This document shows positions 1 to 64,000 of a stretch of 64,000 nucleotides of DNA, in pieces. Origin of the DNA: Aulosira sp. ZfuVER01 (lineage in GTDB: Bacteria > Cyanobacteriota > Cyanobacteriia > Cyanobacteriales > Nostocaceae); assembly GCA_034530615.2 (NCBI GenBank), contig JAVRCV020000030.1, positions 1-64,000 of the forward strand. Reading direction: 5' to 3'. The notes under the pieces were generated by a model, which searched no databases, was not told the origin of the DNA, and saw only the letters and a program-made list of their open reading frames with translations. Every line of letters starts with the position of its first letter. The first letter of the stretch is position 1. The position numbers and the translations under genes were made by a program.

Positions 1-264
1 AAACTGGTTTACAAACTGTTGTTACTGTACCTCATAAACCTGCAATATGCTGTATTAATTTTTACTAAAAGTCAATTATTTTATTGCATTTCTGCGCTAG
101 AAAATAAATATTACTAATATAAATTTAATTTATATATATTGAATTTGCTTTTAAAAGTCCCATTTAAATGAGACTATAACTCGATCGGTTAAGATGTGAG
201 CTATAAATACGACACCAGTGTTAATATTGGTGTCCTAAAACCGAAGCAGATTAGGACAGATAAA

Positions 265-792
265 GTGAAAAATCAAGCATTGAAGCTAGCCACAGGACTA
301 GCACTTATATGTACTAGTGTAGCTATCAACACTGGTTTAGTTAATCAAATAGTCTTAGCAAAAACAAAAAATCCACAAAAGTGTAATCTTTATGCTTACG
401 TTAATGTCTCATCTGGGCAAGCTTTAAATGTGCGGAGTGGAGCAAGTACCCAGAATAAAATTTTAGGGCAAGTGCCTGTTAACGACACTGTTCAGGTTGT
501 TGCTTTTGTGCCAAATTGGGCAAAAGTTACTAATGCTAGTGGCGGTTTTAAAGGAACTGGGTGGGTATCTTTGCCAAAATTAGGTTTATCGACAAAAGGC
601 TATGCCACTAAAGGAGTAAAACTTTATGCCAAAACTAATCAGAACAGCCAAGTAATAGTACGAATTCCTCCTAATACGAGTGTTAATTTATTAGGCTGTC
701 AGGGAGGATGGGCCTTAGTGGAATATAAAGGTATTAAAGGTTGGTTGGTCAGAGAAGATCAATGTGGTGCTGCCCTTACCAGTTGTTCTTGA
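265..792 (+). CDS. Secreted protein with two bacterial SH3 (SH3b) domains
   Basis: ORF 196-792. The GTG at 265 follows AGGA and begins a signal-peptide-like N-terminus. Two repeats of the type LNVRSG...GWV and VKLYAK...KGWL. Confidence 0.75.
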   Translation: MKNQALKLATGLALICTSVAINTGLVNQIVLAKTKNPQKCNLYAYVNVSSGQALNVRSGASTQNKILGQVPVNDTVQVVAFVPNWAKVTNASGGFKGTGWVSLPKLGLSTKGYATKGVKLYAKTNQNSQVIVRIPPNTSVNLLGCQGGWALVEYKGIKGWLVREDQCGAALTSCS

Positions 793-808
793 TATCGTAC
801 TTAAAGTC

Positions 809-841
809 AGATTCCCGACTTCTTCAATCAATCGGGAATCT
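809..841. terminator. Hairpin between convergent genes (terminator or short dispersed palindromic repeat)
   Basis: AGATTCCCGA (809-818) and TCGGGAATCT (832-841) form a perfect 10-bp inverted repeat. Confidence 0.5.
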
Positions 842-886
842 TTGTTGATTATGGCGATCGCCTTTTGTGTAAAATCCTAACTAGCT

Positions 887-3493
887 TTACAAAGCCTCAA
901 AAACGTTAGAATTTCCGTACCCTGCCTTCAAACCACCACCTGCAACCCAAATTTCTCCACCATAAACTACAGGAAAAATGCCATGTCTAGGAGTTGGCAT
1001 AGGCGTACCAAGTCGCCAAGTATTGGTTTTTGGGTTGTAAATATCAACGCGATCGTAAACATTATTGCTAGTTGCACCCGCACCATTTAGAGTTTCACCA
1101 CCCATCACATAAAACTCACCATTGAGATAAGCAGCTTTACCTGTCCCACCTCGTGCTTGTGGTAGAGGCTTGAGCGATGAGCCAGCATCCAAGCTAGATA
1201 CCCAAGTGTTAGTTGCTGGATCGTAGATTTCTACAGTATTGTATCCATTAGTTACAGTATTCCCGCCATCACGGCCGCCAAAAACATATAACTTACTGCC
1301 ATCCGTACCAGATGCTGAGTGGTTTAGGCCTTGTTTCATAGGTGCCAGCATTGTCCAAGTATTAGTTGTTGGATTGTATTTAGCTACTTGATTAGTCGTA
1401 GAGGAGCCAACAATTCCACCAGCTACATATATTTCCCCATTAATTACAGCAGATGAACTAGAGCCTGCTGCAAAAGGCATATTAGCACCTAAACTCCACT
1501 GGTTAGTGGCTGGATCGTAGATTTGTACCTTCCCATCGGCACCACCACCTAAACCTCCAAGTAGGTAGAGTTTTCCATTGAAAACCTCCGCCGCATGGTG
1601 ATTGCCAACGTATGGTCTGACAGCTACATTACTCCAACTTCCAGTTGCCAGATTATAAGCCAAGGTAGCACTGTTAGCTTCACCTACAACATAAACTATG
1701 CCGTTAATTATGCCCGAACTCACTTCACCTAGGGATATAGGCATTTTTGGAGCCGAATCCCAAATACCTGGAGTTGTTAAAGGATTTGCGGAGGTGATGT
1801 TAACTGTAAATGTCCCTAAAGTGCCACTTTGAAGATAGTTATTATTGATGTCGCTAACTTGATTGGCCTGAACTGCTACAGTATAAGTGCCGTTATCAGC
1901 AGCGTCCCAGCTACCACCAGGAGCAGTAATTTGGTAAGTTGCCGTTCGCGGTGTCCCGTTACTGTTGGTGTTTACACTCAAGAATGTTACAGAAGGCTGA
2001 ATTCCATTAGGACCGGTCACTACAATATCCTGAGAATCCAGGGTAGATACATTAATTCCGACGTTATCGGCATAAGATACCGTCAAGTTTTGACTTGTGC
2101 CACCACTAGTAGTGATGTTTGCAGCAGATAAACTTGCCGTTGGTAGTGTCGAGTCTGTTTGGTTAGAGTCAAGAAATTCAATGTAATCGAATCTGGCGTA
2201 CTCTCCTTGGTTTTGTGTACCTTTGATCTCAATTAAATCTCCAGGATTAAGTACTAGCCCAGTGGCAATGGTTCGACGTAAAAAAGTCTGGGTAGTGGCT
2301 GCATTACTGCCCAGGTTCTGGTTAAGATTCCATGCATCTATTGGCTTACCACCAATATTTACGGCGAAATTACCCACACCGTCGTTCTCATCATAGTAAC
2401 CAACTACGACACTATAAGTACCAGCAGCACCATTAAACTTAGTCGTGGCTGTACCTGTTGCCGCAGCACCCAAAAGACTAACGACCTTTCCACCAGAGGC
2501 GGTACTGTTAGATTCAGCATAGTAGTTAGTCAGTGCCATGTTTTCCGCTTCTAGACGAATCGGTGTTCCTGGTGGCGTTGGCGGTGGTGTTGAGTCTGTT
2601 TGGTTAGCGGGAATCAGATCAATATAATCAACCCTCGCGTACTCTCCCTGGTTCTGTGTACCTTTGATCTCAATTAAATCTCCAGGATTGAGCGCTAGTG
2701 CAGTAACAATAGTTCGACGTAAAAAAGTCTGGGTGGTGGCTGCATTACTGCCCAGGTTTTGGTTAAGATTCCACGCATCTATCGGCTTACCACCAATATT
2801 CACGGCAAAATTACCAACTCCGTCGTTCTCATCATAGTAACCAACTACGACACTATAAGTACCAGCAGCACCATTAAATGTAGTGGTGGCTGTGCCTGTT
2901 GCCGCCGCAGTACCAGAAAGACTAACGACTGTTCCAGCAGAAGCGGCACTGTTTGATTCAACTTGGTAGTTAGTCAGTACCATGTTTTCTGCTTCTAGGT
3001 GAATGGGTACTGCTTGTGCCGTTGCTTGTAGTGTTGGTTGTGAACTAGGAATAACCTCAATATCGGAAACTTTTGCATTGTCCACACTAGCCAAAAAGTC
3101 TATATTGAGTAGCCCATCTGTAACCTGAACGTCTACTGATTTTCTCAGTGCCGTATTTACCCCTGCTTGGGCAACGATATCCAGGTTTTTGATGACAGAT
3201 GCACCCTCAATATTCACATCAAAAACCCGCTGCCCTGGATTAGACCAGAAAATCTCAGCAAAGTCTAGATTTACTGTGTAAGTACCACTACTGGATATGG
3301 GAATATTGTACGAAAACTGTTGTCCCCAACGTTCTGTCTGATATAGTAGTGGGTCGCTGCTACCACTAATAGGTTTATTCGTACCATAAGTATTACCACT
3401 AGTATAATTAGCGTCCTTTGCCCAAACATTGCCTGAAATATCAGTATAAGTATCTCCACCAGCATTAATTCTTACAATCGGCTGTGATAACAT
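887..3493 (-). CDS. Multidomain protein: malectin, two CBM6/35-like modules, Ig-like domain, Kelch beta-propeller
   Basis: Malectin motifs RINAGG, LYQTERWG, LDFAEIF and RVFDVNIEG. Two LEAENM...ARVDYI modules. Kelch GG..YDP..W repeats at the C-terminus. Confidence 0.85.
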   Translation of the reverse strand: MLSQPIVRINAGGDTYTDISGNVWAKDANYTSGNTYGTNKPISGSSDPLLYQTERWGQQFSYNIPISSSGTYTVNLDFAEIFWSNPGQRVFDVNIEGASVIKNLDIVAQAGVNTALRKSVDVQVTDGLLNIDFLASVDNAKVSDIEVIPSSQPTLQATAQAVPIHLEAENMVLTNYQVESNSAASAGTVVSLSGTAAATGTATTTFNGAAGTYSVVVGYYDENDGVGNFAVNIGGKPIDAWNLNQNLGSNAATTQTFLRRTIVTALALNPGDLIEIKGTQNQGEYARVDYIDLIPANQTDSTPPPTPPGTPIRLEAENMALTNYYAESNSTASGGKVVSLLGAAATGTATTKFNGAAGTYSVVVGYYDENDGVGNFAVNIGGKPIDAWNLNQNLGSNAATTQTFLRRTIATGLVLNPGDLIEIKGTQNQGEYARFDYIEFLDSNQTDSTLPTASLSAANITTSGGTSQNLTVSYADNVGINVSTLDSQDIVVTGPNGIQPSVTFLSVNTNSNGTPRTATYQITAPGGSWDAADNGTYTVAVQANQVSDINNNYLQSGTLGTFTVNITSANPLTTPGIWDSAPKMPISLGEVSSGIINGIVYVVGEANSATLAYNLATGSWSNVAVRPYVGNHHAAEVFNGKLYLLGGLGGGADGKVQIYDPATNQWSLGANMPFAAGSSSSAVINGEIYVAGGIVGSSTTNQVAKYNPTTNTWTMLAPMKQGLNHSASGTDGSKLYVFGGRDGGNTVTNGYNTVEIYDPATNTWVSSLDAGSSLKPLPQARGGTGKAAYLNGEFYVMGGETLNGAGATSNNVYDRVDIYNPKTNTWRLGTPMPTPRHGIFPVVYGGEIWVAGGGLKAGYGNSNVFEAL
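2150..3005. repeat. Intragenic tandem duplication of about 440 bp encoding the two CBM-like modules
   Basis: Near-identical DNA at a 441-bp offset, for example 2196-2248 versus 2637-2689. Confidence 0.85.
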
Positions 3494-4096
3494 ATTCTCC
3501 TAAGGTGTCTTATCATTACCAATAAGCTTTCTGACAAACGAAACAGTTCAAACAATAAGCTAAAAGATGTGGGTTTGAACTGTTTAATGTCGTCTTATAA
3601 GCTACAAAGCTTTTTGGCTTTATCTAGTGAAATATCCTGATAATATAAAAATTCTATTCATAAATGATGCTGATGATATGAAGAGACAGTGTTTTTTTAG
3701 TAAAGCCAAGTTCAGTATTTGGTAAATTCGTCCCGAATCAGCCGAAGGCAAGATAAGACACATCAACCTCTTTTGTCAGAGAAAGAACATAATATTAAAC
3801 TGCCACTTTTACAAACTGTCGCAATTAATAAATTTAAATGACAAACTTGAGATGCAATGAATGCCTGTGGCGATTTGGAAGAAACTTAATGCTAAAAATA
3901 TGCTTTTAGTAAAAATGTAATTTCTAATCAATATCAAGCTTGGAGTGAATATTAATTATAAATAATTGCAATAAATTGATATAAAAAAATTTACTCTTTA
4001 GAGAGATGTATTGCTTCTGGGCTAATACTTTGATAAGTATTATTTGGGTTTTAAGTTTTAATTAAAACCCCTATCACTGAATGTTAAAAATTATTT

Positions 4097-5005
4097 ATGA
4101 CTTACGATAACCGCGCGGTGGTACGCAAGGTTCTAATTATCACCCTACTGCTAAACCTATTTGTGATGGCATTGAAAGCAGTTGTCGGTTACTCCACCGG
4201 TTCTCTCAGCTTGTTGGCTGATGCTTTACATAGTGTTACAGATAGTGCCAACAACATTTTAGGATTGATTACTAGTAGGTTTTCTTCTCCACACCCCGAT
4301 CGCGAACATCCCTATGGACACCAAAAATTTGAAGCTGTGGGTGCTTTGGGAATTGCTGCCTTTCTAGGGATAGCGTGTTTTGAAATTCTCCAAGGAGCAA
4401 TCGAAAGAATTCTTAAAGGTGGCCACCCTGTAACAATATCAGCACCAGAATTGTGGTTATTACTAATTGTGTTGGGTGTGAATATTTTTGTAACTTTTTA
4501 CGAACGTGGTGTAGGTAAGCGGGTAGGTAGCCCAATTTTGATTGCTGATGCTACACATACTATGAGTGATGTGTGGGTAACAATTACTGTAATTGGTGGC
4601 TTGGTTGGCGTTTGGCTAGGTTATCAATGGCTGGATGTAGTTTTAGCTTTTCCCGTTGCTTTGTTGGTATTTTGGAGTGGTTGGTCAGTTTTAAAAGCAA
4701 ATTTACCTTCACTGGTAGATGAAATGGCGATCGCACCAGAAGCCATTCATGCGATCGCCCTTTCTGTTCCGGGGGTGATTAACTGTCATGACATTGCTTC
4801 TCGTGGGGTTCTCGGCCGTCAAGTCTTTATTGAAATGCATTTAATTGTAGATGCAGCAGATGTAGAAACCGCCCATAGAATTACAGAACAAGTAGAAAGC
4901 CTACTAGAAGAAAATTTTAGACCTGTGAGAGTTCTCATTCATGTAGAACCCCCAGCCTACCAATCTGAGAAAATTACCTTTGAATCAGGCTCAAAACAAG
5001 GTTAA
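4097..5005 (+). CDS. Cation diffusion facilitator (CDF) family transporter
   Basis: SLSLLADALHSVTD, HPYGHQKFE, ADATHTMSD and the C-terminal IHVEP motif. Confidence 0.92.
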   Translation: MTYDNRAVVRKVLIITLLLNLFVMALKAVVGYSTGSLSLLADALHSVTDSANNILGLITSRFSSPHPDREHPYGHQKFEAVGALGIAAFLGIACFEILQGAIERILKGGHPVTISAPELWLLLIVLGVNIFVTFYERGVGKRVGSPILIADATHTMSDVWVTITVIGGLVGVWLGYQWLDVVLAFPVALLVFWSGWSVLKANLPSLVDEMAIAPEAIHAIALSVPGVINCHDIASRGVLGRQVFIEMHLIVDAADVETAHRITEQVESLLEENFRPVRVLIHVEPPAYQSEKITFESGSKQG

Positions 5006-5227
5006 ATAATACTAATTCTCCCACCCGAAACAACCAACCGATCGGGACGCCGTAACGCGGAGATTGATGTTTGATCGGATTTTTGAGAACTAACATAACA
5101 AATTCTCGAAAACGCGATGAAATATTTTTTATTTGCAATTGCCTGGAAAGCCCATAAAAAAGAGTTATGAACTTTTAGTTTTTGCAACTTCAAATTCATA
5201 ACTCACAATTCATCATTCAGAATTTAA

Positions 5228-6850
5228 TTATTCCCACTCGATGGTTCCAGGTGGCTTGGAGGTGATATCGTAAACCACCCGATTCACACCTTTAACTTCA
5301 TTGACAATCCGGTTAGAAATTACTTCCAACACATCATAAGGTACACGCGCCCAGTCAGCTGTCATACCATCTTCGCTGGTGACAATCCGCAAAACGATGG
5401 GGTAAGCATAGGTACGTTGATCGCCCATTACACCCACACTACGAATTGGTAGCAACACGGCAAATGCTTGCCAAACATCGTGGTACAAACCGCGTTGATT
5501 AATTTCTTGGCGAACTATCAAATCAGCATCCCGAAGGATGTTCAATCTGTCAGCAGTAACTTCACCAAGAATGCGAATCGCTAAACCAGGGCCGGGGAAA
5601 GGTTGACGTTGAACGATTTCTTCTGGTAAGCCAATCGAACGCCCAACTTTGCGGACTTCATCTTTAAAAAGTTTCCGCAATGGTTCTACTAGTTTAAATC
5701 GCAAGTCTTTGGGCAATCCACCAACGTTGTGATGACTCTTGATTTTTACCGCTACTCGTTCGCCAGTTTGGGGATCGACATTGGTATCGGCTGATTCGAT
5801 CACATCTGGATACAGCGTACCTTGAGCTAGATAATCAAAATGACCGAGGCGTTTCGATGTTTCTTCAAATACATTAATGAATTCGTGACCGATGCGGCGA
5901 CGCTTTTCTTCGGGATCGGTGACACCAGCAATTTTAGCTAAAAAGCGATCGCGGGCATTTACATACTCTACCGGAATATGAAACTGCTCTTGAAATAGCT
6001 TCACCAACCTTTCTGGCTCATACTTCCGCATAAAGCCTTGATCGATAAATACACAAGTAAGCTGATCGCCGATAGCTTTGTGTAATAAGAATGCCAAGGT
6101 AGAAGAATCCACTCCACCAGAAAGCGCTAACAACACACGCTTATCCCCGACTCTAGCGCGAATTTCCCGAACTGATTGTTCCACAAAAGCGGCGGTTGTC
6201 CAGGTAGGTTCGCAGTCGCAGATATGGTAAACAAAGTTACGGATTAATGCCAAGCCGCCCAGAGAATGTACTACCTCTGGATGGAACTGTACACCATAAA
6301 GTTTCTTCTCATGGTCAGCAATGGCAGCACAAGGAGTATTTTCTGTATGTGCTAGCAATTCAAACCCTGGTGGCATTTTAGTTACAGAGTCTCCATGACT
6401 CATCCACATCGTCGTGCCATCTTCGACGTTAGTCAGCAAGTCTGTGGGATCATCTATATATATAGATGCTTTACCATACTCACCGCGATCGGCCTTTGCG
6501 ACTTCCCCACCTAACTGATTCACCATCAGTTGCATACCATAGCACACACCCAAAATAGGGACTCCCAAATTCCAAATTTCTGGGTCACAATGGGGAGCGT
6601 TATCTCCATAAACAGAACTTGGGCCACCAGAGAGGATAATTCCTTTGGGATTTAGTTGCCGTAAATGTTCAGCTGTCGTACGATAGGACAGGACTTCTGA
6701 GTAGACTTGTGTCTCGCGAATGCGACGGGCAATTAGTTCGGAATACTGAGAGCCAAAGTCCAGGATCACAATTATTTGGCGATTAAGCTGTCCCCAATTC
6801 TCAGTTGCTTGGGGTGATTGTTCAGTTAGTAGAGTCACCGCTGTATTCAT
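5228..6850 (-). CDS. guaA: GMP synthase (glutamine-hydrolysing)
   Basis: [27 protein letters not shown] and the terminal [17 protein letters not shown] at 6850 preferred over TTG at 6859. Confidence 0.97.
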
Positions 6851-7082
6851 GAGTGGCAAGAGATTGTGTCTGTTAGGATAAATCGTCGCGCTGTGGTCTA
6901 AGTGATCCCATTAACTCTACCTACTTTAGGTTAGTAATGGTAAATAAATCCCCTACAAACGCGCTTATTAAACGCGCCTGTTTAGCCTATTGATTTGGCA
7001 TGGTATTAAAAAGACAAAATTACCCTAGTTCTGCTACCGAAAAAGTTATTTATTTGGATTATTTATGATTATTCATATTAAG

Positions 7083-8198
7083 TTAACATAATTTTCCGGA
7101 TAACATACAAGCAGTTTTGCTCTTCACGATAATTTTGCGATCGCGGTCAAAAAGCACTGAACCACAGACTGTGGCAGATGCACCTCTGTTGCTGTGGCTT
7201 TGGATATATTCTTGGGAACGAGAGTCAATAGCTTGGGCGATCGCACTATAAACTTGATTTACCCAATTGCTGCCTGTATTGGCATCTAACGATCTTAAAT
7301 ATGTGAGTGCAGCTTCAGCAGTAGGACTGTCAAAAACTACTTGTATATCTGATTGCTTTAACCCAGCTAAACAACAGTAAGTACTGAGAATTTCCCGACG
7401 CCCATCGGCAAGATGATGATGGGTATGAAAAATCCCCCCTGCCAATTTCATGAGTTTTCCATGATGCCCAAACAATAAGATTTCTTTAACACCCAAAACA
7501 TCAGCTTCTACTAACATTGGCCCTAGCCAGTTAGCAGTTTTTACTAACTGTTCCGGATTAATACCGATTTTTCGCGCTAAATCTAAGCCATTCTCACCAA
7601 TACAAAATACCAAGCTGTCAAATTTACTCGCTTTCTGTTCTAAGTCAGCACGGAAAGCTGTTAGTTGATCTGGTGTGCTTAAAGGTTGGGAAATTCCCGT
7701 AGTTCCCAACAGCGAAAGCCCTTCTACCACACCAAAAGCAGCATTTGAAGTACGAACCGCAAGCGATCGCCCGGCGGGTAAAATTATTGTGACAGAAATT
7801 CTTTCGTTTGCTGCTAGCGATCGCCGCAAGTTTTCTTGTAATAGCCTTTGAGCATAAGCGTAAATAGCCGCTTTCCCCTCACCATTCTCCTGCTTACCAA
7901 TTCCTTCGCCACCTTTAATAACTACTGCTTCCCCCTCTCCCTCCTGCCATTCCACCAGTGCCCAAATCGGCGTATTTTTAGTCAGATCGAGATTATCACC
8001 AGGATCGCTGCGGGTAATTGCCAAAGCCATATTCTCAGATAATCCTGCTACCTGTTCAATAGGGATTTCAGCGATTTGGGCTGGTTCAATTAAATCTACT
8101 GCTGCTACTGTCAAGGGTTGACGATGACGCAACCAGTGTAAAGCAGCAACCGCAGAGGCACAAGCAAAAACGGGGAGAGTGTATCCAGAACGAGACAT
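7083..8198 (-). CDS. cbiD: Cobalt-precorrin-5B C1-methyltransferase
   Basis: RSGYTLPVFACA, DPGDNLDLT, GLSLLGTTG and GKLMKLAGGIFHTH. Confidence 0.92.
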   Translation of the reverse strand: MSRSGYTLPVFACASAVAALHWLRHRQPLTVAAVDLIEPAQIAEIPIEQVAGLSENMALAITRSDPGDNLDLTKNTPIWALVEWQEGEGEAVVIKGGEGIGKQENGEGKAAIYAYAQRLLQENLRRSLAANERISVTIILPAGRSLAVRTSNAAFGVVEGLSLLGTTGISQPLSTPDQLTAFRADLEQKASKFDSLVFCIGENGLDLARKIGINPEQLVKTANWLGPMLVEADVLGVKEILLFGHHGKLMKLAGGIFHTHHHLADGRREILSTYCCLAGLKQSDIQVVFDSPTAEAALTYLRSLDANTGSNWVNQVYSAIAQAIDSRSQEYIQSHSNRGASATVCGSVLFDRDRKIIVKSKTACMLSGKLC

Positions 8199-8217
8199 TG
8201 TAAAAATTTCAGATTAA

Positions 8218-8357
8218 GAAGGCAGGAGGCAGAAGGAAAGGAAAAACTAAGAGTTTTCATGCTTGGTTGTGGGATTTTTCTAAAGAAGGTTGACATAAAG
8301 TTTTTTTCATTGAGACTACCTTCCCCTTATGCCCTCTGCCATCTGCCCTCTGCCTTC
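8218..8357. repeat. Inverted arrays of short tandem (STRR-like) heptamers flanking a spacer
   Basis: GAAGGCAGGAGGCAGAAGG on the left and CCCTCTGCCATCTGCCCTCTGCCTTC on the right. Related units at 24103-24134 and 59704-59724. Confidence 0.55.
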
Positions 8358-8358
8358 A

Positions 8359-8655
8359 TTAAACACCTACTTCTGATAATAGAGCTTGCATATCTTCCCA
8401 CAATAGTCCTTGTTGGATATAACGAGGTGCTTCAGGGTTGTAAGGAGTAGCTACGCGATCGATGCTGAGAATTTTAGCCCCATCTGGCAGCACGGGGACA
8501 TCTGGATCAAATGCCGTTGGGCGCATCAGCGAACTAGAAAAGCCCTTAAATATGGCAATTGTGTCTTCCTCACTACCAACTTCCACCTGTACTAGTAAGA
8601 CTTCTTGGGGGCGTTTAGCAGTGTATTGTTCCAGTCGCTTGCCAATAGAATTCAT
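8359..8655 (-). CDS. Conserved cyanobacterial/plastid-type hypothetical protein
   Basis: 98-aa ORF with RLEQYT, IFKGFSSSL and PYNP motifs, co-oriented with its neighbours. Confidence 0.75.
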   Translation of the reverse strand: MNSIGKRLEQYTAKRPQEVLLVQVEVGSEEDTIAIFKGFSSSLMRPTAFDPDVPVLPDGAKILSIDRVATPYNPEAPRYIQQGLLWEDMQALLSEVGV

Positions 8656-8697
8656 TTTTGCAAGTGTCAGGTATTTTGAATTTAAGCACCGCGAGGA

Positions 8698-9294
8698 TTA
8701 CTGTTGTGTGGCTGAACGTCCCTGTTTACCTAGCTTGATTAAGACAAAATAGCTTAAGTAAAGCACGTAAAAGATCAAGCCGACGATGCCAAGAAAGCCG
8801 AGAAATGCTGGTTTGCTATTGGCATGAAAATACTCTTTAAATAGCAACGGTGCTTCTAACCAGACACGACAATAAGAAGTTTTGAGCGCAGTGGGAGAAA
8901 AAGCACAACCCAAAAAAGGTAGAAAGGCTATGGTGCCTAAAATTCCATAAATAGTCATAGCCCAACGCCAAGAGGTAAAAATTAGTTTTAACGGCCCGCT
9001 AGCTTGATACTCTATTTCATCATTTAGATCTACCCAGAACCACAAGGAAACGGGGATCAAGATGCGACCAATCAATCCAGAGAGAAAACTTACCCCAAAC
9101 CCACCAATCATCAAGTAAACGGTAATGGCCAGAATACTGGATACTCGCCAATAAATCGTTAATAAGCGTTGTATCCCTTCTACTCTTTGAACAAACGCCC
9201 AAATCAGCAGAATTAGGGGAATAATCACCATAAATACCAGTGCCAGTCTGTAGTCAAGCCACACAAACGGGCGAAACCAAACATCATTTTCCAT
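8698..9294 (-). CDS. Membrane protein, DUF3177-like
   Basis: Hydrophobic ORF with VWLDYRLA, YWRVSS, SLWFWVDLNDEI and KQGRSA. The ATG of MENDVW was chosen; the ORF is open to 9306. Confidence 0.8.
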   Translation of the reverse strand: MENDVWFRPFVWLDYRLALVFMVIIPLILLIWAFVQRVEGIQRLLTIYWRVSSILAITVYLMIGGFGVSFLSGLIGRILIPVSLWFWVDLNDEIEYQASGPLKLIFTSWRWAMTIYGILGTIAFLPFLGCAFSPTALKTSYCRVWLEAPLLFKEYFHANSKPAFLGFLGIVGLIFYVLYLSYFVLIKLGKQGRSATQQ

Positions 9295-9861
9295 AGTTTT
9301 TACCAAACTATAAATTAAGCAATCTCACTAAAACGATCCCTAACTGTCATAATTAACAGTTATTTAGACAGCTAATAGCTGTTACATGATAGCTAACAGT
9401 TTAATTAAAACAAACAATTTAGGTACTAGCTCAAGCTAGATATTTTTATACCAATTTACTTAAATTTCGACTAGACTTGAAATACTTTGTTAGACTAAAA
9501 AATATCTCTGCCCCTAATTACAGCATCTAGAGCTACATATCATAGTACTTAGATGTGTAATTAGCAAAAAGAACAAGCAACTTCAGGTTTTTTCACATAA
9601 TATCTTGCACTAACCTACACCAACTGCAGGGTAAGTTGCAAAACTCACCCTGGTGCTATATGTAATGTAAACTCCCAATAATCTGTATTCAGACCAAAAA
9701 TTACTTCTGAATTTCCTCAACCACAGTATAGATGGATGAGTGCCCTCAATCTTAAAAGAAGCTGAGTAAACAGATATGGAAGTGGTGTAAAGGTGCAATA
9801 TATCAGTAAATCAGTCCTGGTTGCTTGCCCGTTAGACGAAAAAAATTAACCAATTTAATTT

Positions 9862-10083
9862 TTAGTCATCGTAAACTCGACACTCAACTGCTTCTGGATT
9901 GTCATCACAGTACTTTTCTAAAGAATTTTTTGGTTTACTTTGACGCTGATGGGAGGCTTCAGCTTGCAATTCTTCAACTGCATCCCAAGCCGCTGCACAT
10001 TCAGCAGAGTTGCTACCTGAAATGTCACAGACAGCACGAGCTTGTTCAACTTCTTCTTGGATTTTTTCTTGGATGTCGCTCAT
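9862..10083 (-). CDS. cp12: Calvin-cycle regulatory protein CP12
   Basis: Core AWDAVEEL motif with both cysteine pairs (C..C and YCDDNPEAVECRVYD). Confidence 0.95.
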   Translation of the reverse strand: MSDIQEKIQEEVEQARAVCDISGSNSAECAAAWDAVEELQAEASHQRQSKPKNSLEKYCDDNPEAVECRVYDD

Positions 10084-10455
10084 AGATTTAGTCTCGTTGT
10101 GTGGTGTTAATACCAGTATAGAAAAATATCAAAAATGACGGTTTTTTGTCCTATCGTTCACCATTCTAACCACTGAGCTGTTAAGTTAGTGTTTTAGTCT
10201 AGTGATCCATAACTAATACAATAAACGATGGCACATATACTACATTTATATTTATCTTTTAAGATTTTGTAGAGTCAGTAGTACGAAAGTATAATCATAC
10301 AATAGATTTAATAAATCTAGTAACCCTAGCTTCCTGGGATGGTCAGACCACTGAAGTGAGAGAAATTGAGTTGGCATCAACTCTTGTCGGATGCAATTCT
10401 ACCCAGGAATAAAAGTCAAAAGAACAGCCCAACGAGAGAAAAAAGCCTAAAACTC

Positions 10456-11688
10456 ATGGCAGATCGAATGCAGTGGACAAATGCCCTGTCAACCCGTCCT
10501 TCGTTAGAAGCAGCTATTACAGATGTGGTAGAAAGGGCTGTCTCATCGTTAAACGTACCAGCAGATCTAGGGCTGGTATTCATTTCTTCTGCTTTTGCGA
10601 GCGAGTATTCGCGGCTTTTGCCTTTGCTGGCTGAGAAACTTTCAGTCCCGGTGTTAATTGGCTGTAGCGGTGGCGGTGTAATTGGTACTACAACCGAGGG
10701 ACAAACCCAAGAACTGGAAGCAGAAGCAGCTCTTAGTCTGACTTTGGCACATTTGCCTGGGGTAGATCTCCAAGTCTTTCATGTTGTTGCTGAAGAATTG
10801 CCTGACTTGGATAGCTCTCCAGATGCTTGGATTGACTTGATTGGTGTACCACCATCATCAAAACCCCAGTTTATTTTGCTAGGTGGTACCTTTTCATCTG
10901 GAATCAACGATCTATTGCAGGGGCTAGATTTTGCTTATCCCGGATCGGTAACAGTGGGAGGACAGGCTAGCGCTGGCGGGATGAGTGGTCGCATGGCTCT
11001 ATTTTGTAACGATCGCCTGTATCGAGAAGGGACAGTAGGATTGGCTTTGAGTGGCAATATTGTGCTAGAAACAATCGTCGCTCAAGGATGCCGCCCAATT
11101 GGTGAGCCACTGCAAGTGACGAAAGCTGAACGCAATATCATTTTGGAACTCGATGAGCAAGTACCCTTAGTAGTATTGCGCGAATTAATTGCCAATCTCA
11201 GCGAAAAAGAGCGAATACTAGCACAACATTCTTTGTTTGTTGGGGTAGCAATGGATGAGTTTAAGACTTCTTTGCACCAGGGAGATTTTTTAATTCGCGG
11301 TATCTTGGGTGTAGATCCTTCAGCCGGTGCGATCGCAATTGGCGATCGCGTGCGTCCTGGTCAACGTCTCCAATTCCATCTCCGTGATGCCGAAGCATCC
11401 GCAGAAGATTTAGAATTTCTCCTCCAGCAGTATCAAAACCAAAGCGCTGCTGAAGGTGCTGCCGCAGCTGCTTTAATGTTTTCCTGTGTGGGTCGTGGTG
11501 AAGGACTCTACGGCAAACCCAATTTCGATTCTGAGCTATTTAGACGCTACATCAAAGATATTCCTGTAGGTGGTTTTTTCTGTAACGGCGAAATCGGCCC
11601 TGTAGGTGGCAGTACTTTTTTACATGGTTACACCTCAGTATTTGGAATTTGCCGAGCCTTAGATCTGGAAGATGAGAAGGTAGGGTAA
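10456..11688 (+). CDS. FIST N/C domain sensory protein
   Basis: IGCSGGG, AQGCRPIG, FSCVGRG and GFFCNGEIGP. ATG at 10456 preferred over TTG at 10366. Confidence 0.9.
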   Translation: MADRMQWTNALSTRPSLEAAITDVVERAVSSLNVPADLGLVFISSAFASEYSRLLPLLAEKLSVPVLIGCSGGGVIGTTTEGQTQELEAEAALSLTLAHLPGVDLQVFHVVAEELPDLDSSPDAWIDLIGVPPSSKPQFILLGGTFSSGINDLLQGLDFAYPGSVTVGGQASAGGMSGRMALFCNDRLYREGTVGLALSGNIVLETIVAQGCRPIGEPLQVTKAERNIILELDEQVPLVVLRELIANLSEKERILAQHSLFVGVAMDEFKTSLHQGDFLIRGILGVDPSAGAIAIGDRVRPGQRLQFHLRDAEASAEDLEFLLQQYQNQSAAEGAAAAALMFSCVGRGEGLYGKPNFDSELFRRYIKDIPVGGFFCNGEIGPVGGSTFLHGYTSVFGICRALDLEDEKVG

Positions 11689-11750
11689 TGGGCATTGGGC
11701 AAGAAGGCAATTGCTAAGAGTCAAGAGTTATTTCTCCCTCATCTCCCTCA

Positions 11751-12863
11751 TCACTCTGTCTTCTCCAGCAGAATAGTACTGTTGTTATCAATGAGAGTCG
11801 GAGTTCCACCTGTGGCGATCGCACTATATTTTTGAATGTAGCGGCGCACTTTGTGGGGAAACTGGGGGAAGTCTAATAAAGCATCACCATCGGCAATGGT
11901 TGCCCAGAAATCGCGCAAACTAGGAGCTAGTTCTTCTGCTTGGTCAGTTGGTAGGTTTAAAGGGGGTAGAGTTAGCAACTTCATCAAGAAGGGGAAAGAG
12001 CGATCGCCCATCCATTGCCTAGATAACTGTTGTAAATTGGGAAAATCAGGTACTGACCTTACACGATGTGATAAAATTTGCAACCATTGTCTGCCGTAGT
12101 TATCGCGATGGTACTCTAAAACTCGGTAAGGGTGGGGATAACTGACCAAAGAACCAGTGGTAATATCGTATACCCCATCTGAACAGGCCACATCCTGAAC
12201 GTGCAAATGCCCCGTAAATACTAAATTAACTCCGTAGCGCCGTAGCAACGTTACTAGTTCCCGCGCATTTTCCAACATATAGCGATTTGCCATTGGATGG
12301 CAGGATTGATTGGGCAGATGTTCCACAACATTGTGATGCACCATGACTAACACCAATTCATTTGTGGCTGCTGCTAGCACCTGTTCTAACCACCTTAATT
12401 GTTCGCTATCCAAACGCCCTATTTGCTGACCTTGGTCATTAAAAGAGTTGGAATTTAGCCCAATCAGTCGGACTCCAGGCATTAACTGACTGGTGTAGTA
12501 AAGTTGCTGTGGATTTTCATAACCAAACTTGCGGTAATAGCCAGGAAAATCAGCAAAAGCAATAGATTGCCGATCTGCCATCAGTACAGGAACGTCATGA
12601 TTACCAGGGACAACATACACGGGAAAAGGTAACTTCGCTAAACGTTGTTGTAACCAAGTGTGGTTATCTGGTTCACCGTGTTGAGTTAAGTCTCCTGGGA
12701 TTAATAGAAAATCTAAATCGAGTTGTGTTAAATGTTCTAATACACTTTCAAAAGCTGGAATGCTGACCTCCACCAAATGAAATCGGCTGGGATGATCCCA
12801 GATTGTGTGGGGAAGTGCGATGTGTAAATCGCTAACTATGGCAAAACGAAAATTTAGAGCCAT
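11751..12863 (-). CDS. Calcineurin-like metallophosphoesterase
   Basis: DLH, GDLT, GNHD, HH and GHLH metal-binding motifs. Confidence 0.9.
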   Translation of the reverse strand: MALNFRFAIVSDLHIALPHTIWDHPSRFHLVEVSIPAFESVLEHLTQLDLDFLLIPGDLTQHGEPDNHTWLQQRLAKLPFPVYVVPGNHDVPVLMADRQSIAFADFPGYYRKFGYENPQQLYYTSQLMPGVRLIGLNSNSFNDQGQQIGRLDSEQLRWLEQVLAAATNELVLVMVHHNVVEHLPNQSCHPMANRYMLENARELVTLLRRYGVNLVFTGHLHVQDVACSDGVYDITTGSLVSYPHPYRVLEYHRDNYGRQWLQILSHRVRSVPDFPNLQQLSRQWMGDRSFPFLMKLLTLPPLNLPTDQAEELAPSLRDFWATIADGDALLDFPQFPHKVRRYIQKYSAIATGGTPTLIDNNSTILLEKTE

Positions 12864-13386
12864 TGATTTCAGGATACTTTTAAAAGTAGGGTTAAAACAA
12901 GTCTTTTCCAAAAAGTATAACCCTTGCTTTGTAACCCTGTGTAGGATTGCTTATGCTTAACATTCGTACATATTAAATCTAGATTAAAAATCTAGCAGCT
13001 ATGCTGTTCGACCTAACCGGGTTGCCTAGAGAGTTTTTGTATAGTAGGCAGAAGTAGAAAATAGTGCATGGATGTCTATGATAAGAATCAGCATCATCGG
13101 TAATTATTTACTGGCATCTATATTGAGCATTAGTTATTAATAATTAACTAGAATTTTGCTGAAATTATCTTAAATTCAATGCTATTCATTAGCTTTAATT
13201 TATAAAACCAAAAAATCATCATTGTTCAAAATATTAATAATATCGTCCTTCCAAATAATCCAGCTATGCAAAACTATAAGAAAATTTTTTAGAGACTTTA
13301 TATTTATCTTTATTTTGAATTAGGATTTAAGTTAATATATTAATTACGATTGCTATTTAATATTTTCACGTCAAGGAGAGTCTATT

Positions 13387-14043
13387 TTGGCTGCTGTGCG
13401 AGTACGTCAACACGTTAATCCGCTTGCTCAAAAGTATCAAACACCAGTGAGTTCCCTTGATTGGGATAAATTGTATGCTCAACCTTACCAACCACTACAT
13501 CTAGATATTGGTTGCGCTAGGGGACGGTTTTTGTTGAATATGGCAACGATAGAAGCAAACTGGAATTTTCTGGGTTTGGAAATTCGAGAACCCCTTGTAG
13601 TTGAGGCAAATCATTTATGTTCGGAATTGGGTTTAACAAACCTCCACTATTTATTTTGTAATGTAAATAGATCGTTGAAAACACTATTATCTTCTCTACC
13701 CACAGGTACTTTACAACGAGTCACAATTCAATTTCCCGATCCTTGGTTTAAAACCCGCCATGCTAAACGGCGAATAGTGCAACCAGAATTAGTGTCAGAC
13801 TTAGCAAAGTATCTTGCGGTTGGTGGTGTTGTATTTTTGCAATCAGATATAGAATTTTTAGCAGTAGAAATGCGCGATATCTTTGCTCATAATTCAACCT
13901 TTCAGAAACTTAGTGCAGAAGAATGGCTGACGGTAAACCCGCTACCTGTCTCTACAGAAAGAGAAATAGCTACTCAGAATAAGGGTGAACCAATTTATCG
14001 TACTTTATTTATTAAAAGAGAAGTGGTAAAAGAAAACTTTTAA
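13387..14043 (+). CDS. trmB: tRNA (guanine-N7)-methyltransferase
   Basis: RVRQHVNP, DIGCARG and FPDPWFKTRHAKRR. TTG start after AAGGAG. Confidence 0.93.
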   Translation: MAAVRVRQHVNPLAQKYQTPVSSLDWDKLYAQPYQPLHLDIGCARGRFLLNMATIEANWNFLGLEIREPLVVEANHLCSELGLTNLHYLFCNVNRSLKTLLSSLPTGTLQRVTIQFPDPWFKTRHAKRRIVQPELVSDLAKYLAVGGVVFLQSDIEFLAVEMRDIFAHNSTFQKLSAEEWLTVNPLPVSTEREIATQNKGEPIYRTLFIKREVVKENF

Positions 14044-14086
14044 GTTCATACCTAAGACTAAATCCAGAGATTGGCTCATCAGTTGG

Positions 14087-14125
14087 CAATAGTCAGTAGT
14101 CAGTTTTTTTTGCTACTGACTATTG
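14087..14125. terminator. 13-bp hairpin downstream of trmB
   Basis: CAATAGTCAGTAG pairs with CTACTGACTATTG. No clear downstream U-tract. Confidence 0.45.
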
Positions 14126-14585
14126 AGATTGTTAGCGATAAAACTGAGCAAAATGCTTAACGAAGAAAGGTAGAAGGCAAGAAGCAGGATGAAGAACAGA
14201 TATTTTTGCCATCTATTAAACGGGTTTAAAGACACTATTATATTTATTTACGAAAAAAATCCTCTAATTTTTTTCGAGATGTAAAGCGAAGGAAGCCGCT
14301 TAGGCAAGTTTCCTGAGTTGGGTAGACTGCCGAATTTTGAATTAGTATTACTTGTCTATCATGGAATTGAGAACCTCAAAATAGAAGATTTTAAATTTGT
14401 GTCAGTGATATAGTAGCTGAACGCTGAAGCTGCTTTATATTTACTTCATAAATTAGCTAGTAATTGCAAGGATGTTTTAAAGTCTAGGTGAATTTAGCTT
14501 GATATTACTTAAGTGTATGCATAAATATGGAAGGTAATTGCTTAGGAAAGCAGCTAAATACCATAAATTAGAATATTAAAGAGCA

Positions 14586-17249
14586 ATGGTAATCCAGGGG
14601 TTAGAAAATAAAGTAGATTCAATTATTGCGAGTTCTATTGGTAATTCCAACAATTGGACAATTGAGCAATTAATTATCGATGCTGTCAGACAAAATCCGG
14701 GAGCTACAGCGATCGCATCTCCTGGCCGCCCTACTCTGACATATACTCGCCTTTATGACCACATCCACAATGTTATTACCACCTTAAATGCCAAAGGCTT
14801 AGGTTTGGGCGATCGCATTGCGATTGTTCTGCCTAATGGCCCAGAAATGGCAGTTACCTTTTTAGCGGTAGCTATTGCTGCTACTAGTGCGCCTCTCAAC
14901 CCGGCTTATAGCGCAGGGGAATTTGACTTTTATTTAGGAGATTTGAATGCAAAAGCACTGATTGTACAATCAGGAATCGATTCTCCAGCCAGACAAGTTG
15001 CAGCAGCGCGTAATATCCCAGTTATTGAATTAGTACCACAGTTGGCAGCAGAGGCAGGAATCTTTGAGCTAGTAGGTGAAACTCATTTATCTCCAGTAGA
15101 GCGCACTAGTAATAATAACGAGGATATCGCCCTGGTATTGCATACATCAGGAACCACTGCCAGACCCAAAATTGTGCCTCTGACACAGGCTAATTTGTAT
15201 GCATCAGCCCAAAACATTCAAAAGGCACTTGCATTACAGCCAGGCGATCGCTGCTTGAATGTTATGCCCCTATTTCATATTCATGGGCTAAGTACAGTAT
15301 TTTCTTCCCTAGCGGCGGGAGGTAGTGTAGTCTGTACTCCTAACTTTGATCCAGTCAAGTTTTTCGAGTGGATCAAACAGTTCCACCCCAGTTGGTACAC
15401 AGCTGTACCAACTATTCATCAGGCGATTTTAGCAGAGGTGGAAGCTCACCGCAGTACCGTCAAGCAATACCCACTGCGTTTTATTCGCTCTGCGTCCTCA
15501 GCACTACCGCCGCAGGTGATGCAGGCGTTAGAACAAGCGTTTAACGTGCCAGTAATTGAAGCCTACGGCATGACAGAAGCTGCTCCTCAAATTACCTCTA
15601 ATCCTCTACCACCACAAAAGCGGAAATTATATTCAGCAGGTCTTGCTGCCGGTCCAGAAGTGGGGATTATGGATGAAGTCGGAAATCTGCTGGCAAATGG
15701 TGAACCTGGAGAAGTTGTCATCCGGGGTAGCAATGTCATGCTTGGTTATGAAAACAATCCCACAGCTAACTCAAATGCCTTTACTAATGGATGGTTTAGA
15801 ACTGGAGACCAAGGCTATTTAGATAAAGAAGGTTACTTATTCATTACAGGTAGGCTGAAAGAACAAATTAATCGCGGTGGTGAGAAAATTTCCCCTAGGG
15901 AAGTAGATGAAGTATTATTAGACCACCCGGCGATCGCTCAAGCAGTAGCCTTTGCCGTGCCCCATCCTACCCTCGGTGAAGATGTGGCAGCAGCAATAGT
16001 CTTGCGATCAAATACTACTGTTACCGATCGAGAAATTCGAGAATTTGTTGCCACTAGATTGGCTGAATTCAAAGTACCAAATCAAATAGTATTTGTCGCT
16101 GAAATTCCTAAAGGTTCTACAGGGAAACTCCAGCGCATTGGTTTGGCACAAAAGCTCAAAGAGCAATTGCAAGCGAATTTTGTTGCACCCAGAACTGAGC
16201 TAGAAAAAGTACTGGCTCTAATTTGGGCTGAGGTTCTGAATATAGAGCAGGTAGGAATTTATGATAATTTCTTTGCTTTAGGTGGTGACTCGTTGCTGGC
16301 ACTACGTCTGTTCAACAAAATTGAGCAGCAATTAGGCTATAGCCTACCTATGTCTACCTTGATGCAAGCATCAACAATTGAGCAACTAGTAAATATTATT
16401 AGCGATGCAGAATCTTCAAATACTTGGTCTCCCTTGGTAGCAATTCAGCCACAAGGTTCTCGACCACCGCTATTTTTGGTTCATGCAGTTTGGGGTAATG
16501 TCCTGTTCTATCGGGATTTGGTGCGTTATTTGCACGCAGATCAACCAGTTTATGGTCTGCAAGCCAAAGGAATTGATGCTAAACAAGTACCTTTCACTTC
16601 CTTGAATGAAATGGCCGCTTATTACATTCAAGAAATCCGTAAGGTTCAACCCAAGGGCCCCTATTATATTGGTGGCTATTCCTTTGGCGGCATCATAGCT
16701 TTTGAAATTGCCCAACAACTCCAAGCGCAGAGCGAAAAAATTGGTTTGCTCTCAATATTTGATGTCTCATCTCCAGGTTATGCTAAACCGATTCCCAACT
16801 CAGGTAATAGCAGATTTTTCCATTTGCAAAAACTATTGAGTTTGAACATCAAAGACCAGCTAACTTATGTCTGGGAGAGGGTATTTTGGCATTTGCAAAT
16901 TGGCAAGGCTAGCGCATTTTATCGATTTTACCTGCGCTATATTAAACGCTCACTACCAGATCTGCGGCTATTGCAAGTAGCTTTGGCGAATAATAAAGCG
17001 GGTAAGAGCTATGTACCGTCAATTTATCCCGGTCAAGTAACTTTGTTCCGCGCTAGTCAGCAAAATGTCGGCTTAGATGTTGACTTGAAATTAGGCTGGG
17101 GTAAGCTAGCGGCGGGTGGGGTGGAACTCCATCATGTTCCTGGCGCTCATGCTTCCTTGATTCAAGAACCTAACGTACAGGTGCTAGCGGAAAAATTCCA
17201 AGTTTGTTTGGATAAAGCACAAGCAGATTTGCTAGAGTCTAGCCGCTAA
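14586..17249 (+). CDS. Stand-alone NRPS-like enzyme A-T-TE, copy 1, with an acyl-CoA-ligase-type (oxalyl-CoA synthetase-like) A domain
   Basis: HTSGTT, YGMTE, WFRTGD, GRLKEQINRGGEKI and PKGSTGK. Carrier motif FFALGGDSL. Thioesterase GYSFGG with a C-terminal His. Confidence 0.9.
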   Translation: MVIQGLENKVDSIIASSIGNSNNWTIEQLIIDAVRQNPGATAIASPGRPTLTYTRLYDHIHNVITTLNAKGLGLGDRIAIVLPNGPEMAVTFLAVAIAATSAPLNPAYSAGEFDFYLGDLNAKALIVQSGIDSPARQVAAARNIPVIELVPQLAAEAGIFELVGETHLSPVERTSNNNEDIALVLHTSGTTARPKIVPLTQANLYASAQNIQKALALQPGDRCLNVMPLFHIHGLSTVFSSLAAGGSVVCTPNFDPVKFFEWIKQFHPSWYTAVPTIHQAILAEVEAHRSTVKQYPLRFIRSASSALPPQVMQALEQAFNVPVIEAYGMTEAAPQITSNPLPPQKRKLYSAGLAAGPEVGIMDEVGNLLANGEPGEVVIRGSNVMLGYENNPTANSNAFTNGWFRTGDQGYLDKEGYLFITGRLKEQINRGGEKISPREVDEVLLDHPAIAQAVAFAVPHPTLGEDVAAAIVLRSNTTVTDREIREFVATRLAEFKVPNQIVFVAEIPKGSTGKLQRIGLAQKLKEQLQANFVAPRTELEKVLALIWAEVLNIEQVGIYDNFFALGGDSLLALRLFNKIEQQLGYSLPMSTLMQASTIEQLVNIISDAESSNTWSPLVAIQPQGSRPPLFLVHAVWGNVLFYRDLVRYLHADQPVYGLQAKGIDAKQVPFTSLNEMAAYYIQEIRKVQPKGPYYIGGYSFGGIIAFEIAQQLQAQSEKIGLLSIFDVSSPGYAKPIPNSGNSRFFHLQKLLSLNIKDQLTYVWERVFWHLQIGKASAFYRFYLRYIKRSLPDLRLLQVALANNKAGKSYVPSIYPGQVTLFRASQQNVGLDVDLKLGWGKLAAGGVELHHVPGAHASLIQEPNVQVLAEKFQVCLDKAQADLLESSR

Positions 17250-17284
17250 ATCAGCAACGCTAGAAGCACAATACATTGTTAATA

Positions 17285-17355
17285 ATTCAAAATTCAAAAC
17301 AGTCTCGGTTAGGGATTTAAACCTCAACTGAGACTATTTGTAGATTTAGGGATCT
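17285..17355. repeat. TTCAAAA-led palindromic dispersed repeat between the two NRPS-like genes
   Basis: TTCAAAATTCAAAAC followed by the hairpin AGTCTCGGTT (17301-17310) / AACTGAGACT (17326-17335). Confidence 0.4.
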
Positions 17356-17664
17356 GAAACTTTCTCTTGTAATGTGCGTTTTATAGCTATTTCTGTCCCT
17401 ACAAGTTTTTCTCTTATTACTAAATTTTAGATGATCGTTAACTGGATATTTTTCTCTCATCAAAGTAAGAAATGGATAGGAAAAATTCCATTAATAGAAG
17501 GCTTTGGCTATTTTTTTGTTAACTACACATATCAATTACTAGCGATTTTAGCAAGCCCTTGAGATGGCATTTCTTTATAATTACTTTATAAATTACGTAA
17601 TAATGATATTGATGTATTGAAGGCTTGATGAAGAGGAAAAATTATACTGTAAGTGGCTGTATAT

Positions 17665-17700
17665 CTATTAATAGCTTTTTTCGAGAAAGCTATTAATAGC
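17665..17700. promoter_or_regulatory. Double palindrome, candidate operator for NRPS-like copy 2
   Basis: 14-bp inverted repeat CTATTAATAGCTTT / AAAGCTATTAATAG. Each arm contains the palindrome CTATTAATAG. Confidence 0.4.
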
Positions 17701-17728
17701 TATAGGAATTTAAGTACATTAAAGACAA

Positions 17729-20371
17729 ATGGCAAAACAAGAGTTACAAGAGAGAGCCACGTCAATCTTTGGTACTTCAACAAATTTGACAATTGAGCAG
17801 TTACTTATAGATGGTGTCCGAAAAAATCCAGGAGCCAGAGCGATCGCGTCTCCTGGTCGTCTCCCTCTAACATACGCTCGTCTTTACGAACATATCAAAA
17901 ATATCCGTGCAACCTTAAATGCAATGGGATTGGGGGTAGGCGATCGCGTTGCCATTGTACTGCCCAATGGCCCAGAGATGGCGGCGGCTTTCTTGTGTGT
18001 AGCTGCCTGTGTGACTAGTGCTCCCCTCAATCCTGCTTATAGCGCCGAGCAATTTGATTTTTATTTAGGAGATTTGAATGCCAAGGCACTGATTGTGCAA
18101 TCAGGGAAAGATTCAATAGCAAGAGAAGTTGCCGCAGCGCGTAATATCCCCATTATTGAACTAGTGCCCAACTTAGAGGCAGAGGCGGGAATCTTTGAAC
18201 TAGTAGGTGAAACCAACTTACCTCCTGTAGAAAGCAATCAAAGTCGCAATGAAGATATTGCTCTGGTTTTGCATACTTCAGGAACCACTGTCCGTCCCAA
18301 GATTGTGCCGCTGACACAGGCTAATTTGTATATTGCAGCAGACATTATTAAAAATGCACTGGAGTTAACACCAAGTGATTGTTGCTTGAATGTTATGCCC
18401 CTGTTCCACGTACAGGGGTTATTTATATCCATCCTTTCCTCTATTGCATCTGGTGGTAGTGTTGCCTGCGCTCCAGGATTTGATGTTTCGCAGTTTTTTG
18501 TCTGGCTGCAAGCAATGCAAGCAACCTGGTATTCAGCAGTCCCGACGATCCATCAAGCAATTTTAAGTGCTACTGATATCCATCAAACTTTAGATAGCAT
18601 TCCCAAACTGCGATTTATTCGTTCTGGAGGTGCAGCTCTACCACGCCCAGTCATGAGAGCCTTAGAAGAATTCTTCCAGGCTCCAGTACTAGAAGGTTAT
18701 GGCATGACGGAGACGGGCTGTATAATTGGACTCAATCCTTTACCACCTCGTCAGCGGAAACCTGGTTCTGTAGGAATTGCCACTGGCATGAAATTAGGAA
18801 TCATGGATGAGACTGGTAATTTACTACAACCTTATGAAGTTGGGGAGATTGTAGTACAGGGCGGCCATGTGATGCTCGCTTACGAAAATAATCCTGTAGC
18901 TAATCAAAACTCGTTTACGAATGGCTGGTTTAGAACCGGAGATCAAGGCTATCTAGATAACGAAGGTTACTTGTTCCTCACAGGCAGGTTGAAGGAACAA
19001 ATTAATCGTGGTGGTGAGAAAATTGCCCCTAGAGAAATAGATGATGTCATAGTAGAACACCCAGCAGTAGACCAAGCAGTAGCCTTTGCAGTACCTCATC
19101 CTACCCTCGGTGAGGATTTAGCAGCAGCAATAGTCCTGCGGCCAAACGCTAGTGTGACTGACAAAGAAATTCGTGAATTTGTCGCTTCCAAACTGGCTGG
19201 TTTTAAAGTACCAAATCAAATAGTATTTGTAGCAGAAATCCCCAAAGGCTCCACAGGTAAACTCCAGCGTATTGGTTTGGCACAAAAGCTCAAAGAGCAA
19301 TTGCAGGCGAATTTCCTTGCACCCAGAACTGAGTTAGAAAAGGTATTGGCTCTAATTTGGGCTGAAGTTCTGAATATAGAGCAGGTAGGAATTTATGATA
19401 ATTTCTTTGCTTTAGGTGGCGACTCGTTGTTAGCGGTACGCTTGTTCAACAAAATTGAGCAGAAACTAGGCTACAGCCTACCTCTGTCTACCTTGATTCC
19501 CGCACCCACGATTGAGCAATTTGCTGATGTAATTCGTCGTGCAGAATCTTCAGAATCTAGCTCATCTCTAGTAGCAATTCGTCCAGACGGTTCTCGACCA
19601 CCGCTATTTTTGATTCATGCAGTTTGGGGTAATGTCCTGATGTATCGGGATTTGGTGCGTTATTTGCACCCAGATCAACCAGTTTATGCGCTGCAAGCAA
19701 AGGGAATTGATGGTCAACAAGCGCCCCTGACTGACTTAAGTGAAATGGCTGCTCACTATATTCAAGAAATTCGTCAGGTGCAACCCAATGGCCCCTACTA
19801 TATTGGTGGCTATTCTTTTGGTGGGATCATCGGCTTTGAAATGGCCCAACAACTCCAAGCGCAAGGTGAAAAAATTGCACTGCTGGCGATATTTGATGTC
19901 TCATCTCCAGGTTATGCTAAACCGATTCCCAACTCAGATGATGCTAGCTTTTTCCATCTGCGGAAACTTTTGAGTTTGAATATTAAAGACCAGCTAACTT
20001 ATTTATGGGAGAGGGTATTTTGGCATTTGCAAATTGGCAAGGTGAGTATGTTTTATCGGTTTTACCTGCGTTATATTAAACGCTCACTACCAGATCTGCG
20101 ACTGTTAGAAGTAGCTTTGGCGAATAATAAAGCAGGTAAGAGCTATGTACCTTCAATCTATCCCGGTCAAGTGACTTTATTCCGCGCTAGTCAGCAAAAT
20201 GTTGGGTTAGATGTTGACTTGGAATTAGGCTGGGGTAAGTTAGCGGCTGGCGGGGTGGAACTCCATCATGTTCCTGGTACTCATGCTTCCCACATCCAAG
20301 AACCTAACATACAGGTACTTGCTAAAAAATTCCAAGCTTGTTTAAATCGGGCACAAATGAATGTGCTATAG
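17729..20371 (+). CDS. Stand-alone NRPS-like enzyme A-T-TE, copy 2 (paralogue of 14586-17249)
   Basis: Same domain motifs (HTSGTT, YGMTE, GGDSL, GYSFGG) and collinear with copy 1. Confidence 0.9.
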   Translation: MAKQELQERATSIFGTSTNLTIEQLLIDGVRKNPGARAIASPGRLPLTYARLYEHIKNIRATLNAMGLGVGDRVAIVLPNGPEMAAAFLCVAACVTSAPLNPAYSAEQFDFYLGDLNAKALIVQSGKDSIAREVAAARNIPIIELVPNLEAEAGIFELVGETNLPPVESNQSRNEDIALVLHTSGTTVRPKIVPLTQANLYIAADIIKNALELTPSDCCLNVMPLFHVQGLFISILSSIASGGSVACAPGFDVSQFFVWLQAMQATWYSAVPTIHQAILSATDIHQTLDSIPKLRFIRSGGAALPRPVMRALEEFFQAPVLEGYGMTETGCIIGLNPLPPRQRKPGSVGIATGMKLGIMDETGNLLQPYEVGEIVVQGGHVMLAYENNPVANQNSFTNGWFRTGDQGYLDNEGYLFLTGRLKEQINRGGEKIAPREIDDVIVEHPAVDQAVAFAVPHPTLGEDLAAAIVLRPNASVTDKEIREFVASKLAGFKVPNQIVFVAEIPKGSTGKLQRIGLAQKLKEQLQANFLAPRTELEKVLALIWAEVLNIEQVGIYDNFFALGGDSLLAVRLFNKIEQKLGYSLPLSTLIPAPTIEQFADVIRRAESSESSSSLVAIRPDGSRPPLFLIHAVWGNVLMYRDLVRYLHPDQPVYALQAKGIDGQQAPLTDLSEMAAHYIQEIRQVQPNGPYYIGGYSFGGIIGFEMAQQLQAQGEKIALLAIFDVSSPGYAKPIPNSDDASFFHLRKLLSLNIKDQLTYLWERVFWHLQIGKVSMFYRFYLRYIKRSLPDLRLLEVALANNKAGKSYVPSIYPGQVTLFRASQQNVGLDVDLELGWGKLAAGGVELHHVPGTHASHIQEPNIQVLAKKFQACLNRAQMNVL

Positions 20372-20493
20372 CCTAGCCGCGAAATGAGCAACAGCATCAA
20401 TTCAATCTAATAACCAGCTGAAAGTAACCAAATACCCTAAATCTGTAGCCGAATTCTACGTTTGCTTTTTTTTGTCAGGGGCACACTACACTA

Positions 20494-21048
20494 TTAACTA
20501 ACTTCTTGCCATCCATGCATGGGTGCTATGCTTTTAATCGCCCATTCAATCATGATGGGAGGAGCTTCAGAAATCATGATGCTGGGATAAACTGCTGTAC
20601 CCCAGTTCGGATGTACTAGCACACGGCATTTATTTTTAATGACTGGGTAATGAAGCAAAGCTTTAACTACTGCTGTATCGTCATGAGGAACGCTTCCAGG
20701 ATGGGAAAGTAACGGATAGCCTGTGCGAGGATCTATGAGGTCTGTTAAATAGTTGCGATCGCGGAGATTAAATGCCAAATCACAACCAAACCGCATAAAC
20801 TTTTCTCTTAAGCGTTCTTTCTCAGCTTCAATTACTGCTGTACTTTCATGAAGTTGATATCGCGATTGCTGTAAAACAATCGCTACCCATAAAAAAGACT
20901 GCTGTTTCCAATCTGGTAATATCCGTTCGCAGTTGGCACAGATATACTGGCTAGGAGAATGAATGGAAATCTGAATAGCTTGTCCCGTTTTGCCAACCAA
21001 ATGAATGGGATAGCTTTGCTCCGAAGAGTAAACTTTGGAATAGTTCAC
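20494..21048 (-). CDS. MMADHC/CblD-like protein
   Basis: EKERLREKF, DLIDPRTGYP and CRVLVHPNWGTAVYP resemble the CblD C-terminal domain. Confidence 0.75.
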   Translation of the reverse strand: MNYSKVYSSEQSYPIHLVGKTGQAIQISIHSPSQYICANCERILPDWKQQSFLWVAIVLQQSRYQLHESTAVIEAEKERLREKFMRFGCDLAFNLRDRNYLTDLIDPRTGYPLLSHPGSVPHDDTAVVKALLHYPVIKNKCRVLVHPNWGTAVYPSIMISEAPPIMIEWAIKSIAPMHGWQEVS

Positions 21049-21587
21049 TACATTGATTCGGTGGTTGCAAGTTTTTAACTTTAATCTTCGGTATTCATAA
21101 TAACTCTTAAAACTTTATAAAAGTCATCAAATTTTTCTAATGGTTGAGTTATTTTCCAGATTTGTGGGTGAAGTGTTAAGTTTTAATCAGATTTTTATCT
21201 TTTATTAACTTAATTTCCATCAAACTGATTTGTTTGCTGTGAAGCCTCATATCTGAAAGTACATCCAAAACTACCAGAAGTATCTCCAGAAAATAGTACT
21301 CACGGCACAAATTCTAGGCTATTACGCATTTAAATTATATATTTCGCGTTTATGTTGCCAATATTCAAAAGTCCAGAGTCAAAGGCTCACTTGGACTGAC
21401 TCTTGACCCTGGACATCTCACAAACGAGGATATTTAATCTAGGCGTACATCAGCTTATGACTTACTCGACAGCAGTCACATTTCGTCGTTTTATGAAGAT
21501 AAGAGCGTTAGTATAGTACTCACATAACAAAACCACAAAACTTCTAAGGTGAAGTTATGTTTTGTATCTAAATATGTTAAGGCTTGA

Positions 21588-21794
21588 TTAATCTAACTTT
21601 AAAGCATTGACTGGAACATCATCCCAAGAATCAACCATCCGCAATTGCGCTACCCAGCCGGCTGCTTTTTGTGTCTCACTCAAATTATCCTCAAAGGATT
21701 CATGACAATCTTTGGCTTGAGACTCGTTACAACTGGCAATACAAGCATGAATCATGCCTGACGGATCAATTTGCTCGTTTACCCAAATAGTCAT
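21588..21794 (-). CDS. Small conserved cyanobacterial hypothetical protein
   Basis: 68 aa, MTIWVNEQIDPSG...SWDDVPVNALKL. Confidence 0.7.
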   Translation of the reverse strand: MTIWVNEQIDPSGMIHACIASCNESQAKDCHESFEDNLSETQKAAGWVAQLRMVDSWDDVPVNALKLD

Positions 21795-22149
21795 AGAGTT
21801 TGCCCTCAACAACTGTAGTGAAAAAAGCGATTTGTCCTTCTAGAATACTATTAAAACTCAAAATTGCCGAGTAAATAAAAAATTGGACATTTTGATAAGT
21901 TAAGAATCATAAATAGCAGTTCTGATATCATTTCATTTGCAAAACTTAAGATTTGGGGTGATGTAAAGACTTAGAGAAGAAGGAATGTGGAGAGATTATA
22001 ATAAGTAAGTGATGCGCCGAAATTAATATTACTTGATGAGAGTACAAACATTTTGCTATTAGGGAAAAGATTTAAAGATCATAGAGGACAGGATTTATCC
22101 TTGAACTTTTTGCTTTTCCCCAAAAGCAGAGTATTTTTTGATGAATCTA

Positions 22150-22554
22150 TTATGGTTTTTGGGTGGCGATCGCTAATTTAGCTCCCTGCACCTGACGTAA
22201 TCGATCCATAACAGCCACTACCTGACCGTGATGAACTTGCGTATCGGCATTAATAATTACCAACGCTTCTTGCTTCTCACCCATTAATGTGCGTACTTGC
22301 GCTGCTAACACATCGAGATTAACCGATTTGCGGTTTACACTAATTTTTCCAGCTGCATCTACTGTGACATTAATTGGCTCACTTGCTGCTTGTTGTTGTG
22401 CCGAAGCCGCCTTGGGTAAATTAACTGGTAAGCCTTCAGACCGAGTTAAAAACAGAGTTGACATGATAAAAAACGTCAATATCGCAAAGATGACATCAAT
22501 CATCGGCACGATATTAATCTGGGGTGGAATGTCTGGTTCCTCTGGGAGGCGCAT
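22150..22554 (-). CDS. exbD: Biopolymer transport protein ExbD/TolR
   Basis: INIVPMIDVIFAILTFF, LPVNLP and INAD motifs. The MRLPEEP start was chosen. Confidence 0.92.
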   Translation of the reverse strand: MRLPEEPDIPPQINIVPMIDVIFAILTFFIMSTLFLTRSEGLPVNLPKAASAQQQAASEPINVTVDAAGKISVNRKSVNLDVLAAQVRTLMGEKQEALVIINADTQVHHGQVVAVMDRLRQVQGAKLAIATQKP

Positions 22555-23191
22555 AAGATTTTTCTCCTCTTTCATAACGACGGCGGTAGAGTAATTCTAA
22601 CTGTCCACCATACTCCTGAATCGCAGCTATTTGGCGTTGATAGAGTCCCCGGAAGCTATTAGCAAATAAAAGTGTAAAGATAGCAACAACTAATCCTGAG
22701 GCTGTAGATACCAAAGCTTCACTAATACCTGCTGTCACGCCTGTTGTTTTTGTACCGCCGACATCACCGATATTGAGGGAGGCAAAGGAGGCAATTAAGC
22801 CTAAGACAGTACCGAGAAGCCCTAATAGGGGTGCTAGTCCGATGATAGTCTCAAATATGTTTTGGAAACGCTTGAGTAAAGGGATTTCGGCTTGTGCTTC
22901 ACTTTCTAATGCTAGGCGAAATTCCTCTGGAGTCGGTTCCTCTAATTCTAAAGCTGCTAGAAAAATTCGAGACATGGGTAAATCAGTATTTTGCTGCAAC
23001 TTATCTAAAGCGCCAACTACATTATCTAAGCGATAAAGTTGTAGCACCTCACGCACTACGCGATTTTGTCGATTATTTATCTTTACCCAAAATATGACTC
23101 GTTCGATAATTAGCGCTACTGCTAATACCGAAAATCCTAGTAGCGGCCACATGACCACGCCGCCCGCCGTAAACAAATTTCCCATTTCCAT
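22514..23191 (-). CDS. exbB: ExbB/TolQ/MotA proton-channel protein
   Basis: GGVVMWPL, APLLGLLGTVLGLI and GISEALVSTA. Confidence 0.92.
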   Translation of the reverse strand: MEMGNLFTAGGVVMWPLLGFSVLAVALIIERVIFWVKINNRQNRVVREVLQLYRLDNVVGALDKLQQNTDLPMSRIFLAALELEEPTPEEFRLALESEAQAEIPLLKRFQNIFETIIGLAPLLGLLGTVLGLIASFASLNIGDVGGTKTTGVTAGISEALVSTASGLVVAIFTLLFANSFRGLYQRQIAAIQEYGGQLELLYRRRYERGEKSYAPPRGTRHSTPD

Positions 23192-23317
23192 CTATAAGTT
23201 TTCCCACTCCTCAACAATGTTAGACTATAGCGCTCTTCTTGGATTTGTGAACTTACTCGTGGAAGCAGGAAATATTTACGGATGATTTAGGAAATTTTCC
23301 ATTCCAGTAACGAAGCC

Positions 23318-24040
23318 TCAATGCATTTTCGTAGCAATATCTATGTCATCACTTTTTAATTGCCCATCTTCCATATAAATAATGCGATCGGCAATATCTA
23401 GGATGCGGTTGTCGTGGGTAACTAACAAAATCGTACAGCCTTGTTCTTTAGCTAGCCTCTGCATTAATTCCACGACATCACGTCCCGATTTTTTATCGAG
23501 TGCAGCTGTGGGTTCATCTGCTAAGACAATTTTAGGATGACTGACTAAGGCACGGGCAATCGCTACTCTTTGCTTTTGTCCCCCTGAGAGGTTTTCTGCG
23601 TAATAATTTACACGTTCTCCCAATCCCACAGTTTCCAGCATGGCGATCGCTTTGTTATCCAGATCTTGATTGCGATAATGGTCATGTAACTCTAAGGACA
23701 TCCGTACATTTTCTTTAGCTGTCAAAAAGGTCATGAGGTTATGCGCCTGAAAAATATAACCGATCTGACGACGTAGCTTGGTTAACTGCTGTTTTTTAGC
23801 ACCACAGATTTCTTGCCCGAGAATTTTCAAACTACCAGCTTGAGCCGATCGCAATCCACCCATGAGGGTTAACAAGGTGGTTTTTCCCGATCCTGAGGGG
23901 CCGGTCATAATTACAATTTCACCAGCTTTAATCTCTAAATTAATATCGAATAATACTTGTTTTTGTAGCGCACCCTCACCAAAGTAGTGATTGAGGTTAC
24001 TAATATTAATTACTGGTTCCAAAGTAGATTTCGGTAACAT
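23318..24040 (-). CDS. devA: DevA-family ABC exporter ATP-binding subunit (family-level call)
   Basis: GPSGSGKT, LSGGQKQRVA and ADEPT, in an operon with devB- and devC-like genes. Confidence 0.85.
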   Translation of the reverse strand: MLPKSTLEPVINISNLNHYFGEGALQKQVLFDINLEIKAGEIVIMTGPSGSGKTTLLTLMGGLRSAQAGSLKILGQEICGAKKQQLTKLRRQIGYIFQAHNLMTFLTAKENVRMSLELHDHYRNQDLDNKAIAMLETVGLGERVNYYAENLSGGQKQRVAIARALVSHPKIVLADEPTAALDKKSGRDVVELMQRLAKEQGCTILLVTHDNRILDIADRIIYMEDGQLKSDDIDIATKMH

Positions 24041-24141
24041 ATATTTTCACGTTAATGAACAGATATTTTGTCTCATGCAGAGTCGCAAAGGAACAAAGAA
24101 ATCCTTCTGCCTCCTGCCCTCAGCCCTCTGCCTTATTTCTT

Positions 24142-25308
24142 TTAAAAAATATCAGCGGGGTCAGCAGCGCGTAATTTTCGCATAGCGATTACCCCAGAAA
24201 AACTACACATTATGACAGTTAAAATAAAGACAGTTATCGCCCTATCTATTTTCATGAAGATGGGCAGCAATGTGGCAGCGTATGTGAGTTTATATAGCCC
24301 CAAGGACAGTAAAAATGATGGTAGAAAACCTAACAATGCTAAAAACAAGGCTTCTTGCATTAGGACTCCCAGTAAATAGCGATCGCTATAACCCATTGCT
24401 TTGAGGGTGGCGTATTCTGGGAGGTGGTCGGAGACATCGGAATAAAGAATTTGGTAGACAATCACAATCCCGACAATAAACCCTACTCCTACACCTAATC
24501 CGAAAATAAAACCAATACCCGTACCTGTGGCCCAATAAGTTTTTTCAGTTTGGGCAAATCCTTCGGGAGTTAGAACTAAGACATCATTGGGTAAACCAGC
24601 TGCAAGTTGCGATCGCACTTTTTCAGGGTTTGCACTAGGTTTAAGAGTAATTAAGCCAACTTCAATGCGATCGGGTTTCCTGTCCGGGAATAGTTGCAGA
24701 AAGGTAGAGTCGCTAGTAATGACGTTACCATCAGCAGCGAAGGAAGCACCATTGCTAAACACGCCTTTGACATTGACGGCTTTACCATTGAGTTCTGTAC
24801 CAAAGTTGCCTGCTTTTTTAAAGATAGTGCCAACATCTCCATATTCTGGACGACCTGCTTGGTCAAACAAAACTTGATATAACTGTTTGAGATCATCCTG
24901 ATGTTGTTGGACTTCGGGAAATAGGAAGGCGGGTTGTGCTGGTTCGACACCCCACACCAAGATGGCGCGATCGAGACGTGTTTGGGGGTTTCGCCATTGT
25001 CCAGTGCTTATATATACAGAGTTTACTGACTGCACGCCGTCATAACTTAATGTCTGATACAACCGTTCACGAGAAAAGCTTTTCACCGAGAATAAAGTTT
25101 GAAATTGGGGATTAATTAAAACTAAATCTGCCTTTAAATTACGATGAGGTTGGACAGCGGCATCAAACAACGCGCTTTCAAAACCTAACTGAATAAACAT
25201 CAACATATCAGCAAAAGTAATACCTGCCACTGCAACTGCAAGACGGGTTTTTTCTTTCATTAACTGCCGCCAAGCTAGCGGAGTTTTGCGGAAGAGTTTA
25301 GACAACAT
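24142..25308 (-). CDS. devC: DevC-family ABC exporter permease (family-level call)
   Basis: TPLAWRQL, GITFADMLMFIQLGF, EYATLKAMGY and ADPADIF. ATG at 25308. Confidence 0.88.
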   Translation of the reverse strand: MLSKLFRKTPLAWRQLMKEKTRLAVAVAGITFADMLMFIQLGFESALFDAAVQPHRNLKADLVLINPQFQTLFSVKSFSRERLYQTLSYDGVQSVNSVYISTGQWRNPQTRLDRAILVWGVEPAQPAFLFPEVQQHQDDLKQLYQVLFDQAGRPEYGDVGTIFKKAGNFGTELNGKAVNVKGVFSNGASFAADGNVITSDSTFLQLFPDRKPDRIEVGLITLKPSANPEKVRSQLAAGLPNDVLVLTPEGFAQTEKTYWATGTGIGFIFGLGVGVGFIVGIVIVYQILYSDVSDHLPEYATLKAMGYSDRYLLGVLMQEALFLALLGFLPSFLLSLGLYKLTYAATLLPIFMKIDRAITVFILTVIMCSFSGVIAMRKLRAADPADIF

Positions 25309-25335
25309 CGGGAAACAACCCCTGAATAAATTCAC

Positions 25336-25356
25336 TTTATATCGAACATTCGTTAT
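25336..25356. promoter_or_regulatory. Candidate TetR operator, copy 2 (devB-devC intergenic region)
   Basis: TTTATATCGAACATTCGTTAT, 19/21 identical to 27327-27347. Confidence 0.65.
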
Positions 25357-25375
25357 TCTTTGAGATAAACAAACT

Positions 25376-26662
25376 TTACAGTTCAATGGCTGTCTGTACT
25401 TGCAAGTTAGTTAAACCTGCAACTCGCTTGCTATATTCAGGGTTAAGACGAATTTTGACTTCAATAACTCGGCTATCGAGGTTTTCTCCTGGTTGGTTGC
25501 TAAAAACGTTTTGTCTGTTTACCTGTAAGCCAATCTGGGAAACCTTACCGCGCAGTTCCCCTGTAAATGCTTGACCAGTAATTACTGCCTTTTGTCCCAG
25601 TTTTACTTTGCCAATGTCAGTCTGATAAACTTCTGCTACTGCAATCATCTGGTTAGTTTGAGCGAAGTCTGCAATCCCCGCATCCCCAATTTTTTCACCA
25701 GCGCGGTAATGAATTTTGAGAATTTGCCCTGCTGTTGGTGCTTTGATGTAAGCTGCTGCTAGGTCGGATTGGGCACGTTTGAGGGAAGCGATCGCATTTT
25801 CAACTTCCGTTTGGGCTGCGGCTACATCCACGGGACGAACTTCGGCAATACTATTGAGTGTGGCTTTGGCTTCGCTGACTTGTTTGTTACTAGTGGTGTT
25901 CATGCGATTAAGTGCTACTTTCGCTTCTGCTAGTTGTCTGCTGGCGGTGGTGTTAATCCGGTTGAGAACTGCTTTAGCTTCATCTAGTTGTTGTTTGGTG
26001 GTTTCTACACTCAAGCGCTTGGTGTCAAATGCAGAATTAGAAATTGCCCCATCTTTATATAACTGTTGGTAACGCAGGTATTCAGCTTGGGCGTTGTTGA
26101 GTTCTGCGATCAGTTTTTTAATTGTCGCTGCTTGGGCGTTTCTATCTCCTTGCCATTGTGCCTCTATGCGGGCGATCGCTTCTTGTTGACTTTGGAGATC
26201 GCCTTGGGATTGGGCTTGTAAGCGTTCCACAGTTGCTTGCTGTGCCTGAATTTCTCCCGTTTTCGCCCCCGCTTTCACTTGTGCAAGTTTAGCTTGGGCG
26301 ACTTGGACTTGTTTTTGCGCTTGGAGTACCGCAGTTTGCAAGCGATCGCGTGAATCTAAAATTGCGACAACTTGCCCAGCTTTGATGCGATCGCCTTCTT
26401 CAACGAGGATTTGGGCAATGCGATCGCCATCTAACGCTAAGGGTGCAGATAACTTAATTACCTCGGCTTCTGGTTGCAATCTTCCCAAAGCAGTCACCTT
26501 CTGCACAACTGGTGTACTTGGGATTTCCGATGTAGCTGTTCTGCCAACTTGCCCAAACTGAGAAATTGCATAAAAAACAATTCCACCTGTAATTGCCGTA
26601 GCAGTAATTCCTAAGGCAATTATCCCTTGATTTTTTGGTTTCAATAACAGCCGATGACCCAT
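25376..26662 (-). CDS. devB: DevB-family membrane fusion protein (family-level call)
   Basis: VTALGRLQP, a long coiled coil, AEVYQTDI and GLTNLQV. Confidence 0.87.
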   Translation of the reverse strand: MGHRLLLKPKNQGIIALGITATAITGGIVFYAISQFGQVGRTATSEIPSTPVVQKVTALGRLQPEAEVIKLSAPLALDGDRIAQILVEEGDRIKAGQVVAILDSRDRLQTAVLQAQKQVQVAQAKLAQVKAGAKTGEIQAQQATVERLQAQSQGDLQSQQEAIARIEAQWQGDRNAQAATIKKLIAELNNAQAEYLRYQQLYKDGAISNSAFDTKRLSVETTKQQLDEAKAVLNRINTTASRQLAEAKVALNRMNTTSNKQVSEAKATLNSIAEVRPVDVAAAQTEVENAIASLKRAQSDLAAAYIKAPTAGQILKIHYRAGEKIGDAGIADFAQTNQMIAVAEVYQTDIGKVKLGQKAVITGQAFTGELRGKVSQIGLQVNRQNVFSNQPGENLDSRVIEVKIRLNPEYSKRVAGLTNLQVQTAIEL

Positions 26663-26715
26663 TTTTCCCCGCTTTTAAGATTTAAGTTATGCATGGACAA
26701 CGTAACTGCTGGTGG

Positions 26716-27315
26716 CTAATTTTTACGATTAGCCAGTTCGCGATCAACTGATTGCTGCAAATATGCCATTAGCATTTTTGCCAACAAGGCACATTGTTCA
26801 GGAAAAGAAATCGTTTCATTCCCCCATAATTTTTCCAAAATTAAACCATTGACGAAACTTAATACAAAGGAAGCTAAAACCGGATCTTCAACGCCTAAAA
26901 AATCACAAGCTGCTTGCTGATATCGCTGATTAGCCCGCTTTAAAACACCACTTACTTTTATTTGTTCAGAGTCTTGATGCTGAGAAAAATCAACCCAGAT
27001 GCAAGTCCACTTAATAAAGTAATCTTCGTTTTTTACTAAGTATCTTGCTAATGCTGCCATTGCCTCTGGTAGCGGTTTTCTTCCTCCTAATTCTGCTAAT
27101 GCCATCGCCACATCTTGCTGGCTAATTTCTTCTAGGAATTGCTCAAATAAAGCTTGTTTACTGGGAAAGTAATGATACAGCGTCCCAGTTGAAACTCCTA
27201 AGCCTTGAGCAATTTCCCTCATAGTGATGGCACTGTAGCCTTTTTGGGCAAATAAGTCGAAGCACTTGCCGAGCAGTTCTTTACGGTATTGTTCGTGGTC
27301 AACAATCTTGGGCAT
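26716..27315 (-). CDS. TetR/AcrR-family transcriptional regulator
   Basis: MPKIVDH start and the HTH segment TMREIAQGLGVSTGTLYHYFPSK. Confidence 0.92.
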   Translation of the reverse strand: MPKIVDHEQYRKELLGKCFDLFAQKGYSAITMREIAQGLGVSTGTLYHYFPSKQALFEQFLEEISQQDVAMALAELGGRKPLPEAMAALARYLVKNEDYFIKWTCIWVDFSQHQDSEQIKVSGVLKRANQRYQQAACDFLGVEDPVLASFVLSFVNGLILEKLWGNETISFPEQCALLAKMLMAYLQQSVDRELANRKN

Positions 27316-27326
27316 AACTTAGACTA

Positions 27327-27347
27327 TTTATATCGAACGCTCGTTAT
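27327..27347. promoter_or_regulatory. Candidate TetR operator, copy 1
   Basis: Imperfect palindrome TTTATATCGAACGCTCGTTAT between the -10 box and the tetR start codon. Confidence 0.7.
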
Positions 27348-27352
27348 ATATT

Positions 27353-27382
27353 AAGATATAATCCTTAACACTGAGTTGTCAA
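27353..27382 (-). promoter_or_regulatory. Sigma70-type promoter of the tetR-devBCA operon
   Basis: TTGACA (27382-27377), 18-bp spacer, TATCTT (27358-27353). Confidence 0.6.
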
Positions 27383-27593
27383 GATACAGTTGATAACGTA
27401 AACAATTTTCTTTTTCTAAATCAATTTAATATCCAAAGCAACAGAATTTATTGCCGAGCATTTTTTTAGATGAAGCAATATGCATAATTAGTAAAAGGTG
27501 GCAACCTCCTGCGATGGAATAGCGTCTCATGGTTAGTTGTAGATGTGATGACTCCAAAGCGTCAAAAATACACTAAGTGATTAAAAAATCGGC

Positions 27594-28739
27594 ATGAAAT
27601 TTCAAATTTTATTCGGCTCTTTACTTTCCCAAATTAAAGGACGACATTGGTGGTTAAGTATCCTATTATGGATAGCTTTGGTTGCCCCAGCACAAGCGTC
27701 TGTAATCCTGCGCATCGCCATTGAAAGGAATGTCAATCAAGTAAGAGTTGGTAGCTCGACAACTGCAACAGTCAAGGATGGTACTGGTCGGACTCTGGGA
27801 CAATTGCCAGCGATGAGTGCATTTTATGCCCAACCTGTGTCTGGTGGCGTAGCTTTAGATAGATGGCAGTCTGGTTTATTTTGGATTGAACCCACAGGTA
27901 AAGGATTCGTTTATATTGGCGATCGCTGGTATCGTGGTAGAACGCTGGTTGTGCCCACAGACAAAGGCTTAACTGCTGTTAACTGGGTGGATACAGAGGA
28001 ATATCTCTACAGCGTTATTGGTGGTGAAATGGACGCCCAATGGCCCCAAGAAGCCCTAAAAGCTCAAGCGATCGCGGCTCGTACTTATGCTTTATACGAA
28101 CGGGAAAGGCAGCGCAGTAATCCCATTTACGATTTAGGTGATAGCCCAGATCGCTGGCAAATTTACAAAGGTGTCAGCAGTGAATCTCCGACTACCTACG
28201 CCGCCGTTGATGCTACAGCTGGACAAGTTCTAACTTACAACAACAAAATTATTCTCTCAGTCTTCCATGCTTGTTCTGGGGGACATACGGAAAATGTTGA
28301 AGATGTTTGGGGCAGCAAGGAGCCTTATCTGCGTGCTGTTCAAGACTACGATCAAAATGTCAAAGAGTGTAACTGGGTGAAAACCTTCTCACCTGCGGAA
28401 ATTAGTTCTAGGATTTCTGGTGTAGGCAATGTCACAGATATAATTCCAGAGGCACGCTCACCCTTCCAAAGTGTGAAAGTCCTGAAAATTATTGGTGACA
28501 GGGGCACGAAGGAGCTACAGGGCGAAGATGTACGTACTACACTCAGACTGAAGAGTACCCGATTTAATGTTAGTAAGGGAGCCGATGGTAGTTTTGTCCT
28601 TCAAGGACTAGGTTACGGTCATGCTATAGGTATGAGTCAGTGGGGAGCTTACAATCTTGCCCAGCGAGGCGCAAATTACCTACAAATTTTGGGACATTAT
28701 TACCAAGGTGTAGCTCTAACCCCAATTAAAGCGAAGTAG
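27594..28739 (+). CDS. SpoIID/LytB domain protein
   Basis: EEYLYSV, EALKAQAIAARTY, FHACSGGHT and GYGHAIGMSQWGA. Confidence 0.92.
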   Translation: MKFQILFGSLLSQIKGRHWWLSILLWIALVAPAQASVILRIAIERNVNQVRVGSSTTATVKDGTGRTLGQLPAMSAFYAQPVSGGVALDRWQSGLFWIEPTGKGFVYIGDRWYRGRTLVVPTDKGLTAVNWVDTEEYLYSVIGGEMDAQWPQEALKAQAIAARTYALYERERQRSNPIYDLGDSPDRWQIYKGVSSESPTTYAAVDATAGQVLTYNNKIILSVFHACSGGHTENVEDVWGSKEPYLRAVQDYDQNVKECNWVKTFSPAEISSRISGVGNVTDIIPEARSPFQSVKVLKIIGDRGTKELQGEDVRTTLRLKSTRFNVSKGADGSFVLQGLGYGHAIGMSQWGAYNLAQRGANYLQILGHYYQGVALTPIKAK

Positions 28740-28781
28740 TCTACTGCTGTAGTTGATTCAAAATTCCCAATTTATCGAAAA

Positions 28782-28827
28782 TTAGCCCTCTTCTGTCATT
28801 AATAAAAAAGTGACAAAGAAGGGCTAA
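28782..28827. terminator. Probable bidirectional terminator
   Basis: TTAGCCCTCTTCTGTCA...TGACAAAGAAGGGCTAA, between convergent genes. Confidence 0.6.
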
Positions 28828-28851
28828 AAATCTTTATATTGGGTTATTTGT

Positions 28852-30144
28852 CTATTTTCCTTCATCTAACCGTCGTTGCCATTCAGCGTCAATCTGTGCA
28901 GAACGCTCAAATTCCTGTTCGAGTAAGTCAGTTTCGCTGGAGTAAACTAAATCTTCTTTGCCGATCGTTTTTTCTGTAGCAAACTGGCGGGCGTAATCAA
29001 TTTTTTGCTGTAAACTGCTATCCATGTTTGTTAATAGCCTAGCTCGTGAAAGGCGATCGCGGTTACGTGCAGCAATTTTCCGATTGCGCCACTGAATCCA
29101 AAAATAACGCACTAACGGTACACCCAAAAAACCGATTCCATAAGCTAGCAGTAGCCAGTAAATCCCTTGAACAAAAACTACCAATTCGCCTAATTGGGCA
29201 GCAACTATGCCGTCTCTTAATAAACTTCCCAGCACTAAAGCAAGAACAAAATTGAGTATGCCCAACCCAGCACTGAGCATATTTTGTCCTGAACTGGCCT
29301 CACTAAAACGCCAGAGTGATTCCTCTAAATATACAGAGATCGATTGACGACGCTTTTTGCTGGCTTTTATCTGCAATTCTGGGAAGTAATAGACAATTTG
29401 CCCTTCTGGACTTACTTTTGGTTGCCCATTAAATCGTAGGAGAACAGGCAACATATAATCTTCGTATTCTTGTTGATATTTCTCCCCAATATTATCCAAG
29501 TAAGGAGCTATTTGTTCTGCTACCACTGCGCCACGATTATGCTGAATCACAGCAGCGATTTCCTGCCAACGACGTTCTTCTAACTTGGCATTTGGATTAC
29601 CATCACCAAACAAAAACGAAAAGACTGCCTCAAAGAAATTCAGATTACTTGTTTGATTTCTTTCACGTCGCCTTTGGTGGTATTCAGTCTGATAATTGGG
29701 GCTAAAATACCAAAATAAATCTGGGAAAAAAAAGAAGCCACCGCCCCCAGAATGACTGCTTCTATTGTTACCATCACGATCTGAGTTCATAGCAGTAACG
29801 ATCATGATGATGGTAACAGTAATTAAGGCGATAGAAACAATTAAGAAAATACCAAAGGAAATGCGAATCAGGTAAAACAGAGCACCCCAAACCTTTTGCC
29901 ACCATTCCTGCAACCTTAACTGCAAATATTTATTCTGTAAAATTGCCCGAAAATTTTGCGGAAATAAGTAAACAATATCACCAGATTCTGCTACCTGCAA
30001 ATGTCCGCCAGCATCAGAGGCCAAAGCTAATAACCCTTGTCCCGCCTCTGCGATATTTAATCCAGCCTGAGTTGCGACATCACCAACGGTGACACGATAA
30101 CCCAGTTGTTCTACAGCTTGCATAATGGTGGGATTAGGAGCCAT
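28852..30144 (-). CDS. Conserved membrane protein of unknown function (cyanobacterial/chloroplast type)
   Basis: RVTVGDVA, SFLFGDGNPN, IVYYFPELQ and several transmembrane segments. Confidence 0.8.
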   Translation of the reverse strand: MAPNPTIMQAVEQLGYRVTVGDVATQAGLNIAEAGQGLLALASDAGGHLQVAESGDIVYLFPQNFRAILQNKYLQLRLQEWWQKVWGALFYLIRISFGIFLIVSIALITVTIIMIVTAMNSDRDGNNRSSHSGGGGFFFFPDLFWYFSPNYQTEYHQRRRERNQTSNLNFFEAVFSFLFGDGNPNAKLEERRWQEIAAVIQHNRGAVVAEQIAPYLDNIGEKYQQEYEDYMLPVLLRFNGQPKVSPEGQIVYYFPELQIKASKKRRQSISVYLEESLWRFSEASSGQNMLSAGLGILNFVLALVLGSLLRDGIVAAQLGELVVFVQGIYWLLLAYGIGFLGVPLVRYFWIQWRNRKIAARNRDRLSRARLLTNMDSSLQQKIDYARQFATEKTIGKEDLVYSSETDLLEQEFERSAQIDAEWQRRLDEGK

Positions 30145-30339
30145 TGCTCTCCCCTCCTGTTAAATCTATTTACTCTCTTTATTCAAGTATAAAGTTTTAT
30201 TTGAGATGACTGGGGAGAGCGATCGCCAATTCAACATTCAATTTTTAATTTTTAAATATTTTAGTTTTTTATTGCCACTATATTCATGTTAAAATCATCT
30301 TCTTTGGCTTGGTTAAATAGCAACTTTTTTGCTCTAAAT

Positions 30340-30819
30340 ATGGTTCAGTACACTCTCGCTCAAAGCCCAGAAATTATTCTCACTGTTTCTGGCAAAGATT
30401 CAGCCAAAGCCCGTGAGAAAGCAATGGATCAGCTGATGGAACTGATGGATGCAGGTAAGCTACCCACAGAACTAGAAGAGGGATTTGGTCCGCAACAATT
30501 AATTGAAGTTAAAGAACCAACCGCTGAGACTGCTAGTGGTGAAGATGCAATTACTCAAGCTGTCCAAGTTCTCAGCAACCTTGCCACACTCAAGCTAAAA
30601 GTTCAGGAATCACGTACTGAAGCCTTAGAAATTCGCAAAGCGGTTGATATTCTCTTCTCAGACAATTCAGTGACTGAAGAGGAAATTACTCGCCTCAAAG
30701 AAGGTTTTAAAGTACTCAAAAATTTTGCCCAAGCTAATGTACGTTACCAAGATGCACGAACTAAAGCCGAACAAGCAAGACAAGTTCTAGATCAGGCTTT
30801 AAAATCACCTGATAAGTAA
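30340..30819 (+). CDS. Conserved hypothetical protein
   Basis: MVQYTLAQSPE...GKDSAKAREKAMDQL, helical. The ORF is open from 30286. Confidence 0.75.
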   Translation: MVQYTLAQSPEIILTVSGKDSAKAREKAMDQLMELMDAGKLPTELEEGFGPQQLIEVKEPTAETASGEDAITQAVQVLSNLATLKLKVQESRTEALEIRKAVDILFSDNSVTEEEITRLKEGFKVLKNFAQANVRYQDARTKAEQARQVLDQALKSPDK

Positions 30820-30837
30820 TAGTATTTGACAATTAGT

Positions 30838-30886
30838 AAAGGGTAATTGTTAATCAAGAATTAATCATGAATAACAATTACCCTTT
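30838..30886. terminator. Bidirectional terminator
   Basis: Perfect 15-bp stem AAAGGGTAATTGTTA / TAACAATTACCCTTT between convergent genes. Confidence 0.7.
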
Positions 30887-30892
30887 TCTACT

Positions 30893-33106
30893 CTAGCTGC
30901 GTTTATTTTTACTTACGGTAGAGGCGCTAGCATTGACAGTTACTTTATCTGCGCTTACCTTTTCTCCACTCACGCTCTGCCTGTAATACTGTTGATAGTA
31001 TTGATAAGAAACAGGTGCAGCATCTTTAGACTTATTAGCTATCATCCCTAACAAAGGAGTTCCAGAGATCTGAATTTGTTCCAATGCTTGCTGTAGTGCA
31101 GTCCGCTTCAGCTTACCTAAACCAGCAACCAGCACCAGCCCGTCAGTATTAGCCGCTAACAAGTAAGGATCTGCAAAACCTAACAGAGGAGGCGTGTCAT
31201 AAATTACTAAATCAAAGCTTACTTGTAGTTCCTCCATGAGATTATGCATCTTTTGAGAGGCAAGTAACCTGACCGAATCTGGCGGAATCGGTCCAGCCGG
31301 CATCACAAACATATTCTCTTCTAAAGGTGATGGCTCAATTACATTGTGCCAATCCAAATCTTGGGAAATTACATCCGTCAAGCCTTGAATGTTCATGAGT
31401 CCCACTCGATTGTGCAAGCTAGGCGCACGCAGATTGGCATCCACAAGTAATACTCGTTGTCCCATTGCTGCTGCTGCTTGTGCTAGCTGCGTCGCAATCG
31501 TAGATTTACCGTCTCCCTGTCCTGCTGAACTGATTACTAGAGAACGAATTGGTGTATCAGAACCCAAAAGCAGAATATTGGTGTACAAAGAGCGAAAAAC
31601 TTCAAAGAAAGAAGCCCCATCGGAATTTGGCACACCCCGAGAGAAATTGTCTTTTGTCGCCACTTCTAGTTCTTTTCTTAAAGGAACTATTCCCAGTAAT
31701 GGCAGCCTTGTAGCGTCTTTGAGTTCCTGAGAAGAGTAGAAGATATTGCTGAGTTTGTCTACAACTAAAGCTGTGCCTACACCCAATAGCAAACCCAAAA
31801 GACCGCCCAATGCTAAGTTGCGTTTAGCACTGTCTGAGATGGCCAAAGGTTCATTCACTTTCGTAAGTGTAGGATCGAGTAACAGCCAAGGTTGTTGTTT
31901 TTGAGCTTTCTCAATTTGTAAGGATTGTTGTTTAGTAGTAAACTGCGTCAGTGCCTCGTTAGCAATTTGCAGTTCTCGCTGGATGTTGTCGTAATTCCGG
32001 CTAATAGTTGCTAACTTTCTAACTTCACTATAGGCATTGTTAATTTTTACATCCAAAGCTCTATCCCGTGCTGACATTTCTCGGATACGGCTTTGAAAGT
32101 CTTTTTGCACTCGTGCTTCTTCTTGGCCTAACAATGGCAGTAAATACTCTTTCTTTTGTCTTAAAGTCACCATTGCTGGGTTTTCATCTGTAAACACAGC
32201 TGACTGTTGTTTAATTGCAATATCTGCTGCCTGGATTTGATCTAAAATCTTTTGGTAGCGAACATTATCACTCAACAAAGAATTACCTGCTCTCTCACCA
32301 GGTTCTTGAGCTAATTCTTTTTGTAATTCTTCATATCTGGCTACCATTTGTTCTAACTGAACTCGATTTTCTATTCGCTGTTGCCTCAAGGTAGAAATTT
32401 GACTAGATAACTCTTGAGCTTTCTGTGCAGGTTCAATCAAGTTATTATCCAGCCGTAGATTGCGCAATTGGTCTTGCCAGTATTTCAGACTCTTAACTAG
32501 TGGCTGTTTTTGTTGGTTAACAAACTGAATAGCTTGTTCAACATCTGATTGCCGTTCTTGCAAACTATATTGCAGATAAGCATCAGCGAGCAGCTTTAAT
32601 ACATCGCTAACTAACTTTTGATCTGAGTTGGTATATTCAATATTTAAGATGTTTGGCTTACTGGATGAAATCTTTAAGTAATAAACCAGTAGATCATAAG
32701 TGAGGTCTGGGTATTGAGCTTGAAGTTTTTCAACAATAGGATTAAGGACCCTAGGACTTTGCAGAACCGTGATCGTTGTTTGAATATCTCTTGTAGACTC
32801 AGGAGGTGCTACCCTATCTTGGCTATTTAGTGTTTGAGGAACGTTGGCGATCGCTTTATCTTCACCAGTCACCGGCTTGGTTAAAATATCGAACGTGCCT
32901 TGATACACTGGGGGATCTGTTTCCGCCTTTAGCACTGCTGCTGTTGCTACTAAGGCTGTGGTTCCACCAATTAACAATAATCTCCGACGCAAGACTGCTC
33001 CAACTTGACCCAGGTTCAATCCACCTTCATCATCATTTAACTGGGTAAAGTTTGCTTGTGACAACGGGTGAGGATACTTTTCTGACTTCAGCATAGCACT
33101 TGTCAA
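30893..33106 (-). CDS. wzc: Wzc/GumC polysaccharide co-polymerase with BY-kinase domain
   Basis: Two transmembrane helices flanking a coiled coil, GDGKST, YDTPP and the C-terminal Tyr cluster YQYYQQYY. Confidence 0.9.
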   Translation of the reverse strand: MTSAMLKSEKYPHPLSQANFTQLNDDEGGLNLGQVGAVLRRRLLLIGGTTALVATAAVLKAETDPPVYQGTFDILTKPVTGEDKAIANVPQTLNSQDRVAPPESTRDIQTTITVLQSPRVLNPIVEKLQAQYPDLTYDLLVYYLKISSSKPNILNIEYTNSDQKLVSDVLKLLADAYLQYSLQERQSDVEQAIQFVNQQKQPLVKSLKYWQDQLRNLRLDNNLIEPAQKAQELSSQISTLRQQRIENRVQLEQMVARYEELQKELAQEPGERAGNSLLSDNVRYQKILDQIQAADIAIKQQSAVFTDENPAMVTLRQKKEYLLPLLGQEEARVQKDFQSRIREMSARDRALDVKINNAYSEVRKLATISRNYDNIQRELQIANEALTQFTTKQQSLQIEKAQKQQPWLLLDPTLTKVNEPLAISDSAKRNLALGGLLGLLLGVGTALVVDKLSNIFYSSQELKDATRLPLLGIVPLRKELEVATKDNFSRGVPNSDGASFFEVFRSLYTNILLLGSDTPIRSLVISSAGQGDGKSTIATQLAQAAAAMGQRVLLVDANLRAPSLHNRVGLMNIQGLTDVISQDLDWHNVIEPSPLEENMFVMPAGPIPPDSVRLLASQKMHNLMEELQVSFDLVIYDTPPLLGFADPYLLAANTDGLVLVAGLGKLKRTALQQALEQIQISGTPLLGMIANKSKDAAPVSYQYYQQYYRQSVSGEKVSADKVTVNASASTVSKNKRS

Positions 33107-33964
33107 ATAAACTACTTATATTCCTTACACGGTGAATTCTTCGATTCAATCTTGGTATAGGTAGTTAGATTGCTCCGAAGTTGTTTTCTTGTCTCTGCAC
33201 CCTAGTAAACCAATAAATTTACTGATAACTCATATAATACAAACAATATTAGGGGGTAAATAATTTTACCAAGACATTACTGAATACAAATACTTAGCTT
33301 AGGCTGCTATATATTTAAGATACGGCTAATTTGAATAATTTTACTATAACTACAGTAGCATTACGCAGGAAGAATTGGTGGAATTCTTTAAAAGATGAGT
33401 CTAACTTTGGAGAAAATGTGGTTCTTTACGTATAAACACTAGATTAATCTGTATTGAGAATAGCCATATTTGAAAATATTTAGATATATACTTAAATTTA
33501 GAAAATATACTGAATTTTTGTAAACAACTGTAATTTTCATATAAAACAGAATTCAAAATTAAAACAGACTTGATGCCTGTATTTGTGACTTACGATCTGT
33601 ATTTCTCTCACTTGAAACCGCTGTATTATCTCAGAGTCTAAGTTACAGGCTATTAAGCAACTATACAGGGATGCGTTTAAGACGACACATTGAAGCTCTT
33701 AGACCCCAAACCTAAAAACTATTGATTCAATTCTAGGAAGATATTTTTTGTCTGCATGAAAAAATTCGCTGGTTGAGAACCATGCGATCGCCTACGGAAA
33801 GATATATCTCTCCTTCATCATTCGTTGAAAAGCAGTTAGTACAGGAGGGTTTTCGCTAAAAAAATACTAGAAGTGTTTGAATAAGTAAATTCTTTTGCTC
33901 TACGCAAACCAAATGCCAGAAAAGCTCTGTTTTACTATACCTCGCAGGCTTTGTTCTTCAACAT

Positions 33965-33994
33965 AAAAAATTAAAGCCTTAGAGGCTTTGAATT
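33965..33994 (-). terminator. Terminator candidate downstream of tRNA-Gln
   Basis: AAAGCCT/AGGCTTT hairpin followed by a T-run on the minus strand. Confidence 0.45.
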
Positions 33995-34022
33995 TAATGA
34001 AGTAGTAGAGCTTTTAAATGAA

Positions 34023-34094
34023 CTGGGGCGCTAGGATTCGAACCTAGGGATGGCGGGACCAAAACCCGCTGCCTTACCACTTGGCTACGCCCCA
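34023..34094 (-). tRNA. trnQ: tRNA-Gln(UUG)
   Basis: TGGGGCG acceptor stem, anticodon arm GCGGG-TTTTGGT-CCCGC, GTTCGAATC T-loop. CCA not encoded. Confidence 0.97.
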
Positions 34095-34112
34095 ACAATT
34101 TGCACTTTAGAT

Positions 34113-34143
34113 AATATAACAGCCAATGCTGGGTTAGTGTCAA
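34113..34143 (-). promoter_or_regulatory. Promoter candidate for tRNA-Gln
   Basis: TTGACA (34143-34138) and extended -10 TGTTATATT. The spacer is long (19 bp). Confidence 0.45.
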
Positions 34144-34214
34144 GTACTTTTGAGAAAAAAAATTAAGATTAATTGCTTTGCTTTACAGCCAGATAGCGAG
34201 CATCCTGAATAAAT

Positions 34215-35642
34215 TTAACTCTGCTTGGTATAAAGCTGACGGTTGGCACCAGTAAATTCTTGGTGTGCTTGAGGATTAAGTGATTGCCTACTCATCTGTC
34301 GTTGATGCCATTGTAACCCAATCAAAATAGCCACAGTCATTGTTTGACCAGGTTCTTCCATCTGAGTAATAATCAGTCCGTAAATAAACAAAGTCAGCAT
34401 TAGCAATTTGGATAAGTCGTCCCGGCAAAGACGGCTCCAAACGATATAACCCAAATACAGATAACTTACTAAACCGAAAAAGCCTAAATCTCCCCAAATA
34501 CCAGCCCAGCTGAAAAGAGGCATAAACATGGAAGATTCTAGAATCAGCCAATTAGAGTTTACATAAGCCCAAATTTGTTCTGTTACAGGATGAGTGGTAA
34601 CACCTAAGGGAGCCAGCATAGATGCATAATCCCGGAATACCCATCCTCCTAGCCTGCTCACAGTATGACCAGGGCCTAAACCAAACAACCAATTGAAAGG
34701 AGAGTGAAAATAACTAGATATCATGCGCATTCCTGCTATTTTAGCCTGATAGCCTTCACCATCAGGAGGAATGTAAAGTGATGTTCTATTTGCCCAATGT
34801 TTGAATGCACTTAAAGCTTCTATATCTAAATTTTCCATTACCCAGAAAAAACCACCAATGACAATAACTACAGCTACAAAATACAATAGCAGCTTGCGAA
34901 AATCACTAAATTTAGTTAGTACTAAAATTATCCAAGCCAGGAAAAAAACTACCAATACTTGCTTGGAGTCAGAAACTAATAAGTGATAAAATGCAGCAAA
35001 TATACAAAATATTCGCCACCAAAGAGGGGCACTTTTAGCATTTATCAAATAATACAAGGCAACACTTATTGAAACTGAAACAGATACATAATTACCCGCT
35101 CCAGATAAATAGAATACACCTTGAACGTTATCTGGTAAAGAATATCTAGTATACTTAAGTACACCTAAAATCAGCAGAAAGTATTGAGCGATCGCCAAAA
35201 TTATATTAATAACGGCAGATGCTAAAAGAAAAAATCTTAATTTTTTCCAGCTTGCTATTGATAGTGGCAAACAAGATATTGCTAACAAGAGCATAAAAGG
35301 CTCAGTTAGTAATATAAAATCTAAAACTACGTTAATAAATCCTGCACGATTTAACAGCGCACTTGTAAGCATTACTCCTAAGAAAAAAAGTAACCCGGCT
35401 ATAACTTCCCACGAAAATCTTATCTGCAACCGATTTCTTGTTGAAGTACTAACTATGACAATCCCCAATACTACGGGAACAACTAAGAAATGGACAAAAT
35501 TGATAATTGAGGGTCCACCAACTGCACTAATGACGCGAGGATAAAAAGCGCTGGCAAAGGCTAACAATATTAAAGATATATTTTTAATATACCCTTGTTT
35601 ATTGTTTTGATAAATTGCTGATTCATCAACAAAACTATGCAT
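34215..35642 (-). CDS. Polytopic membrane protein, Wzy polymerase / O-antigen-ligase-like
   Basis: About 11-12 hydrophobic segments, a late periplasmic loop with LFGLGPG and a WGDLGFFG motif, in glycan-cluster context. Confidence 0.65.
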   Translation of the reverse strand: MHSFVDESAIYQNNKQGYIKNISLILLAFASAFYPRVISAVGGPSIINFVHFLVVPVVLGIVIVSTSTRNRLQIRFSWEVIAGLLFFLGVMLTSALLNRAGFINVVLDFILLTEPFMLLLAISCLPLSIASWKKLRFFLLASAVINIILAIAQYFLLILGVLKYTRYSLPDNVQGVFYLSGAGNYVSVSVSISVALYYLINAKSAPLWWRIFCIFAAFYHLLVSDSKQVLVVFFLAWIILVLTKFSDFRKLLLYFVAVVIVIGGFFWVMENLDIEALSAFKHWANRTSLYIPPDGEGYQAKIAGMRMISSYFHSPFNWLFGLGPGHTVSRLGGWVFRDYASMLAPLGVTTHPVTEQIWAYVNSNWLILESSMFMPLFSWAGIWGDLGFFGLVSYLYLGYIVWSRLCRDDLSKLLMLTLFIYGLIITQMEEPGQTMTVAILIGLQWHQRQMSRQSLNPQAHQEFTGANRQLYTKQS

Positions 35643-35733
35643 ATATTTTCCAGAAAATTTATCTTATTAATTGATAATAATATCAATTAAAATTTTTCTA
35701 ACTAAAGTCAGATATTTCAACTACTGAAAGTAT

Positions 35734-36858
35734 TTAAAATACTAACATTCTAGCATAAAAATTAAGATATTGATGCGCAGTATTTAGCTTGCAAAAACGC
35801 TGATCGGGGATAATGTGGTTAGAATCAGGTTCAGATAAACAATCTGTAATAGCTTTAGCGAGATTTTGGGTAGTATCTCCGTGCAATTCAAAATAATTAC
35901 AGTTATTATTGCCAATTTCTCTGAATATGGGAATATTAGAACAGACTACTCTACAAGCAAGATACAGTGCCTCAGCTAAAGGCAAACAAAAACCTTCAGT
36001 TGAAGAAGGTACCACTAAAAGCTGGCAATTCTCATACAACCAACGTAATTCACCATCATCTATTGATGTCATGAGCAAAATACGATCTTGTAAGGAAAGT
36101 GCTTGGATTTGGTTATGAATATTCTCCGTCTCTGGCCCAGTGCTACCTACAATAATTAACTGAGTCGAATCTTTTATCTGATGAGCATTTAACAATAGAT
36201 GATAAGATTTGATTAGAATATCTAAGTTTTTATTTTTGCGATGCTGGGCAACAGCTAGTAAAAAAGGTAGTTGAGCATTAGTAGATTTTGGTGCTTGAGA
36301 AGTTACATGGCTAAAGTCTACATAATTATAGATAACACTAGCCTTTTTTCGCTGCTCAATTTGAGGGAAATATTCCTTTAAGCGTTCTAGAGTATATTGA
36401 GAAACGCAGGATAATCCATCACTATTGTTAATACATTGCTTTAGGAATAACTGATTAAAAATCACATTAGGATAGCCAAAATTCTGTGGATATTCATAAG
36501 CATATAAATCATGAATAGTAGCTACTACAGGGCATGGAAAAAGTTGACGAATAAACGGCAGTGGAAAGGCTAGATGTACTAAATCAGCATGAAGTTGTTT
36601 GGCTAGTTTTGGCAAATCCCATAAAAACCAAAAATTCCTTGTAATGGATATATTTTTAACATCTACACTTACCAAAGTGATTTTATTTGATTCTAAAGAA
36701 AAAGAAGTTTCAAAATAATATTTTTGCCATGAACCTACAACTAAAGTTACTTTACTAATGTTATCTGTGTCAGCAAGACATTTTGCAAGATTTGCAGCAT
36801 GTCTACAAACTCCAGTAGGTTTTGTAGGTCTGTGTAAAGCAGCAATTAAAATGTGCAT
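35734..36858 (-). CDS. Glycosyltransferase family 4
   Basis: TIHDL, KNKNL and EGFCLPLAEA. Confidence 0.88.
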   Translation of the reverse strand: MHILIAALHRPTKPTGVCRHAANLAKCLADTDNISKVTLVVGSWQKYYFETSFSLESNKITLVSVDVKNISITRNFWFLWDLPKLAKQLHADLVHLAFPLPFIRQLFPCPVVATIHDLYAYEYPQNFGYPNVIFNQLFLKQCINNSDGLSCVSQYTLERLKEYFPQIEQRKKASVIYNYVDFSHVTSQAPKSTNAQLPFLLAVAQHRKNKNLDILIKSYHLLLNAHQIKDSTQLIIVGSTGPETENIHNQIQALSLQDRILLMTSIDDGELRWLYENCQLLVVPSSTEGFCLPLAEALYLACRVVCSNIPIFREIGNNNCNYFELHGDTTQNLAKAITDCLSEPDSNHIIPDQRFCKLNTAHQYLNFYARMLVF

Positions 36859-36909
36859 ATTATAGTTTTATTAAATAATTTGTAACTGAAATGAAAATAT
36901 AGTATTTGT

Positions 36910-38022
36910 TTATGTACTAAATAAATATTTGGATATTGTCCTATTTTTCATAAGCAAATCTACAGCTAGCCAGCTAATAAAAAAACTAGGTATAGAAAAT
37001 ACCATTTGAGAAAGAATAGTTACCTGTTCTAGAAGATGAGGTTGTATTTTTTTAACTAAAATCTCCATAATATTGATTGCTAAAGGGTGAATCAAGTAAA
37101 TTCCAAAAGAACATAATCCCAAATTTTTTATAAAATTGTTCTCCTTTAATTGATTTGATAAAGCAATGCCAAACGCTAGTAGAGAGTATCCTAATAAAAC
37201 TTCTCTAAAGCCAATAGGTAAAAACCAATTTCCTAAAAAATCGATAATAATAAATACCAATAATGCTAATGTAGTAGCTGTAAGTTTGGAGAACGGCAAT
37301 GTAAAGTTACTTTTAAAAAGAATAAATTTCCATGTTATGGCAATAAAGAAGTAAGGCAGACACCTCACTATCCATGCAGTTGTTACTGAAATAAATCTCA
37401 AAACTTCATTGCTATTACTTTGGTTAGGAATTAATTGGCTTAATAGTCCTTGAAAAGCTACATCAGAGCCTAATAAAAATGTATTGTTAGTTATAATAAG
37501 TAAGTCATAAGAAATCAGACTTAATAAAGTTAAAATGAATAATCCTATAATAGAAATTTTGGTTTTATCTAAGTAAAACGCAATTATCATAAGTGAAGTT
37601 CCCACTAACAGTATCGGTAAAAAATATAATTGTATTGCTGCTCCTCCATAAAAAATTATTGAGAATGGATCTTTAAATAATTCATTTAGCTTATTATCTT
37701 GATGTAACGCTAAAAACATTATTGTTTTGATCGCCAAAAATATTATTGTCCAGATGATATATGGAAAAAGAATACGCTGCAATCTAACTTGCCAATAATT
37801 CCATGAAAAATCAGGATTACGCCTACAAATCATTAGATAAAAAGACGTAGCTAAAAAGAAGGGCACAGGAAAGTTAAATAAATATGAAAGCTGTGCAGAT
37901 AAAGGGTGTACAGTAGCCCAAGTTTTATCTCCAGAATGCAACAAAATAACACCATATGCTGCGATACCACGGCATAAATCTATTCCTGCAAATCTTGATT
38001 TTTTTTCTATCTTGCTGTTCAT
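36910..38022 (-). CDS. Acyltransferase family 3 (glycan O-acylation)
   Basis: IDLCRGIAAYGVILLH, VPFFLATSFYL, QLYFLP and SFGIYLIH, with many transmembrane segments. Confidence 0.85.
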   Translation of the reverse strand: MNSKIEKKSRFAGIDLCRGIAAYGVILLHSGDKTWATVHPLSAQLSYLFNFPVPFFLATSFYLMICRRNPDFSWNYWQVRLQRILFPYIIWTIIFLAIKTIMFLALHQDNKLNELFKDPFSIIFYGGAAIQLYFLPILLVGTSLMIIAFYLDKTKISIIGLFILTLLSLISYDLLIITNNTFLLGSDVAFQGLLSQLIPNQSNSNEVLRFISVTTAWIVRCLPYFFIAITWKFILFKSNFTLPFSKLTATTLALLVFIIIDFLGNWFLPIGFREVLLGYSLLAFGIALSNQLKENNFIKNLGLCSFGIYLIHPLAINIMEILVKKIQPHLLEQVTILSQMVFSIPSFFISWLAVDLLMKNRTISKYLFST

Positions 38023-38178
38023 AAATATTTCTGAGGTAAATAACTAACTAGTAATAGTAATCAGTTGCCTATACGTGAACAGTCTTGTAATATGGGTTTT
38101 TAAGCAAATTTAATCTGAGTAATTGTTTTTGCTAGCCTGCACTAGTAGTAATTAGTTTTTCACTAAAAAACCTTTAAT

Positions 38179-39429
38179 TTAATGAAGTACTTTCGGTTTT
38201 TGAAAAGATATAGCTTCCTCATAGACTTGAGCAAGGCGTTTACCCATAACCTGCCAACTATAGGTATCTCTGACTAATTTCTGCCCTGCTTGCCCCATGC
38301 GGATGCGGAGTTCTGGATCTTTCGCTAAAGTAATCAATGCTTTTGACAAATCCTCAACTGCTTGCTCTGGATTAATTGCAGAAATTTTGAAGCCAGTATC
38401 TGCTGTTACCTGCTGTGCTGGTCCTCCTAAATCTAAACAGATGACTGGACGGCCTGTTGCCATTGCTTCAATACATACCCATCCACCTGAGTCATGTAAA
38501 CTAGGGTGAACTAATACATGACAATTTCCTAAATTTTCTAGGGTCTTTTCGCGAGGTAATCTACCCCAGAATTTCACTTTTTGTGCAATGCCTAAGTTTT
38601 GTGCCATGTTTTGCAGTCGCTCCCATTCTGGCCCATCCCCGACAATCCAATATTCTGCTTCAGCTAAGTTTGCTTTTGCAAAAGCTCGTAAACCTAAGTG
38701 AAAGCCTTTCCAATGCAAAAGTCTGCCCATACTAATAAACCTAACAGGTTGTTGAGCAGGAATTGGATATTGGTTAAGTACAGCAATTTCTTCTGGGAGT
38801 AAACCTGATTCTGAAAGAATATCCACATATTTCACACCCATTTTATACAGTCTTTTAGCTGTATCTTCAGTTGTGGCTCTGACTATAGCGCTCTTTCTTG
38901 CAGTCAGATGCACAAACGGATCGAGTTCCCCTAAAGAGCGAGTGAAAATCCGTGCCGTTTCGTAAGCTTTAGCACGGAAGTTGAAGTCCTGCCAAAATTG
39001 TTTTGGAGCCGTTTCGCCACCACCAACAGGTCCCCAGATAAAGGGAACGGGCAATAATGACAGAAAGCTGGGATTAGAATACTTAACAAATGTAACATGA
39101 TGTACTACATTAAAGCCAATTTCACGATGCAAACTACGGGCTACAAAGTATGCTTGTATCTGCCATAAATAGTAGTGGATTTGCATTGCGCCATTCGACC
39201 CTAAGCGCCAGAGTCCACCCAAAAGGGGTAATGTAAAATACACAAAGTGCAAGTTAGGAATTGGATTAGAGGCTAGCTCTGCTTCAATAGCTTCTTTACT
39301 TTCATCAGGTCGAGTTAAAACCCAAACTTCATGGTATTTGGCAGCTTCTCGAACCACATTCCACCCGACACCACGCTCAGATCCTTTTCCCGGTTCACAC
39401 GAATAAGCAGAAATTAAGACTTTCATCAT
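38179..39429 (-). CDS. Glycosyltransferase family 4
   Basis: SAYSCEPGKGSE, GRLLHWKG and HDSGGWVCIEAM. Confidence 0.9.
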   Translation of the reverse strand: MMKVLISAYSCEPGKGSERGVGWNVVREAAKYHEVWVLTRPDESKEAIEAELASNPIPNLHFVYFTLPLLGGLWRLGSNGAMQIHYYLWQIQAYFVARSLHREIGFNVVHHVTFVKYSNPSFLSLLPVPFIWGPVGGGETAPKQFWQDFNFRAKAYETARIFTRSLGELDPFVHLTARKSAIVRATTEDTAKRLYKMGVKYVDILSESGLLPEEIAVLNQYPIPAQQPVRFISMGRLLHWKGFHLGLRAFAKANLAEAEYWIVGDGPEWERLQNMAQNLGIAQKVKFWGRLPREKTLENLGNCHVLVHPSLHDSGGWVCIEAMATGRPVICLDLGGPAQQVTADTGFKISAINPEQAVEDLSKALITLAKDPELRIRMGQAGQKLVRDTYSWQVMGKRLAQVYEEAISFQKPKVLH

Positions 39430-39523
39430 TAATGAATATATAGTTTAATAAACAATGTCAGTTACATAGAATACATCAAGAATATCCACCAATTAGCATA
39501 TTTTTTCCTCTCTCAAAAAACAA

Positions 39524-40630
39524 CTAATAGCCCAACAGTTTTTCATAAATTTCAGCAAGTTTCTCTGCTGTTTTTTCCCAAGTAAATAACTTAGCTCTTG
39601 ACAATCCTTTATCGACTAATTCTTGATAATATATTGGGTCATTATGCAATCGCAGCACTGCTGCTGATATCGCTTGAGGATCTTTTGGATTAACTAGAAT
39701 TGCAGCATCTCCAGCTACTTCAGGCATAGCTGAGGTGTTTGAAGTAATAACTGGAGTCCCACAAGCCATTGCTTCTAAAATTGTGATGCCGAATCCTTCA
39801 TGCAGTGAAGGGGCTATCAGAATATCAGCAGCATTATATATTTGAACTAACGTATTTTTATCTGGCTTACCAAAGTAAGTTATATAGTTTTCTAACTGGT
39901 GATTTTGGATGTATTGTTGTTGCTCATCTGTGAAATCAGCCCCAACTTTCCAAAACTTGAAAGGTATTTCTTTTTGTTTGAGGATATTTAAGGCTTCAAG
40001 TATAGTAAAAATATTTTTACGAGGATGATTAGCCCCTACATTAAGTAGGTGAGTTGTTTTAGAAGCAAATCCCTGTTTTTGCCAAAAAGAGTCAATCTCA
40101 GATTGAGGCAATGGACGAAATATCGGCTCAACAGCATTAGGAGTTACAGATATTTTGGCTGGTTCTATATTTAATAATTGAGTGGTATCCTTAGCTGTGA
40201 TATGAGAGACAGCAAAGATGTGGTTAGCATACTTCATACCTTTTACAGCCAGTAGCCATACAGTCTTACTAACAAACGGTAATTGCACCGAACCTTGAAG
40301 ATTTCCAGAATAATAAAAATTTATTAAATCATGGCAGGTGACAACAGTTTTAGCAGCTTTATGTAACCAGTAAACAATATGAGCTTCAGCAGGTTCGATA
40401 ATATGAAAAATATCAGCTGATTGCTGTTTTACAAATCGCGGAAAACGCCAGAAACGCTCATAATATTTGTTAATTCTCAGAAGCAAAGAGGAACTCGATC
40501 TATCAAAATTACGCGGTGCTAAATCCACAATTTCCCAATCAGGTCGGATAGCTTTTAGACCTGAAATAATGCCATCTGCATAGACATCCATGCTGAATTC
40601 TTGCATGGTACGGACAATAACTACGCGCAT
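39524..40630 (-). CDS. Glycosyltransferase family 4
   Basis: TCHDL, PRKN and [14 protein letters not shown]. Confidence 0.9.
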
Positions 40631-40662
40631 AATTAGTTTTCCTTTGCATCACACTCCAAATT

Positions 40663-41838
40663 TCAATTAAAGCCAACTTTGTTCATAGCATACCTATTAC
40701 TGCTTGGCTGGATTAGGTTGTGCCAAAGGTTTATTAAACGTTCAGCAATCTTTTCATGTGTATAATGCTGATCGACTCTTGTTATACCATGTTGTTTTAA
40801 CTCTTGCTGCCAATTTGGATTGCGAATCATTCGTTCCAGAATTGCTGCTAATCCTTCTGATTCTCCTTCTGGAAATACCAAGTCAGAACGCCCAATGACG
40901 TTGGCAATTTCACCACTACTAGAACCTACTACAGGAACACCCATTGCCATCGCTTCAATCAGGACGTGACCAAATTGTTCCTTCCATCTGGCAGTAGTTA
41001 GGGAAGGCAGAACTAAAACATCAAATTTACTGATTTCCTCAGGTGCTTGCTCATGGCGTACTGATCCACGCCAAACAACTAAATCTGCTATTTGCTGCTT
41101 CTGGGCTTCTTGTTTGAGAACTTCTTCATCGGAACCGGAACCACAGATAATAATCCGGGGGTTGAGTCCTTGTTCTTTAAGTAAACGTGCAGCAGTAAAT
41201 ATGGTGTTGACACCCTTTTCAGGCACTAATCTACCAAGAAATCCAATGTGAAATTCTCCATTTTTATTTTCAGGCGATCGCGGACTAAATAATTGAGTAT
41301 CCACTCCCATCTGAGGCATAATTTCCATTAATCCGGTATAACCCCATTGCCGTAGTAAATTAGCTCCGTCCTGATTGCCTGGAAGCATGAGTTTAGTTGT
41401 ATTCATCACAAATTGACGTACCCAGCGACGCACAATAGGCAGGTTACGATCCATATTTTCCCAGCCAAATACGACCATTGGCTTGTTTGTGATTCTGCTC
41501 CAAATTGCTAACTCAAAAGTACAAAGAGAAAATACTTCTTCTTCTACCTGCACGATATCAGGTTGAAAATCTTTCAGAACTTGCCACAGGTGCCAAGGTG
41601 TATACATATGAGCACCGCCGCGGCCGGAAAAAATTACAGGTGCTGTATAGATTTTAATTTTGGGGTAAGGTGTTTCTACTTCAAATTGGCGATTCCACTC
41701 CAGTGCTTTCCAGTTGCTAGGAGTTAGTAGGCCGACTTCAACTTTACCAGTTTCTGCGATCGCATTCAGCTTTCCTTGGTTCACACCAACTACATAAGCG
41801 TGGCTGACAAAAAGTACACGTAGGGATGAATTGGTCAT
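40663..41838 (-). CDS. Glycosyltransferase family 4
   Basis: GRLVPEKG and WKEQFGHVLIEAMAMG. ATG at 41838 lies after AGGAG...AAGGTG. Confidence 0.9.
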   Translation of the reverse strand: MTNSSLRVLFVSHAYVVGVNQGKLNAIAETGKVEVGLLTPSNWKALEWNRQFEVETPYPKIKIYTAPVIFSGRGGAHMYTPWHLWQVLKDFQPDIVQVEEEVFSLCTFELAIWSRITNKPMVVFGWENMDRNLPIVRRWVRQFVMNTTKLMLPGNQDGANLLRQWGYTGLMEIMPQMGVDTQLFSPRSPENKNGEFHIGFLGRLVPEKGVNTIFTAARLLKEQGLNPRIIICGSGSDEEVLKQEAQKQQIADLVVWRGSVRHEQAPEEISKFDVLVLPSLTTARWKEQFGHVLIEAMAMGVPVVGSSSGEIANVIGRSDLVFPEGESEGLAAILERMIRNPNWQQELKQHGITRVDQHYTHEKIAERLINLWHNLIQPSSNRYAMNKVGFN

Positions 41839-41973
41839 TACACCTTTTCTCCTCAATGACACAAGTAGATTACTAGCTGAAGAAATTGGGAAAGACGCGA
41901 AGATAAATGGTTCATAATCTATTAGCTATGACTGAAGTAGGCAGAACTTAGTCTAGAAAACCGATTTAGTAGC

Positions 41974-42636
41974 CTATTTCACCAACATCGATTCTACTGG
42001 TTTGTAGGTGTGGGCAAGAGTTTTTTTGCCTTCTACAATCACAGATTGGATAGTTCGGCTGGAGTCTTCTATCTCCGACAAATCGTTAATCTCACTTTCA
42101 AAAGCTTGCTTGCTAGCTACTTCAAAACCAATCTCGGACATGACTCTCAGTAAGGTAGGAGTGTCATACATACACTTATGAGGAAATCGAATAAATGGCG
42201 CTAATTTACTCTTCAGCACCCCATCTTCAGGAGAATCATAGCCGACATACAGTTCATCCAGCAGTTTGTCAGCAGTGATTTCACCTTGCACGTATTTATT
42301 GATGATTACCCTCAAATCTGGCACGATGATGCGAATAATGCCATTAGGTTTTAAAACCCGATGGCACTCTCTTAAAAAATGTTGCCCTTCGGTTTTGGAT
42401 AGATGCTCTAGAGTATGGGAACTATAAACTACATCTACAGAATTATCTTTCCACGGAAATTTCTTTCGTAAATCATAGAGAAAAATGTTCTCTGGCCAAT
42501 CAAGATTAAGGATTTTAAAGCGTTTATTAATCTGGGAGATAACTGGTAGTTTTGCTATCCAAGCACCCATTGCATAGTCTACATTGACCCAGCCACTCGG
42601 AGTATGAGAACCGCAACCAAGATTTAGCTTTAACAT
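41974..42636 (-). CDS. Class I SAM-dependent methyltransferase
   Basis: LNLGCG, SHTLEHL and RVLKPNG..RIIVPD. Confidence 0.88.
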   Translation of the reverse strand: MLKLNLGCGSHTPSGWVNVDYAMGAWIAKLPVISQINKRFKILNLDWPENIFLYDLRKKFPWKDNSVDVVYSSHTLEHLSKTEGQHFLRECHRVLKPNGIIRIIVPDLRVIINKYVQGEITADKLLDELYVGYDSPEDGVLKSKLAPFIRFPHKCMYDTPTLLRVMSEIGFEVASKQAFESEINDLSEIEDSSRTIQSVIVEGKKTLAHTYKPVESMLVK

Positions 42637-42696
42637 ATGATATCTCCTGTTTACTGCTAGATTATTAGAGGGGTGAAATCTAAAACTTAAAAAACT

Positions 42697-43803
42697 TTAA
42701 TTTGCTACGATTTGATTAACAGTAAATTGATTTCTTATTAGCCTTACTGTACTCTTCAGCCAACCTGAACCATATACTTGGTTAAACAACATTATAAAAA
42801 CAGAATCCGGCAAATATTCGCCCCATTTCAGCAACCATCCCTCAAGCCCTGTCCAACTAAACTGTGGATGGTTAATCAGTTGTTGATGTGCTTCTCGTCT
42901 TTCGGATTTGGAGGACTTCTTTAGCCGAGCCACTATATAACGATTATGACAATAAATCTGTCTTGATTGAATACTAGTTAGCCTTACAGCTATATCTACC
43001 CCATAAAAATTATTTAAAAAGCGTTTTATTTCTAGATTGATTTGTTCCGCAACTTTCATTTCTCTTTCTATATAATCTGCTGATAAAGACTGAACAAATG
43101 TCAGGTTTGAGCCATGCAGACGATACTTGCTTAGTACATCTTGTACAGGCACTATGGTAGATAAGAACAATGCAAAATTACGAACAAGAGCATCTGCATT
43201 CCGTACAAATGCTTCATTTAAAGGAAAAATACAATCAGTTACTTCACGACGAAAGCAGAGTGCAGAAGCTGGCGGTAAGTCATCAATAAAACCGCCATTT
43301 TCTAGTGCGGAGGGGGCCACCCAACCTGAAGGCATACTACTTACCAAAGGTTTTCTTTCAATGACATTTCCATTAGCATCTACGGGAATTACATTGTGAA
43401 TTACAAATCCACTGCTTGGTTCTGCCTTAAATGCTTCAACAATTTTAGATAGCTTGTTATCCATCCACACATCATCTGCATCCAAAATACAAATGATTTG
43501 CCCTTTGCTTTCTTTATATGCTTTGTTTAATGCCGAGCCAACGCCTCCATTTGGTTTGCGGATCAGTTTAATTCTGGAGTCTTTTTGCAAGTATGTTTCG
43601 ATTACTTCACAGGAGTTATCGGTTGAGCCATCATCACAAACTATGACTTCATAATGAGGATATGTTTGGTGAATAGCACTGTCTAAAGTTTCTCCAATAT
43701 ATTTAGCGTAGTTATAATTGGGGACTAATACTGATACCAATGGACTTTCAGGTAGTTGCGAAAGTTTAATAGGTTGCAAATTTTGAGCTTGTATTTCTTG
43801 CAT
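42697..43803 (-). CDS. Glycosyltransferase family 2
   Basis: VSVLVPNYN, DDGSTD and LDADD. Confidence 0.9.
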   Translation of the reverse strand: MQEIQAQNLQPIKLSQLPESPLVSVLVPNYNYAKYIGETLDSAIHQTYPHYEVIVCDDGSTDNSCEVIETYLQKDSRIKLIRKPNGGVGSALNKAYKESKGQIICILDADDVWMDNKLSKIVEAFKAEPSSGFVIHNVIPVDANGNVIERKPLVSSMPSGWVAPSALENGGFIDDLPPASALCFRREVTDCIFPLNEAFVRNADALVRNFALFLSTIVPVQDVLSKYRLHGSNLTFVQSLSADYIEREMKVAEQINLEIKRFLNNFYGVDIAVRLTSIQSRQIYCHNRYIVARLKKSSKSERREAHQQLINHPQFSWTGLEGWLLKWGEYLPDSVFIMLFNQVYGSGWLKSTVRLIRNQFTVNQIVAN

Positions 43804-43837
43804 TTGTTAATCCTTAATATCTGGATATCACTATTTC

Positions 43838-45691
43838 TTAAGCTTTTAAATGCTCATTTAGCTTTAGATAATTTTGCCAAAATTCAGAAGATGTTAAATA
43901 CTTGAAAGCATTTCTCCACTCAGAACTGACAGATGACCATCTAGATGCATTTTTCATAATAATTTGTACCCATCTAATTAATAGGTTAATACAAATTTTT
44001 CTATTCATCTCATGCACATAAACGTTGCTATTTCCTTCTCTCGCAATAACAAACCGCCTTTTTGCGAATTCTTTATCCCAATAGTCAGTATATTCAGAAG
44101 AAATCCGATAATATCCTTCCTCATTACTTATCAAAAAATCAGGAAGTAAATGTCCATTGATAGTAACTAAAGCGATTATCTTTTTGATGAGTGGGGAAAT
44201 AATATTTTTATTACTTGAATTACAGCGTTCTAGACTCTCGTCTGTGGAAGTTGCTCGTACACTTTGGGTATTATAGCTTTTACTAAGTCCTAGAACTCTA
44301 GTGTGGAGTTTCTCCGGATCGTTGTTGATGAGGAATTGCGGCCCTTTGAAATAATCCTCAAAACCCGTTATCAGCATTTCTGCTGAATTATAGTCATACG
44401 CCAACAGGTTGTAGATTAGCTGTTGTGTTAAAAACTTAACTGTCTTGATATATCCTGAAAATCTATAAATAGAATTGGTTATGAGATGATTGCGAAATTT
44501 ATAATAGTTATCCCAAATAGGATTCTTTGCATAAAATGGTTCGTGCCAAACGGCTACTCCTGGAAAAGCAACTATTGAATTACCTAGACATTCTTTAATC
44601 CTTAAACCAAACTCCATATCATCTATCTTTATAAAGAAAGGCATTGGTAAGCCTGTTTTTTGAATAGTTTCCTTGGAAAAAGAGAAAAACCAAAAACCAC
44701 CGTAGTCTGGGCTATCTTCTGATAGCAAAAGATTAAGAACACTAATATTTTCGAGATTGAGTCCAGGCTTGAGACTGAGAGAGCCGAATGGATTATATAC
44801 ACTATTACCTTGATTATTAATAGCTTTACCATATACTGCGCCGGCCTCAAATAATCTATGCTTGTTATACAAATCCAACATACTACCAGATACGGCAAGG
44901 TCCTGATTCGCATATTCGTATAATGGAAAAAGCTTGTATATGGATTCACTCTCTAACTCAATGTCATCATCCATAAACAGGAAGTGTGTATAGATGCCCT
45001 CTTGCACAGCTTGAATTAAGCCTCTAGTAAAACCTCCACTGCCGCCTACATTTCTGTTAGAAATTAATTGAACTTTAGGATTACCAAAGTCATTTTCTGT
45101 TAGAGTTCTACCATTATCAACAATAAAGACCTTAAACTGCTTATCTTGGAGTAATCTATCTTTTAAAATAGTATTAACTGTATTTTTTAAGTATGCTTCT
45201 TTTTTAAAAGTACAAGTAATAATACCCAACTTTACTTCTCTAATCTTGGGTTGGTCAGTTATAATTAGTCCCTCTGAGAATAAGCCCTGCTCACTTAAGC
45301 AAGTAATTTCAAGATAAGCTCTACCACTATGTTCACTCCGCCAGGAATCGGGTAGGGAGAGTTTCACTGGGTTGCATAGTTGACATTTCTCAAAGCTCTC
45401 TGTATAGATAAGTTCTCTATTGTCTTGCTCGTGATGCTCTCTGTAAAGAGAAATTTGAAAGTCACCTTCAAGTTTTAATAAATAATATAGAGAAGATATT
45501 TCAGTATATTTTGCGTAAAATTTCTCGAAAAACGAATTAAAATAGGTGTTAAAAGATAACAGACTATCTCTAATAAAAACAACCTCTGGGTGTTGTGCAG
45601 AAAAATTTAAAAATGTACCCTCGTGACATTTCATGTACAAGCTAGATGTTTCCAATGTACACGGAAATTGAATTCTATTTATTACGTTCAT
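43838..45691 (-). CDS. GlfT2-like galactofuranosyltransferase (GT2 with N-terminal extension)
   Basis: NVGGSGGFTRG, FMDDD, FIKIDDMEFG and VAVWHEPF, adjacent to glf. Confidence 0.8.
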   Translation of the reverse strand: MNVINRIQFPCTLETSSLYMKCHEGTFLNFSAQHPEVVFIRDSLLSFNTYFNSFFEKFYAKYTEISSLYYLLKLEGDFQISLYREHHEQDNRELIYTESFEKCQLCNPVKLSLPDSWRSEHSGRAYLEITCLSEQGLFSEGLIITDQPKIREVKLGIITCTFKKEAYLKNTVNTILKDRLLQDKQFKVFIVDNGRTLTENDFGNPKVQLISNRNVGGSGGFTRGLIQAVQEGIYTHFLFMDDDIELESESIYKLFPLYEYANQDLAVSGSMLDLYNKHRLFEAGAVYGKAINNQGNSVYNPFGSLSLKPGLNLENISVLNLLLSEDSPDYGGFWFFSFSKETIQKTGLPMPFFIKIDDMEFGLRIKECLGNSIVAFPGVAVWHEPFYAKNPIWDNYYKFRNHLITNSIYRFSGYIKTVKFLTQQLIYNLLAYDYNSAEMLITGFEDYFKGPQFLINNDPEKLHTRVLGLSKSYNTQSVRATSTDESLERCNSSNKNIISPLIKKIIALVTINGHLLPDFLISNEEGYYRISSEYTDYWDKEFAKRRFVIAREGNSNVYVHEMNRKICINLLIRWVQIIMKNASRWSSVSSEWRNAFKYLTSSEFWQNYLKLNEHLKA

Positions 45692-45819
45692 CTTGCTCCT
45701 ATTCAGTTTTGACAGATTTAATGAGTTTCTGGTAGATACAGAATCTTGTCCTAATAAAGTGATAATTTGCCGACAACTGAATGCTAATACCTTTATTTCT
45801 CAGAGTTTATCTATCGTCA

Positions 45820-46950
45820 CTACATTGTTGAAGTTGCTATCTCTTTTTCAAACAGACCAAGTGCACGAACTACTGCTTGATCCATGTCGTAGTATTTGTA
45901 ATCTGCAAGCCGCCCTGCAAAAATTACTGTACCGTTGAGTTTTTCTACTTCTTTTAGGTATAGGTCTAGGCGATCGCGATTATCTTCATTGAGAATCGGA
46001 TAATAAGGATCATTTTTACCTGGGACATAAGCTTGGGGATATTCCATCACTAAGGTAGTTTTGGGAGAAGTTTGTCCTGACAAATACTTCTGCTCAGTTA
46101 TACGGGTGATGTCATAGTCATTGGGGTAGTTAACTGTACCAACTTCTTGATACAACTCTTGATCTAAAGTTTCAAATTGAAAGCGCAGGCTCCGGTAGGG
46201 CAATTCGCCATACATATAATCGAAAAAGGTATCAATTGGCCCTGTGCAAAGTATACGGTTAAACTTTACATCATTGATAATCTCGCGGTAATCGGTATTT
46301 AGGAGTACTTTAATGTTAGGGTGAGCCAGCATTTTGCGAAACATCTCGGTGTAACCAAGCTTAGGCATAGCTTGATAAGGATCTTGAAAGTAACGATTAT
46401 CTCGACTGATATAAACTGGAACACGTCCCGTTACACCTCTATCTAGTTCTTCTGGTTTCACACCCCACTGCTTCATGGTGTAGCGGAGAAAGATATTTTC
46501 GTAAATGTAATCAGCTAAAAAGCTTAAATCTCCACTAGCACTTTCACGCAGTTTTAAAATAGGTACTTTGACTCCAAAACCAAAGCTTTCTAGAAGCAAA
46601 TCCTCTAGCTTGGCTGCATATTTAGGAGGAAAAAGGGCATATAGAGAATTGAGATTAAAGGGAACAGGAACCTTTTTACCCTCTACTACTCCCAAAACAT
46701 GGTGATAGTAATGTCTCCATTCGGTAAATTGAGAGAGGTAATCCCAGACTTTTTTGGATTTGGTATGAAAAATATGTGGCCCATATTTGTGAACTAAAAT
46801 GCCATGCTCATTATAGTAATCGTAGGCATTACCGCCGATATGGTCTCGTTGTTCTACAATTAATACTCTCTGTCCAAGTTCATTAGCAATTCTTTCAGCT
46901 ATGACGCAGGCTGAATACCCAGCGCCAATAATTAACCAGTCAAATTTCAT
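45820..46950 (-). CDS. glf: UDP-galactopyranose mutase
   Basis: HIGGNAYD, HKYGPHIFHT, LPYRSL, PYYP and GRLADYKYYDMD. Confidence 0.96.
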   Translation of the reverse strand: MKFDWLIIGAGYSACVIAERIANELGQRVLIVEQRDHIGGNAYDYYNEHGILVHKYGPHIFHTKSKKVWDYLSQFTEWRHYYHHVLGVVEGKKVPVPFNLNSLYALFPPKYAAKLEDLLLESFGFGVKVPILKLRESASGDLSFLADYIYENIFLRYTMKQWGVKPEELDRGVTGRVPVYISRDNRYFQDPYQAMPKLGYTEMFRKMLAHPNIKVLLNTDYREIINDVKFNRILCTGPIDTFFDYMYGELPYRSLRFQFETLDQELYQEVGTVNYPNDYDITRITEQKYLSGQTSPKTTLVMEYPQAYVPGKNDPYYPILNEDNRDRLDLYLKEVEKLNGTVIFAGRLADYKYYDMDQAVVRALGLFEKEIATSTM

Positions 46951-46971
46951 TTGTTTTACTCCTCAAAGGCA

Positions 46972-48099
46972 TCATTTAAGTAATAATTGAATTTCTTCGA
47001 TAAATTTATCTATAGGGTCACGAGGAATTACTTTTCGCACATTAAAATATGCCTCTTTACCAATTTCGCGCCATGATTCTCTTCTTTGCCATGCTCTCTC
47101 CATCGCATCATCTAAACATTCAGTAATGGGCGCTCTTGCTACAAAACCATTGATGTTATCTTGAACTAATTCTGTATTTCCCGCAACATCAGTAACAATG
47201 CATAACCTCCCACACAGCATTGCTTCTACCATTGCTAATGGTAAACCTTCGTATCTAGAAGGCAAAATTAGAGCGTGATGATCGGTCCATATAGCTTCAA
47301 CATTATCTACAAAACCACCAAACTTGACTTTATCTAAGCTCCATCGCTCTTTTAAGAGCTTTAAGGTATTTCGTTGATAACCGTCTCCAAAGAGAGTAAC
47401 TTCAATCTGTCTGGTTTTCCATTTTTCAGAACGAAGTACATCAAAGAGTATGTCTTGCCCTTTAGCATCTGGATCTAAACGCCCTACACATGCAAACTTC
47501 AATACACTTTCATCTTTAGGCCATGAGAATGCTACATCATAGGATACGTTGTATGGATTTCTGACAATCTTGGCATTATGAAGTTCGACTGCTAACTGCC
47601 TGGCTGTAAGTTCTAAATTTCTCTGAGATACAAAAAAACATTTTTCAGCGCTCAAATAACCTTTTGCTGCTGTTGCAACTAAAGCATCAGATGGCCATCT
47701 GAATTCACCAGCAGCATGGACAATAACAACATAGGGAATATTTCTTTTCAGGCAAGCCTGCATCCAACCTTGATCCTCATAATTAAACCCTTCAGAAATC
47801 ACGACTAAATCAGGAGCAAATTTATCTAACCAGAGCGAGAATAATTCATATTTAAATATTTTTCTAAATCCTTTAGAAGTTAACTTACCTAATAGATTAC
47901 TGTCATATCTTCTATAGCAAATATGGCACTTTAACTGCTCAAGCTCCCGAATTCTTTTTGGAGCTTGCTTATGACCTTTAACATTTACGCCAATTGTAAA
48001 ACCCTGAGTAGCCATTCTGATAGCAGTTTGCGACCATAATTCCTCGCTACCAGCCCAAGGTGTTGTATCATTAGTAGAAACAAAAGCTATCTTTTTCAT
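46972..48099 (-). CDS. Glycosyltransferase family 4
   Basis: VGRL..KGQD and SRYEGLPLAMVEAM. Confidence 0.9.
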   Translation of the reverse strand: MKKIAFVSTNDTTPWAGSEELWSQTAIRMATQGFTIGVNVKGHKQAPKRIRELEQLKCHICYRRYDSNLLGKLTSKGFRKIFKYELFSLWLDKFAPDLVVISEGFNYEDQGWMQACLKRNIPYVVIVHAAGEFRWPSDALVATAAKGYLSAEKCFFVSQRNLELTARQLAVELHNAKIVRNPYNVSYDVAFSWPKDESVLKFACVGRLDPDAKGQDILFDVLRSEKWKTRQIEVTLFGDGYQRNTLKLLKERWSLDKVKFGGFVDNVEAIWTDHHALILPSRYEGLPLAMVEAMLCGRLCIVTDVAGNTELVQDNINGFVARAPITECLDDAMERAWQRRESWREIGKEAYFNVRKVIPRDPIDKFIEEIQLLLK

Positions 48100-48153
48100 A
48101 AAAAATTATCTCATCCATACTATTAAGCTAAATTCAATAAATTTTTATTTATA

Positions 48154-49026
48154 TTACTTCTGTATTTTCTTAAACTTGTCTAACCAAAGTAATTCATTAA
48201 ATTTTCTGGATAAAGACAAAGGTAATTCTTGTGGTTTCTTTGAGAAATACTTAACTCTATTTATAATTCCATACTGTACGTTATAGTACTTGCGTTTGAT
48301 ACCTATTTGCCATTGCTGAAGCATAGGAAGCTCCTTTCGATACTCTTCTAGGATAACTTCTATGCGTTTCATGGTTTGACCACTGGCTAGACCATTAAAT
48401 GTTTTTGTACCTTTTATCATCCGATAATTACCCCAAGTTTTGTTTACATATTTTACTGTTGCAGTTTGCACAGCCTTCAGTAAAAATCTCATATCCATTG
48501 TGTAATGAGCTTCTACATCGTAGAGACCAATTATTTTATGCAATGAAGTATGGTAAAAATAAGCAGAAGGATTAGCAGGGAAAGGGTTTATATGCCACCC
48601 TAGAAGTAAATCTGTTAACTTTAACTTTGCTGGCTTGTTAACTTCAAAAATAATGCAGTCATCATTCCATATGTTACAGTTACCGACTAACAAACTAGGA
48701 TTTGGTAAGGTTTTGAATATTTCTTCTACTTGATTCAATACATTCGGTTCATAATAGTCGTCAACATTGAGAATACCTAAAATGTCACCTTTAGACATTG
48801 CAATCCCTTTATTCATTGCATCTGACTGCCCTTTATCTTTTTCAGACAACCATCGTATATGTGGATATTTCTCAGCATACTGTTTAATGATTTCTACAGT
48901 TCGGTCTGTGGAACCTCCATCTAAAATGATGTGTTCAATATCGTGGCAGTTTTGGCCAATCACATTATTTATGCAGTCTTCAATAAATTTATCGCCGTTA
49001 TAAACTGGGGTGATAATGCTAATCAT
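48154..49026 (-). CDS. Glycosyltransferase family 2 (WcaE-like)
   Basis: SIITPVYN, DGGSTD and DKGQSDAMNKG. Confidence 0.9.
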   Translation of the reverse strand: MISIITPVYNGDKFIEDCINNVIGQNCHDIEHIILDGGSTDRTVEIIKQYAEKYPHIRWLSEKDKGQSDAMNKGIAMSKGDILGILNVDDYYEPNVLNQVEEIFKTLPNPSLLVGNCNIWNDDCIIFEVNKPAKLKLTDLLLGWHINPFPANPSAYFYHTSLHKIIGLYDVEAHYTMDMRFLLKAVQTATVKYVNKTWGNYRMIKGTKTFNGLASGQTMKRIEVILEEYRKELPMLQQWQIGIKRKYYNVQYGIINRVKYFSKKPQELPLSLSRKFNELLWLDKFKKIQK

Positions 49027-49153
49027 GTTTCTATTACTTAATATTGTGGTCTTATTTGAATTTAGGAAAGCAATGTACTAACTTTTGTGTATTTACTATT
49101 GAGGTTTCCTATAACTTTTGGTAAACTCAAAATTAGCAATAATAAATTTCTCG

Positions 49154-50374
49154 CTAATTATTCATAATCTGCTGATATAGTTCTATATATCGCTTGGCTT
49201 GTAACTCTAAAGGGTATTCTTGAAGTGCGATCGCTCGACAATTTTGACTCATGCGATCGCACAAGCTTTTATCTTCCAATAACTCGACAATCCCATTACA
49301 AAAATCATTAGCATCTTCTGGTGTAGCTAAGTAGCCAGTAATACCGTGACGCACTAAATCAGGAACTCCACCAATTTTGAATGAAACCATTGGCGTACCA
49401 CATGCCATACTCTCTTGTAGGACAAGGGGAAGATTATCAGCGCGAGTGGGAAAAATGAACAAATCAGCCGCAGAATAGGCAATTGATTTCAGTCGATCGC
49501 TATCTACATACCCTAAATTTAGGTTTTCCATACCTACAGTATTTGAGATTGCTTCACCTCCTTTACCAAAGGTTATTAGCATCGTTTCAGCCTTGAGAGA
49601 TTCAGGTAAATTTTGGAGTGCTTTTAGTAGCAAGTCTCCACCTTTACGCGCATCCTTTAACTCTTCAGCCCCAAACATGAGAACTTTCTTATTGTTTGGG
49701 ATACCGAGTACAAACCGACATTTCTCAGAGTCAAGAGGTTGATAAGCTTCTGTATCTATACCATAGGGAATATGATGAACCGGAAATCGGTTAAGCATAC
49801 TCTGCTTAACTTGCTCAGTCAGCCAATTACTGGGAGTAATAATTGATAGGTTAGAGCTGCTATAGACCCAATTTTTTAGTTTCCATTCTAAGTGAGTATT
49901 GTCTACTTTAATATTTGGATAGGTATCTGGATAAGGGCATTTACCACAGCCCGTTTTCCAGCGATCGCAGTCATAACTGTAACTACAGTGCCCCGTAAAG
50001 CTCCACATATCGTGGAGTGTAAAAACTGCTGGTTTATTTTTCGTTAGTGAGGAAATTGCTAAATAGTTGAAATATTCATTATGTAAATTGTGAAAGTTAA
50101 GAATATCTGCTTCTTTGAAGAAAGGATGCTGAGAAATATTAAAGCTACTGATATAGTTGAGGTAGTTAAGACCAAAACTCTCATTAACGTGACCGAGTAG
50201 TTTCTCGGTACGGTCTTTGCGCGGAACAGAAGCGACGCGATCGCTATTGGTTGACTTTGTACCTACTAGCAGTCGCGAGTCAATACCTTGAACCAGCAAA
50301 CCTTGATGTAGTCTATAGCCTGCGATCGCTGCTCCACCAGCAATATCAGATTTGTTGATGTGTAGAACATTCAT
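49154..50374 (-). CDS. Glycosyltransferase family 4 (WcaC-like)
   Basis: GGAAIA, TLHDMWSFTGHC and DNLPLVLQESMACG. The MNVLHI start was chosen. Confidence 0.9.
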   Translation of the reverse strand: MNVLHINKSDIAGGAAIAGYRLHQGLLVQGIDSRLLVGTKSTNSDRVASVPRKDRTEKLLGHVNESFGLNYLNYISSFNISQHPFFKEADILNFHNLHNEYFNYLAISSLTKNKPAVFTLHDMWSFTGHCSYSYDCDRWKTGCGKCPYPDTYPNIKVDNTHLEWKLKNWVYSSSNLSIITPSNWLTEQVKQSMLNRFPVHHIPYGIDTEAYQPLDSEKCRFVLGIPNNKKVLMFGAEELKDARKGGDLLLKALQNLPESLKAETMLITFGKGGEAISNTVGMENLNLGYVDSDRLKSIAYSAADLFIFPTRADNLPLVLQESMACGTPMVSFKIGGVPDLVRHGITGYLATPEDANDFCNGIVELLEDKSLCDRMSQNCRAIALQEYPLELQAKRYIELYQQIMNN

Positions 50375-50415
50375 AGAAAGTTGTTTTGTTTCTACTATTG
50401 AGTGTGCAGCTAGGT

Positions 50416-51357
50416 TCAAGCTTGTAAAGTGAGCTTATTTTTCACTGAAGATAAGCGCCGACGAAGCTTCATCAAGGGCTTGTCTTGTTCTCGCATTTTC
50501 TGACCTCCAAAAATATAATCAAAGCTGTGCCGATCTGCGTCTTGATGTCTAACAACAAACTGAGGATGTTTGATTTCCGTAAGTTTCGCAGTTGGCAATT
50601 TGGATCTTGGATCATCACCTACTGTATGAGCTGCATCCAGGCGATTAAAACCAAGGTTAGAAATTAGATTCTTATTGGGTGCTATGGCTAGTCCCCCTTG
50701 TGACCAACAAGCATACATCCATTGATAATCCCAAGTATCTATTACTTGAGGATCTTCATACATTTGCTCTAATATATCTGTCCAAAATTTTTGTTCGTAT
50801 GGATCTTCAAAAATGTATTCAATGAAGCCAGTTTGCTTGAAATCTGGCCAGGTCTTCATGTAATAGTCATAGTTTTGCCAAGCTCTTCGCCAAGAAGCCC
50901 AGCCCCATCCATGCATATATTTTGAAAAGTAGTAACTGTCATCAGTTCTATCTTGGTTAACAGAGTTATCACCATTAATATGCATGATTCTTTCATCGTG
51001 GCGATAACGTTCCAGCATTGCCTCACAAAAGCTGAAGAAGGAAGGAGATGGTAATGTATCATCTTCTAAGAAAATAGCTTCTTCAACTTGGGAAAAAACC
51101 CAGTCAAATCCACTAGCTTCTCGTCGTCCACAGCCTAAGTTTTTATCAGAAAAGTTAGTTAATACTTCACAATCCCAATCTACTTTTTGGATAACTGCTC
51201 TAGTTTTTTCACACTTTTCTAGTTCTTCAGGAAATCGAGGTCCATCGGCAATTACAAACAGTTTTTTAGGTTTTACTTGGGCAATAGCAGCAAATACCTG
51301 TTCTGTTAAGTCGGGGCGGTTAAAGATGAGGAAGCCTATAGGGGTTGATAAAGTCAT
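50416..51357 (-). CDS. GT-A-fold nucleotide-diphospho-sugar transferase
   Basis: IFNRP, ADGPR, NLGC, FLEDD, WGWASW and DTWDYQW. Confidence 0.8.
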   Translation of the reverse strand: MTLSTPIGFLIFNRPDLTEQVFAAIAQVKPKKLFVIADGPRFPEELEKCEKTRAVIQKVDWDCEVLTNFSDKNLGCGRREASGFDWVFSQVEEAIFLEDDTLPSPSFFSFCEAMLERYRHDERIMHINGDNSVNQDRTDDSYYFSKYMHGWGWASWRRAWQNYDYYMKTWPDFKQTGFIEYIFEDPYEQKFWTDILEQMYEDPQVIDTWDYQWMYACWSQGGLAIAPNKNLISNLGFNRLDAAHTVGDDPRSKLPTAKLTEIKHPQFVVRHQDADRHSFDYIFGGQKMREQDKPLMKLRRRLSSVKNKLTLQA

Positions 51358-51363
51358 TGCTAG

Positions 51364-52410
51364 TTAGTGATTGGGAATGAACTTGATATAAAGAAATATA
51401 TGCTTTACCAATTTCTTGAACTGGCGTAAATTCCACCATAAAATTAAATCTATTACCTGTCTAATAACTCTCAAAAAGTAGCCAAATTTTAAAGCTTCTC
51501 TAATCTGTGCTTGTCCAGCATCAATATTGCCTTGGGTATACAACTTCCTAGCTAGAGAAATTGCATAATTTGCAGAATTTCTCTTGGCTTTATTCAAGAA
51601 ATCATCAGCCGTTTTTTTAGGTAAATATTGATATATGTATGATTGAACTATTTCGATAGCCCTTTGTGCATCTCTAGTATTTTCAGCAGAGCTTACAGCA
51701 TTTCCAGTTAAAGATGTGGAACGCATACGATAGACAGCTAACGGCTCAACTTCATACCAAATAGGATAACGTGTAGCAATTCTGATCCACATTTCCCAAT
51801 CTTCACAAGAACCACGGAAACGAGTATCAAAACCACTGACTTGTTCGTATACATCACGCCGCACAACTATTGAAGGTGTTTGAATAGGATGATCAACAAT
51901 TATTTTCTCTAACCAATTATTTAAAATGCCGGTTTCATCTTGTTCTAATCTAGAAATACTTTGCCAGTGACTATTATCATCTGCAAAAATATGTCGGCAA
52001 AAGGCAGCACCAATCTGTTGATTTTTTTCAAAAGCTAACTGCATCTTGCTATAGAACCCTGAAAGAGCTAAATCATCCCCATGTAATAAATGGATTAATT
52101 TTCCACGCGATCGCTGTAAGCAAGTCTCAAAATTTTTGATGTAGCCTACGTTCTCTGGTTGGCGATAAAAACTAACGCGATCGCCTGCTAGTTCTCTCAC
52201 AACAGCTTCAGGATCATCCTTTGTAGAGTGGTCATCTACTACCTCTATTTGCATTACCTCTGGGCCTGGGTCTTGCGCTAAGACGCTAGTCAGTGTTTCG
52301 CGCAGATAGTTTGCACAGTTATAGGTGGGAATCATTACTGACCAAAGGGGACGTGGTGTTCGCTCTGGAACTGGCAGAATAGTAGCTCTATAAAGATGTC
52401 GTTCATTCAT
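51364..52410 (-). CDS. Glycosyltransferase family 2
   Basis: SVMIPTYN, DDHST, LHGDD and EDWEMW. Confidence 0.9.
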   Translation of the reverse strand: MNERHLYRATILPVPERTPRPLWSVMIPTYNCANYLRETLTSVLAQDPGPEVMQIEVVDDHSTKDDPEAVVRELAGDRVSFYRQPENVGYIKNFETCLQRSRGKLIHLLHGDDLALSGFYSKMQLAFEKNQQIGAAFCRHIFADDNSHWQSISRLEQDETGILNNWLEKIIVDHPIQTPSIVVRRDVYEQVSGFDTRFRGSCEDWEMWIRIATRYPIWYEVEPLAVYRMRSTSLTGNAVSSAENTRDAQRAIEIVQSYIYQYLPKKTADDFLNKAKRNSANYAISLARKLYTQGNIDAGQAQIREALKFGYFLRVIRQVIDLILWWNLRQFKKLVKHIFLYIKFIPNH

Positions 52411-52415
52411 AACTG

Positions 52416-53651
52416 TTAACCCTCTACCTGTTTCAATGGAGAAATAGAATATGACGGCTTTTGACCACTGGAGATTTCCTTGTAATAGTTCACTAGCTCT
52501 TGCACTGTGCGTTCAACTGCAAATTCTTGAACTTTGGACTTTGCTGCTTGTCCAATACCATCCAAATTAGGGTGCATCCATGCTTCATTAATTTTGGTAG
52601 CTAGTGCATTTACTTCACCTAGAGGTACAAGAAAGCCTGTCTCACCGTCGGTAAGCAATTCTTCAAAACTTGCTCCAACTGTCCCAATGATAGATTTTCC
52701 CAATGCCATAGCTTCTAAACAAGCATTGGGCAAGTTATCAATCAAAGAGGGTAAGACAACCAATTTAGCACCAGCAATTACAGGATAGAGCTTGCTATGA
52801 AGTATTGGATTGATGAAAATCAATCTATTTATATACTGGCTACACAGAGAACTAGCATATTCCTTCATGGAAGAAGCTAGAGAAGATCCGGTATCTAAAC
52901 CCACAAAAACAACGTGACAGTCTGGATATTTTTCTAAAACCTGGGGCAGTGCCTGAGCTAATATGTGGAATCCCTTATGAAGTTGAAAACGACCGAAGAA
53001 GAGTAAGTATTGTTTGCCCTGTAAGTTTTCATTGAATACAGAGAAATCCCAATCTGAGGTTTCTAAATAGAAAGGTGTGCGAACCACTCTAACATGAGTT
53101 ATTTTTGCTTGTTCAGCCAGTAGTCGCTTCAGAGTATAACTGGGTGCATAGATGTGTTTGCTCAGACGCATCTGTAGCCATTCTAACCACTCTACAATTC
53201 GTTCATCGCGATCGCGTGGTGATTCACTCATCGCCATCCAAACTGGACGATATGCAGAAATACGTGTTACTTGTGGGATAGGTAAAAGAAGGCTTGAAAC
53301 CACACCACAAGCATCCCAGTCAGGGAACTGAACAATGTCGAAAGGTTGCTGCTTGTGTAATTGTAAAAGTTTGCGATAAACCTGAAAACTAAAGTCAAGA
53401 CATTTAGATGTTTGGGGTATACGGTATCGAGTTAGTTTATATAATCTTCGTTGGATTTTGCCTAAGGTTAGGCGATGAATTTGAATACCTTCGTGTTCAA
53501 ATTCAGCTTGATCAATTTCTGAAAGGACAACAATATGTACTTCATGTCCTAAGGAAACTAATGCCTTGGCAACTCGATGTAGATAGTTAGCCAAACCTCC
53601 ACTAAAGTATTCTTCAGTTACATATTCTGTCGTAGCAAATCCAATACGCAT
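52416..53651 (-). CDS. Glycosyltransferase family 4
   Basis: GGLANY, FGRFQLHKG and DNLPNACLEAM. Confidence 0.9.
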   Translation of the reverse strand: MRIGFATTEYVTEEYFSGGLANYLHRVAKALVSLGHEVHIVVLSEIDQAEFEHEGIQIHRLTLGKIQRRLYKLTRYRIPQTSKCLDFSFQVYRKLLQLHKQQPFDIVQFPDWDACGVVSSLLLPIPQVTRISAYRPVWMAMSESPRDRDERIVEWLEWLQMRLSKHIYAPSYTLKRLLAEQAKITHVRVVRTPFYLETSDWDFSVFNENLQGKQYLLFFGRFQLHKGFHILAQALPQVLEKYPDCHVVFVGLDTGSSLASSMKEYASSLCSQYINRLIFINPILHSKLYPVIAGAKLVVLPSLIDNLPNACLEAMALGKSIIGTVGASFEELLTDGETGFLVPLGEVNALATKINEAWMHPNLDGIGQAAKSKVQEFAVERTVQELVNYYKEISSGQKPSYSISPLKQVEG

Positions 53652-53726
53652 AGTTTCATGACCACTTAAAATATTTTTCCTTTTAATTATGTAATTAAGC
53701 CATTAAGCCAATCAAAGAATTATTTA

Positions 53727-54854
53727 TTACTCATATTTTAATAATTTCTGAATTTCAAGTGAGAAGTTTTCCCAACTCAAATTTTCCACAGTTTTTCTAA
53801 TATCAGTTTTATTTTGGAAGGCTTTCTCTATCAGATCGCATATCAGTTCACATGGGCTATCAACATCGAAAAGAAAACCATTATCACCATTATTAATTAT
53901 GTCTGGAGCAAACCCAGTGTTGCTAGCAACAGGAACAACATTACACATCATTGCCTCGATCAGCGGAATTGGTCCACCTTCTAACTTGGCAGGAGATACA
54001 AATACATCCATCGCAGCATAATACTGAGGATACTCAAAATAGGCAGCTTTAATATAAGCTAAATTAGATAAAGCAATTAATTCAGAAAAATTTTCATACT
54101 GCTCCCATCCTTTTCCTAAAAGAATAAATTTTCGATGTGGCATTGATTTAACTATTTTAAAAATACGATCAGGATCTTTACGAGGATAATAAGCTGTGCA
54201 AAAACCTACGGCACCATTACCAAAACGTTCATGGGGTTGGAATATATATGGATTAGCTGCTCCCAAAACATACGTAACTTTCTGAGATTCAACTCCACAA
54301 TTAATAAGATTTTTCGCAAATTCTGAGCACATAGCTATAACTTTAGTAGACTTATTCATAATGTAACTAAAGGCTTTATCATCTATAATTCCACTTGGAT
54401 GGGTATAAAAGATAAAATTTTTACTACCCCATAAAATTGGCTCCAGTTTTAGACATACAGCAAAGTAAGAGTAATGAGCAAAAAAGTATGCTTTTGCAGG
54501 AGGTAAATATGAATTTTCTGGTAAATGCACTAAGTAATTGTTAATAGAGTGTCCAGGAAAATAAGTGTCATAAATGAAAGTAGATTTTCCGGGAAAATAT
54601 AAAGCAATCTCTTTACATATTGCTTCTAATATCCATCCTCGATTTCCGTTGTCAATTACAAATACTATGTCAAATTTATTTTCTTCATCTCTTTTATTCT
54701 GTCTCAATCGCTTTAGCAAAAAATGTATATAAGAAATTAAATATATAAATCTATATGCATTTATTCTTTTCATGAAAGAATTAAAGTGATTTCTTATATT
54801 TCCTAATAGTTTTTTTGTAATTGATTTTGATTTATCTTGAATCAAAAACATCAT
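53727..54854 (-). CDS. Glycosyltransferase family 4
   Basis: PRKD, EGGPIPLIEAM and NGFLF. Confidence 0.85.
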   Translation of the reverse strand: MMFLIQDKSKSITKKLLGNIRNHFNSFMKRINAYRFIYLISYIHFLLKRLRQNKRDEENKFDIVFVIDNGNRGWILEAICKEIALYFPGKSTFIYDTYFPGHSINNYLVHLPENSYLPPAKAYFFAHYSYFAVCLKLEPILWGSKNFIFYTHPSGIIDDKAFSYIMNKSTKVIAMCSEFAKNLINCGVESQKVTYVLGAANPYIFQPHERFGNGAVGFCTAYYPRKDPDRIFKIVKSMPHRKFILLGKGWEQYENFSELIALSNLAYIKAAYFEYPQYYAAMDVFVSPAKLEGGPIPLIEAMMCNVVPVASNTGFAPDIINNGDNGFLFDVDSPCELICDLIEKAFQNKTDIRKTVENLSWENFSLEIQKLLKYE

Positions 54855-54899
54855 AATATCGTTCCCCTTATCCTTATTTTTTATCTACAATTGCATAAT

Positions 54900-55121
54900 T
54901 AGGGCTTGCTAAATGGATATGTAAACTATTCTAACTAAGGTTTTTAAGTATTTTCTTTCTTGTCAAAAAAGTGCATGAATATTAGGATGTGAAGGCTTAA
55001 AACCCTTGTAGTTTTTTTTTGGAAATGTTGGATAAATTTAGGAACTAAGCTAAACGACCAAACCTACCATTTTTCAACCTGTGTTCTAGCTTCTTCCTGC
55101 ACACTTTTTCAACAAGCCCTA
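54900..55121. mobile_element. MITE-like element of about 220 bp
   Basis: Terminal inverted repeats TAGGGCTTG (54900-54908) and CAAGCCCTA (55113-55121), non-coding interior, TA at both ends. Confidence 0.6.
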
Positions 55122-55122
55122 G

Positions 55123-55773
55123 CTATTTTTCAGCTACTAATAAAGAAGTGATATAGTAATCTTTTATTTGCCTTTTTGATAATATTTTCCAGGCAATCTT
55201 GCCCATTAATCCAGAAGTATTAAATGCTTCACTTATCAAGGGAAACAATGATATTTTATTAATATGGTATTGTTTGATTACTCGAAAACCTACACTTTCC
55301 GTAACCTCTGCAATACTTTCGATATCAAAAAACTGCACATGTGTTCTGTCTATCCAAGTTTTGTAGATTAATTGACTCTGAAGCATTGCAGGTGTGACAG
55401 CACAATTAGGAACTGTAAGAATGATATTTTTTCGACAGACTCTGTAATATTCTTTTAATGCTTTTTTTGGATCTTGCAAATGCTCGAGGGTCTCGAAAGA
55501 GAGTATCGTATCAATGGTATTGTCATTCCAAGCTAGTTCAGTAGCATCTGATATTGAGAAAAGATGAGGCATTTTATCCCAAGTTGGGAAAGATTGATAA
55601 TCAACACCAAAAATTTGATATTTTCCAGCTAGCTCTAATACGTATGCTCCACTTCCACAACCTACATCTAATATTGAAGTGCCTCCAAATTCTAAAATTG
55701 CATCCAATCTCTCTTGATTGATACCTCTTTCTGCATAAGAGTTATATGTTTCACTTGCTGATGACATTAGCAT
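55123..55773 (-). CDS. Class I SAM-dependent methyltransferase
   Basis: ILDVGCGSG, FETLEHL and LTVPN. Confidence 0.88.
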   Translation of the reverse strand: MLMSSASETYNSYAERGINQERLDAILEFGGTSILDVGCGSGAYVLELAGKYQIFGVDYQSFPTWDKMPHLFSISDATELAWNDNTIDTILSFETLEHLQDPKKALKEYYRVCRKNIILTVPNCAVTPAMLQSQLIYKTWIDRTHVQFFDIESIAEVTESVGFRVIKQYHINKISLFPLISEAFNTSGLMGKIAWKILSKRQIKDYYITSLLVAEK

Positions 55774-55812
55774 ATTTTTCTTCCTTTTTAACTTTTGAAT
55801 GTTTAACTATAA

Positions 55813-57117
55813 TTACTTTTTAAAGATATCTTGACTTGCTAAATACCAATGTCTTGGTTGATAGAAAGAACATTCGCTCATGCTATCTAGATTTTTTACT
55901 GTAAATTTAAATGATTCGATTGCATCTAAAATGTTTAATGTGCCTTGACTAATACTAACTTTCATCGTGTACAAGCCAGGTTTTAAACAAAAGTATGGCA
56001 TTTTAATTCTTATTTCATCCTCTCCTGTAATAACAGTGAATGAGGTCTCGTCAGTGTAGGTACTGAGGCGCAAAATCCTTTCACCTTCTACAGAGAGTTC
56101 ATCAATTAGTAATGAAAAGCCGATATCTTGAAATTTTTTATAAGCTTTAATACCTGTACAGAGGGTAATAGGCTGACCACTTACGGGGTTGGGAACGATA
56201 TTCAAATTTTCGTCTTTAAAACATAAATAAGTTATATCCAAACCATTACTTTCATTTTGAGGTTTTTCTGGCAATGAAAATTTCCCTGGAGAGACTGTTA
56301 ATTCATTTGCAAATAAACTTTCTTCATATTTTTGCATAGTTGCATAAGTATCTCCTGATTCAACTACTTTACCCATTGAAAGAAGAATAGCTGAATTACA
56401 AGCAGACAATATTGTATTAGTGTCATGGGAGACTAATACAAAAGTTACACCTTTTTTAGACAATTGCGCTAATCTACGATAGCATTTTGCCCTAAATTTC
56501 ATGTCTCCTACTGCCAATACTTCATCAATTAGAAGAATATCCGGTTCTGTATGAATTGCACTGGCAAACCCTAACCTTGCAGCCATTCCAGAACTATAGC
56601 TCTGCACTGGTGAATCAATTGCATCACCAATTTCTGCAAAATCTATAACCTCATCAAATCGCTGATCAATTTCCTTTTTTGATAAACCCAAAATTGACAT
56701 ATTGGCATAAATATTTTCTCTTCCTGTCAAAATAGGGTTAAATCCTGCTCCTAGTGCAATTAATGGTGCTACTCTACCATTAACTTCCACATAACCAGTA
56801 TCTGGCTTAATCAAACCTGCAATAATCCTGAGTAGGGTCGATTTACCACTACCATTTTTACCAATTAAGCCGAGTGCTTCTCCTCGCCGTAATTGAAAAC
56901 TTACATTGTCCAACGCCCAAAATTCTTTTTTGCGCAGCTTATCGCTCTTATAACGTATCCCTAATAATTCAGAGGCTATATCCTGAACGCCATACATCAA
57001 AGAGCGCTTCAAATCCCGACAAAACTTTTTAGAAACTCCATTAACTGAAAGCACAATATCATTTTCATTATTCTGTGGCTTTAGTGCCATTTCTTGCTCA
57101 TTGATGCTAATCGTCAT
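55813..57117 (-). CDS. wzt: Polysaccharide ABC exporter ATPase with C-terminal carbohydrate-binding domain
   Basis: GKNGSGKST, YSSGMAARLGF and IDEVLAVGD, plus a beta-rich C-terminal extension. Confidence 0.9.
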   Translation of the reverse strand: MTISINEQEMALKPQNNENDIVLSVNGVSKKFCRDLKRSLMYGVQDIASELLGIRYKSDKLRKKEFWALDNVSFQLRRGEALGLIGKNGSGKSTLLRIIAGLIKPDTGYVEVNGRVAPLIALGAGFNPILTGRENIYANMSILGLSKKEIDQRFDEVIDFAEIGDAIDSPVQSYSSGMAARLGFASAIHTEPDILLIDEVLAVGDMKFRAKCYRRLAQLSKKGVTFVLVSHDTNTILSACNSAILLSMGKVVESGDTYATMQKYEESLFANELTVSPGKFSLPEKPQNESNGLDITYLCFKDENLNIVPNPVSGQPITLCTGIKAYKKFQDIGFSLLIDELSVEGERILRLSTYTDETSFTVITGEDEIRIKMPYFCLKPGLYTMKVSISQGTLNILDAIESFKFTVKNLDSMSECSFYQPRHWYLASQDIFKK

Positions 57118-57971
57118 TATGAACTAATCCTCTCGATTACAAAGGGCATTGCAAGACGATAAATGACCCAAGCTACTAGCAATCCTAATATTGCAATTAG
57201 ACTTGCTATCCAAAATCCTTGCGGGTCTGATATAACACCTGTTGTTGCTAATTCTCGTGTCGTTACTAACAGTGGAGTAACAGGATTTAGCTTCACAATA
57301 CTGCCAAATGCTCCATCGCTGGGAACTGGATAAACAACTGGTGTAAGGAACAACCAAAATCCAGTAATCAATGTTAATCCTTTGGTAACATCCTGGTATA
57401 AAGCACCCATTGGGGATAACAATAAACCTATAAATGTTCCTAGCAATATTAAATGTATTAATGCTACTGGCGCTAGAATTACACTTAAAGTTACGGGAAT
57501 TTTGAACCAGATAAATAAGCCTACAATTAATATGAGCTTGATTCCAAAGTTAAAAAATACTTCTCCTAATTTGGCAACAATCAATGCTTCGTGAGGGAAG
57601 TTAATTCTTGTCAACATTGCTTTAGCTGCTGTTACTGCTTGTACTGGGCCATTTAATGCTTCAATAAAAGTCTGCCACAGCGACATACTGAACATAACAT
57701 AAGCTGCATAGGGTAATTCTGTATTACCAATGTTGACAATACCATTACTTTTCGCAAGTGTAAAACCAGCTGCTGTAATTACTGGCGGGATAAATGCCCA
57801 GAAAATTCCTAGTAACGATTGACGGTATTGAGCACTGATATCACGAATTAACAACCGCCAAGCTAATTCTCGCGATGCTAGTAAATCCCGCCCCATTTCT
57901 CGAAATAATTGTAGCGGATGTCTTATTCGACTTTCAGGTCGATACACAACTCTGGTTTTTTTCAGCATCAT
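57117..57971 (-). CDS. wzm: Polysaccharide ABC exporter permease
   Basis: RDISAQYRQSLLG..W, LTPVVYP and LNPVTP. Its stop overlaps the wzt start (TAATG). Confidence 0.9.
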   Translation of the reverse strand: MMLKKTRVVYRPESRIRHPLQLFREMGRDLLASRELAWRLLIRDISAQYRQSLLGIFWAFIPPVITAAGFTLAKSNGIVNIGNTELPYAAYVMFSMSLWQTFIEALNGPVQAVTAAKAMLTRINFPHEALIVAKLGEVFFNFGIKLILIVGLFIWFKIPVTLSVILAPVALIHLILLGTFIGLLLSPMGALYQDVTKGLTLITGFWLFLTPVVYPVPSDGAFGSIVKLNPVTPLLVTTRELATTGVISDPQGFWIASLIAILGLLVAWVIYRLAMPFVIERISS

Positions 57972-58215
57972 TACAGATTCATAATTTATGGGGCAAATTA
58001 ATATTTATCTCCTGCCAGAAAGTAAAATAGCTTTCTGCACCTGTGAGAAGGTGTTCCGATAATGTAATGAGATTTGATGTTTAAGTTGATCTGGTTACAT
58101 TAGCTTGATTGCAAATCACTTGCAACTTCTAGGCTTTGTACTATTTACAGAAAAATATGTCTTTTGGCAGTTACGCAAACATGCTTTCTCAATCTCTAGT
58201 ACGATTAACGAGGAC

Positions 58216-58986
58216 TTATGCAACACGGTTTGATGAAAGTAGTTGCTTGGTTGCTAACCACATAAAAGGTGGAATTGTTTTAATATAACGACTCCAAAGA
58301 CGGCGCGGTTCTTGAATCCAGCGATAAAACCATTCAAATCCTAATTCTCTAACTATGCGGGGTGCGCGCTTATGGATTCCTGCATAAACTGGGAAAACTC
58401 CTCCCATCCCTAGCATGACTGCCTGAATTTTACCTTTATGCTGCGCTATCCAATTTTCTTGTTTGGGACAACCTAGAGATACAAATACTAAACCCGCACC
58501 ACTAGAATTAACTTTATTAATCAGTTCTGCATCTTCACTCTCAGTCAATGGACGAAAGGGCAAAGGTTCCATCGCTGCTATTTTCAGCTTCGGAAATTCT
58601 TGCTCTAGCCTTTTTCGCATTCTAGAAAGGATTTCTGTTTGCGAACCAAGAAAGAAAACACTCACATTTTGTATTTGAGCTAGCTGACATAATCCTTGTA
58701 AGATATCCATCCCTGCTACGCGATCTTGGTAACGCGCACCCATCCGCCGCATCATCCAAACAAGAGGCATACCATCAGGAGTGACGACATCTGCATTTTG
58801 TAATACACTTGCAAACTCTGGATTCCAGTGAGCCTCCATCAGCATGTGTACGTTAGCTACGCATACTGTTCTACTTTCGCGGGCGATCGCCCATCTCATT
58901 ATTGTTTGGATCTGATCTTCAAAGCGTAAAGCAGTAATGGGAAAATCCAGAACTTTTTGTTTAGGCAGAAATGTTATTTCTCCCAT
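58216..58986 (-). CDS. WecB/TagA/CpsF family glycosyltransferase (GT26)
   Basis: ANVH, PDGMP, RVAGMD, LGCPKQE and EPRRLW. ATG at 58986 after GGAGGG. Confidence 0.92.
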   Translation of the reverse strand: MGEITFLPKQKVLDFPITALRFEDQIQTIMRWAIARESRTVCVANVHMLMEAHWNPEFASVLQNADVVTPDGMPLVWMMRRMGARYQDRVAGMDILQGLCQLAQIQNVSVFFLGSQTEILSRMRKRLEQEFPKLKIAAMEPLPFRPLTESEDAELINKVNSSGAGLVFVSLGCPKQENWIAQHKGKIQAVMLGMGGVFPVYAGIHKRAPRIVRELGFEWFYRWIQEPRRLWSRYIKTIPPFMWLATKQLLSSNRVA

Positions 58987-59689
58987 CAATCCCTCCTGTG
59001 TCAAAGACAAAAATCATCAACATCAACTAGTACATTGCCAACTGTCTAACAATTAGGTGGTACTATTGCTGACTTTTTTCTAAGCTTTTGGCATGGTCTG
59101 ACTCACACACATGGAGATGCAATAGTTTTATCAGTAAATTTCTGGGAACCCTGGTATTTTTCAAACATCTGACCACCGTATATTAGTTTACAAGCTGAAC
59201 TGAGGCTTTTCCCAAACGTGTGTACAAACTTCATGGTTACTTCATAATTAGTTTGTCTCTTCTTCATGCAATCTTCATGATTATTGTAAATCTACTTAAC
59301 TTAATAAAATTTTGTAGTAACTATATAGTTATTTCGTGAAGTAAAAATATAAACAGTCAAGCTACTACCATCTGATATGCAAAAGTATGAAATCAAAAGC
59401 TTTGCTCAAAATAAAAGTAGAAACAGATGAAATACTGGTTAATGAGTATACTTCGTATAAAAGTAGATATTTGTGAATGGCATTAAATCTGGTTGTTTAC
59501 CTAATAATTATTAGACGATTAACCATTTCTGTTTACAGAAGCGTTGATACTAAGTAATGAGTTGCTATAGATAAACCAAGATGTAGTTGTAAGCATCTGT
59601 GGTTCCAAACTCTCAAGTTATTTTTTGTACAGAAATTAAAATCAAATTACGATGGGACCCAAAGACGTTATTGCATAGTGAGAGTTCCT

Positions 59690-59856
59690 CTAGTCCAAGA
59701 AGTCAGAAGGCAGATGGCAGAAGGAAAAAAAGATTTTTTTATAGGCTTTTTAAGCTTTTGCAACTGGATAGTTATATCCACTGCGCTGTACTAGTCTTTA
59801 GCCGTGAGACTTCTGATAGTATAGGCAGAAGGGAAAAAGCTGATTTTATAGGCTTT
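59690..59856. repeat. Degenerate repeat or MITE remnant
   Basis: Direct repeat GGCAGAAGG..AAAAA..ATTTT..ATAGGCTTT at 59716-59749 and 59824-59856. A CTAG-bounded segment 59690-59794 ends in GCGCTGTACTAG. Confidence 0.4.
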
Positions 59857-59975
59857 ACAACTAAATAATTATTTTGCCTATCTCCAATAGTGGCTGTCAT
59901 CTGTCTTAACGGTGATTCATTATATTTTTTAATTTAAGGCTCTATCTTATCGAAAATTACTAATATTTTTTGATT

Positions 59976-60242
59976 CTATAAATAGACTTTAGTACTTATA
60001 CAAATTCTGATGTTTTTAGATAGAAAAATTTGTTTTTTCACTTGAAACAAATAAAAAAGGAGAAGATGAATTTTATCTTCTCCCTTGCCCTTATTTTTAA
60101 TATCGTCTGCTTTTTTCTCTTCCTTCAGCCTTTGTCGTAGCATCTGCCTTTGTTTTTTAAGTTGCCGCTTTCTGGCTGAACCACCTTTACCTTTATCGTT
60201 CCTTCCCTCTCTGCGAGGAGATTCCCATCTTTTTAATCTCAT
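59976..60242 (-). CDS. Small, highly basic protein with an internal terminator; candidate alternative ribosome-rescue factor
   Basis: ATG start, K/R-rich N-terminal region with KGKGGS and KNKGKG motifs, and a hydrophobic tail from the hairpin onward. The function is inferred. Confidence 0.65.
   Translation of the reverse strand: MRLKRWESPRREGRNDKGKGGSARKRQLKKQRQMLRQRLKEEKKADDIKNKGKGEDKIHLLLFYLFQVKKQIFLSKNIRICISTKVYL
60048..60086 (-). terminator. Intrinsic terminator inside the ORF at 59976-60242
   Basis: Minus strand reads AAG-GGAGAAGAT-AAAATTC-ATCTTCTCC-TTTTTTATTTG. Confidence 0.75.
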
Positions 60243-60703
60243 AATTTTTTGCTTTTCTTAAACTTGACAACTTGATAAAGCAGGTATCCTAGCTTATATA
60301 CATATAATAGCGCTTTTTCAGCTGCGATCGCTTGTTACATGAAGAAATATTAATAAATAAGTGAGGATGCAATGTGAGTTTGCTTCAGTATAAATACTGA
60401 AACTAACTTATGCATATTTTACTGATGCATAGAGTGTATTTATTTATAATTCTAGTATAAATAAATACATTTTTTCCAGCAATGTTAATGTTTAGGGTTT
60501 ACAGGTTTGGAAGATTGCATTAAAAAAATAGACGCAGTTTCCTGCTTAATAGTTTCTATGAGTTCAAGAAAATAATATTTTCCAGCTACTAAGGTAACAT
60601 TTAGTATTTATAGCCTTGCTCAAAAGGTATTCTCTATGGACATATAGCCACTTGCTAGAGAAAGCTGAGAAGTCAAGATTTCTGATAACTATACTTTTTA
60701 CAG

Positions 60704-60787
60704 TGGGCAGGAGGAGAATCGAACTCCTATGACCGCAAGGTCGCCACATTTTGAGTGTGGTGCGTCTACCAGTTTCGCCACCCGCCC
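60704..60787 (-). tRNA. trnL: tRNA-Leu(CAA)
   Basis: GGGCGGG acceptor stem, anticodon arm CCACA-CTCAAAA-TGTGG, long variable arm, GTTCGATTC. Confidence 0.97.
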
Positions 60788-60804
60788 TTAGATGCAACTT
60801 TACT

Positions 60805-60834
60805 AATATACTCTATTCAAGAGTTTTGTGGCAA
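60805..60834 (-). promoter_or_regulatory. Promoter candidate for tRNA-Leu
   Basis: TTGCCA, 18-bp spacer, TATATT. Confidence 0.5.
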
Positions 60835-60925
60835 GGTATTGATAATTATTTCTGAATTATTGCTAATTTAGTACATAAGTATTAATTTTGGGGATGGCGC
60901 TTTGCATTGGTGGGCTAGGAGAAAT

Positions 60926-62011
60926 TTAAGATTTCACTAAAGAAGGATCAATATCCTCTAGCTGGGCACAACCGCTAAGTGCCATAGCCAAGCTTAACTC
61001 ACCTTGTAGCAGCGATATTATATGAGATACACCTGCTTTTCCCGCTACCGCTAGTCCCCATAAAACAGGCCGCCCGATGAGTACAGCTTTTGCTCCTAAT
61101 GCTAGGGCTTTGAGAATATCTGTACCTCGGCGGATACCTCCATCTAACAACACTTCGGCTTTACCATCTACAGCAGCGACAATCTCTGCTAGAGCGTCTA
61201 AAGATGCGATCGCACCATCTAATTGTCTGCCACCATGATTAGAAACAACTATTGCTTTAACTCCGCACTCGACTGCACGCACAGCATCATCTCCGCGCAA
61301 AATCCCTTTAATTACCAAAGGTAAAGGGCAGATAGACTGTAACCATTCCAAATCTTTCCAAGTTAGCGCTGGGTTTAACTGTTGGGCAAAGTAAGTAAAT
61401 AACCCAGATTCACCTTGTGCATGGGGAATATCTAGCCCTGAGATAGTTGCGAGATTGGCCGCGTGTAAGCCTGGTGGTAAGGAAAATTCGTTCCGTTTAT
61501 CCCGTTCTCTTTGTCCGAGAACAGGAGCATCTACTGTCAGACAAAGCGCTTTGTAACCTGCGTTATCGGCTCGTTCGACTAAAGCGCGAGTTAAACCTCT
61601 ATCTTTGTGGATGTAAAGCTGAAACCATTGCAGAGCATTGGGAAAATTTTGCTGAATTGCTGCGACTTCTTCAATAGATTTGGTAGCTAATGTACTTAAA
61701 ATCATGCCCACACCTGCTGAAGCTGCGGCTGTTGCAGTAGCTATTTCTCCCTCGGGATGCGCCAGACATTGAAAAGCCATTGGTGCAATTAGTAAGGGTA
61801 GCTCTAGAGGTTGTCCTAATATAGATGTAGTCAAGTTGCGATCGCTCACATCTACTAGCATCCGCGGTCTTAGTTTTAGGCGTTCAAAAGCAGCGCGGTT
61901 ATCTCGTAAAGTGATTTCATCCCACGCACCACTGCTGTAGTAATCAAGCGCCATCTGTGAGAGGTGCTGTTTTGCTAGCTGTTCGTACTCAAAGAGGTTA
62001 ATCGGTTGCAA
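60926..62011 (-). CDS. FMN-dependent alpha-hydroxy-acid oxidase (lactate/glycolate oxidase family)
   Basis: WFQLY, LTVD, SNHGGRQLD and DGGIRRGTD. TTG start. Confidence 0.93.
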   Translation of the reverse strand: MQPINLFEYEQLAKQHLSQMALDYYSSGAWDEITLRDNRAAFERLKLRPRMLVDVSDRNLTTSILGQPLELPLLIAPMAFQCLAHPEGEIATATAAASAGVGMILSTLATKSIEEVAAIQQNFPNALQWFQLYIHKDRGLTRALVERADNAGYKALCLTVDAPVLGQRERDKRNEFSLPPGLHAANLATISGLDIPHAQGESGLFTYFAQQLNPALTWKDLEWLQSICPLPLVIKGILRGDDAVRAVECGVKAIVVSNHGGRQLDGAIASLDALAEIVAAVDGKAEVLLDGGIRRGTDILKALALGAKAVLIGRPVLWGLAVAGKAGVSHIISLLQGELSLAMALSGCAQLEDIDPSLVKS

Positions 62012-62050
62012 GTGATGATTGGATAGGTGGAAAATATTTTTAAGGTCTCA

Positions 62051-62073
62051 CGCAGAGGCGCAGAGGCGCAAAG
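62051..62073. repeat. Short tandem octamer repeat (CGCAGAGG)
   Basis: CGCAGAGG CGCAGAGG CGCAAAG. Confidence 0.5.
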
Positions 62074-62084
62074 AAGAATGTAAC

Positions 62085-62960
62085 TTACCAGTTACGCCAT
62101 CCACCTTGAGGTTTAGCTTCGGTAGTAGACTGAAGCCCGTGATTGTGCAATAAAGTTTGATATTCCTTGCTACTTGCCCAACGGTCAATTTCTCGGGCAC
62201 GGAGGACGGGTACGGGGTGAGTTAGTTGGGCGGTGCGGGCAGCTTTGACCATTTCGCCAAGTTCTGTCTTACTAATATCATCGTAGGCGCGAGCTTGAGC
62301 TACAAAGGCATCAAGATTGAGTTGGGGTGCTAATCTTGGGGAACCACCGGCTAGTTTCATCAATACTGACATGACAACTTTGGGATTTTGGGTAGCTAGC
62401 AAGGCGGCGCGATCGCAGGTAAACTCTGCACAGCGTACCCATTCTAAAAGCTGTGTTTGTATAGCTTGGGCAATTACAGCTCCCACGTTAGGCAATATTG
62501 TTGCTGCTAATACTAATAAATTTACCGGAGTTAGGTAAACGCTGTGGTCACATTTGAGGTGTCCCAACTCATGGGCAATTACTGCCTGAATTTCTTCTGG
62601 GGTGAGGATATCGATGAGGGAGGTATGTAGGACAACAAAAGGTTGCTGACCCCGCATAGCAAAGGTATAAGCGTTAGGGGCAGGGTGTTGCCTGACGTAC
62701 AACTGGGGAGGTTCTATATCTAATACTTTGCAAGCTTCTAACAATAGGTGATGTAAATCGGGCAGTTGGTTTTCACCCACTAGAATGCTAGAGGCAATAT
62801 TTTCTACATAGAAAACCTGCTCTGCCATTGGCCCTAGCCAATTTCGCACCATCATATCTAGACCTGGGATCTGCTTAAGAGTTTTAGTAGCTTCCAAGTC
62901 TAATGGATGACGAAAAGAATCAGCTTTTAAACCAATTAGCGGCGTTTTTAATAATGACAT
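62085..62960 (-). CDS. M48-family zinc metallopeptidase
   Basis: PNAYTF, AHELGH, EFTCDR and THP. The MSLLKT start was chosen. Confidence 0.9.
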   Translation of the reverse strand: MSLLKTPLIGLKADSFRHPLDLEATKTLKQIPGLDMMVRNWLGPMAEQVFYVENIASSILVGENQLPDLHHLLLEACKVLDIEPPQLYVRQHPAPNAYTFAMRGQQPFVVLHTSLIDILTPEEIQAVIAHELGHLKCDHSVYLTPVNLLVLAATILPNVGAVIAQAIQTQLLEWVRCAEFTCDRAALLATQNPKVVMSVLMKLAGGSPRLAPQLNLDAFVAQARAYDDISKTELGEMVKAARTAQLTHPVPVLRAREIDRWASSKEYQTLLHNHGLQSTTEAKPQGGWRNW

Positions 62961-63041
62961 ATCGTAACAAGCTTGAAAATAATAGCAATGTGGAATGCTG
63001 TTAGTTAAATCAACAGCCCCCAAAGCTAGTATAACGATTTA

Positions 63042-63066
63042 GTAGGGGTGGGCATTGCCCACCTAC
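63042..63066. repeat. GTAG-type REP-like palindrome
   Basis: GTAGGGGTGGGCATTGCCCACCTAC, directly after the murA stop codon. Confidence 0.55.
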
Positions 63067-63069
63067 CCA

Positions 63070-64000
63070 CTATGTTGTCATCGACGCTGGCGAGTTGCTG
63101 GGGGTTAGTTCTGCATCTGTCGATGGTTCACCTACACGCAGAATTCTCGCACCCAATTGCTGCAACTTCATATCAAGTTGATCGTAGCCGCGATCGAGGT
63201 GGTGCAATCCCTGAATCGTAGTTGTGCCTTCTGCTGCCAATCCAGCTAAGACTAGGGCTGCGGATGCTCGCAGATCTGTGCCTAATACTGGTGCGCCTGA
63301 TAACATCGGCACTCCACGGACGAAGGCCGCATTGCCTTTGACGCGAATATCTGCCCCCAAGCGATTTAACTCTGAGGCATGACGTAAGCGATTCTCAAAC
63401 ACAGATTCGTTGATCAGGCTGTCACCTTCTGCCAAAGTCAGCAAAGCCATAAATGGCGCTTGCATATCTGTGGGAAAGCCTGGATGGGGTAAGGTTTCAA
63501 TATCTGTGGCTTTCAGGGTTGTCGCTGGTAAAACACGTAAGCAATCTTGAGCTTCCTCAATGATTGTCACGCCAATATCCCGTAACTTGGCAATTACCGG
63601 GATCAAATGCTCTGGGCACACGGATGATAAAGTCAGTTCTGAGCGGGTGATGGCTCCAGCGACTAAAAACGTTCCGGCTTCAATGCGATCGGGAATGATG
63701 TTGTATTCTACCGAATGTAACTTGGGAACCCCAACGATTGTAATCGTACTCGAACCCGCACCTTGAATCTTCGCTCCCATTGCGTTACAGAAATTTGCCA
63801 GATCGACTACTTCTGGTTCCCGTGCAGCATTTTCGATAATCGTTTCGCCATCTGCTAATGTAGCAGCCATCATCAATGTCTCTGTCGCTCCCACGCTGGG
63901 AGTGTCCAGATAAATTTTGGCTCCTTTTAACCTGCCATTGCTACCAGGAACATAGGCATTACAAATGCCATGCTCAATCTGGACTTCGGCTCCCATCGCT
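63070..64000 (-). CDS. murA: UDP-N-acetylglucosamine 1-carboxyvinyltransferase (5' part lies outside the window)
   Basis: [31 protein letters not shown] and HLDRGY. Confidence 0.96.

Follow-up and report, generated by a model that had tools for sequence, protein, structure and literature searches.

A small gene on the reverse strand of the 64,000 nt of Aulosira sp. ZfuVER01 DNA analysed here (this whole stretch of 64 kb is called the window) encodes a conserved basic domain and then runs in frame, without meeting a stop codon, through a predicted intrinsic terminator of its own. The coding sequence of this gene is constrained, the in-frame terminator is conserved among its homologues, a stop codon before the terminator is missing, and no sign of selection for a stop is seen on either side of the terminator. 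Very probably, judging from these sequence patterns, the gene gives rise to a programmed non-stop mRNA with a product of ∼62–64 aa. By analogy with known systems, the small basic protein is a strong candidate for a cyanobacterial backup ribosome-rescue factor of ArfA/BrfA design.

The initial annotation had described an 88-codon ORF at 59976..60242 of the reverse strand together with its translation, and an intrinsic terminator on the same strand; upon re-reading of the sequence, the ORF and its translation were confirmed, and a stem followed by a U-run was found before the TAG (Table 1). The core stem, GGAGAAGAT/ATCTTCTCC (60083..60059), encloses a loop of 7 nt and is followed by TTTTTTATTTGTTT. 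Folded as RNA, the hairpin has an energy of −17.4 kcal/mol (z = −4.0), and none of 200 shuffled sequences was as good. Since the end of the stem falls in codon 62, with the TAG starting 80 nt past the core stem, termination in the U-run would leave an mRNA of ∼63–64 codons without a stop, and the read-through tail is probably not in the main transcript. The purine arm of the stem encodes a second ‘KNKGKG’ stretch close to the hairpin, which changes along with this arm; from the alignment it is not a conserved protein motif. TATAAT-like boxes 25–35 nt upstream and Shine–Dalgarno-like motifs (AAGGA or GAGAG) are present in many homologues. In the window, a consensus promoter match at 60270..60241 was rejected because it overlaps the ATG, and it is probably not the promoter. 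The public sequencing runs checked for this locus gave one soil-metagenome run (0.12 share) and no RNA run.

Table 1. Features of the small gene and its upstream neighbour in the window, listed in the direction of transcription
Feature	Position	Strand	Basis and remarks
tRNA-Leu(CAA)	60703..60787	−	ARAGORN and Rfam; 460 nt upstream of the ORF, same strand
Short 5′ leader and putative promoter region	60243..60275	−	Conservation with relatives from ∼7 nt before the ATG
88-aa ORF	59976..60242	−	ATG start, TAG stop; K/R-rich translation
Codons 1–41, conserved basic domain MRLKRWESPRREGRNDKGKGGSARKRQLKKQRQMLRQRLKE	60120..60242	−	Homologue alignment, pN/pS, AlphaFold2
Codons 42–52, polar linker of variable sequence	60087..60119	−	Alignment; length roughly kept
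In-frame terminator hairpin, codons 53–62	60059..60086	−	Stem, folding, homologous hairpins
U-run TTTTTTATTTGTTT, expected transcript 3′ ends, no stop codon upstream	60045..60058	−	Sequence
Read-through tail and TAG	59976..60044	−	Tail length and sequence not conserved

The position of the terminator relative to the reading frame was followed in the homologues. With 40 further distant loci added, the collection comprised 95 distinct genes, and 94 of these have a hairpin and T-run in frame ahead of the first stop. In an automatic scan, hairpin and T-run were detected in 93 of 94 parsed genes, and the first in-frame stop was located past the stem in 92 of those; the apparent exception (L094) and the one gene that could not be parsed (L101) were found by inspection to carry the usual purine/pyrimidine hairpin and T-run inside the frame. 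L100 has a stop at codon 49 and no hairpin. A strict scan, which only accepted loops of 3–9 nt, had reported ‘no terminator’ in 11 of 92 genes; wider loops and inspection revealed hairpins with loops of 10–15 nt, or a downstream hairpin that had been picked wrongly (L022, L023, L082, L083, L094 and L058).

Distances around the hairpin were measured in the 93 scanned genes. The first stop is 5–168 nt past the core stem when L094 is set aside (the median over all 93 is 48 nt), the median end of the stem is at codon 61, and the hairpin starts 153–159 nt after the ATG in 55 genes, while the linker formed by codons 42–52 roughly keeps its length and does not conserve its sequence. Between codon 42 and the position 8 nt past the stem, stops occur in the coding frame in only 2 of 93 genes, compared with 29 in the +1 frame and 76 in the +2 frame. 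Beyond the stem, the next stop follows after a median of 48, 31 and 41 nt in the three frames, respectively, and these similar values suggest that the tail resembles non-coding DNA. Close relatives of the window are 80–87% identical in DNA, yet their annotated proteins have 67, 80, 88 and 105 aa. In 9 of 93 genes the stop begins as little as 5–9 nt past the stem, in the T-run or at its end, and terminated transcripts of these genes could in part still include it.

The two arms of the stem change jointly among homologues, as in GGAGAAGA/TCTTCTCC, GGGGGAAGA/TCTTCCCCC, GGGAAAGA/TCTTTCCC, GAGAGAGG/CCTCTCTT and others. In a MAFFT alignment of 91 hairpins, double changes were found at all 10 of the 10 stem pairs. 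The covariation score of these hairpins was 0.387 compared with 0.314 for shuffles, no shuffle out of 500 was as high, and the true register of the stem outscored all six registers obtained by sliding. At the sequence level, the element has the features of an intrinsic terminator, with a G+C-containing stem-loop, a U-run and compensatory change, and the predicted mRNA ends ahead of any in-frame stop, as in the ArfA/BrfA class.

Searches at the DNA level gave a match in 48 of 61 related genomes. The conserved DNA extends from ∼7 nt before the ATG to just beyond the hairpin, and distant genomes match over the first ∼40 codons only; in 30 of 30 loci MRLKRWESPRREGRNDKGKGGSARKRQLKKQRQMLRQRLKE or a close variant of it stands at the start of this frame. 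By profile search, 114 of 401 genomes sampled across the phylum carry the gene, which is single-copy in this sample except for one weak second match (G219). Among the carriers are 40 of the 45 genomes of the family to which the window organism belongs, members of many further families in that order, and 9 genomes in other orders. The gene was found in none of the 29 genomes of one family (f38) and in 2 of 225 genomes across the remaining twelve families. Protein databases contain 1323 relatives at E ≤ 0.001. Among the 120 relatives listed, none has a Pfam domain, and the source names are ‘hypothetical’ or ‘uncharacterized’, the single differing name being a JGI label, ‘uncharacterized surface anchored protein’. 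An exhaustive profile search returned 456 clusters at 50% identity, and the 150 clusters listed are all small (61–172 aa), and most of them match at the N-terminus.

Substitutions in the family follow the pattern of a protein. Over 38 aligned codons of 94 distinct genes (4371 pairs), pN was 0.125 and pS was 0.79, giving a pN/pS of 0.158, and differences at codon positions 1, 2 and 3 were 0.209, 0.106 and 0.505, i.e. the third position differs about five times as often as the second. These values point to purifying selection on the encoded residues. In 91 aligned sequences 14 columns are invariant (K4, W6, E7, S8, P9, R10, G13, R14, N15, G18, A23, Q27, K30 and L39), and a further 13 positions are conserved in at least 90%. 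The initial annotation had predicted a conserved N-terminal part of ∼40 aa, variable tails and a hairpin with U-tract upstream of the stop, and had named stops before the hairpin as a pattern that would speak against its reading. Each prediction agrees with what was found: the first ∼41 residues are nearly invariant, the annotated lengths differ among close relatives as given above, hairpin and U-tract precede the stop in all distinct homologues except L100, and this gene alone, 1 of 95, has its stop before the hairpin. With in-frame hairpins in 94 of 95 genes, variable tails and a conserved N-terminus, a tmRNA-gated non-stop architecture is thus well supported by the sequences.

An earlier record exists for the Nostoc sp. 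PCC 7120 homologue. In Table S3 of Brenes-Alvarez et al. 2016 (PMC4734099) it is a predicted sRNA of 201 nt on the reverse strand of the chromosome, with its TSS at 179863 and its end at 179662, with homologues in 42 of 89 genomes (26 of 27 heterocystous), 8 dRNA-seq reads in total, and, as a remark, ‘putative peptide according to RNAcode’. The sequence given there encodes MRLKRWESPRKEGRNDKGRGG..., starts 19 nt before the ATG (dRNA-seq TSS) and runs as far as the 3′ arm of the hairpin. In the main text of this source the coordinate does not appear, the RNAs verified there by Northern blot do not include this one, and nothing is said of a missing stop or of a function. For another conserved peptide treated there, ncl0160, all three stop codons occur among the homologues, which is the ordinary arrangement. 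Our literature search, which covered a limited set of papers, returned no cyanobacterial ArfA/BrfA-like factor and no paper with the words of the peptide. The earlier remark that no such factor had been described in Nostocales thus agrees with this search as far as rescue factors are concerned, while the locus itself was already listed in PCC 7120 as a predicted sRNA with a putative peptide.

AlphaFold2 with 91 sequences predicted a coil for residues 1–19 and one helix for residues 20–54, with a mean pLDDT of 72, and with a pLDDT of 86–96 over residues 21–40. K17-G18-K/R19-G20-G21-S22 is invariant or nearly so, and residues 17–40 contain 11 K/R. In outline, the protein begins with a short conserved N-terminal piece, followed by a K-G-x-G-G-S turn and a basic helix, and has a variable end; as modelled, this plan resembles ArfA and BrfA, and the sequence does not. 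A Pfam search with the protein gave no PF03889 match at E ≤ 10 and returned only DUF6108 (E 0.022), below the cut-off of that family, and an NCBIfam search gave no match. In profile searches of the PDB at E ≤ 10, A1 had 0 matches and A4 matched one insignificant Nop14 segment (E 0.32), and from the ESM Atlas solely cyanobacterial ‘hypothetical protein’ clusters were returned. Complex prediction for RF2 (open-frame residues 21–369) with the family alignment ended with a score of 0.00, which gives no answer and speaks neither for nor against binding.

The genomic setting connects the small gene with tRNA genes. Upstream on the same strand, tRNA-Leu(CAA) is found in 41 of 56 related loci, and in 17 loci it lies 25–70 nt from the ATG, thus leaving little room for a separate promoter. 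tRNA-Gln(UUG) follows downstream, again on the same strand, in 8 of 56 loci. This arrangement suggests that the small gene is often part of a tRNA transcription unit, and a transcription unit shared with tRNA-Leu(CAA) is possible in the window as well. Apart from this tRNA, an Rfam search over 58500–61500 gave only a Streptococcus sRNA (E 0.73). Downstream of the small gene, an unusually long spacer of ∼960 nt (59011–59975) without any ORF longer than 89 aa separates it from the next long ORF (58216–59010, reverse strand). Two look-alike stretches were noticed by eye in this AT-rich spacer, at ∼59700–59745 and ∼59815–59860 of the reverse strand, each consisting of AAGCCTATAAAA and, within ∼10 nt, a T-run and CCTTCTGCC.

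The window genome possesses the machinery of trans-translation, i.e. a one-piece tmRNA (128.9 bits) with the tag ANNIVSFARKPALAVA and SmpB, in addition to RF1, RF2 and an NFACT_N (RqcH-like) gene. No match to ArfA and no match to ArfB above the cut-off were detected in it, and a search with PF03889 across this genome gave no match at E ≤ 1. According to a survey of 162 cyanobacterial genomes, excerpted from PMC11633108, smpB is present in 161, ssrA in 155, arfB in 90, arfA in 0, rqcH in 161 and mutS2 in 150. In our sample ArfB was found in 129 of 401 genomes; 57 genomes have both ArfB and the small gene, 57 have the small gene only, 72 have ArfB only and 215 have neither (counted by hand, uncorrected for kinship). 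These counts show no complementary pattern between the two genes, and complementarity with ArfB was rejected as support for a rescue function. In family f38, ArfB is present in 29 of 29 genomes and the small gene in 0 of 29.

A further observation concerns release factors outside the window. On contig C68 of the window genome, just upstream of prfB (RF2, L104:2038-3147), there is a 138-aa RF2-like ORF (L104:1435-1851, forward strand), which spans the region of the GGQ domain without a GGQ and carries ITKWRWNYDNLKSS at the place of ITTSRAGGKGGQNVNK in RF2. In 11 of 14 genomes of the same genus, its best match (64–73% identity) lies 1–5 kb from a second, prfB-like match; the open frame has 354–364 aa in 9 of those 11 genomes, and an ORF in G006 (L121:1498-2316) keeps the SPF motif and has no GGQ. 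From its sequence, the 138-aa ORF looks like a catalytically dead RF2 paralogue that is truncated in the window genome.

We propose that the gene works as follows. The mRNA would end at the intrinsic terminator inside the frame, without a stop codon, and ribosomes would run to its 3′ end after ∼62–64 codons. Under normal conditions tmRNA–SmpB would release these ribosomes and tag the product for degradation with the tag given above, so that little protein is present; with trans-translation saturated or lost, untagged product would accumulate and could serve as a backup in ribosome rescue, as ArfA and BrfA do. The basic segment from K17 to K40, composed of the KGKGGS turn and the helix, would then probe the empty mRNA channel of ribosomes stalled at the 3′ end of an mRNA, and the invariant N-terminal L-K-R-W-E-S-P-R may help a release factor to hydrolyse peptidyl-tRNA. 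Here we infer termination at the site, gating and tagging by tmRNA, ribosome binding and release-factor recruitment. We favour the rescue function by analogy with arfA and brfA, the only two characterised genes of this design, and in view of the basic helix predicted for the cyanobacterial protein and its KGKG(G)S-like motif; a tmRNA-gated backup rescue factor working like ArfA/BrfA is in our view the most likely function, with about an even chance of being correct. The initial annotation had proposed the same function or another tmRNA-gated ribosome-binding peptide, and the non-stop part of its proposal agrees with the sequences; neither PF03889 nor a profile alignment (hhalign, 4%) connects the protein with the ArfA sequence family.

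Several findings count against this function. The segment before KGKGGS is short and hydrophilic, unlike the hydrophobic RF2-binding N-terminus of ArfA; the RqcH-like gene of the window genome is a possible alternative backup; there is no significant sequence relation to ArfA and no complementarity with ArfB; L100 stops early; the stop is only 5–9 nt past the stem in 9 of 93 genes; and the PCC 7120 transcript, as tabulated in PMC4734099, has only 8 dRNA-seq reads. A programmed non-stop, tmRNA-gated product could also be something other than a factor that recruits release factors, for example another RNA- or ribosome-binding peptide which signals a failure of trans-translation or reacts to it, acting perhaps as a regulator, as a hibernation-like factor or in support of the RqcH pathway. 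In favour of such a peptide, the whole evidence on architecture fits it equally well, neither ArfA nor any PDB chain is homologous to the protein, its N-terminus is not hydrophobic in the way described for the RF2-binding part of ArfA, and half of the carriers (57 of 114) have the gene alongside ArfB. Nevertheless, the sole characterised genes of such design, arfA and brfA, both encode RF2-dependent rescue factors in the accounts excerpted from PMC5378476 and PMC6881298, and the protein suits a probe of the mRNA channel in its size, its KGKG(G)S-like motif and its basic helix. We place this alternative second and consider it rather unlikely.

It is also conceivable, with a fairly low probability, that the gene encodes an ordinary small protein whose unconstrained C-terminus happens to overlap a terminator, so that read-through, or suppression of the hairpin by ribosomes, leads to a normal stop without a role of tmRNA. 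An in-frame stop does follow within 168 nt in every homologue, and the nine genes with a stop 5–9 nt past the stem would fit. On the other hand, a stop before the hairpin would be cost-free for an ordinary protein, yet 94 of 95 genes have none there, the other two frames carrying stops in 29 and 76 of 93, and the stop positions past the stem match the expectation for non-coding DNA. Terminators in such positions are rare, too: the strict rule for hairpin and T-run, applied to both strands of the whole window genome, gave 607 sites, and among 5043 ORFs of at least 150 aa a site lies 5–170 nt before the stop in only 7 and within 165 nt after the stop in 126, i.e. terminators inside the 3′ ends of ORFs are ∼18 times rarer than downstream ones. 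Two other readings are both unlikely. One of them, which we consider very improbable, takes the ORF for the leader peptide of a transcription attenuator, in which translation through the hairpin controls read-through into, e.g., tRNA-Gln(UUG); the hairpin indeed lies within the translated frame, and this tRNA follows on the same strand in 8 of 56 loci. Against an attenuator stand the near-invariant protein of 41 residues under strong purifying selection, which is atypical for leader peptides, the downstream content, which is not conserved and in the window amounts to ∼960 nt without an ORF >89 aa, and the lack of any visible alternative anti-terminator pairing. Codon-based attenuation through the neighbouring tRNAs was rejected as unsupported, since the Leu and Gln codons of the ORF are not enriched for UUG or CAA. 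The other, to which we give hardly any credence, is a non-coding small RNA with an incidental ORF, in line with the listing in PCC 7120 as a predicted sRNA of 201 nt based on a TSS and a predicted terminator (PMC4734099). It is opposed by a pN/pS of 0.158 with saturated synonymous sites, which is the pattern of a protein, by a frame that is open in every homologue parsed, and by the same table, whose RNAcode comment flags a putative peptide.

If the rescue function holds, the family would be a fourth, independently evolved group of RF-dependent rescue factors, ancient and widespread in cyanobacteria outside picocyanobacteria, made from a programmed non-stop mRNA whose transcription is shared with tRNA-Leu(CAA) in many lineages, and presenting an invariant W-E-S-P-R/G-R-N/K-G-x-G-G-S surface unlike ArfA, BrfA and ArfT. 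We advance this broader claim tentatively and would put it slightly short of even. If true, trans-translation would have a backup in cyanobacteria, for which RF-dependent rescue factors are so far unreported, gene control through programmed non-stop mRNA would have a third natural case, and a new surface for recruiting release factors would be available. The result shows, moreover, that such factors can be found by looking for conserved ORFs which extend across their own terminator; this arrangement has a base rate of ∼0.1% of long ORFs in the window genome.

RF-dependent backup factors have been described only in narrow groups, i.e. some beta- and gamma-proteobacteria (ArfA), some gamma-proteobacteria (ArfT) and some Bacillaceae (BrfA), according to excerpts of PMC6881298. 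ArfB (YaeJ), a rescue hydrolase with a GGQ and a backup for trans-translation which places a basic C-terminal helix in the mRNA tunnel (excerpts of PMC5378476), differs from the cyanobacterial protein of 88 aa in that the latter has neither the RF-1 domain nor the GGQ (compared with NF006718). ArfT of Francisella, compared here by its description only, is likewise a small and lineage-restricted factor without GGQ, and works with RF1 or RF2 (parts of PMC6881298; 10.1101/465609).

In ArfA, residues 31–48, nearly half of them basic, sit in the mRNA tunnel and the hydrophobic N-terminal part acts on RF2, according to excerpts of PMC5378476; ArfA is made from a stop-less mRNA, and its expression is therefore repressed by trans-translation, as stated in excerpts of PMC10107115. 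Both ArfA and the cyanobacterial protein are small and without GGQ, and the K-G-K-G-S motif of ArfA with its following basic stretch has a possible counterpart in KGKGGS and the predicted basic helix, a likeness that is short and compositionally biased. The lengths also behave alike, with 69–110 aa annotated for ArfA among the matches listed and variable lengths in the cyanobacterial family. In enterobacterial ArfA (P0121–P0240) the first ∼60 residues are nearly identical, yet 69–110 aa are annotated among the matches listed, which we attribute to the position of the stop being irrelevant. As for differences, the motif of ArfA comes after a hydrophobic RF2-binding part of ∼30 residues, whereas KGKGGS comes after only 16 hydrophilic residues; the stop-less end of the cyanobacterial mRNA would come from an intrinsic terminator; and the phylum is another one. 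An alignment by hhalign of the family with 16 ArfA sequences had a probability of 4% over 15 columns, placing REGRNDKGKGGSARK on RVEKNKKGKGSYMRK of ArfA. Sequence membership in ArfA (E. coli YhdL, PF03889) was rejected on this value and on the absence of a Pfam match.

BrfA resembles the cyanobacterial gene in design. It is confined to part of the Bacillaceae (excerpts of PMC6881298), whereas the cyanobacterial family is wide in its phylum, and no PDB chain except the Nop14 segment (E 0.32) was matched at E ≤ 10, in a PDB set that may lack a BrfA chain. The same excerpts describe BrfA (B. subtilis YqkK) as an ORF of 71 codons with a rho-independent terminator in the coding region and a product of ∼62 aa, which is down-regulated by SsrA tagging and whose C-terminal region monitors the empty mRNA channel. 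A terminator at the corresponding place and a predicted product of nearly the same size are found in the cyanobacterial gene, with the stem ending in codon 62 in the window and at a median of codon 61 in the family.
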